From Patescibacteria group bacterium (GTDB lineage: Bacteria > Patescibacteriota > Minisyncoccia > Minisyncoccales > JAHCRE01), in contig JAHCRE010000016.1 of assembly GCA_020148145.1 (NCBI GenBank), positions 164,827-228,826 of the forward strand: a DNA stretch of 64,000 nt. Reading direction: 5' to 3'. The translations under genes and the position numbers were made by a program. Numbering within the stretch: position 1 is the first letter of the stretch; each line of letters begins with the position of its first letter. The notes beneath the pieces are model-generated. The model had not been told where the DNA came from. It made no database searches and saw nothing but the letters and a program-made list of their open reading frames with translations. Shown here one piece after another: positions 1 to 64,000 of this stretch.

Positions 1-209
1 CTTCTTTTTGTAGAAAATAGAGAAATCCACCACATCCACAGCCTGCATCTAAAATCTTGGCATTTTTGTCTTTGGGTAAGTGTCTCTTAAAATAACCTTT
101 ATGAACTACAAACTTCTCTTCTAAGTCTTTATGGAAAACTCTTTTTTTCTCTTCTAAAAATTGACTTACATAAACATTATAAATCCTTTTTCTGTAATTA
201 TATTCTTGA
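1..209 (-). CDS. Class I SAM-dependent methyltransferase, N-terminal part only; the gene continues past the window edge
   Basis: Reverse-complement translation from the ATG at 207-209 gives MKDNQEYNYRKRIYNVY...ILDAGCGCGGFLYFLQKE, with the motif I glycine-rich loop of Rossmann-fold methyltransferases. Confidence 0.55.
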
Positions 210-1319
210 TTATCCTTCATATTTTTTCCTTATAATGTTTACAATTCTCTTGGCTGTTTTGCCATCCCAATATTTGGGGATTTTTCCTTTTTTGGTTTTG
301 CCGTTTAAAATCTTCAAACTTTCCTTAATAATGTTTTCTTTTTGAAGCCCGATTACTTTATTTGTCCCAATTTCGCAAGTAATAGGTCTTTCGGTTACTT
401 TTCTTATAGTTAAACAAGGAATGCTCAAGACCGTTGTTTCTTCTTGAATCCCGCCACTGTCAGTTAGAACTAATTTAGCATTTCCCATTAAATTTAGCAT
501 ATTCAAATAACCGACTGGTTTTACTAAAATTAAATTTTTCATTCTTTTAATCTTATCTTTAAAACCAAACTCTTTAATTCTTTTTTTAGTCCTAGGGTGA
601 ATTGGGTAAATTATTTTAATTCTTTTTTGAATCTCTGTTAATGCCTCTAAAATCCCTCTAAAAACTTCCTTATAATCAACATTTTTTGGTCTATGTAAGG
701 TAAGTAGGGCATATTGCCTTCTTCGAAATCCAAATTTCTGGAGAGTTTTACGTTTCAAAAAAATATTTTTATATCTCAAAAGGGTATCAATCATTATATT
801 ACCGACAAAAAAGATTTTTTTTCTTTCTAAGCCCTCTCTTAAAAGATTCTTGATTGCTGATGGTTCAGTGACAAAAAGATAATCTGAAATTTGATCAGTT
901 AAAAGTCGATTAACTTCTTCTGGCATTTTGAGATCAAAACTGCGTAACCCCGCTTCAACGTGGGCTACCGGAATATGAAGTTTTACTGCTGTTAAGGCTC
1001 CGGCTAAGGTTGAATTTACATCGCCAACCACGATTACTAAATCCGGTTTTTCCTTTAAAATAACTTTTTCAAATCTAATCATTATTTCCCCTATTTGATA
1101 AGCATGAGTGCCAGACCCTACTCCAAGATTATAATTAGGTTTGGGGATTTTTAATTCTTGAAAAAAAACTTTTGACATTTCGAAATCATAATGCTGACCA
1201 GTATGGACTAAAACTGTTTTAATATTCCGATGCTTTTTAAATTCTTCTATCAAAGGGGCGATTTTTATAAAATTTGGCCTGGCCCCGGCAACAATTAAAA
1301 TTTTGATATTTTGAGGCAT
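210..1319 (-). CDS. wecB: UDP-N-acetylglucosamine 2-epimerase (non-hydrolysing)
   Basis: 369 aa; the N-terminus KILIVAGARPNFIKIAPLIEEF...HTGQHYDFEMS is the classic WecB/MnaA signature. Confidence 0.85.
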   Translation of the reverse strand: MPQNIKILIVAGARPNFIKIAPLIEEFKKHRNIKTVLVHTGQHYDFEMSKVFFQELKIPKPNYNLGVGSGTHAYQIGEIMIRFEKVILKEKPDLVIVVGDVNSTLAGALTAVKLHIPVAHVEAGLRSFDLKMPEEVNRLLTDQISDYLFVTEPSAIKNLLREGLERKKIFFVGNIMIDTLLRYKNIFLKRKTLQKFGFRRRQYALLTLHRPKNVDYKEVFRGILEALTEIQKRIKIIYPIHPRTKKRIKEFGFKDKIKRMKNLILVKPVGYLNMLNLMGNAKLVLTDSGGIQEETTVLSIPCLTIRKVTERPITCEIGTNKVIGLQKENIIKESLKILNGKTKKGKIPKYWDGKTAKRIVNIIRKKYEG

Positions 1320-1335
1320 TTTATTATCTCTTTAA

Positions 1336-2664
1336 TCAATGGAGGTTCTTTCTCCAATATCTAATTTGTTTAATTAATTCCTTTAAACTCCTAAAATCTT
1401 CTTTTTTAGGAATTAACAAATTTTCCAAACGAAAAGGGGAAATAGAAATTTTTTTATAGAAAAAGATAAACATCAAAGCCATCACTAAATAAGAAATTAA
1501 AGCAGCTATTGCTGAACCATTAATTCCTAAACTAGGAATTAAAATTAGGCTAAATCCGAAGCTAAAAAATAAGGCGACGAAAGCGGCTATAGCATAATAT
1601 TGAGGGAAACCCTTTCCTACAATATAACTTCCCAGAACCTTAGCAATAGAAGAAACAATCATTCCGATAATTAAAATTCTTAAAGCCAATAATCCTTGCA
1701 TAAAGACTTGGCCAAAAAATATTTTTATTATCCAAGGAGCGAAAATAGCCAGAATAATTCCTATTAAAAATGTAAAAAAGAGACTAATCCGGCAACACTT
1801 TTTAGTTAATCTTTCGGCCTCGAAGGCCTTAGTCTCTGCTGAAACTTTAGGGAAGAGAACAGTCCCTAAACTGACCGGAACAAATTTTAAGGCCGTCCCT
1901 AAAAATAAAGCTATTGAATAAATACCCACCGCTGTTGGATTGAGAAAGAAGTTTATTAAAAATATCCCTAATTTTAAATCCATTGTCTGGGCAATATCCC
2001 CTAATTGCCCCTTCAAGCCAAATTTAATACTATCTTTTATAACTAAGAGATCAATTCTTGGTTTTAATAAGGGGGTATTTTTGAAAAGAAAAAAAAGAGC
2101 AACCAAAAAACCAATTACTCCAATGAAAATCAAAATAAAGACTGCGGTTTTTACTTCTGGAAAAATTAAAAGAAAGACTAAAAAAGCTCCAATAGTAATG
2201 ACGCGAGTGATTATAAAAGTTAAATTGTAGCTAAAAATCCTTTGAAGGCCTAATAGCAAACTACGAAAAAGATTACCAATTAAGTAAAAAGGAAGAGATA
2301 AACTAACAAGTAAAATAAAGGAGGGGGCTATTTCTTGAAACAGATTTGGCAAAGAAAAATTTAAAAGGACTATTCCAGCAATTAATAAAATACCCAATAT
2401 TACACCTACAAATAAAGAATTCCCGAAAAGAACAGATAAAGAATATTTTTTAGAACTAATAAAATAGATATTAGCAAAGCTGAGTCCTAAACCGCCCAGA
2501 AGAATAGAAACAGCAATAAGGCTCTGCAAAAATGCGAAAATTCCTCTTCCCTCAGCCCCTAAAATTCTAGCCGTAAGAATGGCTGTAATTAAACCGCAAA
2601 AAGCTGCAAAAACTTCGGTAATAAAAGTAAAAAAAGATTCTTTAACCATTTTTGTACCAATCAA
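1336..2664 (-). CDS. Polysaccharide biosynthesis protein / Wzx-like flippase (MOP superfamily)
   Basis: 442 aa with about 12-14 predicted TM helices; sits in the glycan operon and overlaps the adjacent epimerase by 23 nt. Confidence 0.6.
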   Translation of the reverse strand: MIGTKMVKESFFTFITEVFAAFCGLITAILTARILGAEGRGIFAFLQSLIAVSILLGGLGLSFANIYFISSKKYSLSVLFGNSLFVGVILGILLIAGIVLLNFSLPNLFQEIAPSFILLVSLSLPFYLIGNLFRSLLLGLQRIFSYNLTFIITRVITIGAFLVFLLIFPEVKTAVFILIFIGVIGFLVALFFLFKNTPLLKPRIDLLVIKDSIKFGLKGQLGDIAQTMDLKLGIFLINFFLNPTAVGIYSIALFLGTALKFVPVSLGTVLFPKVSAETKAFEAERLTKKCCRISLFFTFLIGIILAIFAPWIIKIFFGQVFMQGLLALRILIIGMIVSSIAKVLGSYIVGKGFPQYYAIAAFVALFFSFGFSLILIPSLGINGSAIAALISYLVMALMFIFFYKKISISPFRLENLLIPKKEDFRSLKELIKQIRYWRKNLH

Positions 2665-3610
2665 TCATTTTTTTAAGACCCTCCTCCAGAGATACCTTCG
2701 GATAAAAATTAAGAAGTTTAATCATTTTTCCTACCTCTGGAAAACGATGTCTTACGTCTATATCTATTTTTCTATTCTTTACCAATCTGGGTTTAATTTT
2801 TCCTTCAAGACCGACTAAATTAATTATTTCGGTCGCTAAATCAAAAATTGTTAAAGGCCTACCGCTACCAATATTTATTATCTGACCACTGGTTTTCTCT
2901 AATTTCATTGCTCGCCAAGATGCCTCTACATTATCATCAATAAAAGTAAAATCTCTTGTCTGACGCCCATCGCCAAATACTGTTGGAGACTGACCAGATA
3001 AAACCTGCCTTATAAATATCCCCACCACAAAACCATAATCACTTCCGTCCTGCCTAGGACCGTAAACATTGAAGAATCTCAAAGAACAAGTTTTTAGGTT
3101 ATGTTTATAATAATAAGCCTCTAAAAATTTTTCTCCTATTAGTTTAACGGCAGCGTAAGGTATCTGTGGATTTATTGCTCCCTCTTCTTTTTCTGGCAGC
3201 TCTCTAGACTCTCCGTAAACCTCGGAGCTGGAGGCAAAAACAACTTTGGGTCTACCATATTTTAGTGATAGTTCTAGGATATTTTTAATTCCTTCTGCAT
3301 CTTTCAATACCATCAAAGGATTCTCAAGAGTTCTTTTTACTCCAACTGTAGCTGCATAATGAAATACTCCATTAAATTTATATTTTCTAAAAATAAGGGA
3401 AATATCTTTAATTTGGTTTATATCTCCTTTAATAAAAACGAAATTCGGATTTTTTTTAATTGTTAAAATATTTTTTAAGGTCCCGGTACTTAAATTGTCA
3501 AAACAGACAACCTTGTGTCCTATTTTTATTAGCTTTTCACATAAATGAGATCCAATAAATCCTGCTCCACCGGTAACTAAAAATGTTTTTTTATTTTTGT
3601 TTTTTTGCAT
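2642..3610 (-). CDS. NAD-dependent sugar epimerase/dehydratase (UDP-glucuronate decarboxylase / UXS-like SDR)
   Basis: TGGAGFIGSHLCEKL Rossmann motif and extended SDR features; 322 aa. Confidence 0.8.
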   Translation of the reverse strand: MQKNKNKKTFLVTGGAGFIGSHLCEKLIKIGHKVVCFDNLSTGTLKNILTIKKNPNFVFIKGDINQIKDISLIFRKYKFNGVFHYAATVGVKRTLENPLMVLKDAEGIKNILELSLKYGRPKVVFASSSEVYGESRELPEKEEGAINPQIPYAAVKLIGEKFLEAYYYKHNLKTCSLRFFNVYGPRQDGSDYGFVVGIFIRQVLSGQSPTVFGDGRQTRDFTFIDDNVEASWRAMKLEKTSGQIINIGSGRPLTIFDLATEIINLVGLEGKIKPRLVKNRKIDIDVRHRFPEVGKMIKLLNFYPKVSLEEGLKKMIDWYKNG

Positions 3611-4388
3611 ATTTCAAAATTAAATTCAGGGCTTTATTCTTGCAATATTTCTTAAGTATTGTGGCGTTTTCGCAAATACAGTGTCCACCAATGCCGCCTT
3701 TTGGAGGATAAAGAACTGGCCGAACAACATTCTTCTTACCCAACTTTTTATATCCTTCATTATAGGTTCTGTTAAACTCAGTTACCGCTTTTTCAAAATC
3801 AACCCCGGCCTTATCACAAATTTTTTTCATTTCTCCGTGCCAGGCAATACAAAGACCATAATAAGAAGTACTAAAGAGTTTTCCTATTTCAACGATTACC
3901 GATGGCTGAAATATCCTTGTTTTTATTCCCAGGCTTTCTAAATGTTTTTTGGCTAATTGACCTGCTTTTTTATTCTCGGTACCAATATATTTTACGAATG
4001 TTTTAATTCCTTCGTAAAGATAAGGATGAACTCCCCTTACCGGGCTGTAAACTATCATCTTCAGTTCTTTAGGTAAGGCTGAAACCAATTTTTTTGTGGT
4101 GAAAGGGGCAATAGAAGAATGAATAATAGTCAACTTTGGCTTAACTTCTTTTATTTCTTTTTTAACTATTTTTATAAAATTAGGAATCCAAGGGATACAG
4201 ATATGTAAGACCTCTACCCCCTTTAATCCATCGTCCCTCTTCAAATCCTTTATTTTTACTTGCCCGCCGAAGCGTTTGCGAAGGTGGGGACTCTTGTAGA
4301 ATTTAGCTAAAGCTCGACCCATTTCACCATAACCCAGTATGCCAATTTTTGATTTATTTTTTTTAGTCATAGGCATAGAAATTACCAC
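3591..4388 (-). CDS. NAD(P)-binding dehydrogenase-like protein, possibly a UDP-sugar-dehydrogenase-like enzyme
   Basis: N-terminal IGILGYGEMGRA dinucleotide-binding motif; a GGIGGHCICE segment is reminiscent of the catalytic Cys region of UDP-glucose dehydrogenase; overlaps the downstream gene. Confidence 0.4.
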   Translation of the reverse strand: MVISMPMTKKNKSKIGILGYGEMGRALAKFYKSPHLRKRFGGQVKIKDLKRDDGLKGVEVLHICIPWIPNFIKIVKKEIKEVKPKLTIIHSSIAPFTTKKLVSALPKELKMIVYSPVRGVHPYLYEGIKTFVKYIGTENKKAGQLAKKHLESLGIKTRIFQPSVIVEIGKLFSTSYYGLCIAWHGEMKKICDKAGVDFEKAVTEFNRTYNEGYKKLGKKNVVRPVLYPPKGGIGGHCICENATILKKYCKNKALNLILKYAKKQK

Positions 4389-4392
4389 CCCG

Positions 4393-4713
4393 TTAGAAAC
4401 CTTTAGCGAAAAAGGATTTTAATCTATTTTTTAGATATCTTCTACCCATTCCTGATTTAAGGTATTTTTCTCTTGCTTGGGCATCCTTTCTATTTAAACC
4501 GGCCTCATAATAGATGAGTTTCCATGGGATTCCATATTTAGTAGACCTATTCTTGCCCGAATTATGTGTTAAAATTCTTTTTCGCAAATCTTTGGTTGAA
4601 CCAATATACCAATCTCCTTTATTACTTTGTAAAACATAAATATACCACACCCCGTTAGAGATTACAAAGATAAAGAGAAAACACAGAGAAAACAAGTCTC
4701 TAACGGGGCACAT
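4393..4713 (-). CDS. Small GIY-YIG nuclease-family protein (YhbQ/UPF0213-like)
   Basis: WYIYVLQSNKGDWYIGSTKDLRKRILTHNSG...KDAQAREKYLK matches the GIY-YIG motifs. The ORF lies exactly between the 13-bp inverted repeats ccccgttagaaac (4385-4397) and gtttctaacgggg (4717-4729). Confidence 0.8.
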   Translation of the reverse strand: MCPVRDLFSLCFLFIFVISNGVWYIYVLQSNKGDWYIGSTKDLRKRILTHNSGKNRSTKYGIPWKLIYYEAGLNRKDAQAREKYLKSGMGRRYLKNRLKSFFAKGF

Positions 4714-4731
4714 AAACGGTTTCTAACGGGG

Positions 4732-4977
4732 CTACCATTTCTCAATGGTTTTTTTGGTTTTTCGTTTGAGGCGCTGATAAAAATTTACCGCCTTTCTCTC
4801 GACCTTTGGAGAAACTAATCTTAAAATTTCTTTCCCCCAGATTCTATATCTTCCCCCAACTTTGTTTGCCCGGATTATTCCGTTTTTTAGGAAACGCTTA
4901 ATAGTGCTGCTACTTATTTTCAAAAAATCTCGGGCTTCTTTAGTTGTGTAAACCTCATTTGGTTTTATTTCTTCCAT
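4732..4977 (-). CDS. Excisionase/MerR-type helix-turn-helix DNA-binding protein (HTH_17-like)
   Basis: EVYTTKEARDFLKISSSTIKRFLKNGIIRANKVGGRYRIWGKEIL resembles the Xis-family HTH. The start was moved to the internal MEEIKP; the track ORF extends to 5022. Confidence 0.55.
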   Translation of the reverse strand: MEEIKPNEVYTTKEARDFLKISSSTIKRFLKNGIIRANKVGGRYRIWGKEILRLVSPKVERKAVNFYQRLKRKTKKTIEKW

Positions 4978-5079
4978 ATTTCCATAATAAGACACCCCAA
5001 AAGGGGTGTCAAGAGGTATCAATAGAGGTCAATTCATGGCCATTTTTGCAGTTGTCCCTAGCACTTGGGAATTCCCCAA

Positions 5080-5838
5080 TTACTTTTTTAATTTTCTTCC
5101 ATAGCTTTCTGTTTTGTAATGACAATTTCTGCAAAGGGTTATTCCATTCGAAATATCCAAAACTAAAGAAGGATATCTTGATACTGGTTTAATGTGATGT
5201 ACTTCCATAACTCTTTTTTCCCTAAATCTTATGCCACATTTTTGGCAGGTGTAATTATCACGTTCTAAAATTTTCTTGGCCCAATTCTTTAATTCTACTC
5301 TTAGTCTATGTGCTAATGTCTCTTCTCTTTTGGTTAAACCTCCTTTCCAATTTGGATTCTTGGAACCTAGGTGTTTTTCAATATATTCTTTATTTTGCCA
5401 AAGTTTTTTAATAATATTGCTTATTTTATTTCTTATTTCCAGATTATCTCTATATTGCTTTAGCTTTGTCTCTCTTATTTTGTTTTTTATAGCTTCTGAG
5501 AGCTGCTTTCCCCAATTAGGGTGTTTCGGTCCTCTAATTGCTTCACTTATCTTTCGTTTTGTCTCCCCTAAGAGTCTTTTTCCTTTTTGAGCTTGACTAA
5601 TTTTTTTTCTTGTTTCTTCGGAATGATGCTTGCCCAACATTAATGGTTTTCTTTTCCCTTCTCTCCATTGCCTTTTCATGGCTTCACTAATATTCCTTCT
5701 ATGTTCTTCTGAAAATTTTCTACCTTTCATTGCCAAACTTGTTTTCTCTCGTTCTTTCTCATCTTTATATCTTTCTTTCTGAGCTAAACTCATTTTTCTT
5801 TTGTATTCGTTAGTTCTTATGTATACTCCAGTTGGCAT
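5080..5838 (-). CDS. HNH homing-type endonuclease with repeated NUMOD3 DNA-binding motifs
   Basis: Repeated G(K/R)xxSEEx(R/K)xKIS motifs (NUMOD3) and a C-terminal HHIKPVSRYPSLVLDISNGITLCRNCH HNH motif. The start is placed at the internal MPTGVY so that it does not overlap the upstream gene. Confidence 0.75.
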   Translation of the reverse strand: MPTGVYIRTNEYKRKMSLAQKERYKDEKEREKTSLAMKGRKFSEEHRRNISEAMKRQWREGKRKPLMLGKHHSEETRKKISQAQKGKRLLGETKRKISEAIRGPKHPNWGKQLSEAIKNKIRETKLKQYRDNLEIRNKISNIIKKLWQNKEYIEKHLGSKNPNWKGGLTKREETLAHRLRVELKNWAKKILERDNYTCQKCGIRFREKRVMEVHHIKPVSRYPSLVLDISNGITLCRNCHYKTESYGRKLKK

Positions 5839-5845
5839 ATTATTT

Positions 5846-6595
5846 TTATTTCCATTTACGAATTGCAGTTTCATAACGCTCGAAAGTTCCTGTGTCCATC
5901 CATTTACCATTAAATTTAAAACCTGTTAATTTTTTTTCTTTGGCTAATTTTGGGAAAAGGTCTTTTTCAATCATTGAAAACTTGGGGCCAGGATGATAAT
6001 TGAAAATTTCAGGGGAAAGTAAATAAAGACCAGAAGAAATATATTGAGTCGTGGATTTCTTGCCCGCCCAAGTTTTCTTTAAAATTTGGGCGGGTGAAGG
6101 TTTTTCTAAAAACTCTTGAACTAAACCATTTTTGCAAATAACAACTCCATAATCTTGAGGATTTGGAACTTTCACTAAAGCTATGGTTGCCGGGGTTTTC
6201 TTTTTTTGATGGAAATTTTTCATTTCAAATAATTTTATCTTTTTTAACTCATCACCATTAGTAAAAAAGAATGGTTCGGCGGGCTCACCACTAGGTGACC
6301 CTTTAGAAAGCCAATCTTTTAAATAAAAAAGGCCTCCAAAAGTTCCCAGAGGCTTTTTTTCTTCAAATATCTTAATTTTTTCTTTAGGATAATATCTTTT
6401 TTTCCACCAATCAAAATCTTCCCGGAAATCTCTATTAATTAAAATAGCTATTTTTTTTATTCCGTAAGAATGAAAGAGGTCAACCAAATGATTTAAAATG
6501 GGTTTTCTTTTTATTGGCAAAAGGGGTTTTGGTAACTCTTTAGTTATTGGATAAAGTCGAGATCCCGCCCCTCCGGCCAAGATTACTGCTTTCAT
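5846..6595 (-). CDS. Sugar-phosphate nucleotidyltransferase (glucose-1-P thymidylyl/uridylyl-transferase-like)
   Basis: MKAVILAGGAGSRLYPITKELPKPLLPI is the canonical NTP-transferase N-terminus. The track ORF carries a 20-aa N-terminal extension up to 6655. Confidence 0.8.
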   Translation of the reverse strand: MKAVILAGGAGSRLYPITKELPKPLLPIKRKPILNHLVDLFHSYGIKKIAILINRDFREDFDWWKKRYYPKEKIKIFEEKKPLGTFGGLFYLKDWLSKGSPSGEPAEPFFFTNGDELKKIKLFEMKNFHQKKKTPATIALVKVPNPQDYGVVICKNGLVQEFLEKPSPAQILKKTWAGKKSTTQYISSGLYLLSPEIFNYHPGPKFSMIEKDLFPKLAKEKKLTGFKFNGKWMDTGTFERYETAIRKWK

Positions 6596-6692
6596 CGACC
6601 GGAGCTCTACTCTGGTAGAGTGTAGGTCATAATTAGATAATCTAGTTTTTTTCATTTGTCTTTTTTACTTTTTCTTTATAATATAAAATTGT

Positions 6693-9014
6693 ATGAAAAT
6701 CAAGGGCTCTAAATTAAGATGGATCTATTTGATTGGTTTTTTCTTGATTTTGATTTTACCTTTATTTAATATTCCGCCCTGGCTTTCTCCACCTGCCTTT
6801 GGGAAAACTGTTATATTTAGAATCATCCTGTCTTTAATTATTTTTCTATTTTTGTGGAATTTTTTCTTTTCAGAAGAACGAAAACTGTTCTCAAATCTTT
6901 ATTTTCTGCGGGGTAAATCAAGACTCACTTTTTATCTTTTAATTGCCCTATTTTTAATTTTTCTTCTAGCTACTATTTTTTCTTTAGACCGGCATTTTAG
7001 CTTTTGGGGATCTCCTTATAGGGCAGGTGGTTTTCTAAATTTTGCTTTTTATTTAATCTTTGGAGTCTTAGCTTTTTTAACTGTTCACAAAAAGGACTGG
7101 CAAAAAATCTGGAATTTCGCCTTAATTATTGGTGTTTTAGTTTCAATTATTGCCATTTTACAACAATTTGAACTATTTAGTAAAATTTTAATTCCTTATA
7201 CCTACCGTCCTGTTTCCACCCTCGGAAATCCAATCTTCTTAGCAATTTATCTATTGCTTCTTAGTTTCTTAGCTTTGACCTTTGGGATTCAGGAAAAAAG
7301 TTTTAAAAAACGGTTTTTTTATTTTTCTGTCCTGGCCTTAATGCTCTATGCAATTTTAATAACTGAAACTAGAGCTACCTATCTTGGCTTGGCGGTTGGG
7401 ATTCTATATTTTATTCTCTTTTATCCAAGAAGGTTATTCTGGCTAAAAATTTCTTTTTTTATTCTTTTTGTTTTAGGGATTCTTGGGTTCTATTTTTTAA
7501 AAACTAATCCCGATATTTTTGCAACTCAAAATTATGTTCTCCAAAGAATTATTGACAGAATTTCGAGTATCTCTATAAGTGCCGGCGAGGGTAGAATTTC
7601 TGGCTGGAAAGTTTCTCTTAAAGCGATAAAAGAAAGACCAATTCTTGGCTGGGGACCAGAAAATTTCTCAATAGGTTTTGATAAATACTATGACCCTTCT
7701 CTCCCCGAAATAGTTTCCTCTTTCGGGGGTGGCTGGTGGGATAGAGCCCATAGTTTCATTTTTGACATAAGTATCTCGGCCGGAATTCCAGCCTTAATAA
7801 TTTATCTTTCTATTTTTGCTGCTTTATTTTTGGGATTACAAAAGGTTAAAAAAAAGAGGCCCGACAAAGAATCCCTAATTTGTCATGGCGTCCAAGCCAC
7901 TTTTTTAGCTTATCTTACGGCTAACTTTTTTAGTTTTGACACTTTTTCAACTTATCTTATTTCATTTTTACTCATCGGCTATTCTTTACACTTAACTTCG
8001 TTAAATACAACTGAAGAAGCGTTAAAGACTACACCAAGAGATGATGCGCCTTTGTTTAAACTGCCTTATAGAATTTCTAAGTGGCGAGGAATTATAATAT
8101 TTCTTCTCTTTGTGGGCTTGGTGTGGTTTATTTATTTTTACAATATAAGGCCAGTTCAAATTAATAAAGAAATAAACTGGGCTGGTCATTATTCAGAACA
8201 TACATATAAAGGCTTTAATAAAGCTTCGGCAAAAATAGAAAAAGTCTTACCCTCTCATAGTTTCTTAGACCATTATCTAAAACTGCAATATAGTGATATA
8301 ATTGCCAAGGGCATAAAAGAAGAACCAGAAAGAAAATTAGAGCTCGCCCAAAAAATAATTCCAATTCTAAAAGAAGCTGTGAAAATAAGGCCTTATTATA
8401 CCAGAGATTGGATTTTTCTGGCAAGTTATACAAACATCTTGATTGAGAAAAGTCGAGCTCTTAATCCTGGGGCTATTGAAAGATTAAAAGATGAGGCAAA
8501 TTATTATTTAAAAAAGGCTCACCAGTTAAGTCCAAAACGACAAGAAATTTTTTCTGAATGGATAAAGACTGACCTTTTAACTGATGAATATCAAAAGGCA
8601 AAAGAAAAAGCTCAACAATGCATTGACTTAAACCCTGAAATGGCTAAGTGTTGGTGGTTAAAAGGTTTGGCTCATCGTTACGCCGGTGAAGAAAAAGAGG
8701 CCAGGGAAAATATAGAAAAAGCGGTGGAAAAAGGATACGATATCAATTCAAAATCTTCTCTTTTACAATTGGCTACAGTATATGGAAAAATGGTTGAAAG
8801 TTCTGGGGATCTTAAATATTATCAGATTTTATCTGATACTTACCAAAAATTAATAAATATTGAACCTAAAAATTTTCAATATCATGCATCTTTGGCTTAT
8901 ATTTATAAAATGTTAGGCGATTATGAAAAAGCTCGCCAGGAAGCAGAAATAGTGCTTAAACTTTCACCTGAATCAAAAGAAAATGTGGAAGAGTTCTTGA
9001 GAAGCCTGAGATAA
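6693..9014 (+). CDS. O-antigen ligase/polymerase-like (Wzy_C) membrane protein with a C-terminal TPR repeat domain
   Basis: About 10 TM helices in the first ~420 aa, then TPR-like repeats (WWLKGLAHRYAGEEKEARENIEKAVEKG, YHASLAYIYKMLGDYEKARQ). Confidence 0.65.
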   Translation: MKIKGSKLRWIYLIGFFLILILPLFNIPPWLSPPAFGKTVIFRIILSLIIFLFLWNFFFSEERKLFSNLYFLRGKSRLTFYLLIALFLIFLLATIFSLDRHFSFWGSPYRAGGFLNFAFYLIFGVLAFLTVHKKDWQKIWNFALIIGVLVSIIAILQQFELFSKILIPYTYRPVSTLGNPIFLAIYLLLLSFLALTFGIQEKSFKKRFFYFSVLALMLYAILITETRATYLGLAVGILYFILFYPRRLFWLKISFFILFVLGILGFYFLKTNPDIFATQNYVLQRIIDRISSISISAGEGRISGWKVSLKAIKERPILGWGPENFSIGFDKYYDPSLPEIVSSFGGGWWDRAHSFIFDISISAGIPALIIYLSIFAALFLGLQKVKKKRPDKESLICHGVQATFLAYLTANFFSFDTFSTYLISFLLIGYSLHLTSLNTTEEALKTTPRDDAPLFKLPYRISKWRGIIIFLLFVGLVWFIYFYNIRPVQINKEINWAGHYSEHTYKGFNKASAKIEKVLPSHSFLDHYLKLQYSDIIAKGIKEEPERKLELAQKIIPILKEAVKIRPYYTRDWIFLASYTNILIEKSRALNPGAIERLKDEANYYLKKAHQLSPKRQEIFSEWIKTDLLTDEYQKAKEKAQQCIDLNPEMAKCWWLKGLAHRYAGEEKEARENIEKAVEKGYDINSKSSLLQLATVYGKMVESSGDLKYYQILSDTYQKLINIEPKNFQYHASLAYIYKMLGDYEKARQEAEIVLKLSPESKENVEEFLRSLR

Positions 9015-9046
9015 AGTTAATTAATTAATTTTCTTCAAAACCTAAA

Positions 9047-9081
9047 CCCCCCACCAGAATCTGGTGGGGGGTGGATTTTTT
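9047..9081 (+). terminator. Intrinsic terminator hairpin (ccccccaccag-aat-ctggtgggggg) followed by a T-run
   Basis: An 11-bp GC-rich perfect stem followed by tggatttttt, 33 nt after the stop codon of the TPR/ligase gene. Confidence 0.7.
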
Positions 9082-9185
9082 ACTCAAGCCGCCCAAGGAT
9101 AGCCGGCTTGCCCGCCTAAGTTTTACCGAAGGTAAAATTTGGGCGAGTCCATTTCAAGAACAAAACTTTGGATTTCAACTAAGAT

Positions 9186-12100
9186 TTACTCAGGATTGAC
9201 GAATGAACCTGCGAAAATATCGCCACGGAAGACGATTACACCTTCAGAAAGATTTCCTTCACCATCAATACCAAACTTACAATTAGCGTTATTACCATCA
9301 TCTAACCAGAGTTGAAGAGTATCACCATTGGCTTCAAAGTCAGTGGTATCACCGTAAACTTTCAGTTGCTTGGTTAGACCAGCAGGAACAGTAAAAGCAT
9401 TAGTGGAACCAGTATTATCCTCAAAGAGGAAAGTTACACTACCACTAGTATTCAACTGGTCATCCTCTACAGTAACTGAAGAAAGCTGAGTACCATCTCC
9501 ATCCTTCAAATACCAAGTACTAGAGCTTCCATCACTATTGGATGCATAAGCATTAATCTGTACGATTAGCTGATTTGAATCAGTATCTTCAAAGGTAATA
9601 TCCTCAGTATCTTCAGCAGTTACGTCAAAGGTAGCCAATAAGGTCTGTGAGCTAGGTATCAAGTTACCGGAAGGTGAAGCAGAGTTAACAGCAAAGTATG
9701 GCCTGCTTTCGAAGGCATACATCGTATTACCAGCAACACTATCATCTGAATTGGCTTCTGCACCTGAGGCTAAACCAGTGGATTCAATGATATAAGTGCT
9801 TCCATCAAAACCTACTTGAACGTCACCGTCGTCAGTCAAGGTTAAACCATAACCAACTTGGTTCAGCAAACCTTTCACCGTAAGTTCAACATGGCCGTTA
9901 GCTGGAACAGTTACTGTACCATCACTAATAGCTACATAATTAGTTGTGCCTCCCTGAGCTGTCTGAATTGGAGTATCAGCTGAAACTCCATCAGAACGAG
10001 CACTGCTGTAGAAGTAGTAAGTATTTACATAATTACCACCTGTAACACTGATATATATACTATCCAAATCTAGGTCTTCTATCTCGGTAGCAGCTAACCT
10101 AAAGACAGCCAAAGTAGATGTCTTTTGACCAATGATTATGTCAGAAGTAGGCGAAGAAGCATCCTTAGTAACGGTTAATTCACCACTGGCTTTTACGGTC
10201 ATTCCCTGACCAGGACCAGATGGAGTAACAGTAATACTCGCTCCAGTGTCAGCACCTGTAGCTGTTACAGCAGAAATGTCAATCGTGTGAATATCATCAG
10301 TGGTTGCCCCAGTAGAAAGATCACCAACAAAGGCAATCTTTATATAGGTTCCTTTTGGAACAGTAATGGTCTGAGTTAAACTGAAAGCTTGGGAACCACT
10401 ACCAGCGGCTGTTGGGAACTCTGTGTCACTAACTTTGGTTTCATAGATGTCGCCTCTTGCACTATTCTCTGTAGTTAAATCAGCCCAGATTTCGCAGTTA
10501 TCAATATCAACAAATCCTCCTGTGCCAGTCCCTGTTCTGGTGTCAGTAACTGTTATGGAAGTAACATTGACATCTTCACCAGAGGTACCAGCACTGAGAG
10601 AACCAGTCATCCAAACAAAATCATGGATACCTTTGGCCACATTTCTAGCTTGTGGCTCGGTCAAAGTGGTAGCTAGCAAGGCTCCGGCAGCTACTGTCTG
10701 ACGATTTCCCTCAATCGCAGTAGTAGGTGATGGGGTTATTGACTCATTAGTGGTCATTCCCTTAGCCGTAATGTCAGAGTCAGGAGTGTCAATACCAGTT
10801 TCTACATAGTCATCAGTTTCGCAGGCAGAGGCAATCTTTGCCTTTACTGTATATTGGTGAGTACCAACTGGAACAATAAAGGTGTCAGTGAAGTCTACAT
10901 CATTAGTATCAGCAGCGTCTTTGGGTCCACAAACAATGCCTCCATCTTCATCATAAACTTTTATATTGGTCAACTCGTCATAAGTCATACTACCAAAATC
11001 AAAGTCAATATGAAGGGCTGAAATCTTAACTTCCTCACCCCGAGCATAAAAGTCAAAAACAGTCAATTCCTGATCACTAGATGGAGCAATATTACCTGTA
11101 GCTGGAGTGTCTGCTGATATGGAAATAGTCAAGGATCCTTCCTGGATGTTTTGGTCAGTTCCTTTACCAGTTCCTGTACCTAGCCAAGTACCGCTGGAAG
11201 GAGTGATATAAAAGCCGTAGGTGTTACCCTTCACGGTCATTAAAACATCACTGCCATCAACTAAGTCAGCATTAATAGTTAGACCAGAACCACCAACTAT
11301 ATCTAACATCACCTTGAACCTATGGGTTTCTCCTTTGTCAACCACAATGTCTAAATCGGGCCAACTGGCTTTACCTTCTGAATTCCAGCTAGCAACGGTA
11401 CCTAAGCTCTTGCTGTCGGTGACACTGTAGAGTTCAATGTCAGTGGTATCATCCAAAGCAGCAGTTCCAGCTTCCATCACGGTAATTTGCTCAATAGTGA
11501 TGGCTTCCGTTGAACCTGCACTTACTTTAAAGGCAAGTACCTTAACATCGGTATCTCCAATATCTGGTGTGGAATCAACAGTAGTCTCTTCATCTACATC
11601 GGCTGAACCAATAGTTATGCTTACAAAAGTCATTGTATTCCCAGTTACTGGGAAACTACCAGTAATCTCTGAAGCATCAGAAGTTATGTCGTCAGCTGAA
11701 CCAATACCCAAAGCTGCTGTGTTACCAGCAGGAGCAGTAGTAGTAGACTCAACGACTCCAGCTCTAATGTAAAAACTCCTACTTGTTCCGGCTGAAATTA
11801 CTAAATTCGGAACAAAAGTAATCATTGCTCGGTTATCAACATTCAAGCTGCCAAGACTACCGTGATAAACCCCGGTACTAACATCAACAATTTTAATGTT
11901 CTCTATGGCAGAATTAGATGATAAACCTGAGCGAGTTACATAGATCTTGGAGATAGAAACATCCCCTTCAGAACCAGCTGTCAGAGTAAACTTAGTGAAG
12001 TTGGCATTGGCGTTATTAGCCACACTGGCTGCAGCTGAAGTGTCAGCAGCTAAAGCAACACCCAAACCAGCAGCAACTGGAGGAACTTCCTCTTTAACAC

Positions 12101-12605
12101 ATTCTTCTGCTGTACAGACATAACCTGTTGGGCAATCAGCATCAGTGGTACATTCTACTGGAATAGCACACAAATCATCATAGGCAGCCTGAGATTTAGG
12201 ACCAAAGTAGCCCCACCAATCTCCGTATTCTACACCATTGGCATCTTGCCAGGCCTTAACGGCTGCCCGGGTAAGAGGACCAAAGTATGTGGTCTCTGAA
12301 CCAGGTGAACCAGGACCGGAGTCAGCCAAGGTGTAACCCGTGTCGTTCAAGTATTCCTGCAAACACTTTACATCATCTCCACTCATCTCAGGATAGAGAT
12401 TCCGAGTAAAGGTACAAGGACAAACACCAGGTGGAGCTTCTCCTTTAAGGTCTGCTAATTGGGACTGCAAAGATGATAATTGCGCCAACAGAGCAGCAAT
12501 TTGAGCCTCTAATTCCTCAATGGTTACAGCCATAACCGGACTTACAGCCCAAACTAAAACAGTTAAAACCGTGGCAATCGATACAATCTTTTTTAATAAA
12601 CTCAT
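9186..12605 (-). CDS. Large cell-surface protein with signal peptide, coiled coil, peptidoglycan-binding (PG_binding_1-like) domain and a long Thr/Ser/Gly/Asp-rich beta-rich region (S-layer/adhesin-like)
   Basis: N-terminal TM/signal, EELEAQIAALLAQLSSLQSQLADLKGE coiled coil, CLQEYLNDTGY...GPLTRAAVKAWQDANGVE PG-binding-like segment, then about 950 aa of low-complexity T/S/G/D-rich sequence. The coding GC is far above the genome background. Confidence 0.6.
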   Translation of the reverse strand: MSLLKKIVSIATVLTVLVWAVSPVMAVTIEELEAQIAALLAQLSSLQSQLADLKGEAPPGVCPCTFTRNLYPEMSGDDVKCLQEYLNDTGYTLADSGPGSPGSETTYFGPLTRAAVKAWQDANGVEYGDWWGYFGPKSQAAYDDLCAIPVECTTDADCPTGYVCTAEECVKEEVPPVAAGLGVALAADTSAAASVANNANANFTKFTLTAGSEGDVSISKIYVTRSGLSSNSAIENIKIVDVSTGVYHGSLGSLNVDNRAMITFVPNLVISAGTSRSFYIRAGVVESTTTAPAGNTAALGIGSADDITSDASEITGSFPVTGNTMTFVSITIGSADVDEETTVDSTPDIGDTDVKVLAFKVSAGSTEAITIEQITVMEAGTAALDDTTDIELYSVTDSKSLGTVASWNSEGKASWPDLDIVVDKGETHRFKVMLDIVGGSGLTINADLVDGSDVLMTVKGNTYGFYITPSSGTWLGTGTGKGTDQNIQEGSLTISISADTPATGNIAPSSDQELTVFDFYARGEEVKISALHIDFDFGSMTYDELTNIKVYDEDGGIVCGPKDAADTNDVDFTDTFIVPVGTHQYTVKAKIASACETDDYVETGIDTPDSDITAKGMTTNESITPSPTTAIEGNRQTVAAGALLATTLTEPQARNVAKGIHDFVWMTGSLSAGTSGEDVNVTSITVTDTRTGTGTGGFVDIDNCEIWADLTTENSARGDIYETKVSDTEFPTAAGSGSQAFSLTQTITVPKGTYIKIAFVGDLSTGATTDDIHTIDISAVTATGADTGASITVTPSGPGQGMTVKASGELTVTKDASSPTSDIIIGQKTSTLAVFRLAATEIEDLDLDSIYISVTGGNYVNTYYFYSSARSDGVSADTPIQTAQGGTTNYVAISDGTVTVPANGHVELTVKGLLNQVGYGLTLTDDGDVQVGFDGSTYIIESTGLASGAEANSDDSVAGNTMYAFESRPYFAVNSASPSGNLIPSSQTLLATFDVTAEDTEDITFEDTDSNQLIVQINAYASNSDGSSSTWYLKDGDGTQLSSVTVEDDQLNTSGSVTFLFEDNTGSTNAFTVPAGLTKQLKVYGDTTDFEANGDTLQLWLDDGNNANCKFGIDGEGNLSEGVIVFRGDIFAGSFVNPE

Positions 12606-12780
12606 TTTTCTCTTTTTTAATTTTTATTTAATTTTTGTCGCGTCGACCTTGATCTCGCGACCTTACGTATTAGTCACGAGTTTATCCCGTACCTCCTCCA
12701 CCAAATTTTGGCTGGGGGATGGTGTGGGGTCACGACTTTCTAATTTTTTAATATAAATGATAATTGATAGTTAAGCAACT

Positions 12781-13500
12781 TTATTCCTGTGGATAACTCA
12801 AGAACAGGATTTTTTCAAGGGCCTGCCCAAAATCTCCGACTTCAGAATCTTCTTTCGCTTCTTCAAAAAGTTTTAGCTGTTCATCGGTTAAAGTCTGATT
12901 TTCCAAATCCTTAATAAGAAGTTCAGCTATTGGTTCATATAGATCTTCTGGCTCTCTATCTTCACCAATTACTATTCCATGAGATTTTAAATTTTGAATA
13001 TTTCCTTCTAATTTTTTAATCTCAGGAACTATTTTCCGAGCCTCTTCGGGTTCTCTTATTTTAGCTAAATTTTTAGCCGCCTCGGAGACATTGGCCTGAT
13101 ACTCTTCAATGGCTGGAGCCAATTTTTTAATCTGGTTTGTTTCAGTAATTCTGATTAATTCCTCTAATCTTTTGTTGGCAAATTCAAGTTGAACTCTTGG
13201 TTTTTCCTCTCGGGAAACAAAAATTGCCCGGGTTTTTTCAGCAATCTTTTTTAGAGGGAAAATAAAGTCACCGGGCAAAGAATTTTTGGCAAAAACAAAA
13301 GTTCCAATTAAAACTCCCAGAACAACCAAAGTAGCCAAGGCAGGTTTGTATTGAGCCCCCCACCTTAGAAAAACAGAGAACAGTTCTCTGTAACTTGGCT
13401 GTTCGCCTAAAATTTCCTTTTTAGTCAAAACAACCCAGTCTTTTCTGGGTCGAATCTGGCGAAGTTTTCGAATTTTGCCAATGAGTTCTTTTTCAGTCAT
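12781..13500 (-). CDS. Membrane-anchored DUF5667-like protein, putative anti-sigma factor
   Basis: MTEKELIGKIRKLRQIRPRKDWVVL N-terminus, one TM, helical C-terminal domain; located immediately downstream of the ECF sigma factor gene. Confidence 0.45.
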   Translation of the reverse strand: MTEKELIGKIRKLRQIRPRKDWVVLTKKEILGEQPSYRELFSVFLRWGAQYKPALATLVVLGVLIGTFVFAKNSLPGDFIFPLKKIAEKTRAIFVSREEKPRVQLEFANKRLEELIRITETNQIKKLAPAIEEYQANVSEAAKNLAKIREPEEARKIVPEIKKLEGNIQNLKSHGIVIGEDREPEDLYEPIAELLIKDLENQTLTDEQLKLFEEAKEDSEVGDFGQALEKILFLSYPQE

Positions 13501-13537
13501 CCTAATAAGTATGACGGAAAAAATAGCCCTTTTATTA

Positions 13538-13566
13538 CACCCCGTTAGAAAATTTTTCTAACGGGG
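13538..13566. repeat. Intact perfect palindrome ccccgttagaaaatttttctaacgggg; the same 13-nt half-sites flank the GIY-YIG gene at 4385/4717
   Basis: Direct reading of the sequence; 10-bp arms plus an A/T centre. Related half-sites gtttctaacggtcg and gtttctaatggtcg also occur in repeats R1 and R2. Confidence 0.8.
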
Positions 13567-13675
13567 TTACAGTAAATTTACCCGGTAGAGCAACTTCGAC
13601 TTTCCCTTCCCAATAATTCTTGAATTCTCAGTCATACTTTGTGTTTTTCTTTTAGAAAAACACCTGTCGAAGTTG

Positions 13676-14176
13676 TCATACTGGGTTTAACTTATTTTTT
13701 AGGGCTTTTAAGGCCCGGTGGAGCATCACTCTCACCGCTCCTTCCGATTTATCTAGGATTTTAGCAATCTCTGGGATAGATAAATCATCTAAATACCGAT
13801 AAATAATCACATCTTGGTAGTCCTCTTTTAGGTTAGCAAGAACCAGCCTGATCTGTTTAAGATCCGAGTTTAAGTAAGCTTCTTCTTCCAGATTTACCCG
13901 AGGATCAATTATTCGGATATTTTCAGTCGAAACTATCCGGGCTTTGTCTCTTTCTCGATAAAAATCAACTATCAAATTCCGGGCAATTTGATATAAGAAG
14001 GCTGGTGGGTTTTCAATTTCCCTTTGATTTTTAAAGGCCCTCCAGCCCCGTAAAAAGGTCTCCGAACATAAATCTTCGGCGATTTCCTGAGAACTCACCT
14101 TCAAAAAAATAAAACGATATATTTTATTTATATACTCGTCATATATCTTACTGAAAATTTTCCGTGAATTTGCCAT
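13676..14176 (-). CDS. ECF-type RNA polymerase sigma-70 family factor
   Basis: Region 2 (FLYQIARNLIVDFYRERDK) and region 4 HTH (IPEIAKILDKSEGAVRVMLHRALKALK); 166 aa. Confidence 0.8.
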   Translation of the reverse strand: MANSRKIFSKIYDEYINKIYRFIFLKVSSQEIAEDLCSETFLRGWRAFKNQREIENPPAFLYQIARNLIVDFYRERDKARIVSTENIRIIDPRVNLEEEAYLNSDLKQIRLVLANLKEDYQDVIIYRYLDDLSIPEIAKILDKSEGAVRVMLHRALKALKNKLNPV

Positions 14177-14203
14177 AACATTAGGTTAGGACATAATGTC
14201 CTA

Positions 14204-14806
14204 TCATTGTCCGAACTCATACATATATCTATCCTCCCCTTTTAGTCGATAAAAAGTATAGTTTCTCTCCCCTATTCTTTCAATTAAGCCTTGCTCTAAA
14301 AGAGAACGGAAATCTCTTCTTAAAGTTCTCTTGCTTACATCAGGAAAAACTTGAACCAACTCCCCAACCTGCACTTTTCCCCTTTCTTTTAGAATCGCCA
14401 AGATTTTTTGATGTCTACCAGAAACCTCCGGAGGAAGGCTTATTTCTGGACTAACTTTTTCTTCTTTAAATGTTTCTTTTTTTTCTGCTTCTTTCAACTT
14501 TTCTATTTCACCCCCTATCTTACTATATTCTTCCTGAACCTCCAAGATGTCATAGGGGCTGACCCAATTTTGGGCCTTAGCTACTTCAAGAAAACTATCT
14601 AAAATTTCGAGATTTCTTCCGGTTTCAGCGATTAAATTTTTAGGACTATGAGAATCACCCCTAAGAATTGAAATTAAATTGGCTAAAATTTCATCAGCCA
14701 ATCCTCTTACTTTATACCTCAAAGCTTCTTTTTTAGGAAAGAGTAAAGTTAGCCGATAAAGATTTGATGTAAGTTGGATAAAATATTCTTTATCCATAAT
14801 CCACAA
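14204..14806 (-). CDS. Transcriptional regulator: N-terminal four-helix-bundle-like domain plus C-terminal DeoR-type winged HTH
   Basis: The C-terminus HQKILAILKERGKVQVGELVQVFPDVSKRTLRRDFRSLLEQGLIER is a DeoR-like HTH. Confidence 0.5.
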   Translation of the reverse strand: MWIMDKEYFIQLTSNLYRLTLLFPKKEALRYKVRGLADEILANLISILRGDSHSPKNLIAETGRNLEILDSFLEVAKAQNWVSPYDILEVQEEYSKIGGEIEKLKEAEKKETFKEEKVSPEISLPPEVSGRHQKILAILKERGKVQVGELVQVFPDVSKRTLRRDFRSLLEQGLIERIGERNYTFYRLKGEDRYMYEFGQ

Positions 14807-14850
14807 TTAACAGTTTAAAATACTATACCAAAAGTCGCTCCGCTTTTCCA

Positions 14851-15030
14851 GCCCAGAGGGCTGGCCCCCGCCCTTTAGAAGAAAGGGCGGGGTTCGCTCC
14901 GCTCTTTAGACACCTCTCGGTTTCTAACGGTCGCCTAGGACGACCTGTTTTCCTACACAGAGCGATACCCAATCTCCCCGACCCCCTCTGTGCTTTTTGC
15001 TAAAATAAATTTTACCAAAAATAAAAACCT
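14851..15030. repeat. R1: ~175-bp GC-rich structured repeat, 98% identical to R2
   Basis: Near-identical to 16281-16465. Contains the hairpins ccagccc/gggctgg and ccccgcccttt...aaagggcgggg, a gtttctaacgg half-site and a terminator-like cacagag...ctctgtgcttttt. Confidence 0.85.
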
Positions 15031-15257
15031 GTTGCAACAGAACTTTGCAACAGAACTTTAATTTCTCACTTCGCTCGAAATTAAAAAAAGAGGTCAAAAT
15101 ACTCTACAAGTATGGTAGTAGTCACCCTAAAATCACTACAACCACCGCGCCTCTTATGTTTCTTTGTTCCACGGCTTACTTTCTCGTCTTTGCGAATTGC
15201 ACGGTGAAGGAGGTCAAAAAATTCCTTCTTTTGTGGGTGTTCCTGTTTCATAAATAA

Positions 15258-15800
15258 TTACTCTTTTATTTCAGGATGCGTGCCTAAATAATAATCTCTT
15301 AGGGGTATAGCACCCGCTCTTAAAATTTGTCCAAAATCTATTCCTTTATTGAAGGCATAAGTTTTTATCGAGGCAAATGGTTCATAATCTACTAAACTAT
15401 CCATTAAGCTTCTCGCATTTTCTTGAATATCATATTTTGTTTTATTAGGATACACTGATAATTTTCTTGCAAGATTATCTTTTTCTCTTTCAAAAATATC
15501 ATCAAAACCACTTTCTCTTAATAAAGTTTTACCGAACTCTGTAAGGGTCAATCGGCTACCTGTTTTATAAATTTTACTATCTATAAATTTCTGAGCATTA
15601 ACCTTAAACTCTAATAATTTATCTACATCACTTCTTAATTTTTCAATTTTAGTGCAAGCTTTATCTTTTTCTTGAATCAAATTATCCACCTTTTCTTTAT
15701 ATCTTCCTATAGTAATAGAGGCGGTGATTGCTCCTATAACTGCCGCGATAATTAAATTTATTATAAAAATTATTATTATTACCAAAGTATCTGAAATCAT
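15258..15800 (-). CDS. Hypothetical membrane-anchored protein (N-terminal TM, coiled coil)
   Basis: 180-aa ORF between R1 and R2; no recognisable domain. Confidence 0.4.
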   Translation of the reverse strand: MISDTLVIIIIFIINLIIAAVIGAITASITIGRYKEKVDNLIQEKDKACTKIEKLRSDVDKLLEFKVNAQKFIDSKIYKTGSRLTLTEFGKTLLRESGFDDIFEREKDNLARKLSVYPNKTKYDIQENARSLMDSLVDYEPFASIKTYAFNKGIDFGQILRAGAIPLRDYYLGTHPEIKE

Positions 15801-15913
15801 AATGGCTTTGTTTTTATTTTAGTCTATTATACCTACATCTTAACAAATATCAAAAAAGTTGTTAAGGTGCAAATATAAAGGTCGAATTATAAATAATAAT
15901 CTTTAAAAGTAAT

Positions 15914-16195
15914 ATGAATAGAAAAATCCCCCCTATAGCTAAAAGTTTTACTCTACGTCAATTCACTATTATAAAACCCACAAATCAGAAGATGGTTGAT
16001 GTAAGATTTTTTGATGGTAAAAACCCTTTTAAATCAAAATGTATAGGCGGTATCTCGCTCTCACCTCAACTCTTTATCTCCTTTATCAGTATGTTTCTGA
16101 AGTTTTCTAAAGAAAATCGGGCATTCTTTGAAGGTGTAAAAGTTCCAAGAGATTTAGGCAAACTTTCCAGCCCTGACGAATTCCCTTCTGAATAA
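15914..16195 (+). CDS. Hypothetical protein
   Basis: 93-aa ORF on the plus strand between R1 and R2; weak support. Confidence 0.2.
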   Translation: MNRKIPPIAKSFTLRQFTIIKPTNQKMVDVRFFDGKNPFKSKCIGGISLSPQLFISFISMFLKFSKENRAFFEGVKVPRDLGKLSSPDEFPSE

Positions 16196-16280
16196 GAAGT
16201 TAGGTGCTTTTCATTGCCTAAATATATTTGATTTTTGAGTGTTTTTTTTCATAATTTTTACTTGTTGTGAAGATATACTC

Positions 16281-16465
16281 GCCAGAGGGCTGGCCCCCGC
16301 CCTTTTGAAGAAAGGGCGGGGTTCGCTCCGCTCTTTAGACACCTCTCGGTTTCTAATGGTCGCCTAGGACGACCTGTTTTCCTACACAGAGCGATACCCA
16401 ATCTCCCCGACCCCCTCTGTGCTTTTTGCTAAAATAAATTTTACCAAAAAATAAAAAAGAGGTCA
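16281..16465. repeat. R2: second copy of the ~175-bp GC-rich structured repeat
   Basis: See R1; differs from R1 at only 3-4 positions. Confidence 0.85.
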
Positions 16466-16821
16466 AAACACCTTTTTCAACAAGGTAACAGTCACCTTTC
16501 AGTTTAATAGCAAAATTGGATTTGGCACGATTTTGATCAAATTAGCTTCAAATTTTAACAGGGTGACAGTCACCTAGTCAGTGGCAACTAATCACCGAGA
16601 AATATTGTTCCTTCTTCCCCATCTTGGTGTCCTACTCCTCCCTGAGCCTGGATGATTCCTTGAAAATCGCTGGATTGGTAATAAATCGCAATCCTTCCGC
16701 CGAATCGTGGACGACATTAGAACCTATTGGATGATTGCGAAAGAGGTTGTTTCTATACCAAATTATAGTTAGTGAGGTGAGGGACGGACGATGTTAGAAC
16801 CTGTTTGGTTCGGTAAAAGTT

Positions 16822-17328
16822 TTAATCTTTCCGTCCCACAACTATATAAACCGTGTCTGCTTGTAGTGATCCTCCGATTGAACTTGGTTTAACCTCACCA
16901 GAACGCAAGTCTATACCAACTTCGTTAAAGGTTTGACTAATTAAATTTACAACTGAATCCATATTTTTTCCTGTTACAAAAATCTTAAGAAAACCTGTAT
17001 AGTCATTTAAAGAAGTTTGATTTGTTGGAAGGACATTCCATCCAGCATCTTTAAACACCGAAGCAATCTCCTCTGCAAAATCTAAACTCTCTCCGTCCAA
17101 AAGACGACTTACCAGACCTACTTTACCTTTCTTTTTTGATAAGGTAACGGTAAGCTGATTTTTTTGACTAATTGATAAATGTCTTGGTTGAACTTTTTTT
17201 AGTTCTTGTTGAAATTCTTTTTCTATCTTTTTATTAATATAAATCTGACCAATTGTTCCAATTGCTGAAAGAATTATCCCAAGAATTATTAATCCATTAA
17301 AGATTGTTTGGAGATTATTAGCAGTCAT
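16822..17328 (-). CDS. Hypothetical N-terminally TM-anchored protein
   Basis: 168 aa; one TM then a soluble domain; followed 3' by the motif gggacggacgatgttagaacctgtt, which also occurs at 16708 and 17363. Confidence 0.4.
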   Translation of the reverse strand: MTANNLQTIFNGLIILGIILSAIGTIGQIYINKKIEKEFQQELKKVQPRHLSISQKNQLTVTLSKKKGKVGLVSRLLDGESLDFAEEIASVFKDAGWNVLPTNQTSLNDYTGFLKIFVTGKNMDSVVNLISQTFNEVGIDLRSGEVKPSSIGGSLQADTVYIVVGRKD

Positions 17329-17431
17329 AAATTTCTTAGTTTCTTATAAAAATTTAGCGGTTCCGAGGGACGGACGACATTAGAACCTATTTTATGGCCA
17401 AAAAAAGGTTAATTAAGATACCGAGTCATAC

Positions 17432-18172
17432 TTAAAATAATCGGTCAACCATCTCAGCAGATTCATCTTGCCCTCCTTTAACTTTTATAATCATCCCGAA
17501 TGATTTATTTTTAGGCATTTTTATCCAGTTTTTAGCCAAAAACCAAGCCGCTCCGCTTGTTCCCCACTCTCCAAGACCAGCAACAGCAATCCATACCCTA
17601 TTTGGAAAATTCTTCGGTATAATCTTTATAATGAAAGCATAATCATAAGTGCCATCTATTGAGAATTTCTTTTCTTCATTTTTTTTAGTAATAATAGCCA
17701 TCTCGGGGCCACTTGCATCAAAATCATAAAACACATTCTCTTCGTTTTGTAAAACATCTTTTGTTTTTAAATTGTTTAAACCGCCAATTGAACAAAATGA
17801 TATATCTAACTTATCCTCTATTTCTTCGTCAGAAATCAACTTCGGCGAAATATGAACAATTTTCCCGAAGGTTTCGGAAAGATATTTCACAGACCTTGTT
17901 TCTGCAAAAGAAACAACCGAAGATACTCTAAAACCACTGCCAGATTTATGATAATAAGGCCATTTTCTAATATCGCCCTTTTCATCGTAACAAGGTAAAA
18001 GCCTCATTTGGCCGTAAGTTAGGATAAAATTATCTATTGAATCTTTCCCAAATACACCTTTAAAACTACATTTATAATATCTTTTTTTAATTTCTGAATA
18101 AATCCAACCAAAAACTAAAACCGCGGCACCGCCAATGATGTTGTATATAATTTGTTCCAAATGATCATTCAT
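17432..18172 (-). CDS. Hypothetical TM-anchored protein with a C-terminal glycine-rich (AVAGLGEWGTSGAAW) putative nucleotide-binding loop
   Basis: 246 aa; no confident family assignment; adjacent to the MTase-Mrr fusion gene. Confidence 0.4.
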   Translation of the reverse strand: MNDHLEQIIYNIIGGAAVLVFGWIYSEIKKRYYKCSFKGVFGKDSIDNFILTYGQMRLLPCYDEKGDIRKWPYYHKSGSGFRVSSVVSFAETRSVKYLSETFGKIVHISPKLISDEEIEDKLDISFCSIGGLNNLKTKDVLQNEENVFYDFDASGPEMAIITKKNEEKKFSIDGTYDYAFIIKIIPKNFPNRVWIAVAGLGEWGTSGAAWFLAKNWIKMPKNKSFGMIIKVKGGQDESAEMVDRLF

Positions 18173-18285
18173 AAATACTCTCTAACTTTTTTCAGTTTAT
18201 CATTTTTTATCCGAAAAACAAGCTGGTTTAAAATAAAAATTGCCCAGCGATGGGCTTTTCTGTTTTTGCTATATACTTATCTTTA

Positions 18286-19557
18286 CTACATTATCGGCTT
18301 TTTCTTTTCCAGTAAATCTTTAATCGTTATTAATTTTATCTCTAACCCTTCTTTATTTTTAATCCGCGCTGCTTCCTCATAAGCACCTTTAGTAAAACTA
18401 AAAGCTACAATATAACCCTTTTTATAGCCCGCTCTTTTAAGTGCGGTTTCAAAATTATCTACAACATTACGTCCCGCCTTATCAGATTGTTTTACTTGTA
18501 TCCCTGCTCCTTCGGGAATAAAAATATTTCCTTTAATATAATACCCATCTAATCCCATATCTCCAACTTTCTTTCTACTTGATTTTGCTCTCATCTTATC
18601 TATTATCACCCAGTTTTGAAATTCAAATGGCTCTAACTTCTTTACTTCCTTTACAGTAGTCGGCATACCAACAACAATATAATTAACGCCCTCCGTAGTT
18701 CCTAAAGTTCGTTTTAATCGTCTCTGCATTATTTTAATTGCAGTTGGTGAGATATCTATTCCTATCCACTTTCTTCCTAATCGTTGAGCTACCGCTACAG
18801 TTGTGCCACAGCCACAGAAAGCATCTAAAACTACATCGCCCTTACTTGAGGATATTTTTATTATTCTTTCCAAAAGAGCTTCTGGCTTTTGGGTAGGATA
18901 ACCTTCTCGTTCTTTAGAAGTTGGTTGTATATGCTGTATTTCCCATACATCATGCAAAGGAACCCCTACATTTTCTTTCCCCCTTTTTATGTAATTTCCC
19001 TTCTCATCCTTCAATCTCTGAAGTTTGCCATTAATAACAGCCCTAATAGTATCCTCAATTACTTCAGGTTTAGAGTAAGGCTGATACTGAATATTAAATG
19101 TATAATCTTTTGACTTCGAATAGAATAAAATTGTATCGTGCATTCTTTGATAACTTTTAGAAACATTGCTCCATCTTTTATACCACCAAATAATCTCATT
19201 CCTAAAATTCTTTTTATCAAATATTTCATCTAACATAATCCTTATATGAGCGTTAGCGTGCCAGTCGCAATGTAAATAAAAAGAACCTGTAGGTTTTAAG
19301 GCTTCATACATTACTTGGACCCTTGGTTTTAACCAACCAATATAGTGTTCTATTCCTCCTTCCCACCTATCTTTATAACTTCTAACTTCAGCCTCGTCGC
19401 CCCAGACAATTTCGTACTGTTTGTGAGTAAAAAATGGAGGGTCGATATAAATTAAATCCACGCTCTCTTTTGGGAATTTAGCTACCTCCTCTAAATTATC
19501 ACCACAAATAAGCTTATTAACTTGCCAGAGTTTATTTTGTTCCTTTTGTATAGCCAT
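18286..19557 (-). CDS. DNA methyltransferase (N6-adenine/N4-cytosine, DPPF motif IV) fused to a C-terminal Mrr-like PD-(D/E)xK restriction-endonuclease domain
   Basis: IYIDPPFF (motif IV) and FCGCGTT (motif I, beta-class order); C-terminal GDMGLDGYYIKG...IQVKQ resembles the Mrr_cat D...(E/Q)xK core. Confidence 0.7.
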   Translation of the reverse strand: MAIQKEQNKLWQVNKLICGDNLEEVAKFPKESVDLIYIDPPFFTHKQYEIVWGDEAEVRSYKDRWEGGIEHYIGWLKPRVQVMYEALKPTGSFYLHCDWHANAHIRIMLDEIFDKKNFRNEIIWWYKRWSNVSKSYQRMHDTILFYSKSKDYTFNIQYQPYSKPEVIEDTIRAVINGKLQRLKDEKGNYIKRGKENVGVPLHDVWEIQHIQPTSKEREGYPTQKPEALLERIIKISSSKGDVVLDAFCGCGTTVAVAQRLGRKWIGIDISPTAIKIMQRRLKRTLGTTEGVNYIVVGMPTTVKEVKKLEPFEFQNWVIIDKMRAKSSRKKVGDMGLDGYYIKGNIFIPEGAGIQVKQSDKAGRNVVDNFETALKRAGYKKGYIVAFSFTKGAYEEAARIKNKEGLEIKLITIKDLLEKKKPIM

Positions 19558-19635
19558 TTTTTATAGTCGAAATTTAGTTTTATCTACTTTCTATCTACTT
19601 TTAAGATAGCCCGATTTTTTGAAAAGTTCAAGGTA

Positions 19636-19667
19636 AAATAAAAGGGCGAAACCGATGGGATTTCGCC
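19636..19667 (-). terminator. Intrinsic terminator (ggcgaaa...tttcgcc hairpin plus T-run on the minus strand)
   Basis: Hairpin at 19645-19667 preceded by an A-run on the plus strand; downstream of a tiny 27-aa TM peptide ORF (about 19716-19799, minus strand). Confidence 0.5.
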
Positions 19668-20004
19668 TGGCAATATTTTGAATAGAACGTAAAAGATCAT
19701 AAAAGTGAATATTTCTATGAGTAGAGGCGCCACCAAAAAACTCCTCCAGCAACGAGGAGTAATAAAATAATGATTGAGATAACAATTTTTTTGTTCATAT
19801 TTTTTAATTCTACAAGTTCAAAAATAAAAAAACAACCGCCAAGTATGTGGAAAACTTAATCTATTGGTTTACGAAATCAATGGGTTAAATCGATTTGGCT
19901 CTAGCTTATTTTATGTATTTGATAAGTTTAAGCCAACTTAATACCATTTTGGGCAAATGTCCTACCTATGTCCTACCTTTTAGGAGAGGGTTCAAATAAA
20001 AAAA

Positions 20005-20026
20005 GAAGGGCATTTGAATATGCCCT
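20005..20026 (-). terminator. Intrinsic terminator hairpin aagggcatttgaatatgccctt with flanking A/T runs
   Basis: Perfect 8-bp stem lying 3' of the stop of the 20026..20367 gene. Confidence 0.55.
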
Positions 20027-20367
20027 TAATGGGTTTTTAAAAGAGTGGGGCTGGATAGTTTTATTAGAAAGGTTGCAAGCTCCTCAGTAAATTTTGCGAT
20101 TTCGTCTTCCTCAAGAGAGTCGCAAATGTAGATACCGTGTGGCCTAACCTCAAGCCTACAAGGTGGATCAAAATGGACCGCTATAATCATTTTAGATTGG
20201 TCTTTCCCTTCCCGTTTCATCTCGGCCCATTTGCCACGGATTCTTCTTGCTGTGCTCATAAGTAGCTCTAAACAGAAGATTTCTTCTCCAGGTTCCTCTC
20301 GCATCCCAAAGAACTTCTTTTTATCATCAATGCGGGTCATCCTATATATCCAAACTTCCATTCTCAT
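20026..20367 (-). CDS. Hypothetical protein
   Basis: 113-aa ORF with its own terminator/promoter modules. Confidence 0.4.
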   Translation of the reverse strand: MRMEVWIYRMTRIDDKKKFFGMREEPGEEIFCLELLMSTARRIRGKWAEMKREGKDQSKMIIAVHFDPPCRLEVRPHGIYICDSLEEDEIAKFTEELATFLIKLSSPTLLKTH

Positions 20368-20546
20368 CCCTCCTTTAATATCCTATATTATAGAAAATTA
20401 AATTGCGTTTGTCAATCAACCCCGAGAAAAACTACGAACCAGAATAAATTCGGTTCACGGCTTCGCTCTCGGGGCGGGGGCGGCGGAAATAAAAAAGACG
20501 CATTTCTGCGTCTATAAAAAATAATTAGATAAAATGTCATCGGTGA

Positions 20547-20810
20547 TTATTCTTTGTAAACTCTGTAGCCCTTTCGAGCTCTATGATTAACCTTAAGGCC
20601 AATCGAATCACCAGTCTTAGCCTCTTCTATTTTCTCATGTTCGATTTCCATCGATTCAACTGTTTGGATAAAGTCAGTATCTATCCCTCCGACGATTCGA
20701 ATACTATCTCCCAGCCTTAGAGTATCAACAAGTTCAAGCACTGCTACTCCTATCTTGGAATAATAATGACTAACTGTCCCAATCAATTTTTCTGTTTCGA
20801 TTTCTATCAC
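20547..20810 (-). CDS. Small stand-alone EF-Tu domain-2-like beta-barrel protein
   Basis: 87 aa; GDSIRIVGG...TGDSIGLKV pattern typical of translation-factor domain II barrels. Confidence 0.45.
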   Translation of the reverse strand: MIEIETEKLIGTVSHYYSKIGVAVLELVDTLRLGDSIRIVGGIDTDFIQTVESMEIEHEKIEEAKTGDSIGLKVNHRARKGYRVYKE

Positions 20811-20941
20811 CTCCTTTTAAAAGAACAATATAGAAATATTAGCAAAATTAAAAAACTTGTCAAGTCAACCAAAACCCCGAGAAAAACACTCGGGGCGGAA
20901 ATAAAAAAAAGAGGCAAAAATAAGAGAGTTGCCTCTATTGT

Positions 20942-21220
20942 CTATTTCCTAAATTTTAAAGAACTACGCAACTTTCTTATTATTGATAGAAATCTCCAGT
21001 ATCTCCAATGATAGGAATATTCCCATTTCTGGATAGCCACTATTCCAAGATAGCAACCGAGAGCCCCAATTAGAGAAATTGCTGTTATCATCGCTGCAAC
21101 ATTAGCCCATAAAGCCAACGAGAGAAGAGACAAGACAAGCCATCCTATCGCACAGCACACTGCAAAGAAAATCAGATTAAGCATATTCTTAAAAAGAGCT
21201 TCTTCCCATGTATCACTCAT
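20942..21220 (-). CDS. Small membrane protein (2-3 TM)
   Basis: Hydrophobic 92-aa ORF preceded by a TTGACA-17-TATCTT promoter-like sequence and an AGGGATGAA Shine-Dalgarno-like sequence. Confidence 0.45.
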   Translation of the reverse strand: MSDTWEEALFKNMLNLIFFAVCCAIGWLVLSLLSLALWANVAAMITAISLIGALGCYLGIVAIQKWEYSYHWRYWRFLSIIRKLRSSLKFRK

Positions 21221-21241
21221 TTCTATTCATCCCTCTTTCTT

Positions 21242-21270
21242 CAAGATAATAAAAAATTAATGCCTTGTCA
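21242..21270 (-). promoter_or_regulatory. Sigma-70-like promoter (TTGACA ... TATCTT) for the 20942..21220 gene
   Basis: Reverse complement reads gatTTGACAaggcattaattttttatTATCTTgaagaaagagggatgaatagaaATG. Confidence 0.45.
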
Positions 21271-21362
21271 AATCGGCGGCTCCCCAAGAAGGGGCGGGCG
21301 GAAATAAAAAAGAGACAAAAAATGGGGATTTGCCTCTTTAAGTCACAGGCTAGCCGTGGTTC

Positions 21363-21677
21363 TCAGTAGTATTCGCCAGTAAAGGGGTCTTTCCGTCCAA
21401 ATCTGTGGTGCCAAACACCGCGACGCCAGATCTCTTGTAACTCTTCGCAATCCTCTTTTTCCTCTAACGAGATATCATGAATAACATGGTTTCTCTCGCT
21501 TGCTACCTCTATTTTTCCATTCCTATCTATGTGTACAATGTCTCCCTTCGTGCTAATGACAACTAGTTTTATTTCACCTTTCTCTTGTAATAACTTCTTC
21601 ACGTTTTCGACTTGCCTCTGAGCCTTAGCACGGAACCCTGCATATTTATCTTCTTTTTCTTCTCTAAGTTCTTTCAC
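21363..21677 (-). CDS. Hypothetical protein
   Basis: 104-aa ORF, charged and coiled-coil-like. Confidence 0.4.
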   Translation of the reverse strand: MKELREEKEDKYAGFRAKAQRQVENVKKLLQEKGEIKLVVISTKGDIVHIDRNGKIEVASERNHVIHDISLEEKEDCEELQEIWRRGVWHHRFGRKDPFTGEYY

Positions 21678-22121
21678 CTCCTTTTATTTTTAAAGAACGG
21701 TTTGGAGGTTCAAGGAATTGCACCTTGATTAATCTCAACTTGAGACCTCCACAAAATAAAAAACTAGCTCCTCAGTCTGAGGATCTAGTTTGATTTTATT
21801 ATTGATTAAGTTAGTATTCTAATTTTTCTAAATACAAACTCCCCAGACTAAGTTCTGCTAGTAAATTAACTGACATCATTTGTAAATTGTCTGAGAAGTT
21901 TCTCATATTACTAATTTTAGATGTTATATCAGAGAAGGTACCTTGTCAAGTCAAATCCAAAGAAAAACTCTCGGGGGCTGGCGGCTCCCCAGGGTGGACG
22001 TAATCAGAACTTGGTTTTGGGAGAGGTTTCCAACTCCAGAGATAGTAAAATTACCTACTACCACCCCATTTAAATAGGCGCCCAAACTACTCCTTTAAAA
22101 CTTTGTGTTTTTTAACAATTT

Positions 22122-22886
22122 CTATTTTGCTACTTGTTTATAACAATCCTCCTTTATATATTCCCCGTATTTTTTACAACATTCCTCTCTTGCAATTTTG
22201 TGACAATTAAAAAGCGGGTAATTAGAAACAACAATGGAATACCCATGCTCGTCTTTTATACACCATTCTTCAGATGCTTCCTTAGCTTTCTCACAAATAG
22301 TTGTGTCTTTTTTTCTTTCAGCTAGATATCTATAGCACATTTCTCGGATCATTCCTCCAGGAAGGCCACCAGAACCACCAAAGTCTAGTCTTATTTTTCC
22401 ACAAATGGTCGGATCTCCCTTCTTAATAGCTAAAGTGTTATAACATGAGGCTCTTTCTTCTAAAGAAACTTTTTCGCATGAGAACTCCTGCTCCGTCTCT
22501 CTTGCGATATGTGTAATACATAAGTTTTTATTCCAATTGGCACGAATACCAATAAGTATATTACAAAAACTTATATTTTTCGTTGAATAAGCCGCCTTTA
22601 ATATAAATCCACTAAATCCACCACCGACAAAAAGCAAAACAAAAGCAATCCCGCATATTATAAAAAGTAATTGATAATTATTTATTTTTTTCGCTAAAAA
22701 TTTTTTAGTAAGAACGAAAGCAATAATTTCTATTACATAAAGAGCAACCGATAAAATAAAGGAGGAGGCAAAACAAAAAAATTCAGTTGTTGGATCCCCG
22801 TAGCATACAAGTGCAGAATAAATCCAGCCAGAAAAGAAAAAAACCAGGGGTGGAATAATAAGGATTAAAAATGATTTTTTATTCAT
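22122..22886 (-). CDS. Hypothetical membrane protein with a Cys-rich C-terminal domain
   Basis: 254 aa, 3-4 TM helices at the N-terminus and a C-terminus with more than 10 cysteines. Confidence 0.45.
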   Translation of the reverse strand: MNKKSFLILIIPPLVFFFSGWIYSALVCYGDPTTEFFCFASSFILSVALYVIEIIAFVLTKKFLAKKINNYQLLFIICGIAFVLLFVGGGFSGFILKAAYSTKNISFCNILIGIRANWNKNLCITHIARETEQEFSCEKVSLEERASCYNTLAIKKGDPTICGKIRLDFGGSGGLPGGMIREMCYRYLAERKKDTTICEKAKEASEEWCIKDEHGYSIVVSNYPLFNCHKIAREECCKKYGEYIKEDCYKQVAK

Positions 22887-23092
22887 ATTATGAAATTATA
22901 TCACAAAACAAAACCCCAAGAAAAACTCTCGGGCGGCGGGCTTGCCATCCGAAGCCTTGGCGAAGGATGGCTCCCCTAGCTGGACGCGCCCGTCCGTAGT
23001 TCTCTTGTCCATCGAAGTTTTAACGAAGGTGGAAGCGAAGGAGGGATATTAGAATCTATTTAGTAGAAATATTTACTATTTAAGAATTACAT

Positions 23093-23698
23093 TTACTGCC
23101 ACTTTACTAAAAATTCATGATATTCGTCTCCTCGAAAAGGACATTTTGTTTCTTCACAGGTTGCCTTACTTCTAACTATCATCTCAACTACACTAGAGAA
23201 ATACCCAATAAGAGCTTGACAATGAAGTGGATGAAGACGGAAATTTTTAAGCCTTAGAATTGCATATCTTTTTTCTTTATTGAGTTCTATTGTTTTAAGA
23301 TCACCAACCGTAAAATGTCTTTTCCACATTTTTGGAGTTGCTTTAGCCATTCTCTCGAGCGAAACGAAAAACTTCATAAAAACTCTGATAATTAGAGAAG
23401 AAATTTTAGCTTCAAACCTCCCCATTTCTCTAAACTTTTCTTCGTTGAAATTAAAAAGTCTCTTAATGACTAAAAGGGTAATAGCCATTAATCCTATTGG
23501 GTAAAGATCCCTTGACCTTATTTCTTGGTATTTTATTGGATAACCAAGTTTTGCCATCGTATCTTCTAATTTCTTTAATCCTTCTTTTCCTTTTTCTTTG
23601 AGAACGAATTCTAATGTAGTTTTGAGTGGCTCCTCTTTTACTTCTCCTTCAATTTTCATTAATTCGTTAAATTCTTCTTTTGAAATTATTTGCTCCAT
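23093..23698 (-). CDS. Hypothetical protein (possible V4R/ligand-binding-like fold, weak)
   Basis: 201 aa; the C-terminal HCQALIGYFSSVVEMIV...CEETKCPFRGDEYHEF pattern is loosely like V4R domains. Confidence 0.35.
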   Translation of the reverse strand: MEQIISKEEFNELMKIEGEVKEEPLKTTLEFVLKEKGKEGLKKLEDTMAKLGYPIKYQEIRSRDLYPIGLMAITLLVIKRLFNFNEEKFREMGRFEAKISSLIIRVFMKFFVSLERMAKATPKMWKRHFTVGDLKTIELNKEKRYAILRLKNFRLHPLHCQALIGYFSSVVEMIVRSKATCEETKCPFRGDEYHEFLVKWQ

Positions 23699-23913
23699 AA
23701 TTTTTCTTTATTAAAATACTATATTTTTATTTTAGCAAAGGTTTCCCCAAAAAACAAAAACCCCGAGACTACAACCCACCCAAGGACGGGGCGTTTCGCT
23801 CTGCGAAAGCGCCTCGCGTCCCGACCACATCCTCCCGCCTTCGGCGGGCCCCTAAACTCTCGGGCGGACGGCGGAAATAAAAAAGAGGGTAGATTTTTTA
23901 ATACCACCCTTTT

Positions 23914-24150
23914 TCATTTTTCAGCTGGGCTAATTGCCAAGCTTACCTCTTGTTCGACAATCTGCGTTTTGAAATTCCACATTATTCGCTTGTTGCCTTT
24001 TTTAAAGACCCAAAGGTCTTCTCCATAGACAAAGACATATTCCCAGCCTTGCTCTTCTAGCTCTTTCCTGCTGATTTTCTTGCCTTTGGTCTTATTTCCC
24101 TCCTTTTTTCTTTGTAATCTTATCTTACCATACTGTAAAAAAAAGATCAA
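23914..24150 (-). CDS. Hypothetical small protein
   Basis: 78-aa ORF, weak support. Confidence 0.25.
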   Translation of the reverse strand: MIFFLQYGKIRLQRKKEGNKTKGKKISRKELEEQGWEYVFVYGEDLWVFKKGNKRIMWNFKTQIVEQEVSLAISPAEK

Positions 24151-24279
24151 GTCTAAAAATAAACCCCGAGAAAAACTCTCGCCACGTCAGGCGTGGCGAG
24201 GGACGGGCTGCGGGGTGCTTGTTTTAAACTCTTCCGTAAGCAAACGAGTGTTCTAATTTGCTCTCATTTTTTAGTCATT

Positions 24280-26790
24280 TTAAAAAGGTGGAATCTCCCT
24301 CCACTCAGGAAGCTGCATCCCAATGCCCAGGGTCCTGGCTAGACTACAACCATAATCATCACTATCAGTAACTGTTAAGATTATATTGTAATTTCCGAGG
24401 GAAGAATAGGAATGAGTTGGGTTTTGATCGGTTGAGCTTTGACCATCTCCAAAATTCCAGAACCAACTTTTTGAAGAATCATGAAATTGACTCAGATCCG
24501 TAAATTGAATTACCTCTTTAGCGGTTGGATCTTCTGGTAACCAGTCGAAATCGGGCTCAGGAAAGGGGTGAGTCGTCTGAAAAGGGGTTCCTGGTCGAAG
24601 AGTAGTTTCACCAGGAGGATTGGGAGGATAAATCCAATCAGAAGGCTTATTGTCCCTGTCCCAGACTTTTAGGCTCCAATAATATGTTTTACCCCAGGAA
24701 AGTCTTTCCCCTGATTTCTGGAAAACATATGATGAAGCACTACTGAATATCCTTCCCGTCTCTGCTGCTAAAGATCTAAAGTCAGGATCGTCATCGACCT
24801 CAATTTTAAAGGCTGACTGACTATCTCCGGGATCATAAAATTCCCAATTAACCCTGACTGGAGGATGATCTGGATAACCTATATAGGGAGGACAGTAATC
24901 TGTAGAGTTAGGAGGAGTGACGAATAAATTGTGAGCTGTGGGCGGGCTGGGCGGGCCAGATTTTTCAATAGTGATTGTAGCTGAATCAAAGTCAGAAGAA
25001 ACAAATTCTTCAACAATTTCCATCAAAGAGCTTCCCGTCAAGTTGCCGGTGACATCGGTTGATGGTTTGCTGCCGGAATATTCAAAATCAATCTGAAAAT
25101 TTATCTTGTCGCCAGCACCTAAAGTAAACTTTATGGGCAAGGAAGTACTAATCGAAAAATTCTCCACATTCTGTAATAATTTAATTTCAATGTCAACGGG
25201 AAAAGAACCAAAGTTCCAGATAGAGTTATTAAAGGTTGAAACAGTGTTCTGACCAGCTGGTAAATAAACATCTTCTAATTCAAGGTCAAGGCCAGGAGCA
25301 AAACTTCTTTTAACCTGATCTATTGGTTCATCTAAACCTGTCCGGGGATGATTCTTCCAAATGGTGGTAATATAAAGTTTATAAAGTTGATTAGAGGGGA
25401 TTTGATCAATATCAGGTATTTTATAGAAAAAAGAATAAGCCCGACCATTGTCGTCACGAAAAATAGGATCACCGCGTCCATCACGGGGAACAGGGCGAAC
25501 TCCTGGTTCTTGGTTTAAATCTTTAACCAAGAATTTATAATGCCTAACTGCTGTTGAAGCATCTTGATACCATTTATCTCCATCTTTAATAATCTGAATA
25601 TCAATATCGTAATCATCTCCGTCAACAGTTTCATTGTATCGAGTATTAGGATTCCGTAAATTAAAATAGGCATTATAGGCTGGACTGGCGCCTAATTCTG
25701 TACTCGTGGTAGAAAAAGCACCCGGATCTTGAACCCCGAGATATTTACCAGTACCATACCCTATTGTTACTAAGACATCGCTATAAGATAAATTCTCTAG
25801 TATTTGGCTGCAACTTGAATCAAGGCAAAGACTATAACGATAACTGGCATCAAGTAGGCTTAAGTTAACATTTCTTGTATCAGGAGAATCAATCTCATTA
25901 ATAGTAGCGGTTTTGTCTTGTCTTAAAGTTTGGTAAGGATTAAGAGTAATAATTTCTGAATCGAAATCATGACGAAAGACAGCTTCGCGGTAACGGGCAT
26001 GCCAAGTTCCAGCCAGATGAGAGTAAAAATCGGCGTCTTCTAATTTTAAATAAACAGTATTTGAAGAAAAATTCCGATAGGTACAAGTATTGCTGTAAGT
26101 GCCGTTGTATACTATTTTCTGGCTAGTATATTCACAACTAATTCCCGGAGGGGAAAAATCCGGACCATCGGCATAAATAATCGCTTTATAGTAATAATCT
26201 TCATTAGGCATCATATTACTATCAGACCAACCTAATCTGATCGGTTTCCAGAGATAACCTTCTGGTAAGTCTTGAATTATGCCTTTGGAGATTTCATATT
26301 TTGTCTCGTTTGGAAATAAATAACCAAGGCGTTGGATGGACCTGCCACGAATAACCCAATTAGTAAAAGAAGCTGCTCTTCCCCATCGCCCCTCGTAACC
26401 AAGAGTGGCTCTAAGTGCTTCGATTGGGTCATCTCCAGTATTTTTGACAGTATAACGAGCATAAAGTTCAGAGTGAGCAGTGGTATCAACCTTGGCAATC
26501 TTATCCCCTTCATAGTTGAATCTACTGGGTAGACTGCCACCATACCATTTGGTTGGAGCACCAGGAGCAACTTTATAAACCTTTCCGCCATAGGTTGGAC
26601 CGTTGGTATCTTCAATCCAAGCGATTACTCCCTTGCCAGTTGCTGGGTCATAATTACCGAACTCAGGATCATCAATTGAATATTCAATAAGTGTCATATA
26701 AGCCTCCTGCTTAGCTGAAACTCCACGAGCAACTAAAAGAAAAAAGAATATCAAAAGAAATAAAATTAAAAGATTAAACTTTTTCATCAT
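24280..26790 (-). CDS. Large secreted protein with signal peptide, FN3-like regions and a C-terminal PKD domain
   Basis: N-terminal MMKKFNLLILFLLIFFFLLVARGVSA signal; WFWNFGDGQSSTDQNPTHSYSSLGNYNIILTVTDSDDYG is a PKD-domain signature. Confidence 0.6.
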   Translation of the reverse strand: MMKKFNLLILFLLIFFFLLVARGVSAKQEAYMTLIEYSIDDPEFGNYDPATGKGVIAWIEDTNGPTYGGKVYKVAPGAPTKWYGGSLPSRFNYEGDKIAKVDTTAHSELYARYTVKNTGDDPIEALRATLGYEGRWGRAASFTNWVIRGRSIQRLGYLFPNETKYEISKGIIQDLPEGYLWKPIRLGWSDSNMMPNEDYYYKAIIYADGPDFSPPGISCEYTSQKIVYNGTYSNTCTYRNFSSNTVYLKLEDADFYSHLAGTWHARYREAVFRHDFDSEIITLNPYQTLRQDKTATINEIDSPDTRNVNLSLLDASYRYSLCLDSSCSQILENLSYSDVLVTIGYGTGKYLGVQDPGAFSTTSTELGASPAYNAYFNLRNPNTRYNETVDGDDYDIDIQIIKDGDKWYQDASTAVRHYKFLVKDLNQEPGVRPVPRDGRGDPIFRDDNGRAYSFFYKIPDIDQIPSNQLYKLYITTIWKNHPRTGLDEPIDQVKRSFAPGLDLELEDVYLPAGQNTVSTFNNSIWNFGSFPVDIEIKLLQNVENFSISTSLPIKFTLGAGDKINFQIDFEYSGSKPSTDVTGNLTGSSLMEIVEEFVSSDFDSATITIEKSGPPSPPTAHNLFVTPPNSTDYCPPYIGYPDHPPVRVNWEFYDPGDSQSAFKIEVDDDPDFRSLAAETGRIFSSASSYVFQKSGERLSWGKTYYWSLKVWDRDNKPSDWIYPPNPPGETTLRPGTPFQTTHPFPEPDFDWLPEDPTAKEVIQFTDLSQFHDSSKSWFWNFGDGQSSTDQNPTHSYSSLGNYNIILTVTDSDDYGCSLARTLGIGMQLPEWREIPPF

Positions 26791-27243
26791 TTATTTTAAA
26801 ATAGTGATTTCTTCTGCCTTAAATTCTTGCTTTCCCTTAATATTTTCTGAAGAAAGAACATAAAGTAAGTCCCCTACCTTAATGTCTTCAAATTTAGCTT
26901 CCAAAATGTCTTCAAATTCACCTTCCAAAGGATAACCCCATTGGGGCTCTTCAGGAAGATTAATTTTTGTATTTTCATCAACAGTAATCTTTAAAATCTC
27001 AGTCTCGGTTTCTCCAGTTTTCGGATCGATTTTCCCTTCTAAAACATTTGCTTTGAGGTGAATTATATTGCCCTCTATTTCCACTACCTCGCCAGCTCTC
27101 ATAAAAATTTCTTCTGGAATTTTAACTAGTCTCTCGATTTGGCTCTTTTCTTTTTCAACGCCTAAAAAATATCCAATTCCTCCACTAATTGCTAACCCAA
27201 AACAGAAGAAAATAATTATTAGAAAGATTTTTTTTGTTTCCAT
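26791..27243 (-). CDS. Hypothetical membrane-anchored protein
   Basis: Start trimmed to METKKIFLIIIFFCFGLAISGG. The longer track ORF runs into a GC-rich intergenic repeat. Confidence 0.4.
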   Translation of the reverse strand: METKKIFLIIIFFCFGLAISGGIGYFLGVEKEKSQIERLVKIPEEIFMRAGEVVEIEGNIIHLKANVLEGKIDPKTGETETEILKITVDENTKINLPEEPQWGYPLEGEFEDILEAKFEDIKVGDLLYVLSSENIKGKQEFKAEEITILK

Positions 27244-27516
27244 AAATTTTAGAGTTAAAAATCGAGGTCTTCGACCTTTTATTCTATTATACCTTAATTG
27301 CCCGCAAAACGAAAACCCCAAGACTACAACCCACCCACCACATCCTCCCGCCTTCGGCGGGCCCCTAAACTCTCGGGGGGTCCCGCAAGATGACTGCGTC
27401 ATCGCGGGACTCACTCAAAACGGCTTGCCACGAGATGGCGAAGCCATTTTTCGTGGCTCCCCCCCAACTGCACGTCATTCAAACCTGTTTAACAAAATAA
27501 AAGCTATTTCAATTAT

Positions 27517-28518
27517 TTATTTTGAAGAAGCATCAATACACTGTTCTCCATCAAAGCATTTGCCCTCGCCACAGTCACAAACTTTAACTTGATGACTATT
27601 ATCTGGTGAACAACCACAAGGACCAACAAGACAGAGGTTTGGATAATCACTAGTTGCTTTACAGCATAGAGAAGTTGTTATCTCACCTCCAGAATTAACA
27701 CATGCCTCTCCTGCTCTATCTTTTACTTTTCCAGCCTCTTCATCAAAACATTCAATAACCATATCTACTGGGAAATTATAAGGTTCAATAGCTGAACAAA
27801 GAATCGCCCCTTGACCATCATGTACTAACTCCCAATCACCATCTACTTTTGCTGCTAAAAACATGCCTGAATTTTCAGGGCCACCTGGTTGAAATACAAC
27901 TCCACCCCTGAGATGACCTTCTGTCTCTTGATTAATATTTATGGTTATTTCTGCCATTTTCTTATTGTACTTTTCAGCAAAAAGTTTTTGTATTAATTCC
28001 TCTTTAGAAACTAAAGGGTCAATTGAACTATCTCCCTTTCCACATTTTACTTCTACATCTTTCTTATCAGTTTCTAGTGGAATCCACTGGCCGGTTGCTT
28101 CTTTGTATCCACTAACGCCCCCTGCAACAGTACAGACAATATGATCTTTTTTATATCCTGTTAATCCTGAAATAGTGCCTGAAGCTATATTGTAAAGGTC
28201 TACACTAAAACCTCTATCTATGAAAAAAGGTCCAACACTATCATACTGCTCACTTGATATGCTCTCAGCCTCAAATCCTTTTCCCTCTACAGTCACTTCT
28301 TCTATCTCTTCATATTTTTTAACATTCCATTTAATTTCAATTGCTTGTATCTCTGAAAAAATTATCCCAGTCTCTTGCTTGAGGTCCTCCAGAAGATTTA
28401 AAATCTCATCTTCGGGTGGTAAGGGTGCTGGCGGGAGACCTAAATTCTGATAAAGCCAATAGCCTGTTCCCACAACAATTATTATTGCAATAACGATTGT
28501 AATTATTGTCTTGGGCAT
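27517..28518 (-). CDS. Hypothetical TM-anchored extracytoplasmic protein with a Cys-rich C-terminus
   Basis: N-terminal TM; C-terminal CCKATSDYPNLCLVGPCGCSPDNSHQVKVCDCGEGKCFDGEQC. Confidence 0.45.
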   Translation of the reverse strand: MPKTIITIVIAIIIVVGTGYWLYQNLGLPPAPLPPEDEILNLLEDLKQETGIIFSEIQAIEIKWNVKKYEEIEEVTVEGKGFEAESISSEQYDSVGPFFIDRGFSVDLYNIASGTISGLTGYKKDHIVCTVAGGVSGYKEATGQWIPLETDKKDVEVKCGKGDSSIDPLVSKEELIQKLFAEKYNKKMAEITININQETEGHLRGGVVFQPGGPENSGMFLAAKVDGDWELVHDGQGAILCSAIEPYNFPVDMVIECFDEEAGKVKDRAGEACVNSGGEITTSLCCKATSDYPNLCLVGPCGCSPDNSHQVKVCDCGEGKCFDGEQCIDASSK

Positions 28519-28561
28519 ATAATTTTATTATTAAACTTACATTCCGACCTTTCGTTTCTAT

Positions 28562-28760
28562 TCTACCAAAAAACCGCCTTCTTGGCAATTAGAGACGGTG
28601 GGTCTACCCGAGAAAAACTCTTGGGCAGCGGCTCCGGCGGTAGGACTCGAACCCCTCTCGGTCGCCCTAGCGCTATAGGCGTCTCGGTCTCCAGAACGAG
28701 CTCACTGGCTCCGAGGGTGGGACGTAATCAGAACTTGGTTTTGGGAGAGATTTCCTTGTT
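28562..28760. repeat. GC-rich mosaic intergenic element containing a tRNA-3'-end-like ggctccggcggtaggactcgaaccc module and a gacgtaatcagaacttggttttgggagag module
   Basis: The 35-nt gacgtaatcagaacttggttttgggagag is shared exactly with 22001-22040; the tRNA-like module is shared with 35060 and 41680. Confidence 0.6.
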
Positions 28761-28860
28761 TAGAATCGATAAAATTGCCAATTTTAAGTTCTGTAAAATA
28801 AAAACAGCCTCAATATTAAATCAGGGCTGTTTTTAATTATTTTTCTAGGATACTACTCTC

Positions 28861-30210
28861 CTACTCTCCCGGTACGGTTTTATCGAAAAATAGTACGCCG
28901 CCACCACCTGTCCCACCGGCCACCATATAGTTTCCATCTGAAGAAATACAAGCGTGTCCCATACTCATAGGGGTAGGAATGGGAAAATCCTCGTGGGACA
29001 TTAGCAAAGTTGAATATTCCCACAAAGGAACACTGCTGTCTCTCTGAAAAAAATAACAACCAAACTCACCTACTGCCGCTATATGCTTACCATCAGCAGA
29101 AATAGCAACGGAACTAACGGTAGCTCCAGTGTTAGAATCAGAGGCATAACTCCAGAGAGGAACACTACTGTCTTTCTTGAACAAATAAACGGTGCTGCTG
29201 TTAGCCTCATCTCCGTATCTGAAAGCAGATACTGCTAAATATTTGCCATCTGAAGATAGGGATACAGAACAGTAATCACATTCTAATGGATAAGTCCAAA
29301 GCGGCGTGCCAGAATCTTTGCTAAAAAAGTACAACTTATTTGAGCTTCCTGCTGCTACATAATTACCGTCTGAAGATATGGAAATGGAATAGAGGTCAAA
29401 ATTTTTCGCTCCACCCGTTTTATAGCTCCATAAAGGCGCAGCAATTAGACCAACGGGTCTCTGACCTATGATTTCGGCATCTCTTTCGAACAAATATATC
29501 CTTTGCTGATCCGCCAAACTCGGACAAACTGCTGCCACATAATTGCCATCTGAGGATATTGATGTCTCGACTCGAGACAGGTTAAAATCAGCAAGTTCAC
29601 GGCTCCATAATATCTGGCCATCTTTTGAAACCAAAAAAAGCTCACCATAATTCTCCATACCTACTGCTATGTAATCTCCATCAGCCGAAATGGAAACAGA
29701 ACGAAGGGGAACCCACTCATCTTCCTCGAGGTCAAAAGGACGAAGGCCCTTAATCCATAAAGGAGTAGGATTATCTTTCTGAAAGAAGTAAAGCTTGCCA
29801 TCGGTAACAGCAAAAGTGCCCACTGCGATATAATTGCCATCCGGAGAAATGGAGACTGATTGGACTTCAAGGTCATCAACTTGATAATTCCACAGAGGGA
29901 TAGAACTGTCTTTTTCGAAGAAAAGAACATTGTCTGGCCCATAGGCGTCGGAAGCTCCAGCTACTATATAATTTCCATCTAAAGACATTGAGATACCACC
30001 CTCATTCAGGCCCCCATAGGCAATCCAATCCTCTGTAAAATACCACCACAACGGCTCTTTTTCAGTCTTTTTCTCAGCCTCTTCTTCAACTTTTCCGTTC
30101 GATGGAACCGCGCCTTCTTCTTCTACTTTTTTCTCCCCACATCCAGCACCTACCAAAACTAAGACAACTAAAAGTAAAAACAGAACAAAAAATTTTAACT
30201 TGTTTTTCAT
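28861..30210 (-). CDS. Lipoprotein with beta-propeller repeats (WD40-like/PD40-like blades)
   Basis: Lipobox LVGAGC, then at least 8 repeats of about 45 aa containing S(I/V)SIS(A/S)DGNY(I/V)A(A/V)G and LW(N/S)Y. Confidence 0.6.
   Translation of the reverse strand: MKNKLKFFVLFLLLVVLVLVGAGCGEKKVEEEGAVPSNGKVEEEAEKKTEKEPLWWYFTEDWIAYGGLNEGGISMSLDGNYIVAGASDAYGPDNVLFFEKDSSIPLWNYQVDDLEVQSVSISPDGNYIAVGTFAVTDGKLYFFQKDNPTPLWIKGLRPFDLEEDEWVPLRSVSISADGDYIAVGMENYGELFLVSKDGQILWSRELADFNLSRVETSISSDGNYVAAVCPSLADQQRIYLFERDAEIIGQRPVGLIAAPLWSYKTGGAKNFDLYSISISSDGNYVAAGSSNKLYFFSKDSGTPLWTYPLECDYCSVSLSSDGKYLAVSAFRYGDEANSSTVYLFKKDSSVPLWSYASDSNTGATVSSVAISADGKHIAAVGEFGCYFFQRDSSVPLWEYSTLLMSHEDFPIPTPMSMGHACISSDGNYMVAGGTGGGGVLFFDKTVPGE
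30074..30196. repeat. About 123-bp exact direct repeat, copy 1, encoding the shared lipoprotein signal peptide and linker
   Basis: Identical to 30791-30913; encodes FFVLFLLLVVLVLVGAGCGEKKVEEEGAVPSNGKVEEEAE in both genes. Confidence 0.85.
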
Positions 30211-30250
30211 ATTAATTAAATCTAATTAATAAAATTCGACCTTGTTGCTT

Positions 30251-30925
30251 TTAAAAAAATGGTATTTCCATTATCTGGACACCGGCTGGTAATTCAAATA
30301 TGCTATTAGAGATATCACCAAAATCTATATTCTTTATCTCTACCACAGTTGTGCCTTTAGCTGTAGTCCCTTCTGTCCTAATAGGAATTCCGTACCTTGT
30401 CCATATCCACATTTTTACCTCTTCTGTCTCAGTACTGTATTCAACAACCAGACAGGTTTTCCCATCCAGGACTTCAGTGCCAACAGTCACCGGATTATAA
30501 TCCATCACCGACTCAGATTGTTCGGTCGGAGATTCTCCAGCCGTTCCCCTGGCTTTACTCCAATCCATTTTCATAGCTATATTCTGAGCTGGAACATAGA
30601 GATACGCCAACTGCTCTCCCGCATCTAGTAGGTAGACTCCAGTATATCCTTCAAAAGTTCCCTCTACTCTCATATTTGTTCCTTTATACCATACCTTTGT
30701 TGTTATTGCTGCTTGGTCAGGAGCAGTTACTACCACATCATACTTAAGGGAGACAACATCTTTCGCCTTGTCCAAAATATCAGTTAATGATTCAGCCTCT
30801 TCTTCAACTTTTCCGTTCGATGGAACCGCGCCTTCTTCTTCTACTTTTTTCTCCCCACATCCAGCACCTACCAAAACTAAGACAACTAAAAGTAAAAACA
30901 GAACAAAAAATGCTATTTTGCGCAT
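30251..30925 (-). CDS. Lipoprotein, LolA-like/DUF4367-like fold
   Basis: Same lipoprotein leader as the upstream gene, then a beta-rich domain of about 180 aa. Confidence 0.5.
   Translation of the reverse strand: MRKIAFFVLFLLLVVLVLVGAGCGEKKVEEEGAVPSNGKVEEEAESLTDILDKAKDVVSLKYDVVVTAPDQAAITTKVWYKGTNMRVEGTFEGYTGVYLLDAGEQLAYLYVPAQNIAMKMDWSKARGTAGESPTEQSESVMDYNPVTVGTEVLDGKTCLVVEYSTETEEVKMWIWTRYGIPIRTEGTTAKGTTVVEIKNIDFGDISNSIFELPAGVQIMEIPFF
30791..30913. repeat. About 123-bp exact direct repeat, copy 2 (lipoprotein leader cassette)
   Basis: See copy 1. Confidence 0.85.
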
Positions 30926-30944
30926 AATGTTTTTATTAGATTAA

Positions 30945-31655
30945 TTAACAGATTCGACCTTTTTTGTAAAATCGACCTTCTATTACTATTATAACAAAAA
31001 GTATAATCAAAGATAACCATTGGGTTGTGAATAAACCAAAATAGCGAGGATCAGATAAAGAAGTGCCTGCGGAGCGGGTAAAATCTAAGAAAAATCGGGA
31101 AAGAGAATATAAAAACAAAAAAGCGAAAAATAATTGACCAGGCTTTTGCAGACGGGGCTTCAAATATTTAAGAATAAAGAACAAAATTAGAGCGCTGATT
31201 ATCAAGTATTCAGCTACCGGATGCCGAATTGCGCCATCCGGCCAAATGATCCCCCAGGGCAAAGAAGTTTCAGCTCCCTGATGGTCATTAATTAAAGCAC
31301 AACCTATTCTGCCTATGGCAATAGAAATAGGAGCAACCAAAACTGCCATATCTGCGATCGGAAAAAACAAATGAAGATTTTTGCTTAATTTCAAATACAA
31401 AAATCCAGCAATTAAAACTCCGAATACTCCTCCAAGCAAACTCAACCCCCCTTGACCCAACAACATACTTCCTGCGGCTCCACCCAGAAACACCCAAATA
31501 AATAAATTGTGAATGATCTTAGTATCAATTCCTTTTTTGGGGGCCTGTCTCAACACAAAAAGATAAGCCATTAAAGTCCCAATAGCCACAAAAATTCCCC
31601 AAACCTGAAGCGTTATCGGCCCTATCGCGATTTCGCTAAACGAAAAATAAGGCAT
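30945..31655 (-). CDS. lgt: Prolipoprotein diacylglyceryl transferase
   Basis: Polytopic membrane protein; the IGRIGCALINDHQGAETSLPWGI and HPVAEY segments match Lgt signature regions. Confidence 0.7.
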   Translation of the reverse strand: MPYFSFSEIAIGPITLQVWGIFVAIGTLMAYLFVLRQAPKKGIDTKIIHNLFIWVFLGGAAGSMLLGQGGLSLLGGVFGVLIAGFLYLKLSKNLHLFFPIADMAVLVAPISIAIGRIGCALINDHQGAETSLPWGIIWPDGAIRHPVAEYLIISALILFFILKYLKPRLQKPGQLFFAFLFLYSLSRFFLDFTRSAGTSLSDPRYFGLFTTQWLSLIILFVIIVIEGRFYKKGRIC

Positions 31656-32032
31656 ATGATTCCCCCAATAATCATTAAATCAGCGATATTAAAAATAGAA
31701 ATAGGCAGAAAGAAAACTTTAATCCAGTCAATCACATAGCCAAAATAAATTCTGTCAAAAAGATTGCTCAAGCCACCCAAAATAATCAAAGAAAACCCGG
31801 TTATTAAAAGAAAATCCTTTTTCTGCCAACTCCTGAAAAACAAAAAAAGAAGCAGTAATGTTACTGCTCCGATTAAAAAATAAAGTAAACTCGAATTTAG
31901 AGGAATAAAATACAATTTTGGATTTTTAAACAATAGCTCTGAATCCAAAGCTAACCATTTGGTCAATCTATCCAGAATTATTAAACCCAAAGCAAGAAAT
32001 ACTAAAAATCTTGCTCTATTTAGGTATTTCAT
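31622..32032 (-). CDS. lspA: Lipoprotein signal peptidase (signal peptidase II)
   Basis: LDRLTKWLAL...NLFDRIYFGYVIDWIKV...FNIADLMI matches the LspA conserved D/N/FNxAD boxes; overlaps lgt by 34 nt. Confidence 0.75.
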   Translation of the reverse strand: MKYLNRARFLVFLALGLIILDRLTKWLALDSELLFKNPKLYFIPLNSSLLYFLIGAVTLLLLFLFFRSWQKKDFLLITGFSLIILGGLSNLFDRIYFGYVIDWIKVFFLPISIFNIADLMIIGGIICLIFRLAKSR

Positions 32033-32042
32033 CTTCAGGCAT

Positions 32043-33407
32043 TTACTCGCCTTCAGGCGGTTTCTCTTCTAGTAATTGTTTACAAGCTGGTTCCTGAGGA
32101 TTTTGAGTGCAATATTGTTTGCATTCCTCAGGACTAGTGCATTTCCCTTCTAATTCTGGAGGTATTACCATTTCTGGAGGCTTTCCTTCTGGAGGTTTAT
32201 ATTCGCCTTCAGGCGGTTTCTCTTCTAGTAATTGTTTACAAGCTGGTTCCTGAGGATTTTGAGTGCAATATTGTTTGCATTCCTCAGGGCTAGTGCATTT
32301 CCCTTCTAATTCTGGAGGTATTACCATTTCTGGAGGCTTTCCTTCTGGAGGCATGCCCTCTGGAGGTAGTCCCATCTCACCTTCTGAAGGCTTTGGCATA
32401 TATTTTTCAAAACAATTCTTTATTTTCTCACCAACCTCAGGACTAGGCATAAAGGTACCAGTTTGAATTTTCTCCAAAACTTCTTCTCCTACGGTTGACT
32501 TTATACATTCTAAAACTTCTGGTGGCGCTTGCTTTAATCCCTCCTGTAATTGCTGTATGCCTTCTTTCGTTTTCTGAATTTCTTCCTCAGGAATTAAATC
32601 GTGCTCCTTGGCAAAATTAAAACAAACTTCTTGATTAGCCGGGTTGTTGCAAAAAGCCTCACATTCTTCTTTACTCTGACAACCACCTGGTCCTTGGCCA
32701 CCGGTTTTTAAAAACATTTCTTTCTCCTCTGGCGTCATTAATCCAGCTTTAGAGGCAAAATCAGCACATTCTTGAAAATGAATCTTTTGAGCACAGTAAG
32801 CCTCGCATTCCTCTTTAGTCTGACAGCCGCCGGGACTTTCTCCTTTTGCCATTAAAGACACTGTTTTCTTTCCCCGGCTGCACTCTGCTGAAGATAGTAT
32901 TCCTATCTTACAAGCATAGGAGAAGCATTCTCCCATATGATCCGGCTGTGAGCAGTAGGCATCACACTTTTTTTTGGTTCTACAGTCTCCCGGAAAAGGA
33001 ATTCCAGCCAGCATAGCCTTTCTTACCAGCCTCGCTTCTGCTGCTTCGAATGGAGGTATAAGTCCGGCTTTCTCAGCAAAATCTATACATTCTTCTATTT
33101 TGGTCGGCTCTTCGCAATAAGCCTCACATTGAGTCGGGTTTGAGCATCCGCCGGGCGGCACTGCCCCCTCAGCCAAGGCTTTCATCATTTTTTTAGCTTC
33201 TGCTAATTCTTCCGGCGACAATAAGTTGTGGGCTTCAGCAAAAGATACGCACTCTTCAATGTTTTCCCAATTATCACAATAAGCCTTACATTCTTCTTCA
33301 TTCTGACAATTTCCCAATTCTTTGACCGGAAAACTAATTTGAGCAAAAACAAAAACTCCTGCTAATAGTCCGAGAATAAAAATAACTAATAAAAATGTTT
33401 TTTGCAT
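32043..33407 (-). CDS. Secreted Cys-rich repeat protein (CxxxEECxAYC modules) with a C-terminal 52-aa tandem duplication
   Basis: Signal peptide; about 8 modules of roughly 45 aa with 4 conserved Cys; the last 52 aa are duplicated exactly. Confidence 0.5.
   Translation of the reverse strand: MQKTFLLVIFILGLLAGVFVFAQISFPVKELGNCQNEEECKAYCDNWENIEECVSFAEAHNLLSPEELAEAKKMMKALAEGAVPPGGCSNPTQCEAYCEEPTKIEECIDFAEKAGLIPPFEAAEARLVRKAMLAGIPFPGDCRTKKKCDAYCSQPDHMGECFSYACKIGILSSAECSRGKKTVSLMAKGESPGGCQTKEECEAYCAQKIHFQECADFASKAGLMTPEEKEMFLKTGGQGPGGCQSKEECEAFCNNPANQEVCFNFAKEHDLIPEEEIQKTKEGIQQLQEGLKQAPPEVLECIKSTVGEEVLEKIQTGTFMPSPEVGEKIKNCFEKYMPKPSEGEMGLPPEGMPPEGKPPEMVIPPELEGKCTSPEECKQYCTQNPQEPACKQLLEEKPPEGEYKPPEGKPPEMVIPPELEGKCTSPEECKQYCTQNPQEPACKQLLEEKPPEGE
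32048..32350. repeat. Tandem direct repeat (2 x about 156 bp) within a CDS
   Basis: cgccttcaggcggtttctcttctagtaattgtttacaagctgg... is repeated with 1-2 mismatches. Confidence 0.85.
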
Positions 33408-33410
33408 AAA

Positions 33411-33671
33411 TTACTCAAAGGGATTGATTCTCAATCCTTCAAAAGGATTAATTTTCTTAAAAGGATTGGTCTGGGGAATTTTTTCTGCCGGGTTCTGAAC
33501 CATTTCATAAATTTTTTCACCAAAAGTTTTTGCCTCTTCTTTTTCTGGGGGGCCCTTTTTTAAAAAATAAAAAGCGCCTCCAACCACCAAGGCCAAAATC
33601 ACAACAATCAATAATATTTTTTTATTAACCGTCATCATATTTATTATATCGAATATTTCCCGGAAGTCCAA
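33411..33671 (-). CDS. Small membrane-anchored protein
   Basis: 86 aa, one TM. Confidence 0.35.
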   Translation of the reverse strand: MDFREIFDIINMMTVNKKILLIVVILALVVGGAFYFLKKGPPEKEEAKTFGEKIYEMVQNPAEKIPQTNPFKKINPFEGLRINPFE

Positions 33672-33728
33672 GCTTAGTTATTCACACCCCTTCGGCAATT
33701 TTAAAATAATTAAAATTTTAGTTTTCAT

Positions 33729-34919
33729 TTAAGGTAGTAAGTCAGCAATTATTGCGCTAGAAATCCCAGTGCTAAAGGGCCCACAATCAGAAGCAAAATA
33801 CACTCTCCACCCTTCTTCTATTTCGACCACACAAGGATCGGCGGTACCTACCTCCCTTCCTTCTTCATCAATGTATTTTCCAAAAAGAAAAGTTATGTTT
33901 GAAAAACTTAGGCCATCGGCTGAATCGGCGCTGTAAATCCCCTCCATCCCCTCTTCATCCATTTCTTGGCTTCCTGCCAAAAAATAAAGCCGGAAACTAC
34001 CATCAGAAAGTTTTACTATATCTGAAGTACCAATCATATTAGCAAACATGCCATAAAATAATGGTTTTGTACCATCTATTCTGATTCCTGGTTCTATTCC
34101 CCAGCTCAATCCGTCAGATGATATTGCGCTTTTTATTCGACACACGGGCGGAGTAGGAGGAGCAGGTTCATCACAATCCTGCAAATACATTCTATATCTC
34201 CCATCATCTAGCCTAATTACAGTAGGACCCACAAGATCAGTTACTAGCCGAAGACCCTCGACTTGAAAATTGAGTCCATCATTAGAAATAGCGGACTGTA
34301 TGCCACCTGAATTATAATACATTCGAAAGCGACCATCCGGCAACTCAATTACTGAAGGCATAGCATAGTTGAATCCTTCAGGTAGGCGAGTTCCTGGCTC
34401 AGAAGTCCAATTTAGTCCATCCGAGGAAATAGCACTAACGATATTTATGTTTTCAGGATAGGTTCGTGGGTCTAAACCGTAATACATCCTATATCTACCA
34501 TCAGGTAATTTTACAACTTCCGCATCGCAGTAACCACCAGGGATCACCACTCCCTCTATTGTCCAGACAGAAGGGAGTTTTTCTTTTTCTACTTCTACAA
34601 CTTCAACGCATTTATTTTCTTTACACTCGTAACCTGAAGGACAACTCTTACTCTTATATTGCTCATCAAAACAACACCCAAAAGGACACTCTAATTTTTC
34701 TTTAGACACTTCTTCTTCAAAAGCTACCTCTTCTTCCTCCTCTTCTTCAGGTAAAACCGCCTGCTCTTCCACTTGCTCTTCCGGAGCTTCTTTTTCCTCC
34801 TCGATTTTTTCTTTTTCAGCTTCGGGGAGGGAAATATTTTTCCAAACAAAAAACCCTCCTATACCGAAACCAATTAAAATTATTAAAGCAATTAAGATTT
34901 TAGTTTTCATCACTTCCAT
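33729..34919 (-). CDS. TM-anchored BNR/Asp-box repeat protein (sialidase-like beta-propeller fold)
   Basis: Repeats SAISSDGLNWTSEPG, SAISNDGLNFQVEG, SAISSDGLSWGIEPG and SADSADGLSF; acidic linker after the TM. The likely true start is the second Met (MKTK), which has a GGAAG Shine-Dalgarno-like sequence. Confidence 0.55.
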   Translation of the reverse strand: MEVMKTKILIALIILIGFGIGGFFVWKNISLPEAEKEKIEEEKEAPEEQVEEQAVLPEEEEEEEVAFEEEVSKEKLECPFGCCFDEQYKSKSCPSGYECKENKCVEVVEVEKEKLPSVWTIEGVVIPGGYCDAEVVKLPDGRYRMYYGLDPRTYPENINIVSAISSDGLNWTSEPGTRLPEGFNYAMPSVIELPDGRFRMYYNSGGIQSAISNDGLNFQVEGLRLVTDLVGPTVIRLDDGRYRMYLQDCDEPAPPTPPVCRIKSAISSDGLSWGIEPGIRIDGTKPLFYGMFANMIGTSDIVKLSDGSFRLYFLAGSQEMDEEGMEGIYSADSADGLSFSNITFLFGKYIDEEGREVGTADPCVVEIEEGWRVYFASDCGPFSTGISSAIIADLLP

Positions 34920-34924
34920 TCTAC

Positions 34925-35130
34925 TAAAAAACCGCCGAAATGGCGATTAATTATGGTAACTCAGCCCCGAACATGGTTCGATATCCTAGCGGGGTATGGG
35001 GATATTTTTTCTCGAACCTTTCAAAAATATGAGGCCTTTCGGTCTCCCGAAAGGTCTCACTAGCCTGCTCCGGGGGCAGGACTCGAACCCCTCTCGGTCG
35101 CCCTGTCAGGATAGGCGTCTCGATCTCTTA
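34925..35130. other. Conserved GC-rich structured leader-like element, copy A (about 130-nt core plus tRNA-3'-end-like module plus ctcggtcgccct module), ending in a terminator hairpin abutting the BNR gene start
   Basis: Alignable with 36783-36945 and 41545-41710. Contains ggttcgat...tctcgaac long-range stems and gcaggactcgaacccc. Confidence 0.7.
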
Positions 35131-35176
35131 AATTTATTTTTATGTAGTGATAACGAAACAGAAATAATTCGTCATT

Positions 35177-35908
35177 TTATAAATATATAGGATTGCCTTT
35201 TTCATCTATTAGATCGTAAAAGGCCCTGCAATGGTCGAAATTATCCTTTATCCACCTTTTTAAGTCATCGGAAACTGGCTCACTATTCCAAATAGTAAGT
35301 GTGTGATTTAGTTTTTGAAGAAGCATTTGTAATTCCGAATAAGAAGATCTGGTGTAGCATGCTCTGATTGGAAAGGTAATTAGATAATCAAAATCTTTAA
35401 CAATTTCAAACATTTCATGAATCATATGTTTTGTATATTTTGCGTTTGGCAAATATCCGGTTGTCCAACCAATAGAAAGGATTCCTTTCGGATAATATTT
35501 TTTGCAAAGCTCAATAAATTCAATTGGTTCAAATTTAGGAATTCGCCCACCAGGACCTTGCAAAATATCTGCATTGAGAAAAATGGGATTTTCTAAACCT
35601 AGTTTCTGTAATTTTTTAAGGCAATATGAAATAGCTAATGGGTCTTTAAAATCTAGTTTTGCTCCTTTCTTTGAAGTGGCTATTTTTTCGATCCAAATAT
35701 CGAAAGTTATATCAGCTTTCTGATTCGGATCATGCGCCATTACAATATTTTCTCCTCTTGAAGAAATATCTCCTTCGATCATCATGGTCTTTGGAGATTT
35801 ACAATATTGTTCTAATCTTTCGAGATTATTTACCGCATGCGCCCACCTTATATCCCAAGGACTCTTAACTCCAAAAAAAGAAATTGGGAGAGAAACTTTC
35901 TTTTTCAT
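35177..35908 (-). CDS. Menorin/FAM151 (DUF2181)-like GDPD/PLC-like phosphodiesterase
   Basis: The N-terminal W(A)HAVN motif (IRWAHAVNNLERL) is typical of the menorin family. Confidence 0.45.
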   Translation of the reverse strand: MKKKVSLPISFFGVKSPWDIRWAHAVNNLERLEQYCKSPKTMMIEGDISSRGENIVMAHDPNQKADITFDIWIEKIATSKKGAKLDFKDPLAISYCLKKLQKLGLENPIFLNADILQGPGGRIPKFEPIEFIELCKKYYPKGILSIGWTTGYLPNAKYTKHMIHEMFEIVKDFDYLITFPIRACYTRSSYSELQMLLQKLNHTLTIWNSEPVSDDLKRWIKDNFDHCRAFYDLIDEKGNPIYL

Positions 35909-35925
35909 ATTTTTATAGTTCTCAA

Positions 35926-36765
35926 TTATATTATTGATAATTCTCTTGCTTCTCGCTGATTAAATAAGGTAATCTTGTCATATCCAGCACTTTTTAGTTT
36001 TTTAATCCCTTTCTCTAACTCTAAGCCTAGGTTAGAAGGAGAATGGGCATCCGAGCCAATAGTTACCATTTTTACTCCAAAATCTTTACAAATCTTAAGG
36101 AATTCTATACTTGGGTAGGAATCGTGAACAGGATGAATATAACCATATGTATTTAGCTCTATCCCGACTTTGTTTTTTACTAACGCCTTAACCACCTCTT
36201 CCACTTGGTCCCTATATCTCTTGAAAGGAATATCGGCATACTGAACCGCATATTTTCTAATAATATCAGGATGAGCCATTACATCAAACAAACGACTTTC
36301 TATGGCTCTTTTTAATTTTAAAAAGTATTGTCTATATGTCTGGAAAATATCTCTTCCTTTAAAAAATTCATGGGCGCCATTTGGGTCTCCTATAACATAT
36401 CCTTCTATGAAATGAGCTGAGCCCAGAATAAAATCAAAAGGATAACTATTTATTATCTTCTCAATTTCTTTTTCGTAATCCTCAAAATAATCAATCTCCA
36501 TTCCAAACTTTATTTGAATATCAAATTGTTTTCTGGCTTTTCCTATCTTTTGGTAATATTCTGATATTTCATCTAACTTAATAGATATGTTGGGTATTTC
36601 TGATTTTTCAAATCCAGGTATGCTTTCAAATTTTGGAAGAATTAAATGGTTGGTGAAAGCAATCTCTTTCAATCCCAATTCTTGGGCTCTTTTACAATAA
36701 TCATCTACGGTGCCAGTAGCATCTCGAGTGCAATTTGTATGAACGTGATAATCTACTAAATACAT
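35926..36765 (-). CDS. PHP-domain phosphoesterase (histidinol-phosphatase HisJ family)
   Basis: MYLVDYHVHTNCTRDATG...EIAFTNH; PHP metal-binding histidines are conserved. Confidence 0.75.
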   Translation of the reverse strand: MYLVDYHVHTNCTRDATGTVDDYCKRAQELGLKEIAFTNHLILPKFESIPGFEKSEIPNISIKLDEISEYYQKIGKARKQFDIQIKFGMEIDYFEDYEKEIEKIINSYPFDFILGSAHFIEGYVIGDPNGAHEFFKGRDIFQTYRQYFLKLKRAIESRLFDVMAHPDIIRKYAVQYADIPFKRYRDQVEEVVKALVKNKVGIELNTYGYIHPVHDSYPSIEFLKICKDFGVKMVTIGSDAHSPSNLGLELEKGIKKLKSAGYDKITLFNQREARELSII

Positions 36766-36782
36766 TTTTCTCTATTTTATCA

Positions 36783-36945
36783 AAAAATCGTCGCGATGAC
36801 GATTTTTTCTTTGTTCGGAAAAGTTCGATTTCCTAGCGGGGTAGGACGATATTGTCTCGAACTTTTTCTGAAAATAAGATGGGGCTCGGTCACTCGAACC
36901 GAGCACTAGCCTGCTCCCCCTATTGGACGCGTTCAGAACTATTGA
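36783..36945. other. Conserved GC-rich structured leader-like element, copy B, immediately upstream of the PHP phosphatase gene
   Basis: See copy A; the terminator-like hairpin cgtcgcgatgacg plus T-run lies 15 nt from the start codon. Confidence 0.7.
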
Positions 36946-37034
36946 TTGGAGAGAAATTAAAAAGAATCTTAGAAAATTAGAGCCTATTTTGGTAGGAATT
37001 TAAATAAAAAAGAGACGCATTTGAACACGCCTCT

Positions 37035-37820
37035 TTATAGTGCCCTGAAGGTTTCTTTCAATTGTCTGAGCTTAATCTCACAATCTTTGACAGAGTATCC
37101 TGGAGGATTCATCCCGCACGGTGGAGTTAACAAATCTCCTTCTTGAAAATCTATCACATCACTCCTTTCATCTATGCCCCACGCAATTCTTTTGTCACTA
37201 CGATATCCGCTAGATTGAATGAAACGACGACCATATTTAGAGGCATCAAAACTTATAATCTTAATGATATCCAAGGCGAACAATTGATTCCAGTCCATAT
37301 TCCCGCAAGTATGAATGCCGAGTGTGACATTATGTAGGCCTGGTTTTGCCTCAAGAGCTGTGAACAATCTCTTCCATAATTTTCTGTAATCCACGCTCAA
37401 TAGCCCCCGTTTTCTCAAAGCAGATTCACTTAGCCTGAATCTACTCTTGTCAAAGCTGACCATCTCTAACACTGGCTCATCTAAGAAAAGTATAATTTCT
37501 TCTGCGTGCAGACCCTTTGTAATGCCAAGAAGATGGGTATGGGCTCTTTGGATAGCTTCTTTCTCATCGTATCCATTGTAAACTAATGTTGCGGGACCAA
37601 CGCACTGGATTTTTACTATCGTAAAGTCGTGTTTCGTAAATTCCTTCAAACAACTTAATTTGCCTGGTTTTTTGATGTAATCTAACATAGCATCTCCTAA
37701 TGCTGGAAGCTCTGGCAAAAATGGAATAATATCGCTTTCTACGCTGTATTTAACAGCTTCTTTTATATCCTTGTGGGGCAAGGAACCAATTAGGGTAATA
37801 GGAAACATTCTATTCGTCAC
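37035..37820 (-). CDS. Cobalamin-independent methionine synthase (MetE C-terminal domain)-like protein
   Basis: ITLIGSLPH (cf. MetE TTIGSFPQT) and a HTCGN putative Zn-binding His/Cys; 261 aa. Confidence 0.45.
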   Translation of the reverse strand: MTNRMFPITLIGSLPHKDIKEAVKYSVESDIIPFLPELPALGDAMLDYIKKPGKLSCLKEFTKHDFTIVKIQCVGPATLVYNGYDEKEAIQRAHTHLLGITKGLHAEEIILFLDEPVLEMVSFDKSRFRLSESALRKRGLLSVDYRKLWKRLFTALEAKPGLHNVTLGIHTCGNMDWNQLFALDIIKIISFDASKYGRRFIQSSGYRSDKRIAWGIDERSDVIDFQEGDLLTPPCGMNPPGYSVKDCEIKLRQLKETFRAL

Positions 37821-37869
37821 CTTTCTACAAGTTGTTAATGCGCTACTTCTAAAATTATATCATTTCATT

Positions 37870-38010
37870 CAAAAAGTCAAGCCCCGAGAAAAACTCTCGG
37901 GGCGGGCGGCTCCCCAGGTCGGTCTGGAACCCAGATTTAAAGGGGAAATTAGGCGATTTTGAGAGTTCCAAATAACGCCCCTCGGTCGGGGCGTTTTTTC
38001 GAAAAATGAG
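37870..38010. repeat. GC-rich mosaic intergenic element (ccccgagaaaaactctcgggg terminator module plus ggtctggaaccc...aggggaaattagg module plus gcccctcggtcggggcgtttttt terminator)
   Basis: Homologous to 38535-38625 and shares modules with the 20.4-24.3 kb and 28.6 kb islands. Confidence 0.6.
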
Positions 38011-38037
38011 ACGAAGGAAAGAGTATAAAGAAATAAA

Positions 38038-38451
38038 TTACAAATCTTCTTCAGTAATTACTTTTATTCCATTTTTTTTCAATAAAGCAACTGTCACTCC
38101 ATCCCCCTCAATCAATCTATCGGAAAAAGTCCCGTCATAAATTTTCCCGCATCCGCAAGATGGACTTTTTTGTTTAAGGATTGCTTCTTTTATATTAAGT
38201 AGTCTCGCCAAGTGTAAAACTTGTTCTGCTCCTCTTGTAAAATTCTCGGTGACATCCTTTCCGGATTTCGTTACAACCTTATCTCCTTTCTGTTCTGAGG
38301 GCTCTCTTGGAGTTGGTAAACCACCCAATTGCTCTGGACAAATAGGAATTAAGGTTTCTTTCTTTGATAATTCAATAACTTTATCGTTTGGCTTACTCTT
38401 GCTATCATATCGACACTCTATCCCTAATAAACAAGCACTACATAGTTTCAT
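38038..38451 (-). CDS. DUF523 family protein (TudS-like putative thiouracil desulfurase / Fe-S protein)
   Basis: MKLCSACLLGIECRYDS...SPSCGCGKIYDG are the conserved Cys motifs of DUF523. The start was trimmed; the upstream terminator-like module overlaps the longer track ORF. Confidence 0.6.
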   Translation of the reverse strand: MKLCSACLLGIECRYDSKSKPNDKVIELSKKETLIPICPEQLGGLPTPREPSEQKGDKVVTKSGKDVTENFTRGAEQVLHLARLLNIKEAILKQKSPSCGCGKIYDGTFSDRLIEGDGVTVALLKKNGIKVITEEDL

Positions 38452-38459
38452 ATCTTTTA

Positions 38460-38700
38460 TTCTACCAAAAAACCGCCTCTGAGGCGATTTTTGCATGTGG
38501 CCACTCGGTCGCCCTGACGCCTAGGGCCCCTCGGTCTCATGCTCCCCTAGTTGGTCTCGAACCTACGGTTTAAGGGGAAAATTAGGGCTTTTTGAGGGTG
38601 TCCCACAATGCGTCTCGGTCGGGGTGTTTTAAAGCTAAAATGAGACAAATGAGACACTACTTTAGGGTATTTTTAGTGTCTCGTTTTGAATGATTTTCTC
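38460..38700. repeat. GC-rich mosaic intergenic element (tctaccaaaaaaccgcc module plus ctcggtcgccct-N-ctcggtctc module plus ggtctcgaacc...aaggggaaaattagg module)
   Basis: Its modules recur at 28562, 28650, 35090 and 37920. Confidence 0.6.
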
Positions 38701-38768
38701 ACTATACTTTGCTTGGGACCAACCAATTTTTAGTGGGGCTAAATGCTAGACGATAGGTGGGTTAAGAA

Positions 38769-41033
38769 TCAAAATATGCGCTTGGTCTCGTATTTAATAT
38801 TTTTGCAATGTTTTATTTTCTTTAAAAAACTACTCCATTCATCTTTTGTTATTTCTTTTTTCAAAATATGTTTTATATCCATTAAAGGACTATTATTATA
38901 TGAAAATAAATCATTTTCTAAATCATGAATTTCTTTGCATAATTGAAATTTATCGGGCCCCATTAAATTTTTTACTTTTCGCTTTAATTTAAAATATTCT
39001 TTGTTAAGTTCCAGATATTTTTTATTTAGTTTATCTATTTTAGCAACAATACCTTTTTCCTGGTCGGTTCTTTTGTATTTGTGTAAAAATAACCCTAAAT
39101 AAACTAACTTCTCTATTACCCTGGGATGATTATATCCATATCCAAGGTCCACCTTCTCAAAATGTTGTTCTATTAACCTAATATATAAATCTATCAAATG
39201 CTCTACGTCAAAAATCTTATTCTTAAAATTATAACTAATCTCTCTTAATAAAATTTCTAAAACTTGCTCAAGATTAAATAAGAAACTACTTTTTATTTTA
39301 TCTGTTTTTTGAAAATACCAACTCAGCGTATGAAACTGGGTTTTGTATATTTTTTCCAAATCTGTATCGCTAAATTTACTTCTAATTCCATAAATAATCC
39401 TTAAATTATTATCTACCGATTGAATAATTGATAACCCAATTTGTTTATTTTCCAACCCTATATCCCTTGCAAAATCAAGAAGGAAATCACTCCATCTTTT
39501 TAATAATTGTATAAATTTATCTAAATTTTCTTTCTTTTCTTTTTTCTCCTTTATTTTAATGAGCCAATTTATAATATTTACTTGCCACGTATGAAAATTA
39601 ATGAATAAATCACTAATTGACAAACTAAGTCTGCTTGTCATAGATAATAATAAAATTTTTTTCTTTAATTCTTTAAACAAATTTTCCCAAAAAATATCAT
39701 TGTGTTCATACCTATTCCAAGCAATCCGGATCTGATTGAGGTAAATATTTATGAGTTCTTTTAAAAATGTTTCTTTATTGTCTGCAAGACAAAATATAGA
39801 AATTTTATTTATCACTTGATTTATTTGACTATATATAAAATAATTGTCGGTTTTCTGTAATATAAAATTTGATACATTAGATACAGATTTGATAGATTCC
39901 CAAACCCAGTCGTTCTCTTTTGACTCCAATAACTTTTCAATAAATCCTATATAATATGCTGATATTAAATTTAATAATGGATTTTCTTTATAAGCGCCTA
40001 AATTTTTATCGGCATATTTTATATTTAATGAATAACTTAAAATGCTTTCGTAAGCTTCTAGTAAAAAATAAATGTTTTCTTTTCTTTTTTCCTGAATAAT
40101 CCTATTGCCCATTGATTGCAAGTATTCAAGTATTTTGGCTGTAAATCCCTCGTCATCAAAAGAATAAGTTCCCCAAAAAGATGCGGGCATTCTAATAAAA
40201 TATCCGTTTCTCAAGTTTAAATGCTTTAAATATATGTCGTGAATGTATTTTACAGTTAAATTAAAAGAATTTATCTCATTTTTTGCTAATAATCTTAGGC
40301 CTATCTCAAATAGATATTTGACGTTTTCTAATGTAATTAAATGCCAATTACGATTTATTTTATATTGCACATCTAAAGAAAAATCTTTATTTTCTTTTTT
40401 GTATTCAAAAATTTTATTTTGAATATACGCATGTTTTTTTAATTCTTTATTTATTCTTTCTAATTGCTTTATGGCGTCTGTTTTAATTTTTGTTAAAGTT
40501 GTTTCTGGATTTATTCTTTTTCTTAATTCTTTATAGAGACTATAAATAAAGTAAAACGCGACAAATAAAGTAATGACCAATATTTCTAATACATATTTTT
40601 TAAGCAAAATAGGTGTAAAAAAAGACACTATCGTCAAAAACACCAACGACCAAAAGAATATTTTTTCCTTAGGGTCCTTAATGAATTTATTTAAATACTG
40701 AGTAGAAAATAAATCAGCCGTGCTCTGTAAAATAAAGGTTGAAAAAGAAAATATAATAGCAATTGACGCTCCAATAATTCCGGCAGTAGCAAATGCAAAA
40801 CTATATAAATTACCCTCTGAGATAGTTAAATTTAAGTAAATTAAAATCTTGTGTAAAAAAAATACGAAAACACCAAAAAATATAAAATAAAAAAAGATAG
40901 AGTCAATAAATTTTTTTATTTTCTCTCCCAAAAAATGCCATTTATTATTAAGATATTGTTTAGATTTGTAGAAATATAAAAATCCTCTCTGTTTTAAATT
41001 AAATTCTTCTTTCTTTGATTGTTTTTTCGCCAT
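38769..41033 (-). CDS. Large hypothetical membrane protein: about 4 N-terminal TM helices plus a ~550-aa helical cytoplasmic domain, extremely AT-rich
   Basis: 754 aa; strong K/N/I/F/Y bias; GC is markedly lower than the surrounding genes; no recognisable catalytic motif. Confidence 0.5.
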   Translation of the reverse strand: MAKKQSKKEEFNLKQRGFLYFYKSKQYLNNKWHFLGEKIKKFIDSIFFYFIFFGVFVFFLHKILIYLNLTISEGNLYSFAFATAGIIGASIAIIFSFSTFILQSTADLFSTQYLNKFIKDPKEKIFFWSLVFLTIVSFFTPILLKKYVLEILVITLFVAFYFIYSLYKELRKRINPETTLTKIKTDAIKQLERINKELKKHAYIQNKIFEYKKENKDFSLDVQYKINRNWHLITLENVKYLFEIGLRLLAKNEINSFNLTVKYIHDIYLKHLNLRNGYFIRMPASFWGTYSFDDEGFTAKILEYLQSMGNRIIQEKRKENIYFLLEAYESILSYSLNIKYADKNLGAYKENPLLNLISAYYIGFIEKLLESKENDWVWESIKSVSNVSNFILQKTDNYFIYSQINQVINKISIFCLADNKETFLKELINIYLNQIRIAWNRYEHNDIFWENLFKELKKKILLLSMTSRLSLSISDLFINFHTWQVNIINWLIKIKEKKEKKENLDKFIQLLKRWSDFLLDFARDIGLENKQIGLSIIQSVDNNLRIIYGIRSKFSDTDLEKIYKTQFHTLSWYFQKTDKIKSSFLFNLEQVLEILLREISYNFKNKIFDVEHLIDLYIRLIEQHFEKVDLGYGYNHPRVIEKLVYLGLFLHKYKRTDQEKGIVAKIDKLNKKYLELNKEYFKLKRKVKNLMGPDKFQLCKEIHDLENDLFSYNNSPLMDIKHILKKEITKDEWSSFLKKIKHCKNIKYETKRIF

Positions 41034-41057
41034 GTTAATTTCAATTTATTAATTTAA

Positions 41058-41240
41058 CTAAATCTTTTTCTTCTTTGATTTATATCTTTGAGGGCTTATT
41101 CTCCTATCGACTTTGAGGAGTAAATCAAAAAATCCAAAAATAACTGTTAAGCCTCCAATTATGGCTAAAATATCTTTTATTGAAAATTTTTCTATTAATG
41201 GAAAGCTCATATTCCCGTGATACAGTTCGGATTCGAACAA
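41058..41240 (-). CDS. Small single-TM protein
   Basis: 60 aa; overlaps the upstream Zn-ribbon gene by 34 nt, suggesting translational coupling within the operon. Confidence 0.3.
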   Translation of the reverse strand: MFESELYHGNMSFPLIEKFSIKDILAIIGGLTVIFGFFDLLLKVDRRISPQRYKSKKKKI

Positions 41241-41464
41241 ATTATTTTAATTTTTCCATCCTTAACTAAAATTGCTCCGAGATTATCAAGATCAATAACC
41301 GTACTACAATTTAAACACCGGTAGTCGCCATCTTTAAGTTGTTCTAAAACTCCCAGAGAACTTAATAGTTTTAATAAGTCACTCTCATGAACTGCCTTTA
41401 CCTTCGTTTTCTTAAATTTATAGGGAAATGCCCTTATATAAGCTGTAAGTTTATGCCAAAACAT
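41207..41464 (-). CDS. Small zinc-ribbon protein (CxxC...CxxxxC)
   Basis: 85 aa with CLNCSTVIDLD...IICSNPNC. Confidence 0.35.
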   Translation of the reverse strand: MFWHKLTAYIRAFPYKFKKTKVKAVHESDLLKLLSSLGVLEQLKDGDYRCLNCSTVIDLDNLGAILVKDGKIKIICSNPNCITGI

Positions 41465-41544
41465 TTAATTAGTCTTTTTATGGATAAGATTTATCTACTT
41501 TCAAAATAACCTCTTTTTTGAGAAAGTTCAAGATAAAAAACAAA

Positions 41545-41710
41545 AAACGCTTTTCCCTTAGTGGACGAAAGCGATTTTTTTGTTCGTGAAAGTTCGATGT
41601 CCAGTCAGGGTACGGCGATTGTTTCTCGAATTTTTTCCAAAATTAAGTGGGAATCGGTCTCTCGAACCGAGCTCAAGCTGGCTCCGGCGGCAGGACTCGA
41701 ACCCAAACAA
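41545..41710. other. Conserved GC-rich structured leader-like element, copy C, upstream of the AT-rich three-gene operon
   Basis: See copies A and B; ends in gctccggcggcaggactcgaaccc. Confidence 0.7.
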
Positions 41711-41718
41711 CAAAAATC

Positions 41719-42441
41719 TTAGAAGCCGAGGAATTCCCTGATTTTTTTGATGGAAATGGCTGAAACTTTTCCCTCTCTGTCAATTTGATTTAATCCAACT
41801 ACCTGACCTTCAATATTGAATAATGGACTTCCTTCAAGAATCTTTTTTTCAGAAATATTAGTTCGAACGGAATTTTCATCAAAGGTTTTAATAATACCCT
41901 CGTTTACTATTTTTTTTGGGATTCCTTGTTCAAAGATTACACCTAACAAAAAAATTCTCTCTCCTAACTTTATTTTTTCTAAATCGGCAAAGCCCACAGT
42001 GGGTAAATTAGTTTTCTCAATTTTTACTAAAGCTAAATTCTCCTTTAAGTCTCTTTTTAAAACTTGAAAATGGACTATTTCTCCATCAACAAAAAAACTA
42101 AAAGTAGAACTACTGGGAACTAAATTAGCTAAAGTAACCAAGAGACCATCAGAAGTAACAATTAGGCCAGAGCCTTCTAAAATTTCTCCTGCCTTTGTCT
42201 TTGTTTTTACTCCGGCCACCACCTTTTCTACTTTTTCAATAGCATTAATTAAGGCAACATTTTCCTGAATTATGATTTCTTTTCTTTCGGTGACATAAAC
42301 TGGTGATTGCTCAAGTCGATATTGATAAAAAAGTGGCCTTTCGATAAAATAAGGCCATAAAATTTGATCAGCAAAGATTCCTCCGACTGTTCCAATTATA
42401 AAAATGGCTAATATTTTAAGAATATTTTTGACCATTATCAC
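41719..42441 (-). CDS. TM-anchored trypsin-like (S1/HtrA-like, possibly degenerate) peptidase domain protein
   Basis: GSGLIVTSDGLLVT and EGSPLFNIEGQVVGLN resemble the HtrA His-region and GNSGGPL Ser-region, but the match is imperfect. Confidence 0.4.
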   Translation of the reverse strand: MIMVKNILKILAIFIIGTVGGIFADQILWPYFIERPLFYQYRLEQSPVYVTERKEIIIQENVALINAIEKVEKVVAGVKTKTKAGEILEGSGLIVTSDGLLVTLANLVPSSSTFSFFVDGEIVHFQVLKRDLKENLALVKIEKTNLPTVGFADLEKIKLGERIFLLGVIFEQGIPKKIVNEGIIKTFDENSVRTNISEKKILEGSPLFNIEGQVVGLNQIDREGKVSAISIKKIREFLGF

Positions 42442-45197
42442 ACCTGAGCTTTTTCTAATTTTCTTTGTTTTGAGATTTTAACTAAGTCACTAGGTGTTCT
42501 AAAAACAATCTTTTCCTCCTCTACGTCAACAATAACTTTCTCTCCTTTTTTAACTAAACCTGAGACAATTTTTAAAGAAAGGGGATCTAAAATTAATCTC
42601 TGAATGACTCTTTTTAAAGGTCTGGCTCCCAAATTTGGGTCAAAACCTTTTTTGGCTAAAAATTCTTTAGCTGAATTTTCAAATTTAATTTTGATTTTTT
42701 TATTTTCTAATCTTTTTCTAACTTTTTCTAACTCTAACTCAACAATTTTTTTAATTTCCGATTTACCAAGATAATTAAAGATAATAATTTCATCAACCCT
42801 ATTTAAAAATTCTGGCCTAAAATTATCCTTTAGGGCTTCCATTACTTTTTCCTTTAAAGAAAGTTTTGCCTCTTCCTCTTTTTCTCCCAAAAATCCAAGA
42901 GATCCCATCTTAGCAATGTGTTCAGATCCAATATTTGAAGTCATAATCAAAATTGCATTTTTAAAAGAGGCTATCCTACCCTTGGCATCAGTTAACCTAC
43001 CATCCTCGAAAATCTGAAGTAAAATATTAAAAACTTCGGGATGGGCTTTTTCAATCTCATCGAGTAAGATTACGCTATAAGGTCTTCTTCGAATTTTTTC
43101 AGTTAGTTGCCCTCCCTCTTCATAACCAATATAGCCGGGAGGCGATCCAATCATTTTAGAAACTGTATGCTTTTCCATATATTCTGACATATCTAATCTA
43201 ACCAAGGCATTTTCATCATTGAATAAAAATTCAGCTAAAGCCCTAGCTGTCTCAGTTTTTCCTACTCCGGTTGGCCCCAAAAACATGAATGAACCCAGAG
43301 GCCTTTTTTCTTCAGAGATACCAACTCTTGATCTTCGAATAGCATTGGAAATTGCTGAAATTGCTTCTCTCTGGCCTATAACTCTTTTTGAAAGAATCTC
43401 TTCCATTTTTTTCAATTTTTTAACTTCCTCTTCTAAAAGCCGGGTTATTGGAATTCCTGTCCAACGGGAGACAACCTGAGCAACATCTTCTTCTAATACT
43501 TCTTCTTTTAGAATTGGCCGAGTTTTTTGGAATCTGGCTAATTTTTTCTCGGTTGTTTTAAGTTCTTTTAAAAGACGGGGTATTTCTCCATATTTTATCT
43601 CGGCCACTTTTTGTAAATTAGCTTCCTGACCAGCCTTTTCTGCCTGGTATTTCAACTCCTCAATCTTTTTTTTGAGATTTTTAATTTTGGTAATAATTTC
43701 CTTTTCTGACTTCCATCTGGCTTCGAGGGCCTGGGCTTTTTCTTTTAAATCAGCCAGTTGACGAGAAATTACTCTTAACCTCTTTTGAGAACCCTTTACT
43801 CCTTCTTTTTTAAGGGCCTCTCTTTCAATCTCTAATTTTTGAATTTCCCTTTTTAAATCATCGAGTTGGCTAGGCTCTGACTCAATTTCTAATCTCAAAG
43901 CCGACATAGCTTCATCCATTAAATCAACTGCCTTATCAGGTAAAAATCTATCGGTAATATAACGAGCAGCCAACTCAGCTGCTGCCACCAAGGCTGAATC
44001 TCTAATTTTTACCCCGTGATGAAGTTCGTATTTTTCTTTAATTCCGCGCAAAATAGCAATTGTATCCTCGATTGTCGGTTCTTGAACATAAATTGGCTGA
44101 AATCTTCTCTCTAGAGCGGGATCTCTTTCAATATATTTTTGATATTCTTTCAAAGTTGTTGCTCCAATTGCCTTTAATTCTCCTCTAGCTAAAGCTGGTT
44201 TCAATAAATTTGAGGCATCAATTGCTCCTTCAGCTGCTCCTGCCCCTACTAAAGTATGGAGTTCATCGATAAATACAATATATTTACCAGCTGCCCGATT
44301 GATTTCTTTAAGCAGGGCTTTAACTCTGTTTTCAAATTCTCCTCGATATTTTGTCCCCGCTACTAGGGCTCCCAAATCTAAACCAATAATTTCTTTTTCT
44401 TTTATGCTTTCGGGAACATCTCCTCTGACGATTCTCTGGGCCAGACCTTCAACAATAGCTGTTTTACCAACCCCAGCCTCACCAATCAAAACAGGATTAT
44501 TTTTTGTCCTGCGAGATAAGACCTGCATCAATCTTCTAATTTCATTTTCCCGACCAATAACCGGATCTAATTTCCCCTGCCTGGCTAGAGAAGTCAAATT
44601 GCGGGCATATTTTTCAATTACCTGATATTTTGATTCAGGATGAGGGTCAGTAATCCTCTGGCCTCCCCGGATTTTAGCCAAAGTTTTTAAGACAGTCTCG
44701 TAATTTAATTTACCAAATTCCAAAGTGGACGGGCCTCCACTAGGTCGTAAAAAGGTGGCTTTATCTAAAATCTCTTTTGCCTTAGTTTCAATATTAAGAA
44801 GAGCTAAAAATAAATGCTCAACTGAAATAAACTCATCACCCATTTTCATTGATTCTTTTCTTGCTCTTTCCAAGACTCTGGCCATATCCTGGGTTAAATA
44901 AAACTGACCAAGAACCTGAGGAGAGATTATTGCCGGAATTTTATCTAAAGCTAACTTTGTTTTCCGCTTCAGACTTTCAATATCTGCCCCCAATTTCTCC
45001 AACATAGTTAAAACCACGCTTCCTTCCTGAGAAAGTAAGGCGTAAAGAAGATGCAAGGCATCAATTTGTTGCTGTCCTTTTTCCTGAGCAATCCTTTGGG
45101 CCTGAAGTATTGCTCCTTGAGCTTTGTGAGTAAAATTACCGCCTGTAATCATATTATTTGTCAATTTCTTTTTACTATAAGATTTTAAAAAAAACAA
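42438..45197 (-). CDS. clpB: ATP-dependent chaperone ClpB (two AAA+ modules plus middle coiled-coil)
   Basis: Walker A GEAGVGKT and GPTGVGKT, the long coiled-coil M-domain, and the C-terminal D2 small domain. The true start is probably the internal MITGG. Confidence 0.9.
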   Translation of the reverse strand: MFFLKSYSKKKLTNNMITGGNFTHKAQGAILQAQRIAQEKGQQQIDALHLLYALLSQEGSVVLTMLEKLGADIESLKRKTKLALDKIPAIISPQVLGQFYLTQDMARVLERARKESMKMGDEFISVEHLFLALLNIETKAKEILDKATFLRPSGGPSTLEFGKLNYETVLKTLAKIRGGQRITDPHPESKYQVIEKYARNLTSLARQGKLDPVIGRENEIRRLMQVLSRRTKNNPVLIGEAGVGKTAIVEGLAQRIVRGDVPESIKEKEIIGLDLGALVAGTKYRGEFENRVKALLKEINRAAGKYIVFIDELHTLVGAGAAEGAIDASNLLKPALARGELKAIGATTLKEYQKYIERDPALERRFQPIYVQEPTIEDTIAILRGIKEKYELHHGVKIRDSALVAAAELAARYITDRFLPDKAVDLMDEAMSALRLEIESEPSQLDDLKREIQKLEIEREALKKEGVKGSQKRLRVISRQLADLKEKAQALEARWKSEKEIITKIKNLKKKIEELKYQAEKAGQEANLQKVAEIKYGEIPRLLKELKTTEKKLARFQKTRPILKEEVLEEDVAQVVSRWTGIPITRLLEEEVKKLKKMEEILSKRVIGQREAISAISNAIRRSRVGISEEKRPLGSFMFLGPTGVGKTETARALAEFLFNDENALVRLDMSEYMEKHTVSKMIGSPPGYIGYEEGGQLTEKIRRRPYSVILLDEIEKAHPEVFNILLQIFEDGRLTDAKGRIASFKNAILIMTSNIGSEHIAKMGSLGFLGEKEEEAKLSLKEKVMEALKDNFRPEFLNRVDEIIIFNYLGKSEIKKIVELELEKVRKRLENKKIKIKFENSAKEFLAKKGFDPNLGARPLKRVIQRLILDPLSLKIVSGLVKKGEKVIVDVEEEKIVFRTPSDLVKISKQRKLEKAQV

Positions 45198-45466
45198 GTG
45201 TCAAGCTAAATAAAAAAGGAGAGGAAGGAAGAAATCTTTCAATAGATTTTTCCTCACTCTCCATGAAGGATCGAGCTACTTCGGGCTTTTGCTCGAAGTT
45301 AAGCCACGATTTAACTTAAGATCAGAAAAAAGGGGAGATGGAGGGAAAAGGGAGGTAAGAGTTCTTGTTCTGCCCTTACTTTCCTTATCTTTAATTTTTG
45401 TAAAGGAGGTACAATTACCTCTTTAGGAGACTCAGTCTCGACCTTGCCTTTTTCCCTGTTTTCCTC

Positions 45467-45664
45467 TTACTTGCCGAAGGTTTCGTCAAGAAGCTCTTCA
45501 ATGATGATTCTTCCGAATTCCTTCAACTCATCAAGAGAAATTCCGGTAGCTTTGGCTACATTACCCAGTTCTCTCTTAAAGTCCGGGCCCAGTCGGAGAT
45601 TTGAGCGAGCCATCCGGTACTTCAGGAGAATTAAGGCAATCTCGCCTTTTCTTTTCTCATCCAA
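45467..45664 (-). CDS. Small hypothetical protein with a strong promoter and Shine-Dalgarno-like sequence (possible TTG start)
   Basis: The reverse complement shows TTGACA-17-TATACT, then GGAGG 8 nt before TTG. The encoded sequence is ...RSNLRLGPDFKRELGNVAKATGISLDELKEFGRIIIEELLDETFGK. Confidence 0.35.
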   Translation of the reverse strand: MDEKRKGEIALILLKYRMARSNLRLGPDFKRELGNVAKATGISLDELKEFGRIIIEELLDETFGK

Positions 45665-45689
45665 GAAATTCACCTCCTTTTTTCTTTCT

Positions 45690-45722
45690 ATCTTAAGTAT
45701 AGCAAACAAATTTATCTTTGTC
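45690..45722 (-). promoter_or_regulatory. Sigma-70 consensus-like promoter TTGACA-17-TATACT
   Basis: Reverse complement reads cgtacTTGACAaagataaatttgtttgcTATACTtaag. Confidence 0.55.
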
Positions 45723-45779
45723 AAGTACGACAAAAAAAACCGAGGCTTCACCTCGGAAAAATCCTTAAGCGAGAAAAGT

Positions 45780-45960
45780 AATTTTTAGGATAAAATTAAG
45801 TGAGGTAGCTGCTGACAAGGACGCCTCGGAGGCCAAGCGGCCATGGTTCTGCCGAAGGCAGAGAGCGAGGCCAAGAGACGAGCAGCAGTCGTCTCGGTGG
45901 GACGACTGACTGCGTGCCTTGGAAGCAGTCTACCGAACGATGTTCTATTCGCTTCTCTCA
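45780..45960. ncRNA. GC-rich (about 60%) structured island, candidate small ncRNA of unknown identity
   Basis: Multiple hairpins (agacgagcagcagtcgtct; ctgccgaaggcag), no ORF support, and weak partial resemblance to SRP RNA domain IV (ggaagcagtc). Confidence 0.25.
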
Positions 45961-47243
45961 CCCAAAGTTGCCTCAATGGTTTTTTCTTCACCATTCCTTA
46001 AAATCTTCAAAATCACTTTATCTCCAGGATTATATTTCATAATGATTTTGGCTAGAGAATTTTCAGGAGTAATTTTTTCATTGTTGAATTCTAAAAGAAT
46101 ATCATTTTCTTTTAAGCCAACTTCTTCAGCTGCTGAACCAGGGAAAATAGCTGGCTCTCCCCTTTCCCCTTTTTTAATCCAAACTCCATAATTTACTGGT
46201 AAATCATTTTCTCTCTGGATTCCATCGGTAATTAAAATGTATCTTATTCCCAAAAATGGATAGACAATTTTTCCCAAAGTTTTTACCTGTTCAATTGCCC
46301 TTTTTGCCTTATTTATTGGAACGGCAAAGCCAATATTTTCTGCTCCTAAGGCCATAGCCGTATTTATTCCAATTACCTCTCCTTTTAAATTCAAGAGTGG
46401 TCCCCCTGAATTTCCTTTATTAATAGCGGCATCAGTCTGAATTACATCTTCTAAAATCTCAACCAATCCCCCACCCGAAGCCGTAACTGTTCTTCCTAAT
46501 CCAGAGATTACTCCTACTGAAACAGTATTTTTAAATTCTCCTAAGGCATTACCAATAGCAATGACCGTTTGGCCAATTTGTAAATTTGAAGAATCATCAA
46601 GGCCAACCGTCGAGAAATCTCCTCCCTCAATTTTAATTATAGCCAAATCCTGTCCAGGATCTCTGGCTAAAACCTTAGCTTCAAAAGACCTTCCATCATT
46701 AGTCAAAACAGTATATTCTGCTTCTTTATCTTCAACCACATGTCGGTTTGTCAAAATCATTCCCTCTTCAGAAACAATAAAACCGCTCCCTCCGCCGATT
46801 TCTTTTTTCTCAATTCTTTGACGATACTGAGGAATCTGAAAGGGTTCTTCTTCAAAAGGTTTAATATAATATTTTTCAATTACGGGAAGATTCTTAGTAA
46901 TAACTATACTGACTACTGCCGAGGAAACCTCTTTTACCACCCCGATAATAGCCTGTTCTTGGTTTGTCTGAGGAAGATATTCCTTTTCTTTAACAATTTC
47001 CCTTTCGATTATTTTTGGTTCAGGTAATTCAACGTTTAATTTTTGGAAAAAATTCTTTATCTCAAGGTAAAAATGGCCAAGAGAGAAGATACCGGCCAAA
47101 AAACCAAAAAGGGAGGAGATAAAAATAATCAAAATCAAGAGCCAGAAAATTCGCTTCGCTCCCAAGGCCTTTGGCTGAGGTTCACTCAGGGTTTTTTTCT
47201 CCTCCTTAGGGCCTAAAAATTTTGAAGATTCAGAATTTAACAT
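45945..47243 (-). CDS. htrA: HtrA/DegP family serine protease with PDZ domain, N-terminal TM anchor
   Basis: TNRHVV (His), catalytic Asp region, GNSGGPLLN (Ser), and a C-terminal PDZ. Confidence 0.85.
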   Translation of the reverse strand: MLNSESSKFLGPKEEKKTLSEPQPKALGAKRIFWLLILIIFISSLFGFLAGIFSLGHFYLEIKNFFQKLNVELPEPKIIEREIVKEKEYLPQTNQEQAIIGVVKEVSSAVVSIVITKNLPVIEKYYIKPFEEEPFQIPQYRQRIEKKEIGGGSGFIVSEEGMILTNRHVVEDKEAEYTVLTNDGRSFEAKVLARDPGQDLAIIKIEGGDFSTVGLDDSSNLQIGQTVIAIGNALGEFKNTVSVGVISGLGRTVTASGGGLVEILEDVIQTDAAINKGNSGGPLLNLKGEVIGINTAMALGAENIGFAVPINKAKRAIEQVKTLGKIVYPFLGIRYILITDGIQRENDLPVNYGVWIKKGERGEPAIFPGSAAEEVGLKENDILLEFNNEKITPENSLAKIIMKYNPGDKVILKILRNGEEKTIEATLGERSE

Positions 47244-47304
47244 TTAATGTGAATTGTTTCTCTCGCTTTTTTAATATAATTTATTTAAAAAAAGGTAAAG
47301 AATC

Positions 47305-47676
47305 TCAAAAATATGGTAAAAAAATTAAAATCCCAATTATTAAAGCTCCTAGACAAGCCAATAAAACGGCGCCAGCTGAAATATCTTTAATTTCTTTTAT
47401 TTTTGGATTGTAATGAGGCATTAAAATATTTAAAACTTTTTCTATCTGAGTATTAATAAGTTCTAAGGCTAAAACTAAAGCAATCAGAGAAATTAAAATT
47501 TCTTTTTCAATCAAAGTGACTTTAAAATAAAACATTAAGAATATGATAAAAGAAGCAATAAAAACCATCATTTTAAAGGTTTGTTCCTTGAGAGCTAATT
47601 TCAATCCCAAAAAAGCTGTTTCTAGGCTATTTAATAATTTTTTGAAATCTAAAATTTTCATAATGCCCGAACTCAT
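47305..47676 (-). CDS. dgkA: Diacylglycerol/undecaprenol kinase (DgkA family)
   Basis: 123 aa, 3 TM, ELINTQIE (cf. ELLNTAIE). Confidence 0.65.
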   Translation of the reverse strand: MSSGIMKILDFKKLLNSLETAFLGLKLALKEQTFKMMVFIASFIIFLMFYFKVTLIEKEILISLIALVLALELINTQIEKVLNILMPHYNPKIKEIKDISAGAVLLACLGALIIGILIFLPYF

Positions 47677-48352
47677 ATTTAAAAATATCTTTTTTTATAT
47701 CACCAAAAATTATCATATAGAGCTCGGCTAAAACATATTTTAAATAAGTTTTTACCCAGCCATCTTCTTCAAATCTCCGCAAAGAACTAAAAATTTTTGT
47801 CGATCTTAAAATTCCAAATTTTCCAATTTTTTTTGCCCTTCTGACGAAATTGTGGTCTTCAGCAAACTTTATTTTTTCATCAAATCCTCCTAATTTCTGG
47901 TAAACATCTTTTTTGACTAAGATTGCTTGACTGGCGTGAGCTAGATTCTTTTCAAAAATTAAGATTGGCCAGTTATAAAAAATATTAAATAAAAATTTCT
48001 GAGTCTTTCTTTTAGATTGAGAGTCTAAACAGAGGGAGGCTATGTCTAAATTTCTTTCTCTGAATTCTTTTAATACCCTTTCAATAAACTTTTTCGGTAA
48101 AACAACATCGGCATCTAAAAATAAAAGTAAATCTCCCCGGGCAATTTTTGCTCCTTTATTTCTTCCAATAGCGGACAGTCCACCTTTAATAATTTTACAA
48201 CCATAAGCTTTAGCAATCTCTACTGTTTTATCTTTAGATTGAGCATCGGCAATGATTATCTCTAGGTTTTTAAAATTTTGGTCTTTAATAGACTCAAGCA
48301 ACAAGGGAAGAAATTTTTCTTCATTTAAAGTTGGAATGATAATTGAAAGCAT
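47627..48352 (-). CDS. Family 2 glycosyltransferase
   Basis: MLSIIIPTLNEEKFLPLLLESI...DADVV (DxD). Confidence 0.8.
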   Translation of the reverse strand: MLSIIIPTLNEEKFLPLLLESIKDQNFKNLEIIIADAQSKDKTVEIAKAYGCKIIKGGLSAIGRNKGAKIARGDLLLFLDADVVLPKKFIERVLKEFRERNLDIASLCLDSQSKRKTQKFLFNIFYNWPILIFEKNLAHASQAILVKKDVYQKLGGFDEKIKFAEDHNFVRRAKKIGKFGILRSTKIFSSLRRFEEDGWVKTYLKYVLAELYMIIFGDIKKDIFKYEFGHYENFRFQKIIK

Positions 48353-48355
48353 ATT

Positions 48356-49366
48356 TTATTGAATAAATAATTTTTTGGCTTCGTTCCAAATCTCTGGTCG
48401 GCTTTGTTTTACTTTCATCCAGTGCCACCATTCTCCTCCCCATAAATAAAACTTTTTTAAACCGGTTTTTTTAGCAAATTCAATATTCTTTTTAAATTGT
48501 TCTAAATTCATTGTCTTTTCTTGCTCTGAAATTGGTGAGTCATAAAGTAAAGCTGGCCCCCAGGGTTCAGCCTGAAGTTCAATACAAATTACATCTTTTT
48601 TGAATAATTTTTTAATAATCTGAGCCTTTCTCCAATAAAAAACTGGTGGGAAGGGATAGCGAATATAGATACCAACTTGGCGAAACCAGACTTTTTCATA
48701 CATGGTTGTACCAACAATATCGCCAAATATGGCTGCCTGAATCCAAAAAGAGCCTTCACCACTATCTGTAATAACAATTGGTCGATTTTTTGAATCAATT
48801 GATTTTACCAGATTTATTTCTTTTTTCAAAAATTTTTTATCAACCCAGGGGCAGTTTCCAAAGGGAAAAAAAGGTTCATTTTCTATCTGCCAAGCCCAAA
48901 TTGCCTCTGAATCTTTGTATCTCAAAACAGCTTTTTTAAGCATTCTCAAAATCTTCTCTTGTTGCTTTTCTTTACCTAAATTTACTGCCCATTCAGGGAT
49001 ATGACATTCTGGCCAGCGAGGGGTTTTCATACCAATTACTAAAAGAATTCTAACTTCTCTTTTTTCTGCCTCTTTAATTTGCCAATCTAAATCTTCGAAA
49101 TAAAATTTCCCATCTTCTGGTTCAATTAAATCCCAGTGAGCAGCCACTTTCAAGTCTTTAGTGCCCAAATCATCAATTAGGGCTGAATAAGTTTCTTTCC
49201 AATCTAAACCTAAATTTTTAGCGTGCTTTTGGGAAAAATTAACTCCCCAGGTTATTTCTTCTGCCACCGGGGCTGTACCAATAAAAAAATAGCCAAAAAA
49301 AATCAAAAGTAAAAATAGTAAAATTAATAAAATTCTTTTTAAAACTTTTTTAAAATCTAGCCCCAT
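48356..49366 (-). CDS. TM-anchored TIM-barrel glycoside hydrolase (GH5/GH113-like)
   Basis: WQIENEPF (catalytic NEP motif) and the conserved GWGEWWHW-type C-terminal region. Confidence 0.5.
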   Translation of the reverse strand: MGLDFKKVLKRILLILLFLLLIFFGYFFIGTAPVAEEITWGVNFSQKHAKNLGLDWKETYSALIDDLGTKDLKVAAHWDLIEPEDGKFYFEDLDWQIKEAEKREVRILLVIGMKTPRWPECHIPEWAVNLGKEKQQEKILRMLKKAVLRYKDSEAIWAWQIENEPFFPFGNCPWVDKKFLKKEINLVKSIDSKNRPIVITDSGEGSFWIQAAIFGDIVGTTMYEKVWFRQVGIYIRYPFPPVFYWRKAQIIKKLFKKDVICIELQAEPWGPALLYDSPISEQEKTMNLEQFKKNIEFAKKTGLKKFYLWGGEWWHWMKVKQSRPEIWNEAKKLFIQ

Positions 49367-49413
49367 ATTACCTATGGACCGCGATTTCTACGATCGTAGA
49401 AATCGCGGTCCCT

Positions 49414-50316
49414 TCAGAATTTAGCTAAAATTGCCAGACCAATTCCAATAAATAAAATTGCTAGGATTTTTTGGAAAAGAATTTTTCTTGAGACCTCTTC
49501 TTTCAAGATCTGAGGGAATTTTAAGGAGATTAAAATAGTAAATATTAACAAAAATATATATTTTGTTCCTTCTAAGGCATTAATAAAAGCAAGGAGCCCT
49601 ACGGGAACTAAAGCAATCGCCCAATTTTGTAAAGCAAAAGCTAAAGCTCCAGCGCCCTGGCTAGTAAGAAAAATCTCAGCAGTCTTTAGTTTAAAACTAG
49701 TTTGCTTCTGAAACAGTTCCTCCCTTACGTCCTTTGAGAAAAGAAAAACTAAGGCCGCCAAAAACCCTCCAATCCTCATCCAGATAAATCCTGACCAAAA
49801 TGGTTGTTGTAGATAAACGCGTTTAGTTAGAACAAAGGCTAAAGAAAATAAAAAGGCAGACACAGCAGAAATTTTAAAACTTTCCAAAGAAGCAGTTTTT
49901 CTCTTTTCCCGAGTGATAATTACGCTTCCTAAAATGAGCAGGATAAAAGACAGAAGTTCCCAAAAACCTGGAAATCCTTTTCCAGAAAAAAGATAGTTTA
50001 AAACAAAAACAAACAAGGGGCTCAACCCACCAATTGCTGGTACTACCCGGGATGCCTCAAAAAGAGTCAGGGCTTTACAAAACCAAAGAAGAGCCCAAAT
50101 AAAAATTGCCCCCGCTAAAAGGCTTACTAGGATTTGCGAGAAATTAGGAACTAAGAAACCCAAAGGAAAAAACAATAAGGCCAGAATTCCTAAAACTCCT
50201 GTATAAAATGAATAAACTTTGGGATTTGGAATAGGCCCTGCTAAAAGATACTTATCCATTACAGTAGCGATGGCCGAAAAAAGATAACCTAAAATAGCAA
50301 TAAAAATCCACAACAT
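49414..50316 (-). CDS. DMT-superfamily (EamA-like) permease
   Basis: 300 aa, about 10 TM helices in two repeated halves. Confidence 0.5.
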   Translation of the reverse strand: MLWIFIAILGYLFSAIATVMDKYLLAGPIPNPKVYSFYTGVLGILALLFFPLGFLVPNFSQILVSLLAGAIFIWALLWFCKALTLFEASRVVPAIGGLSPLFVFVLNYLFSGKGFPGFWELLSFILLILGSVIITREKRKTASLESFKISAVSAFLFSLAFVLTKRVYLQQPFWSGFIWMRIGGFLAALVFLFSKDVREELFQKQTSFKLKTAEIFLTSQGAGALAFALQNWAIALVPVGLLAFINALEGTKYIFLLIFTILISLKFPQILKEEVSRKILFQKILAILFIGIGLAILAKF

Positions 50317-50320
50317 AAAA

Positions 50321-51538
50321 TTAATTATTAAGGATTAAGGTGTTTTGTTTACAGATTTGGGCGTAATAGAAAGCTGAGGGACGAGGCTTACGTTCCAGGG
50401 TCCTGTAATCGATTTCAATTAAGCCAAATTTTGGTTCAAAACCTTTTTCCCACTCAAAATTATCCATTAAAGACCAGTGAAAATAGCCCCGAACATCAAT
50501 CCCTTCAGAAATCGCTCTATGAATCCAATATAAATGATCCCTAATAAAATCTTTCCTTAATCTATCTTCAGCATCGGCTAAGCCATTTTCAGTAATATAA
50601 ATCGGGAGATTGTATTTTTTCAATTCTTTTAGAACATGATAAATTCCTTGAGGATAAATCTGCCAACCAATGTCACTCAGTTTTATTTCACCTCTAGACT
50701 TGTTTGGAAATGAAATTCCGACTCTTTCCCGAGAATAATAATTTAAACCAATAAAATCTAAATGGTTTTTGATTCTATTCAAGAAAAAATAACTCCAAAA
50801 ATAACGATAAATTATAGCGTTGAATATGTCTAAAGGAGATTTAGGATTAAATGGTTGGAAATAATTATTATTTTTAGCTATCCCCATCCGAATATTCCTT
50901 TTTGATTTATGAAAAACTTCATAAACTTTCTTATGGCAGGCAATTTGATTCCTCACTACTTTTAAAAACAATATTGGATTTTTTTTCTTCGGGGGCCCGC
51001 CCTTAGGGCGAGGCTCGCCTTTTGGCAGTAAGCCAAAAGGTGGCCACCTTCCCTCCCAATAAGAAAGAGAAGTATAAACTAAGGGTTCATTAATTGTTAT
51101 CCAAAAATCAACTAAATCACGGTACTCATCAAAGACTCTTTTGGCAAATCTTGAGAAATGAAAAATGATTTTTGAGTTAGTCCAGCCTCCAATCCTTGCA
51201 AGCCACAGGGGATTGGTAAAATGATGTAAAGTTACCATTGTCTTGATATTCCTTTCTCTCAAGGCGAACAAAACTTTTTTGTAATGTTCAATTTCTTTTT
51301 TATTAAATTTCCCTTCTCTCGGTTCAACTCTTGACCACTCAATTGAAAAACGATAGGCATTCTGATTTAATTTTTTTATCAAATCAAAATCTTTTTCGTA
51401 AAGATTATAATGATCGCAGGCTCGGCCTGCCGGAAAATCTTTTGACCAATCACTATTTTCAATTCCACCTTCAACTTGATAGGCAGAAGTGGCTGTTGCC
51501 CAGAGAAAATTTTGGGGGAATTTTAGAATCTCTGTCAT
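50321..51538 (-). CDS. GH1 beta-glucosidase/beta-galactosidase
   Basis: FLWATATSAYQVEGG N-terminal signature and YITENG nucleophile motif; TLHHF...NEP acid/base region. Confidence 0.85.
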   Translation of the reverse strand: MTEILKFPQNFLWATATSAYQVEGGIENSDWSKDFPAGRACDHYNLYEKDFDLIKKLNQNAYRFSIEWSRVEPREGKFNKKEIEHYKKVLFALRERNIKTMVTLHHFTNPLWLARIGGWTNSKIIFHFSRFAKRVFDEYRDLVDFWITINEPLVYTSLSYWEGRWPPFGLLPKGEPRPKGGPPKKKNPILFLKVVRNQIACHKKVYEVFHKSKRNIRMGIAKNNNYFQPFNPKSPLDIFNAIIYRYFWSYFFLNRIKNHLDFIGLNYYSRERVGISFPNKSRGEIKLSDIGWQIYPQGIYHVLKELKKYNLPIYITENGLADAEDRLRKDFIRDHLYWIHRAISEGIDVRGYFHWSLMDNFEWEKGFEPKFGLIEIDYRTLERKPRPSAFYYAQICKQNTLILNN

Positions 51539-51557
51539 TGTATCTATAATACCACAT

Positions 51558-53045
51558 TCAATAATTTAAAAACTTTAGTTTTTGTTTCTGATTCAATCTG
51601 AAGGCAAAATAGCCTAAAATCAAATAAGAAATAAGAACAAAAATCCAGTGGACATTTTCTAAAGTCAAAGAGGTCCAAGGAATTTTGGAAAACCAATCTA
51701 TTATTTTTAAAATGTAAGTTACCAGAAGCCAGGCTGGCCAGGAAAGAACTTGAGCAAATTTCTGCCAGAAGATCCCAAAAAAAGAAAAAATAAATCCCAA
51801 AACAGTAATTTGAGGTATTAAAGGTAAAATTAAAATATTTGATAAGGGGGAAGTTATTGGAATTTTACCAAAACTGTAAATCAAAATTGGTAAGGTAAAA
51901 AGTTGGGCGGATAGGGTTGCAGCTAAATTATTTCTTAATTGGAGGAAATTCGGAATTTTTTTAAAAAAATCTAAGAAAATTGGTTGAAGATAAATTAAGC
52001 CCATTATTGCCAAAAAAGATAACTGAAATCCAACGTCTAACCTTAAAAGCAGGGGGTTTTGAACTAACATAATTGTTGCTGCTATCACTATTGCCCGAGA
52101 AGCTGAAGATAATCTTCCAAAATGTTGGGCTATTAATAAAAGACCGGCCATAATTCCTGCCCTAACTACTGAAGAAGGAGCACCAATCATTAAAATATAA
52201 AGAATTATTAAAATTATTGAAAAATAAAAAGCCTGCGATCTCCAAAGGCCGATTACTAAAAGAAAATTTAATAAAATAGCTGAAATTATCGTAATGTTCA
52301 TTCCTGAAACTGCTGTAATGTGGCGAGTACCAGTTGAATTTAATTTTTCTTTCCAATCTTCAGAAATGTTTCCTTCGTCGCCAAAAAATAAGGCCTCAAA
52401 AATTGCAGATTGAGGCTCCGGCATTACTTTATTTAAACTCTCTTTCAATTTATTTTTGAAAGAAATTAAAGACTTTTGTAAAAAATTTCCCTGATTTTTG
52501 GCAATTAATTCAATTTCTGGGAAATAAATTACTGCCAAAATACCATCTTTGGCTAAATAGTCTCTGTAGTTAAAACTTTCAAATACTGCCGGGGCTTTTA
52601 ATAAACCTCTAATTTTAATTTTGTCTCCGTATTGATATTCTGGATATTTTCCAGCAGTTACTAAGACCTTACCTATATCTGGCGGAGAACTGTTCTCCGC
52701 TATTGTTTTTTCTATTTTGATTGTTAATTTTGTGCTTTTTTCTCTTGTATCAGGTTCTTTTTCAATTAAACCAATTAAGGTAACTTCTTTCCCAATAAAA
52801 TTTTTAATTGGTGAATTCTCAATTTTTGATAAAACTCCTTGGTGTCGCCAAATTCCAAAAACAAAGAATAAAATACAAAAGCCTAAAACTACCAGTCTTT
52901 TATATTTCCAAAAGACTGAAATTAATAAAATTCCCAAAATTAAAAGGCTCAGCAAAATTAGCTGAGGTATAAATAAGATTGAATTAAGAAAAATCCCCCC
53001 AATAGAAGATAAACAAAAATAAAGAAGTATCTTAGATTTTGTCAT
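51558..53045 (-). CDS. comEC: DNA internalisation competence protein ComEC/Rec2 (membrane channel domain)
   Basis: DUF4131-like N-terminus plus competence domain GTRHITAVSGMNITII. Confidence 0.8.
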   Translation of the reverse strand: MTKSKILLYFCLSSIGGIFLNSILFIPQLILLSLLILGILLISVFWKYKRLVVLGFCILFFVFGIWRHQGVLSKIENSPIKNFIGKEVTLIGLIEKEPDTREKSTKLTIKIEKTIAENSSPPDIGKVLVTAGKYPEYQYGDKIKIRGLLKAPAVFESFNYRDYLAKDGILAVIYFPEIELIAKNQGNFLQKSLISFKNKLKESLNKVMPEPQSAIFEALFFGDEGNISEDWKEKLNSTGTRHITAVSGMNITIISAILLNFLLVIGLWRSQAFYFSIILIILYILMIGAPSSVVRAGIMAGLLLIAQHFGRLSSASRAIVIAATIMLVQNPLLLRLDVGFQLSFLAIMGLIYLQPIFLDFFKKIPNFLQLRNNLAATLSAQLFTLPILIYSFGKIPITSPLSNILILPLIPQITVLGFIFSFFGIFWQKFAQVLSWPAWLLVTYILKIIDWFSKIPWTSLTLENVHWIFVLISYLILGYFAFRLNQKQKLKFLNY

Positions 53046-53054
53046 AACAAAATC

Positions 53055-53750
53055 TTACCTTACTTGGCAAACTTCAAAAAAGGGGGCTATGGTATTGCAA
53101 ATCTTAATTATTTTTTCTTGAGAGTAGGGCTTTATTTTCTCGAATTTCGGGTCGATGGTCTTTTCTGGTCTAAAATTTTGCAAAAAATATTTTCTGGCTG
53201 GTTTAATCCATTTAAAAATTTTTAAGATATCTTCTTTTTTATGGAGAGCAGGAACTACTGTTGTTCTAAATTCATAATCTACTTTTCCTTCTTTTAAAAT
53301 CTCAATGCTTTTTTCAATATTTTTAATATTCACTTTCCCTCCAGCAACTTTATTGTACTTTTCTTTTGGGGCCTTAACATCCATAGCCACATAATCAATC
53401 AACCCTTTATTTATTAGGTTTTTCAATATTCTGGGATTTGAACCATTAGTATCAAGTTTAACAAGATAACCTAACTTTTTTATTTTTTTTATAAAGTTTG
53501 GTAATTCTTTATTAATGGTCGGCTCACCACCACAAATAACAACCCCTTCAAGTAAGCTTTTTCTCTCTTTCAAAAATTTAAAAAATTCTTTTTGAGAAAT
53601 TCCCGGTTGTTTTTTAATTTTCTCTGGCAAAACCAATTCCGAGGAATAGCACCAGGGACATTTAAAATCACATCCGGTTAAAAAAACGGTGCAAGAAATT
53701 TTGCCCGGATAGTCTATCAAAGTTAGCTTTTGAAGACCACCTATTTCCAT
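53055..53750 (-). CDS. nrdG: Anaerobic ribonucleoside-triphosphate reductase activating protein (radical SAM)
   Basis: CDFKCPWCYS (CxxxCxxC) radical-SAM cluster motif; adjacent to nrdD. Confidence 0.85.
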   Translation of the reverse strand: MEIGGLQKLTLIDYPGKISCTVFLTGCDFKCPWCYSSELVLPEKIKKQPGISQKEFFKFLKERKSLLEGVVICGGEPTINKELPNFIKKIKKLGYLVKLDTNGSNPRILKNLINKGLIDYVAMDVKAPKEKYNKVAGGKVNIKNIEKSIEILKEGKVDYEFRTTVVPALHKKEDILKIFKWIKPARKYFLQNFRPEKTIDPKFEKIKPYSQEKIIKICNTIAPFFEVCQVR

Positions 53751-53754
53751 AAAA

Positions 53755-55878
53755 TTATTTTACTACTACTGCTTTTGATAATTTAAATTTCTTTCTTTGT
53801 TTAAATTCTTGTTTTTTGCCAAGGTTCCATTGCTGGACTGGCCTTAAATAACCAACGACTCTTGAATAAACCTCACAGGGTTGCTTAATTGTACACCTTG
53901 GACAGAAAAATTTCTCTCCTTCTAAATAGCCATGGACAGGACAAATGGAAAAAGTAGGAGTTAAAGTAATATAGGGTAATTGAAATTTTTCAAATATTTT
54001 TTTAATCAAGTTTTTAACCGTTTGAATGTCAGAGACCCTTTCACCCAAAAAGAGGTGTAAAACCGTGCCCCCACTGTACTTACATTGTAATTCATTTTGA
54101 AGTTTCAAAGCCTCGAAAATGTCATTGGTGTAGTTAACTGGTAACTGGGAACTATTAGTATAATATGGAGTTTTTTTTACTCCAGCAGTAATTATATCTG
54201 GATATTTTTCTTTATCTTTTAAGGCTAAACGATAGGCAGTTGATTCTGCCGGAGTAGCCTCTAAGTTATATAAATTTTCAGTTTCTTTTTGATATTTAAC
54301 CAGTCTTTTTCTCATAAAATCTAAAACTTCAATTGCAAATCTTCTTCCTCGGCGAGAACCAGTATTTTCCCCAATAAAATTCAAAAGAGCCTCATTCATT
54401 CCAACTAAGCCGATAGTTGAAAAGTGGTTTCCATAATATTGATTCCTCATTTTTTTAGTAGATTGCAGGTAATAACGGGAGTAAGGATAAAGACCTTTTT
54501 CCATAAAGTTTTCCAAGGTCTTTCTTTTGATTTCCAAACTTTCTTTGGCTAAATCCATAATTTTTGTTAATCTCTCAAAAAATTCCTTTTTGGTCTTGGA
54601 TAAATAACCTATTCTAGAAAGATTAATAGTCACTACCCCAATACTGCCGGTTAAAGCCCCACTTCCAAATAGTCCTCCTCCGCCCCGGTTATAAAGTTCA
54701 CGTTTGTCGAGACGAAGTCGGCAACACATTGAGCGAGTGTCCTCTGGTTTCATTTCAGAATTAATATAATTTGCGAAATAATTTATTCCATATTTCGCCG
54801 AGGCTTCAAAAAGAGAATCCAAGGCCGGATTATCCCAATCGAAATCTCTGGTGATATTGACAGTTGGAATTGGGAAATGGAAGGGTCTTCCCTTAGCATC
54901 ACCCTCCATCATACATTCGTAAAGGGCCTGATTTAGCATATCTATTTCTTCTTGAAATTCACCGTAAGTTTCTTCCTGAGGTTTTCCACCAATAATGACC
55001 GGCTGTTTAGCAAAATTTGCTGAAGGCTTAACGTCAACAGTTATATTAGTAAAAGGACATTGAAAACCCACCCGGGTGGGAATGGCACAGTTATATAAAA
55101 ACTCCTGAAGCTTTTGCTTCACCTGACGGTAGTTTAATCTATCATATCGGATAAAAGGAGCAAGCAATGTAGAGAATTCACTTACAGCTTGGGCACCTGC
55201 TGATTCGCCTTGTAAAGTATAAAAGAAATTTACCAGCTGCCCTAAGGCTGTTCCAAAATGTTTGGGAGGCCTTGCTTCTACTTTAGTTGGTACTCCACTA
55301 AAACCTTTTAATAATAAATCATAAAGATCCCAACCGTTGCAGTAGGTTGCCAAAGTATCTAAGTTATGAATATGAAAATCGCCCGACTCTAATGCCTTCC
55401 TGATTTCTTCTGGATAAATTTTGTTTAGCCAATATTTTTTAATAATCATCGAAACCCCATAATGATTCAGGCCTTGCAAAGAATAGGCCATATTAGCGTT
55501 TTCATGAACCTGCCAATCTATTTCCCCAATATATTGATCGAGTCTTTCTACTGTCTCCTCAGTTATCGTCACTGCCTCTCTTATCCTTCTTCTTTGCTCT
55601 CGATATAAAATAAAGGCCTTGGCAGTTTCTACCAGGCCTTCTAAAATTAAAACCTCTTCAACAATATCCTGGATTTGCTCAACATGAGGAATTTCCTCTT
55701 TTTTAAATCTCCGATTTAAAATTTTAACTACTTTATTGGAAAGTTTTTTTGCTCTTTTTCCATCGCCTTTACCGGTAGCCGTTAAAGCCTTGAAAAGGAC
55801 ATCAATAATCCGTGTCTCATTAAAATCAACAGTTGTCCCATCCCTCCTTTGAACTTTTGTAATCTTATTTCCGAACAT
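53755..55878 (-). CDS. nrdD: Anaerobic (class III) ribonucleoside-triphosphate reductase
   Basis: N-terminal ATP-cone, C-terminal Zn-ribbon CPVHGYLEGEKFFCPRC and glycyl-radical motif RVVGYL. Confidence 0.9.
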   Translation of the reverse strand: MFGNKITKVQRRDGTTVDFNETRIIDVLFKALTATGKGDGKRAKKLSNKVVKILNRRFKKEEIPHVEQIQDIVEEVLILEGLVETAKAFILYREQRRRIREAVTITEETVERLDQYIGEIDWQVHENANMAYSLQGLNHYGVSMIIKKYWLNKIYPEEIRKALESGDFHIHNLDTLATYCNGWDLYDLLLKGFSGVPTKVEARPPKHFGTALGQLVNFFYTLQGESAGAQAVSEFSTLLAPFIRYDRLNYRQVKQKLQEFLYNCAIPTRVGFQCPFTNITVDVKPSANFAKQPVIIGGKPQEETYGEFQEEIDMLNQALYECMMEGDAKGRPFHFPIPTVNITRDFDWDNPALDSLFEASAKYGINYFANYINSEMKPEDTRSMCCRLRLDKRELYNRGGGGLFGSGALTGSIGVVTINLSRIGYLSKTKKEFFERLTKIMDLAKESLEIKRKTLENFMEKGLYPYSRYYLQSTKKMRNQYYGNHFSTIGLVGMNEALLNFIGENTGSRRGRRFAIEVLDFMRKRLVKYQKETENLYNLEATPAESTAYRLALKDKEKYPDIITAGVKKTPYYTNSSQLPVNYTNDIFEALKLQNELQCKYSGGTVLHLFLGERVSDIQTVKNLIKKIFEKFQLPYITLTPTFSICPVHGYLEGEKFFCPRCTIKQPCEVYSRVVGYLRPVQQWNLGKKQEFKQRKKFKLSKAVVVK

Positions 55879-56075
55879 GGTGAGAAATCAAGGTTCTTGC
55901 TAGAGGCAAGGTTCTTATTTTTCAGTACATTTATATGATAAAAAATCTTTGTTTTAAAAGATTATTTCATTTTATGCTAATAAAAAAAGCTCGTCAATCA
56001 AAAGCTAAGGCTAAAATCTGTGGAAAACTCATCGGGTCGAATGACCCGATGCCCAGTCGGATAACTGGGTATTTT

Positions 56076-57008
56076 TTAGAACCCAGTAGCAATAACTGTT
56101 ACTTTTACTTCTCCTTTTCTTAGTTTTTCATTCTGAACTGCTCCAAAAATTACTTTAGCCCCAGGGGAAATTTCCTGGGTAATGATCTTGGCCACTTCGT
56201 CTATCTCAGAAAGGCTAATATCTCGACCCCCTGAGACATTAAATAAAATTCCCTTTGCTCCTTTACAAGATTTATCAAGTAAAGGAGAATTAATGGCTCT
56301 CAAAACTGCCTCTTGAGCCCGTTTTTTCCCCCGAGCCCTTCCTATTCCGAAGAGGGCGGAGCCAGAATTTTCCATGATTTCTTTAACATCGGCGAAATCA
56401 ACATTAATAATTCCGGGAAGTAAAATTAAATCAGAAATTGCCTGAACAGCTTGTCTTAAAATCTCATCGCAAGTCCAAAAAGCTGAGACTAGAGGTATTT
56501 CGGGGTCTAAAATTGAAAGTAGTTTATCATTAGAAATGGAAATTAAGCTATCGACTTTTTCTTTTAGTATCAGAACTCCTTGCTCGGCAATCTTCTGTCT
56601 CACTTTCCCTTCAAAAGAAAATGGTTTGGTCACTATGGCCACTGTCAAGGCTCCAAGATCCTTTGCTATTTTGGCAACAATCGGGGAAGCGCCTGTACAA
56701 GTTCCACCGCCCAGACCCCCGGTAACAAAAACCATGTCTGAATCTTTTAAAATTTTAGAAATCTCCTCTTTTTGTTCCTCAGCCGCCGCTCTACCAATCT
56801 CTGGATTCATCCCTGCACCTAGCCCTCTGGTCAAATCTTTACCAATTCGAAGTTTAAAGTGGGCTCGAGTTTTTCTAAGATCCTGGGCATCAGTATTTAT
56901 AGCAATTAAATCTACTCCCCGAATTTTACACTTCATCATTCGGGATATGGCATTTGAGCCTGAGCCACCTACCCCTATAACTTTTATTTTTGTAAGACTT
57001 TTTTTCAT
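56076..57008 (-). CDS. ftsZ: Cell-division GTPase FtsZ (short, no extended C-terminal tail)
   Basis: GVGGSGSNAI (tubulin signature variant) and GGGTCTGASPIVA; 310 aa. Confidence 0.85.
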   Translation of the reverse strand: MKKSLTKIKVIGVGGSGSNAISRMMKCKIRGVDLIAINTDAQDLRKTRAHFKLRIGKDLTRGLGAGMNPEIGRAAAEEQKEEISKILKDSDMVFVTGGLGGGTCTGASPIVAKIAKDLGALTVAIVTKPFSFEGKVRQKIAEQGVLILKEKVDSLISISNDKLLSILDPEIPLVSAFWTCDEILRQAVQAISDLILLPGIINVDFADVKEIMENSGSALFGIGRARGKKRAQEAVLRAINSPLLDKSCKGAKGILFNVSGGRDISLSEIDEVAKIITQEISPGAKVIFGAVQNEKLRKGEVKVTVIATGF

Positions 57009-58234
57009 GGTATAAAAATTTTAAATATTTTCTTTAATTTAGAAATGATACCTTTTCCGAAACTAAAAGAAGGCCCTTCGCTTTCCAGATCAGCTCCCAG
57101 AAGAACTAAACCACAGACAACAGATAATGCGGGGTCCTCTTGGGAAGGAAAAAATCCCTGGGGTGTCCCAATCCGAGCAGGTAATTTTAATTCTTTTTTG
57201 GCCAAATCAACAATTTTTGGCAATTTCGCCCCTCCACCGGTTAAAACCACCCCTCCGGGAAGAAGTTCTTTACGAGCAATTTTCTTTAATTCTTTGTTAA
57301 TTTCTCCAAAAATTTCAGAAACTCTAGCTTCAATAATTCCTACAAGCATTTTTTTGGAAAAGATTAACGGCTCCTTTTCTGATATTACTTCAATCTTTTC
57401 TTTTCTCCGAGGAAAGGTTTTTTTAGTAGTTTTTTTTAAAAGACAGGAGCCAAATTCTAACTTTATTCCTTCGGCTGTATCGATATCGGTTTTTAAACCA
57501 ATAGCAATATCATTGGTAATATGAGCAGATCCAATTGGAAGAATGGTGGTATGAATTAAATCTCCTTCTTCAAATACAGCCAGCCCAGTTGTTCCCGCTC
57601 CAATATCCAAAAGAGCCACCCCTAATTCTTTTTCTCGAGAAGTCAGGACTGCTCTGGCGCTAGCTAAGGGAGACAAAACTAAATCATCGATTTGAAAACC
57701 AGAATTTAAAACTGCCTTGGTTAAATTTTTTAGATAAGGAGAGAAGCCACAAAGAACTAAAACCTCGGTCTCCAGTCTTACCCCTTCCATTCCCAAAGGT
57801 TCTTTTATTCCTTTTTCTCCATTAATAATAAATCCTTTAGGAAAAACGTCTAAAATTTCTCGATTCGAAGGCAAGGAAAGGGTCTGGGCAGCTTGAATTA
57901 CTCTTTCAATGTCCTCTTGGGAAATTTTTTGATCAGCCCGAGAGACAGAAACAAGACCATGGGAAGAAGTAAGAGAAATATGGCTTCCCCCAATATTGGC
58001 ATAGACTGAATTTATTTTTTTATTAGAAATCTCCTCAACTTTTTTAAAAACCAAAGGGATAATTCTCGCCACCTTTTCAATACCAATCACCACTCCTTTT
58101 CTAACTCCAGCCGAAATTTCCTCGGCCTTTCCTAAAACCTCAAGATTTTCTTCTCCAGATTTCTTTTGGGCAACTAAGGTTTTTATTTTTCCTGTCCCAA
58201 TATCTAAGCCAGTTAGAAGATATGTCTTTGGCAT
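57005..58234 (-). CDS. ftsA: Cell-division protein FtsA (actin-like ATPase)
   Basis: LTGLDIGTGKIKTLVA N-terminal phosphate-1 motif; located directly upstream of ftsZ. Confidence 0.85.
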   Translation of the reverse strand: MPKTYLLTGLDIGTGKIKTLVAQKKSGEENLEVLGKAEEISAGVRKGVVIGIEKVARIIPLVFKKVEEISNKKINSVYANIGGSHISLTSSHGLVSVSRADQKISQEDIERVIQAAQTLSLPSNREILDVFPKGFIINGEKGIKEPLGMEGVRLETEVLVLCGFSPYLKNLTKAVLNSGFQIDDLVLSPLASARAVLTSREKELGVALLDIGAGTTGLAVFEEGDLIHTTILPIGSAHITNDIAIGLKTDIDTAEGIKLEFGSCLLKKTTKKTFPRRKEKIEVISEKEPLIFSKKMLVGIIEARVSEIFGEINKELKKIARKELLPGGVVLTGGGAKLPKIVDLAKKELKLPARIGTPQGFFPSQEDPALSVVCGLVLLGADLESEGPSFSFGKGIISKLKKIFKIFIP

Positions 58235-58275
58235 ATTCCTTCGCCGCGTCAGGCGTGGCTCAATTAAATTAAAAT

Positions 58276-58716
58276 TTAATAAATTTTCAAAAGTTTAAGA
58301 TAGTACTTTTGCTTCTTTTCCGTTTTCTCAGCTTCTTTTTTACTCTTTTCATGATTATACCCTAAAAGATGTAAAATTCCATGGATTAAACAGGTAGATA
58401 ATTCCTTTTTAAAATTTGAGCCAAATCTTTTAGCATTTTTTTTAACTTCTTTAAGACAAATAATTATCTCTCCTAACGGATTTGCAATTGGTTGAATGAA
58501 TTTCTTTTTTAATTTTTTCTCAGGAAAAGATAGGACATCTGTTGTTCGATTTTCCCCTCGATATTCCTGATTTATTTTTTTTATTCTTCCCTGACCAACT
58601 AAGGCAATCGATAAATAATAATTTTTCTGACCTTCAGTTTCTAAAACTTTTTTGGTGACTTTCTTTAAAAAATTTTTGTTAATCGGAGTTAAAGTTAAAT
58701 TATTAATCTCAATCAT
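58276..58716 (-). CDS. ybeY: rRNA maturation endoribonuclease YbeY
   Basis: HGILHLLGYNHE zinc-binding motif. Confidence 0.85.
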   Translation of the reverse strand: MIEINNLTLTPINKNFLKKVTKKVLETEGQKNYYLSIALVGQGRIKKINQEYRGENRTTDVLSFPEKKLKKKFIQPIANPLGEIIICLKEVKKNAKRFGSNFKKELSTCLIHGILHLLGYNHEKSKKEAEKTEKKQKYYLKLLKIY

Positions 58717-58877
58717 GTCTCAATTTATTTAATTTAGCACATTTTTCAGGATTGGTAAATTCTTTTCTGCTTTTTGGGCTTATTTTGAAATGATTTAATA
58801 TTAAACCGACAAAAAACTAAAAACCAGGCTAAAGCCTGGTTTTTAGTAACGAAATCTTTAAAAAACTTCAATTCGTT

Positions 58878-59348
58878 TTAAGAAAGGTATGTTATTTTTT
58901 TAATTTTATAAACTATCTTTATTGGTGAAGAAACAATAACCTCCTCCCCCACTCTATGACCCAAAAGTGTCCTACCAACTGGAGACTCATTGCTAATTTT
59001 TCCAAGAGAAGGATTGGCTTCTAGGGGGCCAACAATTTTGAATTTATCGGTCCGGCCATCTACTTCAACTAAAACCGTTGCCCCTAAATTAACAACGCCT
59101 TGCTTTCCTTTTGGAGGAGTTTTAATTAACTTAAAATTTTTGAAAATGTTTTCTAATTCAACTATTCTGGACTCTAAAAAACTTAAATTTTCCCAAAAAG
59201 AAAAATATTCAGGGTTAAAATCCTCAGATTTTAAAAATTTCGGAGATTCCCCTTTAATTTTTAAAAGTCTAAGTTTTTTCAAGTCTCGATATTCTTTTTC
59301 TAATTTTTTCAATCCCTCTTTAGTTAGATAGAAATTTTTTTCTTCCAT
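58878..59348 (-). CDS. greA: Transcription elongation factor GreA
   Basis: N-terminal coiled coil plus C-terminal SPVGRTLLGHRVGEEV. Confidence 0.85.
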   Translation of the reverse strand: MEEKNFYLTKEGLKKLEKEYRDLKKLRLLKIKGESPKFLKSEDFNPEYFSFWENLSFLESRIVELENIFKNFKLIKTPPKGKQGVVNLGATVLVEVDGRTDKFKIVGPLEANPSLGKISNESPVGRTLLGHRVGEEVIVSSPIKIVYKIKKITYLS

Positions 59349-59610
59349 ATTCTATTTAAGGCAAGAACCTCCCGGGTCGGGAGGTTCAGTGGTTTGCTAA
59401 TATTTTTTTAATCTTTAATCTCTTCTTTTTTTACTACTAAACCTCCCAGCCAATTCTTTTTTTGTAGTGGTAATGGAAAAAATCCTCCCACCTGAGATCC
59501 AGCTGGTTAAATAGTTTAGAAGATCGATTTTCTTTATTTTCTTTATCATTTTCCAAAATTCTTTATTCAATTCTTCCTCTAAGTTAATAATAACTTACCA
59601 AAAACTCTTG

Positions 59611-60180
59611 TCAAGTCTCTTTCCATTTTTCTAACAATTCTTTAACAATTTTAGAAACTTTGCTTCCCTCTGCTCTTCCTTTAATCTTTGGCATTAAAAC
59701 TCCCATCACTTTTCCCATATCTCTAATGCCAACTTTTTCCCGCTCCGAAGGAGCGCCCGCTTCGCCTTGCGTTGAGCGAGGCGAGAGGCTCGCCTGTAGG
59801 GCGGCAATAATCTTCCCTGCCATATTTTTAATCTCTTTCTCTGATAGTTGTTCTGGTAAATATTTTTGCAAAACCCCAATCTCTTTTTTTTCTTTCTCTA
59901 CCAAATCTGACCTTTTTCCTTTTTCAAATTCAAAAATCGCTTCTTTTCTTTTTTTGATTTCAGAAGAAATCACCTCAATTATCTCCTCATTGGTTAATTT
60001 GCTTTCTTCAATCAATTCTTCTTCAGTTAATTCTTTTTCTTCTTTTGTCAGCTTATATCTCTTTTCTTTTTCTCTATTAATTATCGCCGCATTTAACATT
60101 CTCAATGTCCCAACCGTTATATTTCTTTTCTCTTTTAGAGTCTTTTTTAAATCAATTTGAATTTTTTCTCTCAAATTCAT
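59611..60180 (-). CDS. GatB/YqeY domain protein
   Basis: The C-terminus REKVGIRDMGKVMGVLMPKIKGRAEGSKVSKIVKELL matches the YqeY family. Confidence 0.8.
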   Translation of the reverse strand: MNLREKIQIDLKKTLKEKRNITVGTLRMLNAAIINREKEKRYKLTKEEKELTEEELIEESKLTNEEIIEVISSEIKKRKEAIFEFEKGKRSDLVEKEKKEIGVLQKYLPEQLSEKEIKNMAGKIIAALQASLSPRSTQGEAGAPSEREKVGIRDMGKVMGVLMPKIKGRAEGSKVSKIVKELLEKWKET

Positions 60181-60185
60181 ACAGT

Positions 60186-60407
60186 TTACTTTTTTAATTT
60201 ACCCAGCTTTTTTAATCTTTTATATTCTTTTTTTAATTCCTCTTTTCTTAAGGCTGCTCTTTTTTTAGCCTGCTCAGATTTTTCCCTTTTCTTAAATCTT
60301 ACTTTTCTTGCCTGACGCAAAATCCCGCTTTTTTTCACTCTTCTCGAAAAGCGGCGAATTAAACTGATAGAAGTTTCTCTCTTTTTTTTTCTTGCTTCTA
60401 AAGGCAT
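60186..60407 (-). CDS. rpsU: Ribosomal protein bS21
   Basis: MPLEA...SLIRRFSRRVKKSGILRQARKVRFKKREKSEQAKKRAAL follows the S21 pattern (MP...ALRRFKR..EK.G.L.E.R.R.Y.KP...RK). Confidence 0.65.
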   Translation of the reverse strand: MPLEARKKKRETSISLIRRFSRRVKKSGILRQARKVRFKKREKSEQAKKRAALRKEELKKEYKRLKKLGKLKK

Positions 60408-60408
60408 A

Positions 60409-60660
60409 GTGGTGATGCAAAGCGAAGTCGTTCCGCTTTTTAAAAACCCTGGGACGGGAGTTTCCGCAGAGCTAAGAACTCTCGCGTCCCTTCGGTTTTT
60501 AATATTTTCCTACACGGGGAAACCGGAAGGTTCTCCAGACGGGGCTTTCCGACTCAACCCGCTTCGCAGGTTTCGCGGAGAAGCCTCGCGTCTTGACCGA
60601 CCCCTCTCCGATTTGGGTTGTTATATTATTTTATGGCATTCCTGGGATATCCCTCTCTTT
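60409..60660. ncRNA. About 250-nt GC-rich structured island between rpsU and the HIT gene; candidate ncRNA or rpsU leader
   Basis: About 58% GC against a 30% background; no ORF support (the track ORF 60409..60681 is a low-complexity read-through); several hairpins (gaaaccggaaggttctc; cgcttcgcaggtttcgcggag). Confidence 0.3.
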
Positions 60661-60981
60661 AGCAGTTTTCCATCCAGCTAGTAAGTGTAAATGAAGATGA
60701 TCTATTAATTGTCCCCCTTTTTTGCCAACATTAATTATTAATTTATATCCATCTAAATTTTTCTCCTTGGCTATTTTTCGAGCAACTAAAAAAATTTCTC
60801 CAATTAATTCTTTATCTCCAAATTTCAAGTGATCTACTGAAGGAATATGTTTTTTTGGCAAAATCAAAAGATGAAAAGGAGCCTTTGGATGAATGTCTTT
60901 AAGGGCTATAACTTTCTCATTTTCATAGAGAATCTCAGACGGTACTTTTTTATTAATAATTTTACAAAAAAGACACTCCAT
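60631..60981 (-). CDS. HIT-family (histidine triad) nucleotide hydrolase
   Basis: DHLHLHLL histidine-triad motif; 116 aa. Confidence 0.85.
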   Translation of the reverse strand: MECLFCKIINKKVPSEILYENEKVIALKDIHPKAPFHLLILPKKHIPSVDHLKFGDKELIGEIFLVARKIAKEKNLDGYKLIINVGKKGGQLIDHLHLHLLAGWKTAKERDIPGMP

Positions 60982-60982
60982 A

Positions 60983-62284
60983 CTACTTTTTGAGTTTCTT
61001 TTTCATTTTTTCCACCACTTTTTCTAATTTTACTAATTCTTGCCTACCTGTTTCCATTGTTCTTATAATAATTGTTCCTTCCAGAGCCTCTTTTTGGCCA
61101 AGAATCAAAGTGTATTTTACTCCCATTTTATCAGCCCTGGATAGTTGGGCTTTTAAAGAATCTCTACCAAAAGATTCAGTAACTTCAACTTTAGCCTTTC
61201 TAAAATCTTCAAAAATCTTTAAACTCTTTCTTTTGGCTAAAAGGCCTAATTGGGCCAAAAAGATTTTAGGTTTAGAAGATAAAGGAAGTTTCGTCTTTTT
61301 TATCTTCATTAAATTTATAATTCTTTCAACTCCAGCCGCTCCCCCACAGGCAGGAGCCTCCTTTCCGCCCAAAATCTTAACTAAAGCATCATATCTCCCA
61401 CCCCCAATTAATGCTCCTTGGATTCTGCCTTCTTCACTATTTTCAGAAATTTCAAAAACAGTTTTAGTATAATAATCAAGGCCTCGAACTAAATAAGGGT
61501 TTAATTGATAAGGTAATCCCAACTCATCTAAAAACTCCAAAACTTCTCTAAAATGGGAATGGCATTCATTACAGAGATGATCGATTATTTGAGGGGCTTG
61601 AGATTTAATTGGCTGACACTTTTCTTCCTTACAATCTAAAATTCTCAGAGGACTCTCCCTGAGACGGCGTCGGCAGTTAGAACATAAACTGACTTCTCTT
61701 GATCTCAGATAGCTTACCAAAAGTTTTTTATAATAAGGTCGACATTGAGAATCTCCAATACTATTTACTTCAACTATTAAATTTTTGAATTTAAGATTTT
61801 TTAAAATATTATAGAAAATTTGAATAATCTGGGCATCAATTACTGGATTTTCTTCACCCAAAACCTCAAAGCCAAATGAATGAAACTGCCGAAGCCTCCC
61901 AGCTTGTGGTTTTTCATAGCGAAAAAAGGGACCAAAATACCAGAGCTTCACTGGTTGGGGAAGATTTTGCATTCCCTGTTCAATATAGGCTCGGACTACC
62001 GGGGCTGTTCCTTCTGGTCTCAAAGCCAAATAGTCTCCCCCTCTAGTTCTCAAAGTATACATTTGCTTCTGGACAATATCAGTGGAGATGCCTACTCCTT
62101 TTGAAAAAAGTTCTCTCTCTTCAAGAATTGGAGTATCTATTTTTTCAAATCTATAGAAATTAGCAATATTTTCAACTACACTATAAATCTTTCGAAAATA
62201 TCTCTGCTCAGTTAATAAAATGTCATGCATTCCGGTTGGAGCCTTAAATTTTGGTTTTCTAGGTTTTTTTGGATTTTTTTCCAT
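60983..62284 (-). CDS. hisS: Histidyl-tRNA synthetase
   Basis: Class II motifs, GGGRYDALV His-binding motif and the anticodon-binding C-terminal domain. Confidence 0.9.
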   Translation of the reverse strand: MEKNPKKPRKPKFKAPTGMHDILLTEQRYFRKIYSVVENIANFYRFEKIDTPILEERELFSKGVGISTDIVQKQMYTLRTRGGDYLALRPEGTAPVVRAYIEQGMQNLPQPVKLWYFGPFFRYEKPQAGRLRQFHSFGFEVLGEENPVIDAQIIQIFYNILKNLKFKNLIVEVNSIGDSQCRPYYKKLLVSYLRSREVSLCSNCRRRLRESPLRILDCKEEKCQPIKSQAPQIIDHLCNECHSHFREVLEFLDELGLPYQLNPYLVRGLDYYTKTVFEISENSEEGRIQGALIGGGRYDALVKILGGKEAPACGGAAGVERIINLMKIKKTKLPLSSKPKIFLAQLGLLAKRKSLKIFEDFRKAKVEVTESFGRDSLKAQLSRADKMGVKYTLILGQKEALEGTIIIRTMETGRQELVKLEKVVEKMKKKLKK

Positions 62285-62292
62285 AATTAAAT

Positions 62293-62856
62293 TTAGGGGG
62301 TTTCATAGACTGGCGTTTCAATCTTAGCCAAGGCAGTAAATGGCCAGGCCCGAAAGAATACTAGACCAACAATATTTTTCTTTGGTAAGGCCCCCCAACT
62401 CCTTGAATCAGAAGAAACATCTCGATTATCCCCTAAAACAAAGAATTCTCCTTTGGCTAAAGAAATTTGAGCATTTCCTTTAGTTTTTAAAAATTTGGGA
62501 AGATAACTCGATTCATCTAATATCTCGGTTATACCATTTTTCGATATTTTAACCTTTCCCTCTTTTATCTCTACCGTCTCTCCGGGAAGCCCAATGACTC
62601 TTTTGATAAAGCGCTGGGAGGGACTATTAGGAGATTTAAAAACTATCACCTCTCCTCTTTCAGGTGTTCTAAATCGATAAGAAATTTCATCAATAATTAA
62701 GTAATCGCCATTTTCAAAATTTGGTTCCATTGATTGTCCTTTAACTAAAAAGGGTTGAAATAAAAAATAACGAATAGGAACAACGATTAACAAGGCGATA
62801 ATAACAATTTTGACAATTTCCCAAAGAAAAATAAGAAAATTTTTCAACTTTTTCAT
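62293..62856 (-). CDS. lepB: Signal peptidase I
   Basis: GQSMEPNFENGDYL (Ser box), KRVIGLPGE (Lys box) and GDNRDVSSDSRSWG. Confidence 0.85.
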   Translation of the reverse strand: MKKLKNFLIFLWEIVKIVIIALLIVVPIRYFLFQPFLVKGQSMEPNFENGDYLIIDEISYRFRTPERGEVIVFKSPNSPSQRFIKRVIGLPGETVEIKEGKVKISKNGITEILDESSYLPKFLKTKGNAQISLAKGEFFVLGDNRDVSSDSRSWGALPKKNIVGLVFFRAWPFTALAKIETPVYETP

Positions 62857-62924
62857 ATTTTTTAATTATAGCATTAATTATAGCAAAATTTTTTATTTTG
62901 GCAATCTTTTTATATAATTAAGGA

Positions 62925-63515
62925 ATGACTTTAATTATCGGCCTCGGTAACCCCGGGGAGAAATACGCTAAGACTCGACATAGTCTTGGTTTTCGAATTG
63001 TTGATAAATTTAGAATGAGAAAAAAATTTTCCAGTTTTAAATTTTCAAAAAAAATTAATTCTCTAATTTCAAGGGGTAAATTTAATAAGAAAAAAATTAT
63101 TTTGGTTAAACCCCAGACTTTCATGAATAAATCAGGAAAAGCAGTAAAATTTTTAATTAAAAATTTAAAATTGAAAACTAGAAATCTTTTTGTAGTGCAC
63201 GATGACATCGATTTGCCCTTAGGAGAAACTAAAATTTCAATTGGCCGAGGCTCAGCCGGCCATAAAGGAGTTCAGTCGATAATTGACGAATTAGGTAGTA
63301 AAAATTTTGTTCGTTTCCGAATCGGAATAAAACCTAAACCCTATACCCTAACCCCTAAAACCCTAGAGAGTTTTGTTCTTAAAAAATTTAATAAAAAAGA
63401 GGAAAGAATTTTAAGAAAAGTTATTAAAAAAACAGTTGAAGCAATTGAAGTAGCCTTGAAAGAAGGAGTAGGAAAAGCAATGAATGAATTTAATAAACCC
63501 CGTCTGACGGGGTAA
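62925..63515 (+). CDS. pth: Peptidyl-tRNA hydrolase
   Basis: MTLIIGLGNPGEKYAKTRHSLGF and HDDIDLPLG; contains a Lys-rich insertion. Confidence 0.85.
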   Translation: MTLIIGLGNPGEKYAKTRHSLGFRIVDKFRMRKKFSSFKFSKKINSLISRGKFNKKKIILVKPQTFMNKSGKAVKFLIKNLKLKTRNLFVVHDDIDLPLGETKISIGRGSAGHKGVQSIIDELGSKNFVRFRIGIKPKPYTLTPKTLESFVLKKFNKKEERILRKVIKKTVEAIEVALKEGVGKAMNEFNKPRLTG

Positions 63516-63591
63516 ATAAAAAAGTCGAGTAAGATTTTTCTCACTCGACAAAAAAATGGGAGAAATGGAGGTTTTATCGCATTTTGATCCC

Positions 63592-63816
63592 CTATGCATT
63601 TCGTTTAAGATTATTTATAACCTCTTGGCTTTTTTTCTTCGCTTCTTCAGTCACTACTATTCCTGCTTCATAAAATGCTTGTCTTAATCTTAAATTCCAT
63701 TCTCTCGGAACATCCGCTCTACTGCATAATTCTGCCAAAGTCTCTAAATGACGTTTAGGGTCCTCTTTTAATAATTCAATTGCAACTCTATGTATTGATC
63801 TTTTTTCCTCAGGCAT
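63592..63816 (-). CDS. Hypothetical small helical protein
   Basis: 74-aa ORF, no recognised domain. Confidence 0.3.
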   Translation of the reverse strand: MPEEKRSIHRVAIELLKEDPKRHLETLAELCSRADVPREWNLRLRQAFYEAGIVVTEEAKKKSQEVINNLKRNA

Positions 63817-63952
63817 TTTCCATCACTCCTTTTTCGATTTTAAGAGAGCGTTTTGCCCTCCAGTCTATCTGCGAGCACTATGATTAATAAAGATTACTTC
63901 ACAACCATAGAACTTTTGGCTCATTAGGTTTAAGGAGGGATTACCTAGTTTT

Positions 63953-63987
63953 CACCTATTAAAATTTTAAGAAAATTTTAATAGGTG
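63953..63987. repeat. Perfect 16-bp-arm palindrome cacctattaaaatttt-aag-aaaattttaataggtg
   Basis: Direct reading of the sequence near the window end; an operator- or terminator-like hairpin. Confidence 0.7.
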
Positions 63988-64000
63988 GAGCCACTCGCAG

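Follow-up and report, generated by a model that had tools for sequence, protein, structure and literature searches.

A 64,000-nt stretch of DNA from a Patescibacteria group bacterium (hereafter the window) contains a small gene for a GIY-YIG nuclease that is enclosed by two perfect inverted repeats, and elsewhere in the window closely similar repeats abut as a palindrome with no gene between them. This arrangement raises the question of whether the repeats represent a homing site occupied by the nuclease gene, the ends of a miniature mobile element that carries it, or a structure that acts in the transcript.

The element at 4388–4731 and its surroundings

The GIY-YIG element is 344 bp long and occupies positions 4388–4731 on the minus strand. 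It is recognised as complete by its inverted repeat, by the edges of its similarity to related copies, and by an element-free orthologous locus (L110/L111). The outer pair consists of CCCCGTTAGAAAC at 4388–4400 on the plus strand and its complement at 4719–4731, and the inverted repeat is perfect over 14 bp (4388–4401 and 4718–4731). In gene orientation, the left terminal inverted repeat (TIR), CCCCGTTAGAAACC, lies at 4718–4731 directly 3' of the TAG stop codon of an HTH_17 gene. The right TIR, GGTTTCTAACGGGG, lies at 4388–4401 and contains the 3' end of the nuclease ORF, with its final codons GGT TTC and its TAA stop (4395–4393). A first-pass annotation of the sequence had recognised the outer repeats and a nested pair, but with positions that were 2–5 nt off: it placed the outer pair at 4385–4397 and 4717–4729, and the first arm of the inner pair at 4645 instead of 4650. 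The position that it gave for the ORF, 4393–4713 (−), is correct. This frame of 106 codons begins at the original ATG start and runs in-frame through the nested element, and the 85-codon GIY-YIG ORF itself (MWYIYVLQ..AKGF; Pfam PF01541) occupies 4393–4650 (−), with a GTG start at 4650–4648.

The 344 bp correspond to a canonical unit of ~281 bp, a nested element of 59 bp and the 4-bp duplication of the latter. The nested element (4650–4708, −) is gene-less and consists of 12-bp arms, CCCCGTTAGAGA and TCTCTAACGGGG, at 4650–4661 and 4697–4708, separated by a 35-nt interior. The insertion point is the start codon of the GIY-YIG gene (ATGTG|..|TGTGG), and the target duplication, CACA on the plus strand and TGTG in gene orientation, is found at 4646–4649 and again at 4709–4712. 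As element and duplication together add 59 + 4 = 63 nt, the insertion is in-frame. Taking out the nested element with one copy of the duplication leaves CCCCGTTAGAAACCGTTTATGTGGTAT, in agreement with the canonical sequence CCCCGTTAGAAACCTGTTTATGTGG of locus L022. Locus L008 holds another nested insertion, of independent origin, at this ATGTG|G position.

The outer flanks break the exact 4-bp rule of the family described below. The direct repeat is 5 nt long, TACCA (TGGTA in gene orientation), at 4383–4387, and its second copy at 4733–4737 stands 1 nt away from the repeat end (c at 4732). Both neighbouring genes belong to the host. The HTH_17 gene (4732–4977, −; Pfam HTH_17), outside the element, encodes 81 aa from an ATG at 4977, near a promoter-like TTGACA-17-TATTAT at 5012–4984. 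Downstream of the element, a nucleotide-sugar dehydrogenase-like gene (3591–4376, −) begins with an ATG at 4376, 12 nt past the element end; a start at GTG 4388 was considered for this gene and dropped after comparison with the ortholog. HTH_17 is the native neighbour, its ortholog in L110/L111 being followed directly, 12 nt on, by the dehydrogenase gene, with neither element nor palindrome in between. The empty site there reads ..AACTGGTAG + 12 nt + ATG and lacks the CCCGTTAG motif. As TGGTAG at the end of HTH_17 is native in the ortholog, the copy 3' of the window element is the duplicate. No exact empty allele of the window site itself was found in metagenomes, a collection that may not contain the host organism.

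In the whole window, the core CCCCGTTAGA occurs exactly six times, as three inverted pairs. The expectation is 0.08, and none of 100 dinucleotide-preserving shuffles reached six, which bears out the claim that the recurrence is far beyond chance. The motif had been described as a 13-mer recurring at least six times; a core of 10–12 nt does so, but the exact 13-mer is found only twice, and the inner arms differ among all three copies in the window. Apart from the outer and the nested pair, there is a hairpin-only family member of 27 bp, CCCCGTTAGAAAA T TTTTCTAACGGGG, at 13540–13566, where it separates the genes for a DUF5667 protein and an ECF sigma factor. Its arms do abut as an intact palindrome, but position 13 is not that of the outer pair (AAAA versus AAAC), and its inner arm is different. 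It is flanked by a direct repeat of its own, TTACA (13535–13539 and 13567–13571). Its DNA fold has a free energy of −14.2 kcal/mol (z = −7.2), and it has no T-tail and received no call in a terminator scan. Half-sites in two 175-nt repeats (14920–14932; ~16348 in the second copy) had also been counted among the relatives of the motif. They have 12 nt in common with the TIR, but the invariant CCC core is altered (GACCGTTAGAAAC) and a partner arm is missing, so a relation is not demonstrable.

The nuclease, its family and the gene-less copies

The window protein matches PF01541 with 56.7 bits (cut-off 22.6; E = 3e-15), and an identical product of 85 aa is annotated by NCBI (P0001). The catalytic residues of the superfamily are conserved, with Y3/Y5, Y15, G17, R25, H29, N30, E61 and N75 unchanged across 26 homologs, the window protein included, and a dN/dS of ~0.11 among homologs indicates that purifying selection acts on the ORF. 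The AF2 model (pLDDT 83) predicts a three-stranded sheet with helices, for which Foldseek returned UPF0213 BH0048 and Slx1 with probability 1.0; the best solved relatives, in fold and in sequence, are the UPF0213 proteins (BH0048, EF2693) and Slx1. According to Pfam, the protein is a GIY-YIG domain alone, without an extra domain and without the DNA-binding domain of the I-TevI/Seg type. As this domain is the sole ORF of the element, no recognised transposase class (DDE, HUH, serine, tyrosine, Cas1) is encoded within it.

Among 80 genome loci searched, mostly from Patescibacteria and including some non-CPR contigs, 69 homolog units (58–84% amino acid identity) share the same architecture in unrelated contexts. 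A canonical unit of ~275–290 bp comprises a perfect 13-bp TIR, YCCCGTTAGARRY, a spacer of 4–12 nt, and an 85-codon single-domain GIY-YIG ORF. The right repeat contains or adjoins the end of the ORF in every clade down to 58% identity: close homologs of the GAAAC type have their TAA stop codon inside it, and in those of the GAGA type the frame stays open across the repeat and closes with a junction TGA. In the repeat logo of 93 elements, positions 2–10 (CCCGTTAGA) are invariant, and positions 1 and 11–13 vary with Watson–Crick compensation. Watson–Crick pairs are formed at positions 1–13 in 87–93 of the 93 elements, with 0–2 G.T pairs per position. The similarity between copies starts and stops at the repeats (alignment of 12 elements). 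An exact 4-bp target duplication flanks 59 of 103 repeat pairs, compared with 9.8% in a control with mismatched flanks; its consensus is TNNR, and the flank logo is symmetric, with T at −4 and A/G at −1. Approximately 45% of the elements carry no exact duplication.

The repeat subtype follows the protein clade. Locus L002, for instance, harbours an enzyme from another repeat clade, of the ACCGAGCACATAAC type, and distant GIY-YIG paralogs have other perfect repeats of 12–20 bp in units of 254–303 bp. Among ~270 paired elements in 1.74 Mb, none of 450–6000 bp with the family ends was found, and the GIY-YIG ORF is therefore the sole protein cargo. The motif is not a stereotyped terminator stem unconnected with GIY-YIG genes, the outcome that in the first-pass annotation would have told against a mobile element: its hairpins lack a T-tail, and its association with GIY-YIG homologs is near-universal. 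Viral relatives are restricted to four distant proteins (42–49% identity), all without repeats, and a tblastn search of plasmids returned only YazA-like matches and an unrelated small-plasmid protein without repeats.

The insertion sites number in the dozens, are unrelated to each other and show no pre-existing palindrome. They include start codons, −35 boxes, 5' ends of tRNA-Pro genes and the interior of integrase ORFs. When element and duplication are removed, the frames of integron integrases are restored (GYDI|RTVQELLGH in L077, TTMIY|THV in L061). Many copies sit exactly on a host start codon, and those that survive share the orientation of the gene downstream. In 50 of 68 units, an ORF on the same strand starts 0–60 nt past the right end, and in 30 of those 50 the start codon is located at the last base of the element or 2 nt later. 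The terminal base pair suits the need of the downstream host feature (A, G or C).

Two familiar structures were considered for the repeats and rejected. The core GTTAGAA/TTCTAAC resembles the attC motif GTTRRRY/RYYYAAC in part, and four elements lie inside integrase genes; an integron attC or gene cassette was discarded because, in the small-ORF arrays of L092–L101, the motif brackets no genes other than the GIY-YIG ones. An intrinsic terminator is at odds with the missing T-tail and with copies that occupy start codons, the 5' ends of tRNA genes or the interior of ORFs.

Gene-less copies amount to ~30 in 812 kb of homolog loci, and one of them, in L056, is missing from the orthologous site in L051/L057. 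Metagenomes hold at least 120 similar solo hairpins. In an independently ascertained set from metagenomes, 64 of 122 solo palindromes are each bordered by a 4-nt duplication of their own, at sites unrelated to one another (control, 7.6%), which implies that they are gene-less members or remnants and not targets. The interiors of gene-less units are unrelated to the ORF, so these units are no simple deletion derivatives. Solo hairpins could nevertheless be remnants of full-length insertions that are not independently mobile.

Explanations for the element and a possible mechanism

The stretch at 4388–4731 is probably a copy of a family of ultra-compact, TIR-bounded GIY-YIG mobile elements. The first-pass suggestion of a miniature element carrying its own nuclease is upheld by the homolog units, the duplications, the limits of similarity at the repeats and the element-free ortholog. 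The repeat and duplication anatomy, the insertion relative to the ortholog, the nested insertion and the many unrelated contexts are established, as are the exclusiveness of the GIY-YIG ORF as protein cargo and the clade specificity of its cognate repeats. Points against this explanation are the thin evidence for recent movement, the offset 5-nt repeat around the window's outer element, the elements without an exact duplication, the unrelated interiors of gene-less units and the fit of the terminal base pair to the downstream host feature.

The following course of events may be proposed. The element would have landed in the short spacer between the HTH_17 and dehydrogenase-like genes, co-oriented with the operon, and a 59-bp gene-less family member would later have entered the start codon of the nuclease gene itself, keeping the frame. 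The strict Watson–Crick pairing with its compensatory changes suggests that the ends fold together into a DNA hairpin or cruciform, which the SLX1/UPF0213-like nuclease may recognise and cut at its base; the biochemically characterised Ssn nucleases, which cleave beside their hairpins in single-stranded DNA, offer a precedent. Integration would occur at a 4-nt staggered break at TNNR, and host repair or ligation would have to complete it, because a hydrolytic nuclease is incapable of strand transfer. Gene-less hairpins may be mobilised in trans or be remnants. Expression appears to be parasitic on the host: the element would take over the host ribosome-binding site and ATG, and its last base (G or A) would, together with the duplicated TG, rebuild the host start codon 4 nt past the element's TAA or overlapping its TGA as ATGA.

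To our knowledge, no GIY-YIG nuclease performs transposition in prokaryotes. It is tentatively suggested that this family might be the first prokaryotic transposon superfamily with a GIY-YIG nuclease as its only protein and, at ~280 bp (an 85-aa enzyme and two 13-bp ends), the smallest autonomous mobile element known. It would move via a hairpin or cruciform formed by its ends and persist through self-healing insertions, in which its terminal bases and the 4-bp duplication together restore a host start codon or a tRNA-Pro 5' end.

Among the alternatives, the one that fares best, albeit unlikely, is that the units are MITE-like and moved by a transposase encoded elsewhere, or are immobile, and that the GIY-YIG protein rides along as a passenger or represents a domesticated Ssn-like hairpin nuclease. 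Its actual function might then be, for example, the trimming of incoming single-stranded DNA, recombination control or defence. In its favour, GIY-YIG nucleases are hydrolytic and lack strand-transfer chemistry. Copies also look old and hold stable positions within populations: of P0085 and P0107, one has an unchanging context on all 24 contigs that carry it and the other retains its immediate surroundings, and copies within a genome are mostly only ~80–85% identical. The protein P0002 stands in two contexts, but this was dismissed as proof of recent transposition because the similarity continues for ~75 nt past either end, as part of a larger inverted-repeat element. Extra flanking sequence is shared by the identical copies of L046 and by those of L102/L103. 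The passenger explanation draws further support from the interiors of gene-less units, which owe nothing to the ORF, from the single GIY-YIG gene in 762 kb around 120 solo hairpins, and from Ssn of Neisseria, which modulates transformation and not transposition (PMC11893778). It has to contend, however, with a search of 1.74 Mb in which these ends enclosed neither a different cargo nor a larger element, with the interlocking of ORF and right repeat throughout the clades, and with the private repeats of other GIY-YIG clades, a pattern of cognate enzyme and site that would be unexpected for a passenger.

Homing, as initially proposed, would mean that the GIY-YIG endonuclease recognises the intact palindrome and that its gene copies itself into the centres of empty ones. 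The solo palindrome was accordingly taken for an empty site. The position of the ORF exactly between both arms and the occurrence of solo palindromes with the same core agree with this, and the variable inner arm positions could be target-derived. Nevertheless, homing is very improbable: it is contradicted at the window locus by the orthologous empty site, which has no palindrome, and none pre-existed at the start codons, −35 boxes, tRNA-Pro 5' ends and integrase sites either. Moreover, solos bear target duplications of their own, such as TTACA in the window, the inner arms of the three window copies are all different, and a DNA-binding domain like that of I-TevI or Seg is missing from the protein.

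An RNA-level role with immobile DNA, be it a long-range stem around the ORF (RNase III processing, mRNA stabilisation, translational control) or solos acting as terminators, would suit the transcription of the elements in host operons, where stems would form in RNA, and the tight stop/start coupling with the host gene, which suggests a translational logic, but it is scarcely credible given the near absence of the G.U pairs that are usual in RNA stems (0–2 of 93 per position), the missing T-tail, the lack of Rfam matches at gathering thresholds or permissive E-values, and the target duplications, nested copies and orthologous empty site as signatures of DNA insertion. Such a role could exist in addition to mobility, yet it would not explain the distribution.

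If the preferred explanation of a mobile element family holds and the 85-aa nuclease moves its own 280-bp element, a new lower bound would be set for an autonomous mobile element, and GIY-YIG would join the short list of prokaryotic transposition enzyme classes. Hairpin repeats would gain a concrete and testable origin, which bears on whether Ssn/NTS and REP/RAYT are domesticated insertion sequences. The family would also account for the very common annotation "GIY-YIG nuclease family protein" or "excinuclease ABC subunit C" in CPR/Patescibacteria. Where it has inserted, start codons would be liable to mis-calling and proteins to spurious N-terminal extensions such as MNPVRN. Each clade-specific enzyme, paired with its 13-bp site, is a candidate programmable cutter of hairpin or single-stranded DNA.

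Comparison with known systems

A selfish GIY-YIG gene between host genes is familiar from the Seg proteins of phage T4 and from I-TevI. These homing enzymes possess a C-terminal DNA-binding domain, address one conserved target gene and spread by double-strand-break repair; they have neither terminal repeats nor target duplications. SLX1, the structural relative, cuts branched and stem-loop DNA, but it is a repair enzyme with a RING domain that requires SLX4, and we know of no repeats associated with UPF0213 proteins.

TIRs, a short duplication of fixed length and abundant non-autonomous intergenic copies are shared with the Correia, RPE and ERIC MITEs and with TIR/TSD transposons in general. 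The known autonomous partners of MITEs encode DDE transposases of several hundred residues, whereas an 85-aa GIY-YIG nuclease stands alone here. The piggyBac element has 13-bp repeats beginning with CCC and a 4-bp T..A duplication (TTAA); this resemblance is formal and not a homology. IS200/IS605 elements are likewise very small, need DNA hairpins at their ends and have gene-less palindromic derivatives. They differ in their subterminal imperfect hairpins, which take the place of TIRs, in the lack of target duplication, in their HUH transposase and in a size of at least ~700 bp.

The REP/RAYT systems ("REPtrons") also combine many short dispersed palindromic hairpins with a rare gene flanked by inverted copies (PMC11893778). 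The presumed logic, recognition of a single-stranded hairpin, is the same, but RAYT is a Y1 HUH transposase with a covalent intermediate and not a GIY-YIG nuclease. RAYT genes are also ~4–5 times larger than the 85-codon ORF, and no 4-bp duplications are known to us for REPs.

The closest known system is that of the Ssn nucleases with their NTS/SRM hairpin repeats (Chenal et al., Nat Commun 2025, PMC11893778). Ssn proteins are single-domain GIY-YIG enzymes that cut single-stranded DNA beside cognate hairpin repeats flanking their own genes, and the NTS-ssnA-NTS layout was likened to an insertion sequence by the authors of that study (PMC11893778). The likeness extends to protein size (~90 aa in Ssn, 85 aa here), to a cognate repeat that flanks the gene 5' and 3' and is also dispersed in many copies, and to cognate repeats that differ between clades. 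The comparison made here is based on the published description, in which membership is defined by CDD cd10448 or by E < 1e-10 to SsnA of N. meningitidis, and on a scan for the SRM motif, HGTCWYN(0-2)YYVSBRHN(0-5)WNVSBRGN(0-2)RNCYNB, which was found neither in the window nor within 300 nt of any of the 69 units. Patescibacteria are not mentioned in the text of that paper, and neither target duplications nor nested copies are reported there for Ssn, nor is an orthologous empty site (PMC11893778); all three are documented here. The two systems also differ in architecture: each repeat flanking an Ssn gene is a hairpin of its own, whereas the flanks of the present element are the two arms of one palindrome, with the gene in the loop.

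Anatomy of the repeat-bounded unit

The sole GIY-YIG ORF of the window (4393..4713, minus strand; Pfam E = 3e-15) is enclosed by a perfect outer inverted repeat of 14 bp, with arm 1, CCCCGTTAGAAAC, at 4388-4400 (plus strand) and arm 2, the reverse complement of CCCCGTTAGAAAC, at 4719-4731. An inner pair, CCCCGTTAGAGA / TCTCTAACGGGG (4650-4661 / 4697-4708), delimits a nested gene-less unit, and a solo palindrome of 27 nt, CCCCGTTAGAAAATTTTTCTAACGGGG, lies at 13540-13566. The window has six exact copies of the 10-mer CCCCGTTAGA, versus 0.08 expected from shuffles. These repeats and the ORF had been recognised in the first-pass annotation and are present in the sequence, its coordinates being 2-5 nt off. 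The half-sites it placed in a 175-nt repeat (14920-14932; ~16348 in the second copy) have an altered invariant CCC and lack the partner arm, and are not counted.

This 175-nt direct repeat (14853-15027 and 16282-16456; 98% identical, 1.4 kb apart) is rich in GC and contains hairpins (GGTCG..CGACC, GGGCGGGG..). This repeat and the element repeat have 12 nt (GGTTTCTAACGG) in common, the invariant core being broken, and no credible Rfam match was found for it. A second stereotyped hairpin family, AAACCCCGAGAAAAACTCTCGGG (intergenic; 20862, 21943, 22901, 24151, 37869), and a third, AAAAAACCGCC....GGCGATT (intergenic; 28547, 34905, 38446), bear no relation to the GIY-YIG repeat. Mosaic intergenic repeats (28626-28691, 35062-35127, 37904-37932, 38501-38564 and 41676-41704 (-); further copies at 21983-22055, 36806-36878 and 41575-41647 (-)) contain the tRNA T-arm-like GGGTTCGAGTCC and GAGACCGAG..GGGCGACCGAGAGG modules; they had no Rfam match, permissive thresholds included, and ARAGORN found no tRNA in the entire 64 kb. 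Periodic repeats within ORFs at 29076-30001 (units of ~120-180 nt) and 32608-33292 (~160 nt) probably encode repeated domains of secreted or surface proteins.

In gene orientation (minus strand), the left side of the unit runs from the HTH_17 stop TAG through CCCCGTTAGAAACC, the spacer CGTTT and ATGTG to the 59-bp inner unit, past which TG TGG TAT and the remaining ORF follow, ending in AAA GGT TTC TAA CGGGG. From CGGGG, the right side continues through TGGTAATTTCT to the ATG of a dehydrogenase-like gene; the right repeat thus contains the final codons and stop codon of the nuclease. The 85-codon reading, from the GTG at 4650, is the NCBI-annotated product P0001. A 106-codon ORF starts at the original ATG and crosses the inner unit in-frame, because 59 + 4 = 63 nt.

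Homologs of the 85-aa protein number in the thousands (2,090 clusters at 50% identity; E <= 1e-10). The best matches, at 73-86% identity, are from Patescibacteria wherever a source is named, and longer gene calls that start with MNPVRN or end in ..VSNGV represent the translated repeat. Species-representative genomes provided 80 loci, in which YCCCGTTAGA... / ...TCTAACGGGR brackets 69 homolog units of 273-332 bp. In a logo of 93 elements, repeat positions 2-10 are invariant, and positions 1, 11, 12 and 13 are variable yet Watson-Crick paired in 87-93 of the 93, and no position has more than two G.T pairs; arm pairing fades past position 14. Such scarcity of G.T pairs favours a DNA structure over an RNA structure. 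Similarity between copies begins and ends at the repeats, both within and between genomes, and, ignoring phylogeny, repeat subtype follows protein clade.

Insertion at the window site and elsewhere

At this site, the GIY-YIG unit is an insertion. Loci of the same synteny encode the proteins most similar (76-77% identity) to that of the downstream host gene. Two of these loci, L110 and L111, have the order Wzy_C, NTP-transferase, two DUF genes, HTH_17, dehydrogenase-like and epimerase; the dehydrogenase ATG comes 12 nt after the HTH_17 stop (..AACTGGTAG), and neither the element nor the CCCGTTAG motif was found near this junction. HTH_17 is therefore the native neighbour and the unit an insertion into the spacer. 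A search for an empty form of the window site found no polymorphic allele; copies look old and keep their positions. The same operon seems to have received a second selfish insertion independently: a free-standing HNH endonuclease gene (5080-5910 (-)) whose three NUMOD3 motifs are typical of homing endonucleases. It directly follows the NTP-transferase gene, where DUF4430 and DUF6580 genes stand in L110.

With element ends fixed at YCCC...GGGR, a direct repeat of exactly 4 nt flanks 59 of 103 pairs, versus 9.8% in a control of mismatched flanks; about 45% of elements have no exact duplication. A symmetric flank logo (T at -4, A/G at -1) gives TNNR as the target. At the window site, the flanks TGGTAg/element/TGGTAa follow the family rule imperfectly: their direct repeat is 5 nt long and displaced by one base.

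Removal of 4650-4708 with one TGTG yields CCCCGTTAGAAACCGTTTATGTGGTAT, the canonical 5' end of L022 and other homologs, and L008 carries a different gene-less unit at the identical ATGTG/G site. Integron-integrase genes are split in L077 and L061, and removal of element and duplication restores GYDI-RTVQELLGH and TTMIY-THV, respectively. Such genes harbour the element at four (L053, L061, L071, L077) of ~12 non-Patescibacteria loci (non-CPR contigs); L071 and L077 have the site GYDI/RTVQ in common, and their nucleases are 76% identical. Either enrichment or shared ancestry may be responsible.

In two further loci (L102, 4896-5360; L103, 2533-2971), identical GIY-YIG elements are nested in a larger, unrelated inverted-repeat element, which has the ends CAAAACAGAAAAATTTTC / GAAAATTTTTCTGTTTTG and at least two copies in one metagenome. 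In L104 (5001-8999), the reverse transcriptase and bAvd gene of a diversity-generating retroelement have a GIY-YIG element (duplication TTTG) immediately upstream and a gene-less copy (duplication TAGA) downstream.

Gene-less members and host junctions

The homolog loci also contain ~30 repeat-bounded gene-less units of 27-133 bp, which have the family's ends and duplications and unrelated interiors. Short-loop palindromes occur at no fewer than 120 loci of a metagenome scan. Among the matches listed, 64 of 122 solos have an exact 4-nt duplication (control, 7.6%), mostly TTTA/TAAA and TTCA/TGAA, and the 762 kb around them hold one GIY-YIG gene only. Instead of being mobile in their own right, solos may be remnants.

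In one of two first-pass readings, the window solo (13540-13566) was the empty counterpart of a homing site split by the nuclease gene. Its inner arm differs, it is flanked by a TTACA repeat of its own, and, lacking a T-tail, it is not terminator-like; it is therefore a family member or remnant and not an empty site. The split-site reading thus falls away, and the other one first proposed, a repeat-bounded mini-element with its own nuclease, is retained.

A same-strand ORF starts within 60 nt past the right end of 50 of the 68 units. For 30 of these 50, the last base of the element (G or A) forms the start codon together with TG, or the start codon sits in a TATG duplication. Typically, the junction reads ATGAA/C CCCGTTAG ... 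CTAACGGG G/TGAA, the host GTG start lying 4 nt after the element's TAA stop; in the other common form, ...CTAACGGGA/TGAA, the host ATG overlaps the element's TGA stop. At several loci, the nuclease ORF is joined in-frame to a captured host ATG.

All eight elements that adjoin a tRNA adjoin tRNA-Pro (L012, L047, L050, L052, L058, L060, L068, L074). The element ends in CGGGG or CGGGC, and these five bases supply tRNA positions 1-5; the duplication supplies positions 6-9, so that the tRNA 5' end is rebuilt. The terminal base pair suits the host feature in every case; at CGGGC tRNAs, elements of two protein lineages have G-C ends. These host junctions look like the survivorship of "self-healing" insertions. 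L047 shows two successive insertions at one TGTA site, the repeats of the older GIY-YIG unit having decayed.

The nuclease and its known relatives

Judging from sequence, this nuclease probably serves the element as its own enzyme. Its ORF is under purifying selection (dN/dS ~0.11), its catalytic residues are invariant, and a search of 1.74 Mb, which include ~270 paired elements, found these ends on no element of 450-6000 bp. A hydrolytic nuclease could complete transposition only with host ligation or repair. GIY-YIG paralogs of lower similarity in these loci, small subfamilies of 34-51% identity (L002, second hit; L041; L050; L051/L056), each lie within a different perfect inverted repeat of 12-20 bp (ACCGAGCACATAAC, ACCCATCACTAACTTTTGAT, ACCCCCACACCA, TAAATTTTAATCTTTC), in units of 254-303 bp; the gene-in-a-palindrome layout is therefore general and not limited to CCCGTTAGA.

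Among proteins of solved structure, the nuclease is closest to UPF0213 proteins and to the structure-specific Slx1. A published description of this element was not found in the literature searched; the nearest is that of the Ssn enzymes (Chenal et al. 2025, PMC11893778), in which Patescibacteria are not mentioned. These single-domain GIY-YIG nucleases cut single-stranded DNA beside cognate hairpin repeats (NTS/SRM) flanking their genes, a layout that the authors liken to an insertion sequence and compare with REP/RAYT. The SRM motif was found neither in the window nor near any of the 69 units. Each Ssn flank is a separate hairpin, but here each is one arm of a single palindrome. Duplications, empty sites and nested copies, unreported for Ssn, are all documented here. 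The element is best placed as a variation on the hairpin-repeat/GIY-YIG theme that shows previously unreported transposon hallmarks. There is a substantial chance, on these sequence features, that it represents a new transposon class.

Follow-up and report, generated by a model that had tools for sequence, protein, structure and literature searches.

The window analyzed here, a 64,000-nucleotide stretch of DNA from a Patescibacteria group bacterium (GCA_020148145.1, JAHCRE010000016.1:164827-228826), carries three minus-strand open reading frames (ORFs) at positions 4393-5838, in which ORF and profile searches identified GIY-YIG, HTH_17 and NUMOD3 plus HNH domains, respectively (Table 1). A first-pass annotation made from the sequence had described the same three genes, and their coordinates and domain calls were upheld. 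The neighbors it had named were likewise confirmed, namely a gene for a short NDP-sugar-dehydrogenase-like (DH-like) protein (3591..4376/4388) on one side and an NTP_transferase gene, followed by epimerase, flippase and wecB genes, on the other. The DH-like gene is the first sugar gene 3' of the GIY-YIG element, and its product has 1,925 homologues with ~70% identity across Patescibacteria. The HTH, GIY-YIG and HNH genes and the operon genes are co-oriented and tightly packed. The GC content is ~0.33-0.36 over the whole region, and since it shows no step at the GIY-YIG or HNH insertions, compositional evidence for a recent transfer fails. No paralogues of the three proteins were found in the 64-kb window, no tRNA genes were detected, and an exact look-up of the 85-residue GIY-YIG protein gave no match. 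An independent assembly of the same organism (L232) was 100% identical, with no presence/absence polymorphism there.

Table 1 Features of the locus and of a related solo palindrome; positions are counted from the first nucleotide of the window.
Feature	Position	Strand	Size	Details
DH-like gene (short NDP-sugar-dehydrogenase-like)	3591..4376	-	261 aa	weak PF00984 match at 4.9e-6
Downstream direct-repeat copy	4382..4387	-		TGGTAA, then TTTCT, then the DH-like ATG at 4376
GIY-YIG mobile element	4388..4731	-	344 bp	canonical body of 281 bp plus 63-nt secondary insertion; boundaries set by inverted and flanking direct repeats
Right terminal inverted repeat	4388..4401	-	14 bp	GGTTTCTAACGGGG; codes for the two C-terminal residues and the stop
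GIY-YIG nuclease ORF	4393..4650	-	85 aa	from GTG 4650 (106 aa from ATG 4713); PF01541 at 3e-15
Nested mini-element	4650..4708	-	59 bp	CCCCGTTAGAGA..35 nt..TCTCTAACGGGG; in the GIY-YIG start codon region
Left terminal inverted repeat	4718..4731	-	14 bp	CCCCGTTAGAAACC
Upstream direct-repeat copy	4732..4737	-		TGGTAG; contains the HTH stop codon
HTH_17 (excisionase-fold) DNA-binding protein	4732..4977	-	81 aa	PF12728 at 2.8e-9
Promoter/operator of the HTH-led operon	4984..5032	-		promoter consensus match at 11/12 positions
HNH endonuclease with N-terminal NUMOD3 repeats	5080..5838	-	252 aa	PF07460 at 7e-17 (3 stretches) and PF01844 at 7.2e-12
NTP_transferase gene (sugar-1-phosphate nucleotidyltransferase)	5846..6595	-		PF00483 at 1.3e-38
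Solo mini-element/palindrome, same family	13540..13566	.	27 bp	CCCCGTTAGAAAA-T-TTTTCTAACGGGG; intergenic spacer

The HTH ORF spans 4732..5022, and its product passes the excisionase-family model TIGR01764 (31.9 bits, cut-off 28.8). The start codon is most likely ATG 4977, as in the orthologous sequences. Orthologues with 56-76% identity occur on the same strand in ~30 of 58 related Patescibacteria loci, directly upstream of DH-like, NTP or cytidylyltransferase genes. Orthologues were also found in loci L002/L003, and those in L147 and L233 are 85% and 78% identical to the HTH protein of the window. No integrase was detected near the gene in the window or in the relatives' loci. PHROG excisionase families match the protein, PADLOC returned no match for it, and a comparison with solved structures gave none at E ≤ 1.

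Three TTGAC-type direct repeats in 10-nt phase (5032-5003) lie upstream of the HTH gene, together with a -35 box (TTGACA, 5012-5007), a -10 box (TATTAT, 4989-4984, 6 nt before the ATG) and an inverted repeat, GACACCCC-TTTT-GGGGTGTC, at 5010-4991 (hairpin -16.5 kcal/mol). The orthologues in related genomes are preceded by the same promoter/operator architecture, and the pattern TTGnnn-16..18-TAnnnT was present in 23 of 31 distinct regions upstream of them. This conservation at the sequence level indicates that the HTH gene is a resident heading the glycan locus and that the promoter/operator in front of it is ancestral, so that the two would form the ancestral head of the glycan operon. The direct and inverted TGACACC repeats are the most likely binding site of the HTH protein, a putative autoregulated transcription factor that would control the HTH-DH-epimerase-flippase-wecB series.

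The HNH ORF extends over 5080..5838/5910, and the start preferred in the first-pass annotation, ATG 5838, is conserved in L147. The gene begins 7 nt past the NTP_transferase stop codon and encodes an intact HNH motif of the type CxxC..HH..N..CxxCH (CQKCG..EVHHIKP..N..LCRNCH). PHROG HNH/homing-endonuclease families match the protein, which has 153 relatives in viral contigs. In 6/6 lineages the homologues are located directly 3' of the NTP_transferase orthologue, followed by four different genes: HTH in the window, L147 and L233, DH in L142/143, an epimerase in L144-146, and a gene for a 329-residue protein in L234-236. No HNH homologue was detected by tblastn (E ≤ 1e-4) in any of the 58 syntenic reference loci, which include five NTP-bearing lineages. 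Because it combines an intact HNH motif and NUMOD3 repeats with an NTP-tied position, a sporadic distribution and absence from the reference loci, the gene appears to behave as a free-standing homing-endonuclease gene of ordinary type that is bound to the NTP_transferase 3' end. Intronless homing is the likely mechanism: an allele without HNH would be cleaved by the nuclease close to the NTP_transferase 3' end and repaired by recombination with an HNH-carrying donor, whereby the HNH gene would be copied into the short spacer. When the window is compared with L147, DNA identity is highest over the HNH ORF (0.78-0.97, versus 0.62-0.85 in the NTP_transferase gene). This peak is no more than suggestive of co-conversion, as constraint could instead explain it. 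None of the loci compared combined the NTP-HTH order with a lack of HNH, as would be needed to define an empty site.

The strict adjacency to the NTP_transferase gene in all six lineages could also be expected if the HNH-NUMOD3 protein were a domesticated partner of the NTP_transferase or the glycan pathway, such as a regulator or defence nuclease, and PADLOC did match it weakly to defence HNH models, ZorE and PtuB among them. These matches cover the HNH motif only, the gene is missing from the five NTP-bearing lineages and the 58 reference loci, and both the NUMOD3 modules and the closest phage families are of homing type. We therefore regard domestication as quite unlikely. A defence-system reading of the three genes was rejected, as PADLOC was silent on the GIY-YIG and HTH proteins and the matches of the HNH protein were confined to the motif level.

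The GIY-YIG gene is enclosed by two 14-bp inverted repeats and, outside these, by a 6-nt TGGTA(G/A) direct repeat with one mismatch. These repeats and the duplication bracket the GIY-YIG ORF alone, leaving out HTH and HNH. The empty sites of relatives contain the target only once (..AAATGG TAA TTT..), and L147, L233, L006 and L012 are among those without an insertion at the HTH 3' junction. The stop codon of the nuclease (TAA, 4393-4395) lies inside the right inverted repeat. Two in-frame forms of the protein can be read, one of 106 residues from ATG 4713 (ORF 4393..4713) and one of 85 residues from GTG 4650. The shorter form is used by NCBI and in the family alignment, and it is 100% identical to the NCBI-annotated protein P0121.

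The window element measures 344 bp because a 59-bp mini-element of the same family is inserted inside it. This nested copy is flanked by TGTG at 4709-4712 and 4646-4649, has a predicted hairpin of -17.9 kcal/mol, keeps the reading frame and creates the GTG start at 4650. Deleting the 63 nt gives back the canonical ..GTTT ATG TGG TAT, and L079 and L093 have independent mini-elements at this ATG|TG site. The solo copy (hairpin -17.1 kcal/mol) has the 5-nt direct repeat TTACA on either side (13535-13539 and 13567-13571). All six perfect copies of the shared 10-mer in the 64 kb lie at this solo site or around the GIY-YIG gene, and a search with a related 12-mer gave 4 matches in the window versus 0.19 expected. 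No transposase gene was found next to the element copies in the window. An RNA gene or riboswitch as an explanation of the palindromes is unsupported, since Rfam returned no match in the whole window (gathering thresholds) or in an E-value search of 4300-5150.

Comparison across genomes yielded 66 distinct insertions, each in its own flanking context, with an element length of 280-286 bp. The terminal inverted repeats are perfect over 13-15 bp and share a CCCCGTTAGAA core. The left arm was present in 76 of 77 family loci, at -15 to -21 relative to the start codon, the stop codon falls within the right arm in 76 of 79, and the two arms co-vary across the family. By eye, L148 shows a 12/13 arm variant of the CCCGTAGGATTT type. 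Exact direct repeats of at least 4 nt flank 49 of the 66 insertions (45 of them exactly 4 nt), compared to ~9 with shuffled partners; 11 of the 66 elements have no exact direct repeat. The target duplication follows the pattern Y-N-N-R (T56/C7 at position 1 and A43/G20 at position 4). An alternative parsing has a duplication of 2 nt and assigns R...Y ends to the element. The copies in the window, L062, L067 and L141 depart from the usual length with a duplication of 6 nt. The family also includes MITE-like derivatives (27-132 bp), found as 35 mini-element pairs, 17 of which have exact 4-nt repeats, nested ones included. In the 58 syntenic reference loci, tblastn (E ≤ 1e-4) detected no GIY-YIG gene. 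Its family has 2,130 representatives at E ≤ 1e-10 and only 4 distant relatives in 2.9 million viral contigs, around which an exact-match scan found no inverted repeats.

These data make it very improbable that the GIY-YIG gene is a vertically inherited housekeeping or repair nuclease of the UPF0213-like kind, with the palindrome serving as terminator, processing site or translational regulator. Many bacteria do encode UPF0213 proteins on the chromosome, a stable RNA or DNA stem would form from the arms, and base-pairing would lead one to expect their co-variation. However, such a gene would not be expected to show the excess of direct repeats outside the arms (49/66 versus ~9), empty sites in the closest relatives, 66 different flanking contexts, GIY-less copies with duplications of their own, nested copies and insertions inside coding starts.

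Surviving GIY-YIG copies have the orientation of the host gene and occupy its start codon, -35 box or stop codon, a signal that the duplication regenerates. In 36 of 44 cases a long host ORF begins with the NTG codon at the junction, compared to a null expectation of 0.16. The target duplications TGAA and TATG occur 30 times and their reverse complements 0 times. Of 16 TGAA-class copies, 13 stand in an open frame with the host ATG, and 9 of those 13 lack an ATG codon of their own. This 'targeting' of start codons and -35 boxes may largely be selection on survivors rather than enzyme specificity. The family appears to be built for read-through. The element lacks its own promoter and ribosome-binding site, and the nuclease would be translated from host-loaded ribosomes, either fused in frame to the host ATG or following a 3-codon uORF or the stop codon of the upstream gene, with the host gene restarting 4-5 nt past the nuclease stop codon. 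In the window the element sits on the HTH stop codon and would be read through into the DH-like gene. The family shows that the 'streamlined' genomes of the Candidate Phyla Radiation (CPR) carry an abundant, overlooked layer of mobile DNA that systematically distorts gene calls, with false N-terminal extensions (such as the 106-residue ORF in the window), GTG restarts and in-frame peptide insertions as examples.

An alignment of 24 GIY-YIG sequences revealed the invariant residues Y3, Y5, Y15, G17, R25, H29, N30, E61 and N75, and the dN/dS of the family (0.097) indicates purifying selection. Among solved structures, the best sequence matches were 1zg2 (E = 1.6e-7) and 1ywl (3.8e-3), with I-TevI marginal (E = 0.44). 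The structure model comprises a single beta-beta-alpha-beta-alpha-alpha domain, with the catalytic domain at approximately residues 2-82, and Foldseek placed it closest to 1zg2 (1.5e-4, probability 1.00), followed by Slx1 (6seh). Judging from sequence matches and the model, the protein is Slx1/UPF0213-like. Neither the profile search nor the model revealed a separate DNA-binding domain in the 85 residues. A homing endonuclease of the I-TevI/Seg type was rejected on account of the missing linker and DNA-binding domain, the terminal inverted repeats with 4-bp duplications, and the near absence of the family from viral contigs.

Taken together, the GIY-YIG gene is the sole ORF of a ~281-bp transposon-like element. 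We tentatively propose, giving the proposal slightly less than even weight, that this element represents an unrecognized class of prokaryotic transposable elements that uses an 85-residue Slx1-like nuclease as transposase. It would be the smallest autonomous DNA transposon known (~283 bp), have its own MITEs, be expressed parasitically via host start codons, promoters and stop codons, and be abundant across the CPR. The Slx1/UPF0213-like nuclease would recognize the paired or duplex repeats and make symmetric staggered cuts that move the element, and host ligase or repair may complete excision and integration.

An alternative that we consider unlikely is that the inverted-repeat element is mobile and is moved by an unlinked conventional transposase, with an IS5-like DDE enzyme as candidate, while GIY-YIG is cargo, e.g., an accessory or 'addiction' nuclease or one that promotes break-repair copying. 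The 4-bp symmetric duplication is typical of DDE transposition, GIY-YIG enzymes are hydrolytic and not known to perform strand transfer, and the MITE-like copies show that mobilization in trans takes place. A cargo role is difficult to reconcile with the findings that every full element contains the GIY-YIG ORF and nothing else, that the stop codon is embedded in the right arm in 76/79 loci, that the ORF is under strong purifying selection, and that no transposase gene lies beside the copies in the window. Moreover, a second, diverged GIY-YIG subtype has different arms, although this co-evolution of nuclease and arms rests on one full type-2 element.

The stretch of 1.45 kb is probably a mosaic of three independent units, i.e., the resident HTH gene, the HNH homing gene and the GIY-YIG element, and not one insertion. 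The GIY-YIG and HNH genes are considered independent because each occurs without the other and because the GIY-YIG repeats and duplication exclude HTH and HNH: L147 and L233 have the order NTP-HNH-HTH without GIY-YIG, and L062, L067 and L141 have HTH-GIY. The first-pass annotation had seen three selfish-looking genes inserted into the operon, with the HNH gene of a type typical of phage and intron contexts, and had suggested that the insertion may be recent and may split the transcription of the operon. Its view of the genes as selfish holds for GIY-YIG and HNH, which bear selfish hallmarks and are missing from the 58 syntenic loci. It does not hold for HTH, whose retention in ~30 of these loci corresponds in part to the conservation, for all three genes at this position, that the annotation itself had named as speaking against its view. 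That all three form one recent selfish cassette of GIY-YIG, excisionase and HNH genes, interrupting the operon and derived from a phage or intron, thus seems scarcely credible, even though each of the three domain families is known from mobile elements, the PHROG matches include excisionase and HNH families, and two of the genes are missing from the syntenic loci. Such a cassette conflicts with the conservation of HTH together with its own operator, with the separate occurrence of HNH and GIY-YIG (the latter after HTH in unrelated sub-lineages), with repeats that enclose the GIY-YIG ORF only, and with the lack of a composition break, of an integrase and, nearly so, of GIY-YIG relatives in viral contigs. 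Nor is the GIY-YIG protein a homing endonuclease of the I-TevI type known from phages and introns, in view of its compact 85-residue Slx1/UPF0213-like domain and viral near-absence. A recent date is improbable as well, since the site is occupied in three diverged genomes, one duplication copy is mutated, a second element lies inside the first, and the composition is host-like. Neither the GIY-YIG nor the HNH insertion looks recent or obviously polar.

For this locus, the mosaic means that the regulator gene of the operon is native and that the two parasites are probably expression-neutral passengers. The HNH gene is of the ordinary homing type. The GIY-YIG element is of a kind for which we found no description: the literature covered, mostly outside subscription journals, contained no account of a GIY-YIG element with terminal inverted repeats and target duplications or with MITEs. 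If the GIY-YIG protein mobilizes the element, it would extend the few known catalytic classes of transposases by a new one and define a minimal mobile element of ~283 bp with one 85-residue protein. A compact nuclease with a putative, defined recognition repeat of 13-15 bp could also serve as a tool. In-frame palindromic protein insertions and the puzzling non-intron GIY-YIG insertions of CPR rRNA genes may also go back to this element, and the latter would then have an explanation. GIY-YIG-encoding insertions in CPR rRNA genes were reported by Tsurumaki et al. (2024, PMC11270868) and possibly belong to the same family; that paper, the only one found with a related statement, describes no inverted repeats, duplications or mini-elements.

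Among known systems, the GIY-YIG family resembles IS elements and MITEs, i.e., DNA transposons with terminal inverted repeats and target duplications such as IS5, in having inverted repeats, a symmetric duplication of fixed length, empty sites and nested copies, in the many contexts of its insertions, and in its short non-autonomous derivatives, which share the ends of the full element. The IS5 family has 4-bp target duplications of the YTAR type. Unlike in these elements, the only ORF encodes an 85-residue GIY-YIG protein and not a DDE, DEDD, HUH, serine, tyrosine or Cas1 transposase, and the ~283-bp element has no promoter or ribosome-binding site, carries its stop codon in the right repeat and depends on host start codons.

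The best sequence and fold matches of the protein are UPF0213/COG2827 members (BH0048, PDB 1zg2; EF2693, PDB 1ywl) and Slx1, with which it shares a single catalytic domain of ~85-100 residues and the Y..Y..G..R..H/N..E..N residues. We found no description in the literature of a mobile-element context for the solved UPF0213 proteins, and Slx1 needs an Slx4 partner and a RING/PHD domain, which is absent from the GIY-YIG protein. I-TevI and the T4 Seg proteins share the GIY-YIG catalytic chemistry and selfish spread, but have a long linker and DNA-binding domains, occupy introns or phage intergenic sites and rely on break repair for their spread, with neither inverted repeats nor duplications.

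REP/REPIN sequences with their RAYTs likewise combine one small nuclease-type gene between inverted palindromes with dispersed short palindromic derivatives, and by this analogy, which is one of architecture only, a hairpin or structure-specific mechanism is plausible for the GIY-YIG element. RAYTs, however, belong to the HUH-Y1 enzymes and are usually encoded by domesticated single-copy genes, and REPINs are not flanked by target duplications, whereas the GIY-YIG element has no HUH domain and each of its full copies is bounded by a duplication.

The HNH gene shares the HNH domain and NUMOD3 repeats with free-standing nucleases of the T4 Mob and I-HmuI type, which spread by intronless homing, and like them it occupies a tiny spacer next to one conserved gene and is sporadically distributed. 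It differs in its reversed domain order, with NUMOD3 N-terminal and HNH C-terminal, and in its host, which is not a phage but a CPR bacterial chromosome with a glycan operon. Finally, the HTH protein shares its fold family (HTH_17, excisionase/MerR fold; PF12728, TIGR01764) and small size with Xis and AlpA, but it is encoded without an integrase or prophage as the first gene of a polysaccharide locus. Because it is conserved in this first position together with an operator-like repeat array, it appears to act more like a dedicated regulator than like an excisionase.

ORF calling and domain search agreed with the first-pass annotation on the three minus-strand ORFs between the sugar genes, their domains and their neighbours. 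An NTP_transferase gene (NTP) lies upstream, and a dehydrogenase-like gene (DH-like) followed by epimerase, flippase and wecB genes lies downstream. The DNA, which comes from a Patescibacteria (CPR) metagenome-assembled genome, is low in GC (about 0.33), and GC content was constant across the 4393-5838 region, with no shift found. No tRNA or Rfam family was found in the window by the respective searches. The DH-like protein is 100% identical to the NCBI entry 'hypothetical protein KJA15_02890 [Patescibacteria group bacterium]'. It has 261 aa versus about 413 aa for NDP-sugar dehydrogenases, and its match covers the N-terminal and central parts only (profile positions 101-281 of 413). Because proteins of this kind form a large and well-conserved CPR family (1,925 hits, about 70% identity), it is a short enzyme in its own right, not the product of a truncated gene.

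Features of the nuclease-bearing stretch and of the GIY-YIG element within it
Feature	Position in window	Strand	Details
GIY-YIG ORF	4393..4713	minus	GIY-YIG domain 3e-15
HTH ORF	4732..5022	minus	HTH_17 domain 2.8e-9
HNH ORF	5080..5910	minus	NUMOD3 x3 7e-17 + HNH 7.2e-12
HTH end TGG TAG	4737-4732	minus	
Left arm CCCCGTTAGAAACC	4731-4718	minus	followed by GTTT and ATGTG (4713-4709)
Nested 59-nt hairpin element CCCCGTTAGAGA...TCTCTAACGGGG	4708-4650	minus	followed by TGTG (4649-4646) and the GIY ORF
Right arm GGTTTCTAACGGGG	4401-4388	minus	contains stop codon TAA (4395-4393)
TGGTAA	4387-4382	minus	followed by TTTCT, then DH-like ATG (4376)

Using an alignment of the DH-like protein (A1), we fetched 58 loci from species-representative genomes and mapped all window proteins onto them (loci and contigs of relatives are denoted by L and a number). 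The 81-aa HTH protein was found on the same strand in about 30 of the 58 loci with 56-76% identity; its gene immediately precedes DH-like, NTP-DH, or DH with a ~150-aa cytidylyltransferase-like gene in between. L002 and L003 also carry an orthologue. The GIY-YIG and HNH proteins had no match in any of the 58 syntenic loci. Thus, the HTH gene is native to this locus, and the nuclease genes on its two sides are lineage-specific additions. The first-pass annotation had read all three genes as a selfish insertion and had proposed the comparison of syntenic loci as a check; its reading holds for the two nucleases, whereas the HTH gene is conserved at its position. The stretch is hence a mosaic, with a resident regulator between two unrelated parasites, of which the HNH part is ordinary and the GIY-YIG part is the interesting one. 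In L018 (541-1578), the cytidylyltransferase-like gene directly after HTH carries an in-frame fusion to a different HNH-type ORF (DHVIP..CVSCNARKHN); here another genome has independently acquired a nuclease insertion at this locus. A local hot spot for nuclease genes is suggested by one short contig (L093, 3-1367), on which a DH-like gene end, an HNH-like ORF (40% identity to the C-terminal part of the HNH protein of the window) and a GIY-YIG element with a nested 131-nt GIY-less derivative lie together.

Upstream of the HTH start codon (ATG, 4977) we found a promoter match, TTGACA-17-TATTAT (11 of 12 positions), three TTGAC-type direct repeats in 10-nt phase (5032-5003), and an inverted repeat, GACACCCC-TTTT-GGGGTGTC, between the two promoter hexamers. 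Relatives share this layout, with direct repeats of the form TTGAC(A/C)CC, the motif GACACCC-N4-6-GGGTGTC, and 6-12 nt between a -10 box and the ATG, and a promoter-like match occurred in 23 of 31 distinct HTH upstream regions. Because relatives carry the same arrangement, the predicted promoter is ancestral and not imported. The HTH protein has an excisionase fold (TIGR01764 score above the cut-off), and no integrase context was found around its gene. Its likeliest role is that of a putative autoregulated regulator of the downstream sugar genes.

Close homologues of the HNH protein are few (about 20, 50-82% identity) and directly follow an NTP gene in every context recovered, the gene orders being NTP-HNH-HTH (L147, L233), HTH-NTP-HNH-DH (L142/143), NTP-HNH-epimerase (L144-146) and NTP-HNH-329-aa gene (L234-236). 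Five lineages with the same NTP gene (L002, L014, L023, L039, L043) have no HNH gene. The ORF begins about 10 nt past the NTP stop codon, with the start ATGCCAA common to the window and L147. DNA identity between these two peaks over the HNH ORF (0.78-0.97) and is lower on both sides (0.62-0.85 in NTP; falling from 0.92 to 0.70 across HTH). Viral contigs often encode the wider NUMOD3+HNH architecture (153 relatives, ≤38% identity), and the protein matches PHROG HNH and homing-endonuclease families. The linkage to NTP, the absence from five NTP lineages, the identity peak and the viral and PHROG matches together bear the signature of a free-standing homing-endonuclease-type gene tied to one target gene, NTP, which its product would cleave. 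This is the pattern of intronless homing, which is established for the Seg and Mob genes of phage T4.

The GIY-YIG gene lies in a 344-bp inverted-repeat unit (4388-4731; the GIY element). Upstream of the ORF there are two copies of CCCCGTTAGA; its complement TCTAACGGGG likewise has two, one immediately preceding the GIY core and the other spanning the stop codon. The 64 kb contain six perfect copies of this 10-mer, all of them around the GIY gene or at 13540-13566, where a solo copy has TTACA on either side; the 12-mer occurs four times in the 64-kb window versus 0.19 expected. In silico deletion of the inner 63 nt gives ..GTTT ATG TGG TAT.., the canonical 5' end of the GIY family, and NCBI and the family alignment use the 85-aa form of the protein. 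Since the element is tightly packed between genes (0 nt after the HTH stop codon, 11 nt before the DH-like start) and terminator prediction gave none from 4977 to 4376, a polar effect on the operon is unlikely.

Element-free relatives (L006, L012, L026, L061, L147, L233) read ..AAATGG TAA TTT..ATG once only, which is the window sequence minus the element and one TGGTAA copy. L062, L067 and L141 carry an element at this stop codon too. In the HTH identity matrix, the nearest relatives of the window are empty (L147, 85%; L233, 78%), L062 and L067 group with the empty L012 and L142, and between the window and L062 identity is higher for GIY (86%) than for HTH (70%). By these patterns, gain or loss at this site has happened repeatedly. 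The first-pass annotation had taken the insertion as possibly recent, which for the GIY copy is contradicted by its upstream repeat, mutated from TAA to TAG (still a stop codon), and by the second element nested inside; the copy thus does not appear to be fresh.

Thousands of proteins from many CPR lineages are 73-86% identical to the GIY protein. The family counts 2,130 50%-cluster representatives at E ≤ 1e-10 and is nearly missing from viral contigs (4 distant hits). Where homologues have been mis-called with an N-terminal extension, this reads SNGV or NPVRN, the translated palindrome. Among 80 metagenomic loci, 76/77 have the left arm at position -15 to -21 relative to the start codon, and 76/79 have the stop codon inside the right arm. 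The 66 elements with distinct flanks are 280-286 bp long, and in 49 of them an exact direct repeat of at least 4 nt abuts the arms (exactly 4 nt in 45; about 9 expected with shuffled partners). The arms are 13-15-bp perfect inverted repeats that co-vary (position 12: 49 A/A and 14 G/G pairs, 2 mismatched; position 13: 43 C/C and 18 T/T, 4 mismatched). Duplicated words, most commonly TGAA, TATG and TTGA, follow the rule Y-N-N-R (position 1: T 56, C 7; position 4: A 43, G 20); a 2-nt duplication with R...Y element ends is an equally valid parse. The fetched DNA also contains GIY-less minis, 27-132 bp long and bounded by the same arms; 17 have exact 4-nt repeats. In L014 a mini occupies the HTH start codon, and in the window, L079 and L093 minis are nested at the GIY ATG|TG site. 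Purifying selection on the ORF is strong (median dN/dS 0.097, dS about 1.3). A diverged subtype (L083) has different arms, CCCGCCCAA...TTGGG(C/T)GGG, and again a stop codon within the right arm. On the IMG/VR contig L148 (~4001-4246), a 49%-identical homologue apparently lies between variant inverted repeats, CCCCGTAGGATTT...AAATCCAACGGGG (12/13 positions), which the exact-match scan missed. An element in L069 directly follows a tRNA-like 3' end (..GGTTCGATTCCCGCCCGGTCCA|CCCC; duplication TCCA), and a distant viral-contig homologue (L151, 562-792) has tRNA-like CCCCGGTAGCTCAGTTGGTA on both sides.

In 36/44 cases (null 0.16), an NTG codon in or created by the duplication is the start of a host ORF of 60 codons or more. 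ORFs of 124-725 codons follow in all TATG cases, and TGAA cases place G|TG before ORFs of up to 662 codons. TGAA and TATG together number 30, against none for their reverse complements; TTGA occurs 8 and TCAA 4 times. In 13/16 TGAA-class copies, the original host ATG is open and in frame with the GIY ORF (MNPVRN..WY..), and 9 of these 13 copies have no ATG of their own. In the TATG class, the host ATG opens MPR*, ended by a TAG in the left arm shortly (a few nucleotides) ahead of the GIY ATG. After the GIY stop codon come CGGG and the regenerated host start. Because duplications open host ORFs, the host ATG is in frame and an own ATG is often missing, GIY elements lack expression signals of their own, riding on host transcription and translation and restoring the host signal. 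Judged from sequence, such siting may reflect either enzyme specificity or survival of harmless insertions. The sequences show the boundaries, duplications, empty sites and derivatives of the element, the constraint on its protein and arms, and its expression parasitism. The Slx1-like GIY nuclease would recognise the arms, as duplex or as extruded hairpin or cruciform, and make symmetric staggered cuts; arm co-variation would favour the extruded form. Since GIY-YIG enzymes are hydrolytic, this leaves the joining step without explanation, and the main rival is that a conventional transposase mobilises the element in trans.

Palindromes of the second element type, represented by L083, occur elsewhere in the window. 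A 32-nt palindrome, CCCGCCCAAGTTTT-CTTT-AAAATTTGGGCGGG (6063-6094, minus strand; also L002 6386-6417), lies inside the NTP coding sequence, and its arms resemble the ends of the L083 element (1507-1799). It encodes an in-frame 12-residue insertion (..EKP-SPAQILKKTWAGKKST..) present only in the window and L002, while ten other orthologues read ..EKP-KNPPS.., and recalls the Rickettsia palindromic elements, of which in-frame insertion into genes is a feature. Another, CCCGCCTAAGTTTTACCGAAGGTAAAATTTGGGCGAG, lies in the spacer between a convergent Wzy-like gene and a 1139-aa gene, adjoined by a 12-bp G+C-rich hairpin resembling a bidirectional terminator (9111-9147 and 9046-9072 for the pair). This 1139-aa gene (9186-12605; GC 0.41-0.48 versus 0.33 around it) is kept beside the Wzy-like gene in relatives (about 54% identity; PG_binding_1 hit in the L232 copy) and probably encodes a surface or cell-wall protein. 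A window-specific 8-residue insertion in NTP (SPSGEPAE, about 6270-6290) and a variable DH-like segment (SPHLRKRFGGQ, 4262-4276) have GGCGGGC-type sequence in common (repeats I18 and D13) and may be decayed in-frame palindromic insertions.

The GIY protein was also considered as an I-TevI-type homing endonuclease, which we rejected, as it is nearer to UPF0213 proteins (1zg2, 1.6e-7) and Slx1 than to I-TevI (0.44); fold ranking of an AlphaFold model (pLDDT 81.8) likewise placed UPF0213/Slx1 first. GIY-YIG-encoding insertions in CPR rRNA genes are reported by Tsurumaki et al. 2024 (PMC11270868). Full-text literature searches, with most subscription journals outside their coverage, found no description of such an element. 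The chance that the element represents a new class of transposon is substantial, if a little below even. Compared with an insertion sequence and its MITEs, it has all the anatomical features but not a recognised transposase class. Its architecture is like that of REPIN/RAYT systems, from which it differs in its enzyme and in having duplications.

Follow-up and report, generated by a model that had tools for sequence, protein, structure and literature searches.

Integrative elements such as e14 and phage 21 at icd, and the islands found in tRNA 3' ends, carry a replacement 3' end for their target. Other described systems are the REP, BIME and MITE sequences, which are small, structured, GC-rich, intergenic, multicopy and prone to rearrangement, and the RNA motifs of the Rfam type together with ribozymes such as the hammerhead and twister classes, which show conserved junctions, covarying stems, GNRA-type loops and variable peripheral hairpins and occur in several copies in a genome, in diverse intergenic settings and in circularly permuted forms. 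The sequence family described here resembles the latter two kinds of system in these respects. Patescibacteria have tiny genomes, and few non-coding RNAs have been described in them. We analyzed a window of 64,000 nucleotides from a Patescibacteria group bacterium, in which two direct repeats, R1 and R2, bracket a 1.25-kb segment, X. We found that R1 and R2 are likely to be two copies, R1 intact and R2 truncated on its 3' side, of a predicted promoter followed by a minus-strand RNA of ~177 nt from a family conserved in Patescibacteria, the pair probably having arisen when X recombined in. The features are listed in Table 1.

Table 1. Features of the R1/R2 locus and of the third family member, in window coordinates
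Feature	Position	Strand	Basis or remark
R1	14853..15027	-	promoter -10 region and first ~150 nt of the RNA element; covariance model (CM) match 14894-14989(-), 92.7 bits
R2	16282..16456	-	3'-truncated repeat copy; CM match 16323-16418(-), 89.9 bits
Full-length RNA element of R1	14826..15002	-	~177 nt, from predicted start (~7 nt past the -10 box) through the P1 3' strand; fold and L005/L006 homologues
P1 5' strand UAGCAAAA	14995..15002	-	fold; P1 helices of other members
Conserved junction AGAGGGGGUC	14980..14989	-	alignments A1, A2 and A3
P2 hairpin GGGGAGAU / AUCGCUCU	14959..14979	-	covariation; window copies with two G.U and one A.G
Junction GUGUAGGAAAACAG	14945..14958	-	contains GGAAAACAG, invariant but part of the search pattern
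P3 hairpin	14930..14944	-	variable in sequence and length in the family; tandem G.A in many members
P4 hairpin UUAGAAACC-GAGA-GGUGUCUAA	14906..14927	-	nearly invariant in the family, in part because it is in the search pattern
hp1, GC-rich hairpin of 11 bp in the variable 3' domain	14866..14892	-	L005 and L006 have other hairpins in its place
hp2, CCAGCCC-UCU-GGGCUGG	14848..14864	-	breakpoint of R2 (nt 1-12 kept) and of the L044 remnant (nt 6-17 kept)
3'-terminal motif AAAAGCGGAGCGAC	14834..14847	-	family-wide ...GCGAC end
P1 3' strand UUUUGGUA	14826-14833	-	overlapped by the second promoter-like site
Promoter-like site of R1, TTGCAA-N17-TAAAAT with TG (extended -10)	15009..15037	-	identical in L005, near-identical in L006
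Promoter-like site of R2, TTGACC-N17-TAAAAT with TG	16438..16466	-	same distance from the element as in R1
Second promoter-like site, TGGAAA-N17-TATAGT with TG	14822..14850	-	~25 nt before the HTH_DeoR start codon
HTH_DeoR regulator gene	14204..14797	-	opens the HTH_DeoR / ECF sigma / DUF5667 / PG_binding operon that follows R1
Inserted segment X	15028..16281	-	1.25 kb between R1 and R2
Terminator-like hairpin in X	15028-15054	-	terminator scan
180-aa gene in X	15258-15800	-	own promoter-like site 15826-15853
93-aa ORF in X	15914-16195	+	ORF list
56-aa ORF	within X		ORF list
Ancestral upstream flank, now joined to R2	16457..16600	-	orthologous to the L005 flank upstream of the element, including the GGTGACTGTCACC palindrome
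Third, divergent family member	60420..60615	-	CM match 60428-60547(-), 25.4 bits, E ~2e-5

The repeat search returned R1 and R2 as one two-copy family with a spacing of 1429 nt. As proposed in the initial annotation, which described near-identical GC-rich direct repeats of ~175 bp, the two copies are 175 nt each and 98% identical; they differ by two substitutions (14877 A versus 16306 T; 14927 C versus 16356 T) and by one indel in the length of an A-run, and their GC content of ~56-58% stands against ~35% for the window. A 36-nt probe cut from the repeat matched at R1 and R2 only, where shuffled sequences would give an expectation of 0. R1 proved to be the full-length copy, while R2 stops inside the hairpin hp2 at 16282 and is without GCTGG, the 3'-terminal motif and the P1 3' strand (the last ~56 nt). 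Additionally, R2 carries a G to A change at 16356, at the otherwise invariant G of CGUUAG. The hairpins noted earlier are present, although ccagccc/gggctgg is whole in R1 and not in R2. A tandem ttgcaacagaacttt x2 repeat reported between the copies was also found; on the minus strand it folds as the terminator-like hairpin that follows the 180-aa gene. That gene had been counted as one of two orphan ORFs, and it is not an orphan, as 78 homologues from several phyla were identified. The half-site said to be common to the repeat and to a palindrome at 13539-13567 is indeed shared, but it is a 9-mer, for which we calculate ~0.5 chance occurrences in 128 kb, and therefore it is by itself no evidence. 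No tRNA or tmRNA was found in the window with ARAGORN. A diversity-generating retroelement with a TR/VR pair was considered and rejected: the differences are A/T, C/T and an indel, the repeats are non-coding, and the Pfam lists of the flanks contain no reverse transcriptase.

We considered whether a single repeat had been wrongly resolved as two copies. Two contigs of other assemblies break inside R1, as would be expected of a repeat, and two mismatches occur at a contig end. These mismatches are the sole disagreements between the window and two independent assemblies of the same sample. One contig of another assembly, a 203-kb scaffold, crosses R2 and connects X with the upstream flank at 0 mismatches. 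At the HTH-side junction of R1, both other assemblies break, and the window's own assembly is the one that spans it; by elimination, the HTH flank must reach X via a second copy. All four flanks are distinct and the copies differ at 3 positions. An artefact of this sort is thus very improbable, and we rejected it on the independent scaffold across R2, the four unlike flanks and the three differences. The repeat itself accounts for the assembly breaks at this locus, which is of value for annotation.

The initial annotation had advised looking for an empty site in relatives, and such sites were found: two related contigs, L005 and L006, have a single copy of the element with the upstream flank of R2 and the downstream flank of R1. 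The upstream flank of R2 is orthologous to that of L005, and the downstream flank of R1 to those of both L005 and L006. R2 thus has the upstream flank of the ancestral locus and R1 its downstream flank, and the pair is accordingly read as the trace that a 1.25-kb gene segment left on recombining into the element. The ancestral locus would have resembled L005, with a single copy of the element preceded by the upstream flank and the promoter and followed by the HTH_DeoR gene. As judged from the flanks, X would then have recombined into the element with its breakpoint in hp2, so that the promoter was presumably duplicated together with the first ~150 nt of the RNA, and the promoter of R2 is now predicted to be directed into X. 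A plausible route is a single crossover with a DNA circle carrying the homology, or uptake of an allele by homologous recombination. The arrangement resembles a Campbell-type single-crossover duplication, in that R2 has the native upstream flank and is truncated where the homology ends, and R1 starts at the boundary of the homology, with the native flank downstream. It may differ in that further small insertions are possible in the promoter region of the window locus. CTGTTGCAACAGG, a short way upstream of R1, is also native in L005 and L006, which indicates a duplicated unit of somewhat more than 175 nt. The history of the pair may have involved more than one step.

It had also been suggested that the repeats are attL and attR. 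According to this explanation, R1 and R2 would bound a small element inserted by site-specific recombination, with the 175-nt repeat or hp2 as the att core. Topologically the pair does mark an insertion, since direct repeats bracket a gene-bearing segment and the relatives have a single copy between the same outer flanks. Furthermore, a second, independent breakpoint was found in hp2 of the remnant L044; both breakpoints fall within the 17-nt palindromic CCAGCCC-NNN-GGGCTGG, and the parts kept overlap by 7 nt. Against this, Pfam searches on both sides found no integrase, transposase or reverse transcriptase in X or within ~10 kb. What is repeated is the promoter with the 5' portion of the RNA gene, and not the 3' portion, whereas integrative elements usually duplicate the 3' part of their target gene. 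The upstream boundary of R1 lies in the promoter region and not in a second copy of the hairpin, and an identity over 175 nt, far beyond an att core, is better suited to homologous recombination. Site-specific att sites are accordingly improbable here. Among the options raised earlier, a duplicated small-RNA gene came closest, with the additions that it lies on the minus strand, has its own promoter-like site and is 3'-truncated in R2.

Read on the minus strand, the family folds as a multi-helix junction that begins with the closing helix P1, followed by AGAGGGGGUC, P2, GUGUAGGAAAACAG, P3, P4 (UUAGAAACC-GAGA-GGUuUCUAA), a variable 3' domain and the ...GCGAC end. The P2 hairpin is weakened in the window copies, with two G.U pairs and one A.G, and an alternative 7-bp CACAGAG/CUCUGUG pairing is possible. 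The same letters had been described as a plus-strand terminator, cacagag-N23-ctctgtg-ttttt. This has a 7-bp stem with a 23-nt loop and is not called by the terminator scan; the pairing is absent in L005 and L006, where P2 forms instead, and the supposed terminator represents the strand complementary to the 5' portion of the minus-strand RNA. Among 32 distinct sequences, 89.9% of cells were paired, compared with 80.2% in shuffles and 35-57% in slid controls. Both sides had changed in 11 pairs, among them five in P2 and five in P3, and the covariation score was reached by 0 of 500 shuffles; these values are to be read with the facts that alignment A3 was fitted to the model, that the sequences are related and that P4 is uninformative. 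Read on the minus (element) strand, G.U pairs outnumbered A.C by 22 to 10. The element lay on the same strand as the nearest long ORF in 21/25 upstream and 19/27 downstream cases. Judged from these sequences, the element is a structured RNA in the generic sense, with helices backed by compensatory changes beyond the controls. Two further ideas were dropped: a pairing of GGAAAAC with the P2 3' strand showed no covariation, and a triplex, proposed from the resemblance of junction J1 to a mirror repeat of the P2 purine strand, was not significant (175/2000 shuffles).

In L005 and L006, the same RNA was identified upstream of the HTH_DeoR/ECF-sigma operon; its junctions are conserved there and its hairpins differ. 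A search with the two-part core motif revealed 32 further Patescibacteria loci, 21 in metagenomes and 11 in genomes. The family core comprises P2, P3 and the P4 hairpin with its GAGA loop, and the invariance of P4 and GGAAAACAG is partly by design, as both are in the search pattern. The covariance model scored 72-104 bits for the main pattern-found members. Members lie between tRNAs (between same-strand tRNA genes in L011 and L042), 3' of tRNAs (directly downstream on the same strand in L021, L024 and L034), between fusA and tuf, between ssb and rpsR, and before rpsU, pilT, holA, ligA and uvrC. Circularly permuted members, in which P2 is the closing helix in the fold, are L023 and L036. The third copy in the window adjoins rpsU (S21), directly upstream of it; it contains large insertions, lacks P3 and retains AGAGGGGUC, CCCGUGUAGGAAAA, a stem resembling P4 and AAAAGCGGAACGAC. 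The window contains three copies in 64 kb, of which two are recent. In the family, no terminal inverted repeats were seen, and flanking duplications measure 11-100 nt.

Unlike REP, BIME and MITE sequences, the family has a core that is conserved across many genera and is not species-specific, a complex junction in place of a simple palindrome, and neither terminal inverted repeats nor a short target duplication of fixed length. It also differs from known RNA families. No Rfam 15 model matched the element at gathering score in the window, and only noise was returned at E up to 10 for the region and up to 5 for nine member loci. By reading of the sequence, the hammerhead core CUGANGA...GAAA is absent from the element, and no cleavage site can be named. 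In the collections searched, the family is confined to Patescibacteria, unlike motifs of the Rfam type. Literature searches, including searches with sequence strings, returned no description of the RNA family. An exact 28-nt pattern across P3 and P4 gave 0 matches in genomes and viral contigs, because P3 is variable; the family pattern gave 0 matches in viral contigs, so there was no sign of a phage origin.

We compared the promoter-like sites of the copies. The minus-strand sites are sigma-70-like and lie at the same distance from the element in R1, R2, L005 and L006, and the R1 RNA is predicted from sequence to be transcribed from TTGCAA-N17-TGgTAAAAT. The second promoter-like site consists of the element 3' end and a duplicated -10-like box, so the 3' end of R1 would provide the -35 of a second, predicted operon promoter. 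R1 was earlier placed in the 5' region of the DeoR-HTH regulator gene, and it does lie just upstream of that operon, as in L005 and L006. The element could be a cis-regulatory leader of the operon, a riboswitch or protein-binding RNA, with R2 a duplicated leader that now serves the 180-aa gene. Consistent with this, the position is retained in three genomes, the conserved junction nucleotides are aptamer-like and the stems covary. Members at other loci closely precede rpsU, rpsR, tuf and fusA, and P2 of L036 covers a G-rich stretch ~10 nt before the rpsR start. However, the downstream genes are heterogeneous, and several members lie 3' of tRNAs or before terminators, two of them exactly between tRNA genes. 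The members show no common terminator or SD-sequestering expression platform, and the operon promoter-like site is located downstream of the fold and is retained alone in L044. The family thus lacks the consistent 5'-UTR position, related genes and expression platform by which riboswitches are recognized, and we regard a leader function as unlikely.

A function of the element as DNA, in the form of a recombination site, a hairpin of single-stranded DNA or a cluster of operators, also seems a poor candidate, at about the same low likelihood as the att sites. On that view, the seeming RNA structure would come from DNA hairpins or from palindromes bound by proteins, with P4, for example, as an inverted-repeat operator of the HTH_DeoR regulator. 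The P4 sequence is invariant and does not covary, mini-hairpins of the GCGAAGC type are frequent, a P4-like palindrome (CGTTAGAAA..TTTCTAACG) occurs at 13539-13567 in the same operon, and the element overlaps two predicted promoters. In contrast, the same core is present at many loci unrelated to the HTH_DeoR operon, including positions between tRNA genes, and the more distant HTH_DeoR operons are without the element. Covariation is seen in P2 and P3, which contain G.U and tandem G.A pairs and whose variable lengths shift the DNA spacing. The strand bias toward the direction of the flanking gene, the GNRA-type GAGA loop and the circular permutation suit an RNA fold. Our best guess is that the element acts as an RNA, either freed from transcripts or embedded in them, with the family spreading in the form of small non-autonomous insertions.

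In some family members the 3' end of the target is present twice, once on each side of the element, namely at fusA, rpsI, a PBP-like gene and several tRNAs. In L033, L016 and L041, the two target copies show 21 nt differences in 17 codons, all of them synonymous, and the distal target copy has host-like codon usage. As far as sequences can tell, such duplicated 3' ends with synonymous differences suggest mobility of many members. In P1, a short guide-like segment is base-paired to precisely the start of the duplicated target, at which the two target copies agree best. These members are similar to the e14/icd type of integration in having two target 3'-end copies with synonymous differences. 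They differ in that the whole insert is ~150-300 nt and encodes no integrase, and in that P1 consists of the start of the duplicated target paired with a short inverted copy located within the element. The R1/R2 pair of the window departs further from this type, as it duplicates the element itself and not the target, and R1 shows a weak promoter-box duplication only. Next to the elements in L019, L029 and L035, no recombinase or reverse transcriptase was found, and the neighbours are housekeeping genes. A tentative and rather doubtful proposal is that the family is a novel type of miniature mobile element made essentially of one structured RNA, which would insert at the 3' ends of genes or tRNAs or at promoters and bring a recoded target end, with sites specified by the RNA, guide-directed or ribozyme-assisted, and with machinery encoded elsewhere.

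In this locus, the promoter region of an HTH_DeoR/ECF-sigma operon appears to be built from such an RNA element. The fold has been kept in many genera beside core translation genes (tuf, fusA, rpsU, rpsR, rpsI, tRNAs and 16S). Its conserved core, covarying stems, permuted forms and translation-gene contexts make the family a good candidate for a new functional RNA class, for which a ribozyme, a component of a ribonucleoprotein and a processing or stability module are the candidate types. If the synonymous 3'-end duplications and the target-pairing helix reflect insertion, the family could expose a new insertion mechanism.

The repeat search over the window revealed a single long direct repeat of 175 nt, whose two copies, R1 and R2, were 98% identical at a spacing of 1429. 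The copies differed at 14877 (A versus T at 16306), at 14927 (C versus T at 16356) and in the length of one A-run. A 36-nt repeat probe matched R1 and R2 only, with 0 matches expected by chance. The repeat had a GC content of ~56%, compared with ~35% for the window, and it folded more stably than shuffles on both strands (z of -3.7 and -4.2). In the same sample, a 203-kb scaffold passed through R2 and terminated within R1, a 42-kb scaffold began within R1, and Logan contigs were likewise broken within the repeat. The sole discrepancies between these assemblies and the window were two mismatches at a contig end, within hp1, a hairpin of the 3' domain of the element (A and C versus T and G in the window at 14874 and 14885), attributable to strain variation or to an error at the contig end. 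Because the same-sample assemblies agree and break in the repeat, the repeat is real and the cause of the assembly fragmentation; the near-identical pair reported in the initial annotation was confirmed. On the best reading, R1 and R2 are an intact and a truncated copy of a duplicated member of a structured-RNA element family in Patescibacteria.

The two-part motif GGAAAACAG-N(8-38)-CGTTAGAAACCGAGAG occurred at 21 metagenome loci and at 11 loci of GTDB Patescibacteria genomes, two of them in a single genome, and had no match in viral contigs. From 5' to 3', members comprise the P1 5' strand, the junction AGAGGGGGUC, P2, the junction GUGUAGGAAAACAG, P3 (frequently with tandem G.A), CG, P4 (UUAGAAACC-GAGA-GGUuUCUAA), a variable 3' domain, GCGAC and the P1 3' strand. 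A covariance model trained on 20 cores scored R1 at 92.7 bits, R2 at 89.9 bits and the main pattern-found members at 72-104 bits. It also identified further copies in three other loci (L019, L020 and L033) and a divergent third copy in the window (E ~2e-5). This third copy follows a HIT-family gene and immediately precedes rpsU (S21); it had large insertions and no P3, and preserved both the junction motifs and the terminal AAAAGCGGAACGAC. Over 32 distinct sequences, 89.9% of cells were paired, compared with 80.2% in shuffles and 35-57% with slid partners, and 11 pairs showed both-sided changes. The covariation resided in P2 and P3, while P4 was invariant, in part by ascertainment; on the element strand, G.U pairs numbered 22 versus 10 for A.C. 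Two members (L023 and L036) were circularly permuted, with P2 as the closing helix and a short linker in place of the P1 and 3' domains. Rfam and tRNA/tmRNA searches gave no match. Among the earlier proposals, a duplicated small-RNA gene comes closest, as two copies of a covarying structured RNA element with predicted transcription. The terminator proposed on the plus strand was rejected, as its sequence is complementary to the 5' portion of the RNA, received no call in the terminator scan and lost its pairing in the related loci L005 and L006.

Coordinates of the features, in the window unless another locus (L-number) is named
Feature	Position	Strand	Remarks
R1 repeat	14853-15027		
R2 repeat	16282-16456		
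R1 promoter-like site	15037-15009	minus	sigma-70-like TTGCAA-N17-TAAAAT, extended -10
R2 promoter-like site	16466-16438	minus	sigma-70-like TTGACC-N17-TAAAAT, extended -10
R1 full-length RNA element	~15002 to 14826	minus	predicted
Second promoter-like site	14850-14822	minus	TGGAAA-N17-TGgTATAGT, just before HTH_DeoR
Third copy	60420-60615	minus	model match 60428-60547
180-aa gene in X	15258-15800	minus	membrane-anchored protein; no Pfam domain
GGTGAC-N-GTCACC	16484-16497, 16562-16575, 15127-15140		~100 nt upstream of element promoter
GGTGAC-N-GTCACC, L005	~1808-1822		
Perfect 14-bp palindrome	13539-13567		ACCCCGTTAGAAAA/TTTTCTAACGGGGT
28-nt repeat, x3	16702-16729, 16779-16806, 17365-17392		GAGGGACGGACGAYRTTAGAACCTRTTT
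168-aa ORF	16822-17328		
GIY-YIG gene	~4393-4713	minus	free-standing
NUMOD3/HNH gene	~5080-5838	minus	free-standing
Element remnant, L044	700-765		
Small inserted genes	L008 1582-1941, L045 2416-2778		bAvd/23S_rRNA_IVP-like, PDDEXK_3
Permuted members	L023 135-245, L036 6228-6335		
Members in fusA-tuf gap	L033 4630-4940, L020 12740-13189, L038 7380-7655	minus	
Duplicated PBP-like and rpsI 3' ends	L016 3816-4060, L041 413-710		

The minimum-free-energy fold of R1 contained P1, P3, P4 and two 3' hairpins. R2 ended at 16282, within the last hairpin (CCAGCCCUCUGG broken before cgag), and was devoid of the 3' arm of this hairpin, the GCGGAGCGAC motif and the P1 3' strand. A further change in R2 was an A at the G of CGUUAG, where all other aligned members had G. 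The second promoter-like site consisted of the 3' end of the element and a duplicated -10-like box.

Alignment with L005 and L006, which carry one element, supplied the single-copy site in relatives. The upstream flank of R2 (16457-16600), including the GGTGACTGTCACC palindrome and CCTTGTTG.AA.AGG, was orthologous to the sequence that precedes the single L005 element, and the downstream flank of R1 was the orthologous HTH_DeoR side; homology upstream of R1 ended at CTGTTGCAACAGG (~15040). From this orthology, we infer that X, the 1.25-kb intervening segment, split one ancestral element, leaving two copies of the promoter and of the RNA's 5' portion. Gene cassette X would have recombined into the element, creating the R1/R2 duplication, and the observed arrangement is what would arise if a circle bearing the homology underwent a single crossover with it. 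The arrangement could plausibly have spread later through transformation and homologous recombination, since Patescibacteria have been described as naturally competent (PMC11665869). The CCAGCCC-NNN-GGGCTGG hairpin may be fragile or favored as a site of recombination, because the break lies there both in R2 and in L044. An attL/attR pair, as initially considered, was not supported as such, and Pfam revealed no recombinase in X or within ~10 kb.

X contained a 93-aa ORF, a terminator-like hairpin enclosing the previously noted tandem repeat (tandem ttgcaacagaacttt) and the 180-aa gene. The latter had been called an orphan; we found 78 homologues of 40-70% identity in several phyla, namely in Patescibacteria and in records labelled Gammaproteobacteria and Acidimicrobiales, and it resembles a small gene subject to horizontal transfer. 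The 168-aa ORF between two GAGGGACGGACGAYRTTAGAACCTRTTT copies is a second small gene with direct repeats around it. Two endonuclease genes, placed by Pfam matches in the gene list of the other assembly, lay ~9-10 kb from the repeats.

The HTH_DeoR gene downstream of R1 leads an operon encoding an ECF sigma factor, a DUF5667 protein and a large PG_binding protein. In two contigs with 75-77% identical HTH_DeoR, the element occupied the equivalent position, with the promoter of R1, identical junction sequences and other hairpins at three places. In L044 (72% identity), only the final ~36 nt were kept, which correspond to the second promoter-like site, and CCAGAGGGCTGGAAAAGTGGAGCGACTTTTGGTATAGT came directly after the stop codon that ends the upstream gene. 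In remoter operons (57-66% identity), the element was absent and a short plain promoter was present instead. The GGTGAC-N-GTCACC palindrome occurs twice before R2, at a spacing of 78 nt, and once in degenerate form before R1; it is conserved in L005 and could serve the HTH regulator as an operator. The 13539-13567 palindrome, which sits between the genes for the ECF sigma factor and the DUF5667 protein, has CGTTAGAAA/TTTCTAACG in common with the P4 stem; this common 9-mer could be due to chance. In the HTH_DeoR/ECF-sigma operons of L008 and L045, small inserted genes that appear selfish separate the sigma gene from the DUF5667 gene, and the HTH_DeoR homologue P0091 had a bAvd-like Pfam match.

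Family members mostly ran in the same direction as their neighbours (21 of 25 genes upstream, 19 of 27 downstream). Their settings varied and included the gap between two tRNA-Met genes, a site following tRNA-Thr and preceding 16S rRNA, the fusA-tuf, rpsG-fusA and ssb-rpsR (L036) gaps, and sites after rpsI and before rpsU. At no fewer than 10 loci, a direct repeat of local sequence (11-100 nt) flanked the element. In several of them (six by reading), the first base of the downstream copy was the start of the P1 3' strand, and the P1 5' strand was a short inverted copy of the start of the downstream copy. Duplicated targets included the 3' ends of fusA, rpsI, a PBP-like gene, tRNA-Thr, tRNA-Leu and tRNA-Glu. 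Across the three protein-coding targets, the two copies differed at 21 nucleotides, always synonymously, an outcome seen in 0 of 20000 random placements for each target, and the distal copy carried the commoner codon of the host gene in 12 of 15 differing sense codons. In particular, the last ~80 nt of fusA lay on both sides of the element in the fusA-tuf gap, and the downstream copy still encoded the EF-G C-terminus with synonymous differences only; the unit was in tandem in L020, and L033 had a second element upstream of fusA. The PBP-like gene and rpsI loci (L016 and L041) had 5 and 9 differences, all synonymous, with host-like codons in the distal copy. The R1 flanks (TTTTTGGTAAAATTTATTTTA and CTTTTGGTATAGTATTTTAAA) and P1 (UAGCAAAA/UUUUGGUA) weakly suggest the same duplication pattern at a promoter.

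Some integrative elements supply their target gene with a replacement 3' end, as e14 does at icd. Family members are also flanked by replacement-like target 3' ends, although their insert is merely RNA-sized. No enzyme candidate was found among the genes beside the elements in L019, L029 and L035. Guide-directed insertion is a conceivable but improbable reading. The literature search returned no description of the element, and the family is apparently undescribed. We favor a predicted role at the RNA level, be it as a ribozyme, as part of an RNP or in processing or stability, with the family spreading as a small non-autonomous insertion.
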